This document shows positions 1 through 64,000 of a DNA stretch of 64,000 nucleotides, in pieces. Under the pieces are notes generated by a model. The model was not told the origin of the DNA. It was given only the letters and a program-made list of their open reading frames with translations, and searched no databases. Origin of the DNA: Euglena gracilis (Eukaryota); contig CP154954.1 of the NCBI GenBank assembly GCA_039621445.1, forward strand, positions 25,928,954 to 25,992,953, written 5' to 3'. The stretch's first letter is position 1. Each line of letters starts with the position of its first letter. The position numbers were made by a program, and so were the translations under genes.

Positions 1-685
1 TTTTGTACCCGCTTCGACCCCCAGCTTGGGCCCTCGTTCTGGCTAGGCAGACTCTTATTGCGATGGGGGCAGACTCAAACCCAGGGGGCAGCCTCTCAAT
101 TTGATTCTGGGGGGTGGGAGCTAAATGGTTGTCCCCGGGTTTGCTTCTTTTCCATTGATACACAGAGCCACCGGCGTAGCCTCCGCTTGGGTTTGAAGCT
201 TACAACCTTCTCCTCTCCCAACCCGCTCACCTGGGGGGCAGCCTCGCAGAGGTCAATAATTCCAGGCTTGGGCCAAACCCCCGAATTGAGGAAACCAGCT
301 TCCCGGTGCGTCTCCTCCCCGCCTCTATGGCAACTTGAGGGAGGTCTGGAGAGGGACGTGCGAGATTCAGCGAGGGGGGTTTGGGCGTTCTGAAGAGGTC
401 CCGCTGTCGCAGCATTTGTACACGGAATATGGAAGCCCCACCCCACAAACACACCCAATGCGCAAACAACACAACACCGCACACACTACACACAACACAC
501 ATCCAACACACACCCACGCGCAACACACACATAAAACACACACACACACATCCAACACACACACAACACACACTCATTCACGCAACACACACAGACACAC
601 ACAATATATGCAACCGACCCCTGGCCTGTCCCGACAGGCGGACGTTGCGCACCAGTGCACAGCCACTCCACCCCACCCGCACCAG

Positions 686-52339
<51,654 letters not shown>

Positions 52340-54175
52340 GTGTGGGGGCCGGGGAGCGCAGCGGGGAGGGACGCAGGATGGGGGACGGAGAGCAAATGCA
52401 GAGGCACTTGTGTGAGACGGTGCTCAATAAGCCTCCACAGAAAGCGCCACATTTTTTGACAATCCACAAGGCACACGACAAAAAGCAACAGGTTGCAACC
52501 AAGAATACAATTTATTGAGATCTTTTTCTTCTCCTCATTTAGTATTTATGTTGTCGATCCCATCCCAAAACGCATCAAAGGAATAGTTGCCGCACCCCTT
52601 TCTGCTCTTTTCTGGCACCGAACTCTGCAATGCATTTGGTGTGATTTTGTTGTGGAATTTCTTTTATTTCGCAACGATTTGGAAAGGGTGGCATTTCACC
52701 AGAACCCCTCGCAGCATTTACATAACCTTGCACCCCCATTTACAACCCCTCCATTCAACCCATTTGTGACCCCCCACCCTGGGACCAACAATCAAACTTA
52801 GGCGGCGCGAATTGCCCAAATTTTATGCCATTTTTTAGGCGGTCCAAGTGTGCGGGTTTCCGTGTAGGCCACCCCACCGAAACTCAACTGATATTTCTGA
52901 TAGTTAATACAACCCAGGAATTGTATGCGGGTTTCCGCCTGTTTCCACTGTCTTGACACGTGACCCATTTTGGAAATTAATGGTGAAAAAGGGGTGGTTC
53001 TGTGAAATACCCCCCAGAAACCTGGCCGAAAATGTGAAAATGGAGAAGGGGTGGGAGAACACCTGGCCATTGGAGTCCCGGCCGTGTCACGACGGAGCCG
53101 GACCCCACCTCCGGGAGGGGGGTGACATGGGGGAACCTGTGAGGGAGAGGCACCCGCGTAAGCAACCCGTGCACTTTTTGAGGACTGGTGAGTGCCGACG
53201 AGCAGTGACGGGAGGGGGAAACGAATACCACTGCGGAACTGATTCTGTAATTTTTGACAGATGAGGTGTTGAGCGGGAAACCGCGCAGAACAGTTGAACG
53301 ATCTGAAAGAGACTAACACTTCAAGAGGGCGCTGAATGACCAAGGCAGGGTAAAAGTGAACTTGTGCGGTTATCCGTGCAAAAACACACTGGGAAACCCC
53401 TGGGGACGTTGGACTGTAAACTGGACGTGACATCCAATGGGGCACCTGACCCAAGGCAGCCCTCTTCCCATGCCCCCTCCCCCTCACCGCCCGCCTGCCA
53501 GAGACTGCGATAGCACACGAAGCGCAACGACAGAAAGAAGGGTGGGAGGGGGAGGGTGTGTGTGTGCGGATCACCGTGCAGGGTCCTGGAGGGGGCCTTG
53601 GTCCTGGGGGGAAGAGAGCGAGCCGAAGTCTCTGTGGGCGGTCCAGAGGGGAAGAGAGAGAGACACACGGAGGGGACGAACGGACAGCCGAATGGGTGGT
53701 CCAGGTCCAGGCATACGAGATGTGGTCTCAGAGAGGGGTGTGCGTCAGAGAGGCATCTCACACTCCATACACTGCACTCGCAAAAGGGTTGGTTGGGCGC
53801 ATTGAATGGGAGACCAGGAATGTGTGCCCTGGACCTCACACAGCGGTTTGGGGCGTCCGGTGGGTCCCAGGTGGAAAAAGGGTACGATGGAGTGGTCCAG
53901 GGGTTGGGTTCCTGTCGAAAGGTGAAAGGCGTTTGGGCAGTCCCGGGGGCAGTGGGTGTGCGGTGAGGGTGTGTGATACACGAAAAAACCAAAGCAGCGG
54001 GCGGTCCCAGGTTCAAAAGTATCGGGCGGTCCATACAGGAGGGGCAGAGGGAGCTGCTCCGACGGCTGCCCACGGCCGTCCACGGCCGTGCACTCGGTGG
54101 GGATGGCGGCTGCCTGCCGCCCCGCCGCGCCCGGCCCGCCCGCCCGGCCCGCCCGGCCCGCGCTGCTGCTCACAC

Positions 54176-57100
54176 GTTGAGCAGCTCCTCCAGCGCGCCG
54201 GCCGGCGTGGGCTTCTTCTTCAGCTGACCCTCCCCCCTTGGACTTGATGGATTGGAGGAGGGAGGAGGGGTGTACGCGTGCAGTGAATGAGTCAGCAAGC
54301 CGTGCGCGGTTTCCTGTGAACATCACTGACGAACATAGGGTCCTAGATCCGTCCAGAGTTTGTAAGGACACAGGCACTGTGCATGCAAAACCTCCTGAAC
54401 CCAAAAAGAGCATAGGAGATTGTGTGCGGGTTTCCGTGCAGCGCAGAAGAAGACGCACGTGTGCGGTTTCCCGCGTGCCAAGCCGTGGCTGCAAAACCCA
54501 GGGGCTGAAGGAGCACATTGATAGGACGCACTGAAGGTGCACATTGATAGGACACACGCTGAAGGGGGGACCGTGTTGGGGGCGGTCGCGGCACGATCTC
54601 CTCAATCTCGTCCTCCGGTTCACCGGCGGCGGCCTCGGTGCGCGGCGGGGGTGCGGGCCGGGCGCTGGCGGCCCGTCACCGGGGTCTCCGGCGCCGGCTG
54701 CTCCTGCGCCGCTGCTGGCGGTGCGGCCGCGCCTTTCCGCAGCCCGGAGGGGGTGGAGGCCCCCTTGCGGCCCGCCGCCGCGCCGCCGCCGCTGGCCGAC
54801 GGCTTCTTGGCCGGCGTTACCGGGGCTTCACTCTCCTTCGCGGCAGGCTCCCTCTCATTCCACTCCTTCCCCTTGGCGGCCGGGGGGGGCCTTCTCCTTC
54901 TCCTTCTCCTTCCCCTTGGCGGGGGTCTCCTTCTTGCCCCGCCCCTTGGCTGGCGGCGGGGGCGAGGGCTCCCGGCCCTCCTTCTCCGGCTCCTTCCTCT
55001 TCGGCCGGGGGGGCATGTCCTCCTCTTCCTTCTCCCCCTTCTCCTCCTCCTCCTCCAGCCCGCCCCGGCCGGAGACGTCCAGGGGCTCATGGTGGGTGAT
55101 GCGGTGGTGGACGTTGATGGCCACAGGGGCCACCACCCGGGTGGGGTGGGTCATAGCAACAGGCATAGCAACAGCCAGTCATAGAAACAGCCAAGCACAC
55201 CGCTCCACGGGAATCCGCACGCGTGCACTGTCCGCGGGAAACCGCGTGCACGCTGTGCATCACGTTCCGATGCTGTACTAACGGCTCATGCATGCAGAGT
55301 CGATACGGGCAAACGTTCCCCCCCCCCCTCGTCTGGCCTGCACTGAGGTGGCGCCCTGATCCCACAGGATGGCCGGCTTCCCGTCGGCCACTTTGATCTC
55401 GCGCTGCAGCTGGTCCACCCGCAGCTGCATCGCCTCGTCCGCCTCCTCCAGGAGGTCGGGGTCCCCCCAGATGACGCCGATGGGGACCTGCAGCCGGGTG
55501 GCGAGGTCCGCCGGGAGGGCGGCGTGGCGGGTGACCGCCAGCACCCAGTTGTGGGCCTCCACGTGCAGCCGCGCCAGCAGCCACCACGCCACCTCCACCG
55601 GCAGGGTGGGCGGCCCCTCCCCCGCAGAGCTGTGTCTCACTTTCAGGCGGGAGGGATGAGGAGTGCGGGTCGAAAAGGGAATTGGCCAAAAGGAATTCAC
55701 CCTGTGGAACTGAACGTCGTTCTTTCAGCAGAGGAAAGGGAAAGCACCACGAGAAGTGCACGGAAAACCGTTTAAATTGTAAAATTGTACCTGGACTGAC
55801 AATCATTTTGATGAACAGAATTGTACCAATACCTATAAACTGACCAAGGATGTTGACTGTGACGTTTCTTTTGTTTTTTAGGTATGAACAAAACACTGAC
55901 CCTGTCCTACTAGGGTGATCTGATGTGGCACGTGCGGGGGACGATGAAGGTGTGTGTAGACGGAACGGCAGTGGAACATTGATCTTCTGAGTCACAGCAT
56001 GGATCTTAAGAAACATTCGTGTGCACGGAGAGTATCCCGTGTGCGCAGGTGTGTGTATCAGTCCTGTGCGGATTCCCGTGCACTCCACAAAGTTGTGCGG
56101 ATTCCCGTGTCCCCCCAAAAAAGAGAACGTTCTGTTGGTTTAAAAAAAAAGAAAAAACGAAACGAAGGGTGTGCACACCCGAAAGTCCGTCTTGCTGCTG
56201 AAGAGGGCGGTGACGGTGGTGATGTTGAAGAGGTAGGTGCGGTCCACGTTGGACTTCACCGGCCGGTGCAGGGTGACGTCCACACGACGCATCTCGTCGG
56301 GGACGTCCATGCCCTTCTGCAGCGTCTGCTGCAGGGCCCCGATGGCGAACGCCCGCCCCGTGGCCACGAACGGGACCCCGCGGCTCCACAGTCTCAGGAG
56401 CTCAGGGTGGACGTCGGCGTCGCTCAGCCCGTCCGGGACCTCCACCACCACCGCGTCGACGTTCAGCTCCATGATCTCCCGCGGCATCCCCGCGGTGGGG
56501 TGGAGGGGGACCACGTGCGCCAGGCGGGACGGCTCGGGACTCTCCCCACGCTCCGCCGCTTCCGCCCTTCTTCGCCCCCGGGTGGACCGGCTGCCCGCCC
56601 GCGGAGAGCCAGCCTCAAACAGCTCCCCCTCCCCAGACGTGGGCTGACTGGGGGACCCCTCCGCCTCCTCCCGGCTGCTGCCGGCCGCCGCTGTGGCCGC
56701 CCCGCGCGCCGACCGCCCCGCCACCCCCCACCCCGCTGAGGTCCGGGTGCAGAAGCGGCCCCCGTACCGCACCGTGGGCTCGGCGAGCGGCTGGGCCAGC
56801 CGCGCCCGCAGGGGAGCGTAGCGCTCAGTCCCCCACAGGGGGGAGCGGAGGACCGCCTCCCGCGGTGGCCGGCCTCAGGACCACCCCGAACCTCAGACAT
56901 CACAGGGAGAATCCTGAGCCAGGACACACAAAAAACGAAACAGCTGCACTCCGTGACATTCTAATGTGACTTGTGATATTTCAGGCGGGTTCCCGTGTAA
57001 AAACAACCATGTGCTACTAACCAAAGGTAAAGGGAAAAAGTGCACACACACACGTCCTGGATAGTCCTGCGCACGGGTGCTGGGCCGACCAGCGCCAGTT

Positions 57101-59194
57101 GGTACCGGTGAGCGGCACCTTGATGTCCGCGCTGTCCATGCTCTGCTCCAGGCTGGGCACCATGGCCAGGGTACCTGAGCACGAGAACGGTGACGTCAGC
57201 AAAGAATCCCATCACTACGCACGCTTCCATGTACAAGCGTCTTTCCACGGAAACCCGCCTGAGAATCACAACCTTAAAAAGAAAACGTGTGGCCACAGAG
57301 TGCGGAAGACAGCGCAGAGTAGACATACGGCGGGTCGGGTGGACGTGGTGAAGGTCCGGGTGCATCAGCAGCCACGTCCACGTGCGGCGGCGGATCAGCG
57401 TCCCCACCACCGCCTTGACGGCGGAGTGCCATTCCTCCCCCGGCACAGTCCACCCCAGCGCGCATTGTGTGGTGTGCGGTTTACCGCGTACTGTCTCTGT
57501 ATCCACTCGAACAGTAAAACTGGTTCAACTGTCCCCCGTATGATCACAGTTTCCTTGTGGGCGTGCGCCTGTGTGTGTCTGTCTGTGTGAAAGTGCGGGC
57601 ACAGTCCCAACAGAGACAGACAGTGAAATGGACATCCGAACCAGCCGCACCGTCGTCGCCTTCGCCGCCTCGTCCAGCATCTCCCTCGTCAGGGCGACGT
57701 AGTCCTGCGGGTCGTACAGCTGCTCGATCGCCTTGAACGCGTACGGGGACAGCGCCGCCGCCACCCCCGTCGTGGGGCGCGCCTCCAGCGCCCGCACCGC
57801 CTCCACCACCGGCCGCCCGCTGTGCAGCAGCCACTCCGCCAGCGGCTGCATCGACTTCACCCAGTTGTCCTGCACAGAGGAGGTCAGGGAGAGTTGAGGG
57901 GGGGGGGGCAACAGGGGGGGGGATTGAGTGATGTGTACGTGATAGCTGGAATATCAAAGGACAGGGTGCGCGCACTCACTCTCCCTCTGAGGAGCAAAAA
58001 GAAAGGAAGCAGGCCATCTCGGCGGGAATCCGTGCATTGCATCAAATAGAGAACAGCGCACACGGAAATCCGCGCACACACCATCTTGCCGTGGGACGCC
58101 TCCGTGCACCCCGTCTTCACGTACACCCGCTTCAGCAGCTCCGTCCGGTTCACCGTCAGGCGGGCGGCGGTCCCCGCCTCGCCGTCCGGCACCGCCCCCG
58201 GCCGCTCCCGCTCCACCTCCCGCTCCAGCCACTCCACCCGCTGGCTGAGGGACATCTCCCTCACCGTCCCGTCCCGGGCTTGCATGCTCCCCGCCACGCG
58301 CTGCCTCTCCTCGAGGCTGGCCGACCCCAGCACCGTGTGGCAGTTGAACCACTCGGTCCACTGCGGCGCCGGCCGCGCGTCGGCCACCGCCGCGTCCGCC
58401 ACCTGGGTGGCCGCCAGGAAGCGGTGCTGCCCGCTCAGGATGACGAACTTCCCCGTCGCTGTGACAACAGGGAGGTCAACAGTGCCACTGAGTGTTGTTC
58501 AGGTGCACGGATTCCCGCCTGGATCACCACCCCAAATCAAAAAAAAACCAGTACAAACGGTGTACATTTCATTATTCCGTCATTTGGGAAGCATCCGCCG
58601 CCATTTACAACATCCATGAATACAGACAGGCTGGCCTACTATGCTGATAGAAACAAAACACACCCTGCTCCGGCCACACCACGAAGCTCAAGGCCCCCAC
58701 CGGCGGGTTCTCCGTGAACGCCTTGACGAGGCTGTCCACGTGGGCCTTTTCGACCCGCCGCACCTGCCCTCGCGTGAGGGTCTCGTCCAGCACCAACACG
58801 TCAAGGCGCGGAGGCTGTCTGGCTCTCCAGGGTTTCAGCTGAAAGTTCTGAACGGACAACTGCACAGGATGTCTGATGCACGCGCACGCCAAACACAAAT
58901 CTGAGCGGTTTGCACGGAAACCCGCACAGCTGTAGAAACCAAAGGACGTCAATGACACTGAAACAAACTGGGTGAGTGTCATCCAAAAAATGGAGTGACT
59001 TCTCCCGTACTTTCCAAAACATCCCAGGAATGAGGAACCGTCAAACACCCTCGGACGATTGTACGACAAAAAAAAAGGAGAGAACCACACAAGCCAGCTC
59101 CAGACCCCCTCCGGACACGGGCCAGCGGGGTCGGGGTCTTCGACACCAGCTCCGTCGCCGAGCGAGTGGGCGCCGTGGGCTTCCGGGCTGCCAT
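54176..59194 (-). CDS. ParB/Srx-domain protein with possible degenerate amino-methyltransferase region and low-complexity K/E/P tail
   Basis: Exons 59194-59106, 58872-58664, 58458-58082, 57869-57642, ~57460-57329, 57174-57073, 56870-56179, 55986-55901, 55629-~55344, ~55119-~54570, ~54250-54176; most junctions are phase-consistent GT-AG. ParB signature GQVRRVEKAHVDSLVKAF..VVW..GKFVILSGQHRFLAA. The 3' exons are uncertain. Confidence 0.65.
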
Positions 59195-59200
59195 CAGAGG

Positions 59201-59212
59201 TCTAAAAAAACG
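59201..59212 (-). promoter_or_regulatory. splice (possibly spliced-leader trans-splice) acceptor just upstream of the ParB-gene ATG
   Basis: Minus strand reads TTTTTTTAG|ACCTCTGATG. Confidence 0.4.
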
Positions 59213-59431
59213 AGGCAGCGTGAAAACAGCAGAAATAAAGGAAATTCAGGTCAGAAACAGTCCCCACGCAAACACTTTTGTGAATATAAATAAGCAGAAA
59301 ATATGGGATAGTCAGTTCAATCAAAAAAATAATTGTCATTAAACGAAACACAGCAGTGACCACTCCGCAGAGCACCCCCCTTTTGGCTGGGTGGAGAATG
59401 CTTTTGCACGGAAACCCGCCCGCCACCCCCG

Positions 59432-62400
59432 TCATATTCTGAAACAAACCCTCACCCTCGCTCTGAAGGCCTCCAGCTGACTCCCTGATATACAGAGAGG
59501 TTCAGGACCACATACAAAGACCGGGGTCCGGTAGGGACACACCGCCGCTGGGGACAGACTGAGGTCCTCATCCGAGGAGGAGGACCCAGACGACGTCGGG
59601 CGGCTGCTCAGCAGCTCCCCCAGACTGCCGAGGCCATCTGAGGCCGCCGGGGAGACGTACCCCTCGGACAGCGTGCCCGGCGGCTCGTACAGCGACTCCG
59701 CTGTACTGGGCGGCTCGTACAGGCTCTCCGCCTCGGGCAGCTCCAGCGCCGGCCATCCCGGTTGAACCGCAGGCGGCTGCACCACCGCCGCCACGGCCGC
59801 GGAGGAACTGGGCTCCTCCGGGGTGAACCGGACGCGGCCCTCCGCCGGGGACTCCTCGGCAGGCCTCATCACCTCCGGCGGCGCAGGTTCCGCTCCTGCA
59901 CGGGTTTCCGCACGGGCCACCGCCTCTGCGCGGGTTTCCGCTTGCCCGCTGGTCGCCAGTTCGACGTCCCCCGGGGGCGTGGGGCTGCGGCGCCGCCGCT
60001 GCCGCTGGTGGAGGAAGTTGTCCATCGCCCGCTGGCGACGGGCGAACTCCTGGGGGTCCACCGGCCCGACGTTCTCCCGCATCCAGACCAGGATGTCGGG
60101 GGTCAGGGCCCGGCCGCTCACCAGGGTCAGGAGGGAGGTCCGCATCAGGGCCTCCAGCGCCCGGACGTCCACGATCTCCGGCAGGATGGGCGGGGACCCC
60201 CACCGGGGGAACTCCACCTCGGCGGCGTCCACCCAGGCGACCCGCGTGGCGTCCACCCGGCGGGGGAAGGGGCGGCCCTCGGGGTGGTCCGCCAGCTGGC
60301 GCACCCGGCGGGTCATCTCGGCGACCAGCCCCAGCCGCAGGGAACCCCGGCTGGCGTGCGGCGCCCCCGACGGCGGCGGCAGGCCGAGGAACAGCTGCAG
60401 GGTGCCCCGGAAGTCCGTGACGTACGGCGACCGACGGCAGGCACCCGACAGGCGCGACAGCATCGCCTCGCCGGCCTCCTCCACGAAGACGCACCCGGGC
60501 AGGCGGGACATCCACGGCTGCCAGGTCAGCAGGGCCAGGGAGATGGTCCGCATGTACTCCGAGGGGAGGCCATGCGGACTCATGGCCCGCTCGAGGTGGG
60601 CCTGCAGGACCAGGCAGCGCTCCAGCACCTGCCGCGCCGTCTCCCCCTTCACCTCGTCGTCGGGGCGGCCGCGCCAGGTGCACTGCCGCACCTTGAAGCC
60701 GAGGTGGAGGAGCGCCGGCAGGAAGAAGGTGAGGAGGCGGTGCAGCCCCAGGAGCAGCTGCGGACCGTACGCGTCAGCCGCAGTGGGGGCGGAGACGTGC
60801 ACGCGCTGGCTCTCCTCCCGGAGACGATCCTCCAGGTGGCGTCAGAGTGACAGATGGGCTCTCGAAGTGTCTTCACCCACCAGAGGAACAGAGAGGCTGA
60901 CAAGCTGGCCTACGTAACCTATCACCAGGGTCCTTTACGCGGGTTTCCGCACAAAGCGGACAGACTGTGACGGACAGATGGGAGAGATGTGACACCGACT
61001 AACATACGACATGACTGTGCGGATAACCGCATAAACATTGGCCTGATGTACCAGGTGCAGCCTGAAAGCAGCCAGCTTGGGCAGTGGTCACCCTGGCTGG
61101 GGCAGCACGTCGGCCCGGGTCAACAGGAGGCTGGCGAACAGCTTCTCCATGTACAGCACCTTCCGGTGCGACCGCAGGGACGTCGTCAGCTGCCGGCTGC
61201 CCCCGGCGCCAACCGGCACCTCCAGGTGGGCCAGCACCGGGAAGAACGCCCGGTACACCACCGTCACCGTGTGCTTGTAGGCATGCCAGATGCCGTACAG
61301 CAGGGGGACGTTGGCGAGGTGCTCCCCCATCCGGAAGCGCAGCGCCGGGGCCGAGTAGAGGAGGCGGAGGATGCGGTAGTGGATGTTCTCATCCACCAGG
61401 AGGGGCAGCTGGCGGCCCGACCGCGCCTGCAGCTGCAGCACGGTCTCCAGGAGCTGGAGGAGGTCCCGGTTCGAGCTCACCGTCTGCTCGGTCAGGGAGA
61501 AGGGCCTCCACCGCAGCGACCGCATCGCGTCCCGCTGCATGTCCAGCGGGACGCGGACGTTGTCCACCGAGAGCTCCGCCCGGTGGAGGCCGCGGACCGC
61601 CTGGTGCAGCTTCTTCGCCGACTGCAGGCACAGGTCGGCCGCCCAGCGGAGGTGCTGCACCACCGTCCCGAACTCCGGGTGGCCCGTGGACACGGGGAAC
61701 GTCACGGACCGCGTCAAAGTCCCCTGACGAGTCCGCAGGGGGTCGATCTGCAGCAGTCACCACACAGAGGGCCTGCTCACTGAGCCAACCAGGTACGTGT
61801 ACGCATACACAACCCTGAAGTGTGCGGGTTTCCGTACAAACCAACACTGATTACACGGAAACCCGCACAAACGCGTCTGACAACCACCTTTGTACTTAAC
61901 CCTGTACACACCTTGGGGGATGTTGAGCTTTGTTTTCACCAGTGTCACCGTTCACCTGTCCCTTGTCACCAACTGTGTCACCCCGACTTGTGGGGTTCTT
62001 GAGCAGTTCATTCATTCAGTGCATTTTAGACAGACCATTCCCAGGCGGAAAACCGCGCACGTCTTGTCATGCACGGATGGTCATCGTCAGGCCCACTTCG
62101 CCAACAGCAGAAGGCAGAGTAGGCACCCTGAACCCAGGGCGGTGACGTTGCGGCTGTAGCTGGGCTGGGTGGGGTCCGTGCCCCACCGCAGCCAGCAGAA
62201 GTTGTCCAGCCACAGCACGCACTGGTGGCCGTCCAACGCCCGCAGCACCGCGTCCCGGGCCCTTCGCGCCCGCTCCCGCACCAGCTCCTCCGTGGGGCCC
62301 ACCAGACCGGCGGGCCGCAGCAGTCGACGGGTAGCGCGTGGCAGGTCCTGCAGCGTCTGCTGCGCCGGGGCGGGGGCCAGGGCGGCCGCCGGCGTGACCA

Positions 62401-62710
62401 GCTCGCCGAAGGGCACGGCCAGCCGTCGCAGCGTCCGCCACAGCGCCAGCAGCCCGTCGGTGAAGCGGGCCATCCACATCGGCCGCTCGGACGGGGGCCG
62501 GGTGTACTCCCGCCGCACCTCCCGCAGGCTGCGACGGGACCGGCGGTTGGCCCTGACGGCCAGGCCTGTCTCCACCAGGTTGAGGGCTCCCAGGTGGCCT
62601 CTTCGGAGGGCGTCGTCCAGGATCGCCCAACCATCCGCCGGGGGGGCGCCGGCAAGGTACCCCCGCAGCTGGTCCAGCTGCAACACCAGCGTCTCAGACG
62701 AGGCGGCCAT
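59432..62710 (-). CDS. putative DDE transposase, Academ/DUF6589-like (~880 aa; exons 62710-62134, 61758-61099, 60837-59432)
   Basis: The three exons join in frame (577+660+1406 nt) through two non-conventional introns. Motifs in order: VLWLDNF, LLVDENIHY, LLYGIWHAYK, FVEEAGEAMLS. The family assignment is by motif recall. Confidence 0.65.
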
Positions 62711-63719
62711 TTTTTTTTTTGCACAGTCTGAGACAACGGAGAAGAGAGTGTGCGGATTACCGCGCAGCAGAGGGTGCGTGAGTGAGTCAGGGACACAATG
62801 TAGACACATCTGCTGTACATGCTGAACATTGTTTTCAGTGAATGGACAAAGATCACTCACGTATGTACAGTTTCAACCGTGTTGTCACCCGCGTGTGGGC
62901 AGTGAAGCAGTGTCGTATCGTCGTGCCGACAAGGGCTCAGTCCTTTACACGGGAATCCGCACAACACTGCGCTGTGTTTGATTCAAATCTGTCATCGTAG
63001 CACACTGTGTTGTACCACACACCGCAGCCATTGTAGACCGCTTCTACGCGGGTTTCCGCACAACTGGTGGGAACATCGCAATGACCTGTTCTTCCTTCGC
63101 TATTACCTCCCTCACCGTTGAAATGTTTGCGCTTGATTCTGTGCTGTTGTGCGGGTTCCCGTGTAAAGCCATGGAAGGCTGCTGTTCAGGGTTTCTCAAA
63201 TTTGAAGCCGGCGGGGGCAACAGTACCCGGATCGGTCCGTACGGCGCAATTCAGAGCGCGATTCCAGGTAAGACGGCCCTCCAAAACCGAAGGACCTGGG
63301 ACCTTGTCGCGATTCAGGGTGTTTAGTGGTACAAGCGGATGTTGAAATTCTCGCGATTTGTACCCCCTCGCGAACGGGAGGTGCCACACTGCGACGTAAC
63401 CCCTGGGAAAACACCGTGGTCTGGGGGCCGAAGTCGTTGTTTGTGCGGTTTCCCGCACAAACCGCAGCTCCACGTCGTAGAAGGTGGCCTGTTTTGGGTG
63501 ATGTCAAGGGAGCAGCAGTTCACCCTACGGATGTGTCTCGCGAACGACACAGGAACCGTAAACCAGTCGTGTACCACCAACCACCCTCAGTCGCGAAAGA
63601 GTCCCAGGTAGTCGTGTCCGGGGGAGGTCTACAGCACGCAATCGTGCGGCCCAGTTGGGCGTGTGCACTGAGTCCCCTCAGTGGCCTAGACCAACCCCCC
63701 CGGGGGTATACCGAACTGC

Positions 63720-64000
63720 TGTCAGCTTCCGCTTCGTTCAGCCTCCCTCCTCCGCACCAACCACAGAAGAGAAGAAAAGAGACCCTACACACACAAAAGA
63801 GACACACGTCGTGTATACATACACGCAGCCCGAGCGGATACCCGTACACGGACTCGTCCGTAAGGAAAAAGTAGGCAAGTGACCGCACCGGCCGGGGAAC
63901 CAGTGGCGTTGCCCACTGGGGTGGGCGGTCCCAGGGAGCTCGGCCACAAGAGGCCGTTACAGCCACTTGCCCAACATCTCTCTCCAGAGATCGCACATGG
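63720..64000 (-). CDS. 3' end of a further minus-strand gene, unknown product (partial)
   Basis: Open frame from the window edge ...PRPVRSLAYFFLTDESVYGYPLGLR, a candidate short GT-AG intron at 63822-63785, then GLFSSLLWLVRRREAERSGS*. Confidence 0.35.

Follow-up and report, generated by a model that had tools for sequence, protein, structure and literature searches.

A many-copy unit encoding an unclassified DDE-fold transposase, probably part of a large DNA transposon, beside a sacsin/NO VEIN-like gene of Euglena gracilis

In a 64,000-nt stretch of Euglena gracilis DNA (contig CP154954.1 of GenBank assembly GCA_039621445.1, positions 25,928,954 to 25,992,953; hereafter the window), the exons of a large plus-strand gene are followed by coding blocks on the minus strand. 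This arrangement raises the question of what the downstream sequence is and how it came to lie there. We consider it likely that 52797–64000 represents the left-hand (3′) portion of a large (>11.2 kb) autonomous cut-and-paste DNA transposon present in many copies, which would have inserted in antisense orientation just downstream of an exon of the host gene. The features on which the argument draws are collected in Table 1.

A reading of the locus made from the sequence alone had placed the last recognisable host exon at 52190–52339 and described it as ending in a GT donor with no stop codon. The letters agree: this block is preceded by cag, followed by gtgtgg and free of in-frame stops. It coincides with the final plus-strand block whose own GC3 looks coding-like, and the plus-strand segments listed beyond 54.7 kb overlap minus-strand exons, in keeping with the proposal that no further host exon is recognisable. 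Support for a genuine, sacsin/NO VEIN-like host gene comes from the ORF at 20490–20873, the one of ten ORFs tested that matched the Pfam SACS model (PF25794; E 0.0013, a match below the curated cut-off). The ORF at 19847–20176 additionally contains ELVQNGDD, which we read as a putative GHKL motif. Relative to these plus-strand exons the minus-strand blocks are antisense, as had been claimed. Since the final host exon ends in a donor and lacks a stop, it is plausible that the element lies inside a host intron, with its right flank outside the window.

Table 1. Coordinates in the window of the host exon, the repeated unit and the features within it.
Feature	Position	Strand	Details
Last recognisable host exon (sacsin/NO VEIN-like gene)	52190–52339	+	457 nt upstream of the insertion point; sequence, GC3 segment 52115–52366
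Repeated unit, probably mobile	52797–64000	-	Cut off by the window end; left end ~52797; depth step and flank departure
Candidate terminal repeat arm, apparently common to copies	52797–52836		Contains TAGGCGGCGCGAATTGCCC; flank match ends at 52796
Near-palindrome, ~18 nt	52852–63461		Core GCGGGTTTCCG, TGTGCGG(G/A/T)TT(T/C)CCG(T/C)(G/A)(C/T)A; 27 copies (strict set)
Gene A, coding block 1	62135–62710	-	ATG 62710–62708; W-L-D-N with putative first catalytic Asp; tblastn, GC3
Gene A, coding block 2	61091–61756	-	RVPLD, PLLVDEN (second Asp), GIWHAYKH; phmmer, GC3
Gene A, coding block 3	59435–60829	-	FVEEAGEAM (putative catalytic Glu), low-complexity tail; stop 59432–59434
Gene B, about nine coding blocks, possibly two genes	54855–59194	-	GC3 segments, splice-site reading, multi-copy depth
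Gene B, first five blocks	59194–~59090 (ATG), 58847–58664, 58458–58082, 57869–57651, ~57479–57312	-	
Gene B, last four blocks	~57205–57056, ~56868–56155, 55658–55332, 55160–54855	-	
Candidate ParB/Srx-like region of gene B	58082–58850	-	…LDVLVLD…, …GKFVILSGQHRFLAA…; weak PHROG and Atlas leads

The window was compared with contigs from three DNA runs (X1, X9 and X14). Inside the unit, contig depth is about 6–60-fold that of the single-copy host flank, although summed contig depth, to which other sequences may contribute, does not equal copy number. Flank contigs lie at 38–75 (X1), 3.35–3.95 (X9) and 4.9 (X14), and contigs inside the unit at 1132–2002 in X1, 27.8–170 in X14 and 59.5–221 in five of the six X9 contigs listed, the sixth being a diverged piece at 4.73. 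Rightward of the boundary, each of the 24 depth bins far exceeds the flank contig depth, and the entire 11.2 kb is covered. The left end could also be read from a single X1 contig (record 6; depth 65, the single-copy level), whose match stops at 52796 and gives way to 315 letters unlike the window; the boundary predicted from the sequence, 52799, was thus correct to within 3 nt. The departure is compatible with an allele without the element, making this contig a candidate empty site, but five positions in its flank differ from the window, so it perhaps derives from a paralogous or diverged locus. Four X9 contigs part from the window after 52836. The terminal 22-mer occurs once in the window, and no inverted copy of the terminal sequence was found in the window, as expected if the element continues past 64000 to a right end beyond it.

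Long minus-strand blocks with a GC3 of 0.80–0.97, separated by gaps of about 100–500 nt, extend over 54858–62710. The sequence-only reading had described more than 11 kb of compact minus-strand genes with short introns; the long coding blocks are there, but the coding signal spans only about 8 kb (54.6/54.86–62.71 kb), flanked by non-coding stretches of about 2 kb and 1.3 kb. Its impression of little microsatellite clutter was accurate (13 short tandem-repeat rows in the unit versus long GT/TGGG arrays upstream). Where it had counted at least three genes, two can be modelled (A and B), although B might be two. Clear transcript support was not seen in the sole RNA-like run compared, which also covers non-genic flank.

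Gene A falls into three stop-free blocks. Using tblastn, residues 3–186 of P0001 were aligned to block 1 (GC3 0.91) and residues 422–752 to block 3, and phmmer gave a best E of 4.7e-65 for block 2 (GC3 0.97). All 21 invariant columns of a 25-sequence alignment are kept in the window copy: W162, D164 and N165 in block 1, eleven residues in block 2, and G446, R450, W502, E516, E517, E520 and A521 in block 3. Neither of the two gaps has an in-frame GT-AG closure that retains the best homology (best join scores 423.3 bits for GT-AG, 430.2 for GC-AG and 438.1 overall). Because GT-AG joins lose homology, this copy may be defective, unconventionally spliced or affected by assembly indels. The family is abundant in environmental data and carries no annotation, so that its members are now called hypothetical proteins: phmmer returned 507 representatives at 50% identity with E≤0.001 (278 at 1e-10), full lengths are about 700–840 aa, and all ten representatives looked up were unnamed metagenome proteins. 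None of 84 family members matched any Pfam transposase model at E≤1, those for hAT, P, MULE, CMC/Plavaka/KDZ, piggyBac and PIF included.

The fold of gene A was assessed with a structure model of one of its relatives (pLDDT 85.1, pTM 0.80). All 11 top-ranked Foldseek rows were Hermes or P element transposase chains (E 0.0097–0.052). A second look with VIA gave the P element a Z of 10.0 (286 aligned, rmsd 5.2), Hermes 9.5 and ISCth4 8.0, with lower scores for Transib (7.2) and RAG1 (6.8). When 48,161 chains were searched by fold without bias, ranks 1–34 went without exception to transposases, RAG recombinases and integrases (P element 9.8, Hermes 8.2, Tn5 7.8). By this modelling, gene A encodes an intact but unclassified DDE-fold transposase with an RNase H-like core; together with the multi-copy depths and the sharp left end, this result upholds the earlier claim of a repetitive unit that is probably mobile. 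The product would be about 780–880 aa long and, like P element and hAT transposases, would have an insertion domain made up entirely of helices. Judging from strand and helix positions, WLDN and LLVDEN would each contribute their D, and VEEAGEA an E, to the catalytic triad, and these residues would cut and rejoin the element ends.

The unit is also studded with a near-palindrome. Its strict copies, 16 on the plus and 11 on the minus strand, occur in all the gaps that separate coding blocks as well as in the two flanks, and two of them fall within the coding sequence of the gene A tail (59900 and 59930). With up to one mismatch allowed, 16 of the 17 matches in the window fall within 52852–63161 (2.35 expected), and none of 100 shuffles reached 17 matches; with up to two, 37 of 56 lie in the last 17.5% of the window. 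As a DNA hairpin the main variant folds weakly (z -0.7 to -2.1 for four of five single copies). Five distant gene-A loci (L001–L005), short contigs of 2–4 kb, of either DNA or RNA origin, on which element ends are not visible, carry a gene-A-like ORF and palindromes of their own, with no sign of gene B. There are five copies in L001 (0.03 expected), four in L003 (0.01 expected) and five in L005 (0.04 expected); L004 has the motif of L005, and L002 one copy with the core of L001. The transposases of L001 and L002, with this core in common, are 47% identical, and pairs at 25–28% identity have different palindromes. Among these sequences, then, the palindromes appear to track transposase relatedness. 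Most likely the near-palindromes are binding sites for an element-encoded protein. Since equivalent palindromes also occur in distant relatives without gene B, the likeliest binder is the transposase, whose helical N-terminal region would contact sites spread through the non-coding parts of the element.

Gene B would supply an element-borne accessory protein in many copies, possibly with a ParB/Srx-like nucleotide- or DNA-binding N-terminal part. In-frame GT-AG junctions connect blocks 2/3 and 3/4. The last block has a stop at 54855 beside a C-run, and another frame is open to 54620, so a frameshift near the end of the gene is possible. No homologues were detectable for the two parts searched.

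Were gene B a true ParB/Srx-like protein, it would recognise the near-palindromes as parS-like sites in the same transposon, and would coat or mark element DNA for anti-silencing, end pairing or copy protection. We regard this as unlikely. What points to the ParB-domain cargo announced by the sequence-only reading is an SGQHRF motif that comes after a short hydrophobic strand, with an LDVLVLD…VDSLV block upstream, which together we read as putative ParB boxes; a hit of residues 13–54 to PHROG 723, 'ParB-like partition protein', at E 0.3; an Atlas lead (rank 9, score 0.92) to a cluster with ParB_N in 19% of its members; and the confinement of some 27 dyad-like sites to the element. However, ParB_N (PF02195) was not found by Pfam at E≤1, the intron-split domain being tested exon by exon, ParB was not found by NCBIfam or PADLOC at E≤10, and PDB sequences as well as tblastn against phages and plasmids gave no matches. 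The single-sequence model of exon 3, for which no alignment could be built, is unusable as fold evidence (pLDDT 41.3), and the C-terminal blocks matched no 2OG-oxygenase domain in Pfam, NCBIfam or PHROG. The gene-A relatives that have palindromes and no sign of gene B also argue for the transposase as the binder. On the other hand, a precedent exists for the ParB partner of which the earlier reading knew none: in red algae, a preprint describes PAG3, a ParB-like accessory protein with adjoining inverted-repeat arrays, carried by giant elements of the Plavaka, Mutator and Zisupton types (10.1101/2025.02.11.637652).

It could also be argued that nothing here is active, and that the unit is either a cluster of host genes, dispersed or segmentally duplicated, that includes a domesticated transposase, or a non-functional copy from an element family that has decayed. 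The failure of gene A junctions to close with GT-AG, the possible frameshift in gene B and the lack of a visible TIR or TSD within the window, the right end being outside, would suit this account, as would the X1 contigs, most of which are 90–95% alike to the window (54172 of 100558, the MITE zone dominating). We nevertheless find it quite improbable, given the depth step and flank departure at 52796, the intact invariant residues of gene A, the confinement of the motif to the unit, the near-identity of high-depth X14 contigs inside it (records 11, 12, 14, 15 and 16, with 0–3 differences and depths of 46–170 versus 4.9 in the flank) and the great diversity of the gene A family in metagenomes, which is usual for mobile elements. 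It is highly improbable that the DDE gene is just a passenger of an integrated virus or other large island (a giant-virus fragment, or a Polinton/Maverick-like or Starship-like element). Such an origin would account for the length above 11 kb, the additional gene(s), the unusual repeated motif and the truncation of the element by the window end, and one Atlas lead (score 0.91) goes to DUF3723, a family linked to fungal Starships. Yet 2.9 million viral contigs yielded relatives of neither gene A nor gene B, none of the large ORFs matched a capsid, polymerase, integrase or packaging domain in Pfam, NCBIfam or PHROG, and the codon bias (GC3 0.8–0.97) resembles that of host-like coding blocks.

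If the locus is indeed a transposon whose palindromes are protein-binding sites kept across diverged transposases such as those of L001 and L002, self-recognition would span the whole element and not its ends alone. A bolder version, in which gene A represents an undescribed superfamily-level eukaryotic DDE lineage whose element-wide palindromes co-evolve with the transposase and are read here by a ParB/Srx-like protein (parS/ParB-style self-DNA recognition), strikes us as unlikely. ParB-like accessory genes in giant algal transposons have already been described in the 2025 preprint (10.1101/2025.02.11.637652), and taken with its PAG3 report, the present case would, if true, suggest that large algal transposons repeatedly gain proteins that bind their own DNA. 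On a practical level, such a unit within a large host gene would mislead gene prediction, and the odd gene A junctions may bear on how hosts splice out such inserts.

The element is of a familiar general kind with unusual details. It resembles Academ, to which the sequence-only reading had likened its transposase, in being a large DDE element of eukaryotes with coding capacity beyond the transposase and no Pfam model; according to PMC5751038, Academ has none, so the missing Pfam match is compatible with that group. PMC10045372 distinguishes AcademX, with an XPG nuclease, from AcademH, with a helicase, and gives TSD lengths of 3–4 or 9–10 bp. Unlike these lineages, the 11.2 kb analyzed here contain no XPG or helicase domain detectable by Pfam at E≤1 in nine minus-strand ORFs of 52.8–64 kb, beyond which the element continues, or by NCBIfam at E≤10 in six blocks of the unit. 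The giant Plavaka elements (EnSpm/CACTA-type), as portrayed in the preprint, are likewise very large algal DNA transposons with a DDE gene, accessory genes (PAG1–3, with ParB-like evidence for PAG3 that is also weak, HHpred E 0.29) and inverted-repeat arrays proposed as binding sites for the ParB-like protein (10.1101/2025.02.11.637652). They differ in that the present transposase matches no Plavaka, KDZ or Transposase_21 model, that gene B has no 2OG-oxygenase domain and neither PAG1 nor PAG2 (methylase/SET) was seen, the PAGs being compared by description only, and that their array lies beside one gene whereas the palindromes here are scattered over the whole element. With P element and hAT (Hermes) transposases, the best structural matches (Z 9.8–10.0 and 8.2–9.5, about 275–296 residues aligned), gene A has in common the RNase H-like core and a large helical insertion ahead of the Glu-bearing helix. 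It differs from them in its ~10% identity, in the lack of Pfam P-element or hAT domains among the 84 family members, in an additional segment of about 80 residues with an invariant RVPLD between strands 2 and 3, and in a G-x-W-H-x-Y-K motif after the second Asp; no GTP-binding or BED/THAP domain was detected. Finally, CACTA (En/Spm, with its TnpA sites) and Ac/Ds elements have short subterminal motifs in both orientations that are bound by an element-encoded protein and cluster within a few hundred bp of the element ends. The near-palindromes described here are similarly short, element-specific and present in both orientations, but they recur about 2.4 times per kb over 11 kb, including the gaps between coding blocks and two coding sites.

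The repeated DNA at the right-hand end of the window (the unit) is probably one end of a large, many-copy autonomous cut-and-paste DNA transposon with a DDE transposase. Logan contigs from four sequencing runs (X1, X9, X14 and X15) were aligned to 50001-64000. Contig depth was ∼6- to 60-fold higher in the unit than in the flank for X1, X9 and X14 (see table), and all 24 bins of 52803-64000 far exceeded flank contig depth; because summed depth is not equal to copy number, we claim only that there are many copies. A share of 0.61-0.64 of the words sampled from 52301-62300 was present in 14 DNA runs of organisms A, B and C. For several X14 contigs within the unit, only 0-3 positions are unlike the window, and part of the element family is therefore young.

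The sequence-only reading had set the left boundary at 52799, which proved correct to within 3 nt, as one flank contig stops matching at 52796. This X1 contig (record 6; depth 65), 491 letters long, follows the window over 52621-52796 and continues for 315 letters unlike it, the appearance expected of an allele without the insertion. Because five of its flank positions also differ from the window, it represents either a diverged locus or a second allele, and the departure is a hint rather than proof. Beyond 52836 four X9 contigs no longer match, suggesting that subfamilies have the first ∼40 nt of the unit in common. It had also been proposed that an inverted copy of the terminus be sought; none is present within the window. 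At several joints, contigs from X1, and for some joints also X9 or X14, skip sequence found in the window, so copies of the element differ by indels, mostly in non-coding DNA.

Features of the window, contig depths of the aligned runs and palindromes of metagenome loci with gene A relatives
Feature	Position	Strand	Details
Unit	52797-64000		cut off by window end
Gene A, coding blocks	62135-62710, 61091-61756, 59435-60829	minus	putative transposase
Gene A, gaps	62135/61756, 61091/60829	minus	no in-frame GT-AG closure keeping conserved strand (…NVTAL / LLQID…)
Gene B, ∼nine coding blocks	59194 to 54855	minus	downstream of gene A; depth also multi-copy
Gene B, candidate ParB/Srx-like region	58082-58850	minus
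Gene B, junctions	58664/58458, 58082/57869	minus	in-frame canonical GT-AG closure
C-run	54881-54890	minus	beside stop of last gene B block
Host exon	52190-52339	plus	cag before, gtgtgg after, stop absent
ORF matching Pfam SACS	20490-20873		E 0.0013
MITE-like repeats	50468-51868		just upstream of last host exon
Family D7 runs	11242-11527, 50000-50104		(C)CATTTTGGCC-like unit, ∼10 nt
Paired X1 contigs (records 4 and 5)	52328-52650		one flank stretch
Motif copies in gene A coding tail	59900-59945	minus	two copies
Motif pair	54426, 54463		adjoins 26-nt duplicate
Tandem duplicate of 26-nt unit	54505-54557		92% match; just downstream of gene B
Contig joint	58470/58658		187 nt skipped
Contig joint	59211/59376		164 nt skipped
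Contig joint	59430/59533		102 nt skipped
Contig joint	63736/63866		129 nt skipped
Contig joint	58131/58171		39 nt skipped
X1 contig depth			flank 38-75; listed contigs inside unit 1132-2002
X9 contig depth			flank 3.35-3.95; inside unit 59.5-221 (5 of 6 listed contigs), one diverged piece 4.73
X14 contig depth			flank 4.9; listed contigs inside unit 27.8-170
L001 palindrome GGTGTTTNTCAACACC			5 copies; 0.03 expected by chance
L003 palindrome GTCCGCG-N6-CGCGGAC			4 copies; 0.01 expected by chance
L005 palindrome GTCCCGTNNACGGGAC			5 copies; 0.04 expected by chance

The window as a whole has the base composition of GC-rich eukaryotic DNA, and Rfam and tRNA scans of its full length gave no matches. 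Coding-like GC3 is found in short plus-strand blocks up to 52366, and at 54858-62710 the minus strand takes over the coding signal with much longer blocks (100-300 codons, GC3 0.80-0.97). The last host exon has the donor site and open frame that were read from it earlier, and the description of the unit as free of host-type repeat clutter also held: tandem repeats of 52.8-64 kb are all short, with GT/TGGG arrays and MITE-like repeats lying upstream. A Pfam search with 10 long plus-strand ORFs upstream returned 0 matches, and the SACS match was the sole one among 10 ORFs tested; judging from this similarity, a sacsin/NO VEIN-like gene accounts for at least some of the plus-strand blocks. The MITE-like zone reached a summed X1 contig depth of 0.5-4.4 million, for which single-copy X1 contigs (depth ∼40-75) serve as the comparison; it contains many internal deletion joints and holds direct repeats D16 and D18. 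The D7 runs lie in host non-coding DNA. As for the paired X1 contigs in the flank, one (depth 38.1) is identical to the window and the other (depth 64.7) has 20 differences and 5 gaps, suggesting two haplotypes or a duplicated flank.

The earlier identification of gene A as a transposase is borne out by its predicted fold. A search of 1.84 billion proteins with the middle block recovered 507 representatives at E<=0.001, of which 44 reached 1e-30 or better. The ten relatives checked were all unnamed; they come from ENA/JGI assemblies, where their contigs measure 2.7-9 kb. Because residues 3-752 of one relative, P0001 (770 aa), can be aligned to the window as three pieces, we regard gene A as complete, and the window copy keeps 21 of 21 invariant columns. 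Pfam gave no meaningful family for 9 minus-strand ORFs of the window, 10 members of the gene A family or all 84 aligned members, and an Atlas search with block 3 gave no usable match. A profile of the 84 members matched only a capsid protein among PDB sequences (E 0.022), which was judged to be chance. The family is unannotated but very diverse. The AlphaFold model of P0001 built from the 84-sequence alignment was confident (pLDDT 85.1, pTM 0.80). With this model, the 11 top-ranked Foldseek rows were all transposase chains of Hermes or the P element, though with weak E-values (0.0097-0.052), and VIA-align of residues 133-557 gave Z 10.0 for the P element (286 residues, rmsd 5.2), followed by Hermes (9.5), ISCth4 (8.0), Transib (7.2) and RAG1 (6.8). 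In an independent fold scan of 48,161 representative chains, ranks 1-34 were all transposases, RAG recombinases or integrases. In the order of strands and helices, D164 falls on strand 1, D309 follows strand 4, and E516/E517/E520 belong to the helix that comes after a helical insertion domain; the predicted catalytic triad would draw on these residues.

For the first gap of gene A, 2530 in-frame joins were scored against the family HMM, and the best overall (438.1 bits), the best GC-AG (430.2) and the best GT-AG join (423.3) are too close to fix the junction. The candidate donors CAGG/GTGCC and CAGG/GTGACC look canonical, yet neither shares a phase with the AG acceptors. This could reflect assembly indels, unconventional splicing or a defective copy. 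The RNA-like run X15 also spans non-genic flank and thus provides no evidence of expression in 50001-64000; a leaf-litter metatranscriptome (X20) with a small share, 0.06, was left out of the analysis.

The N-terminal part of gene B (…LDVLVLD…VDSLVKAF…FVVWPEQ / …GKFVILSGQHRFLAA…) has a pattern that we take to resemble ParB/Srx. Similarity to PHROG 723 was weak (E 0.3), and in the matching Atlas cluster (score 0.92) ParB_N occurs in 19% of members. Pfam, NCBIfam and PADLOC yielded no match, exons 2 and 3 had no match among PDB sequences, tblastn against phages and plasmids (E<=10) gave none, and word-index searches returned no homologues; these negatives are not strong either, because an intron interrupts the candidate domain, which was assessed exon by exon. 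A single-sequence structure model was unusable. Near the end of the gene, a shifted high-GC3 frame has no stop as far as 54620, where it would add a tail rich in Lys, Glu, Pro and Ala; the stop beside the C-run could reflect a frameshift in the window copy or an assembly error. No relatives of gene A or gene B were found among viral contigs.

Spread through the unit is a near-palindromic motif of ∼18 nt. Its core GCGGGTTTCCG occurs 17 times in the window at <=1 mismatch, 16 of them within 52852-63161, where 2.35 were expected overall and 0 of 100 shuffles reached 17; at <=2 mismatches, 37 of 56 matches fall in the unit. The consensus of 27 strict copies (16 plus, 11 minus) is TGTGCGG(G/A/T)TT(T/C)CCG(T/C)(G/A)(C/T)A, and a third of copies carry the fully palindromic CCGCACA arm. 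In our exon model at least one copy lies in each gap between coding blocks, and the two copies in the gene A tail encode a repeated AETRA peptide. A literature search with the motif letters found, among the matches listed, only unrelated papers, mostly on antimicrobial resistance. A nested MITE was rejected as the source of the motif because conservation stops within ∼20 nt. As single-stranded DNA, the fully palindromic copy (z -6.1) and an inverted pair in the first gap of gene A (z -7.4) fold strongly, whereas folding is weak for most single copies. This weak folding and the presence of the motif in both orientations do not favour RNA hairpins.

The relatives of gene A bear on what might bind such sites. 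Five metagenome loci (L001-L005) contain only a gene-A-like ORF, from a distant relative 25-36% identical to the window block, and each has its own repeated palindrome of 16-20 nt in the flanks and inside the long ORF. L004 has its motif in common with L005, and L002 has one copy with the core of L001. Palindrome identity tracks transposase relatedness: the transposases of L001 and L002, at 47% identity, go with a common palindrome core, whereas pairs at 25-28% identity have none in common. Most simply read, the palindromes are putative binding sites that co-evolve with a protein of the element, for which the transposase is the likeliest candidate. If gene B encoded a ParB-like protein, the motif might instead be its parS-like site. 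However, gene B left no trace at the five loci, whose flanks span only ∼1 kb: in tblastn, 45 ORF pieces drawn from 52.8-59.3 kb had no match under E 0.1. The occurrence of palindromes there makes the parS/ParB reading less likely, if still conceivable.

As a cut-and-paste DNA transposon the element is of a known kind, its membership in a named superfamily being unproven. Judged by enzyme fold, its action resembles that of P/hAT-type elements. The transposase cores of Academ, Kolobok, Novosib, Sola, Zator and Dada are without a Pfam model (PMC5751038), so gene A may belong to any of these, as its absence from Pfam excludes none; a literature search on Novosib yielded nothing useful on algae. 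Academ lineages encode a helicase or XPG-type nuclease and have target site duplications of 9-10 or 3-4 bp (PMC10045372). Neither enzyme was detected in the 11.2 kb of the unit, and the element runs past the window. DUF3723 and ParB were found together in no paper of the literature search. The sequence-only reading knew of no ParB partner in Academ-type elements. A ParB-like accessory gene does have a precedent in PAG3 of red algae, which a Bostrychia preprint reports from giant elements of the Plavaka, Mutator and Zisupton types (10.1101/2025.02.11.637652). There, weak HHpred evidence gives PAG3 a 2OG oxygenase beside its ParB-like part, and arrays of inverted repeats are its proposed targets. 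What is unusual about the unit is its unannotated, very diverse transposase family combined with element-wide, lineage-specific palindromes.
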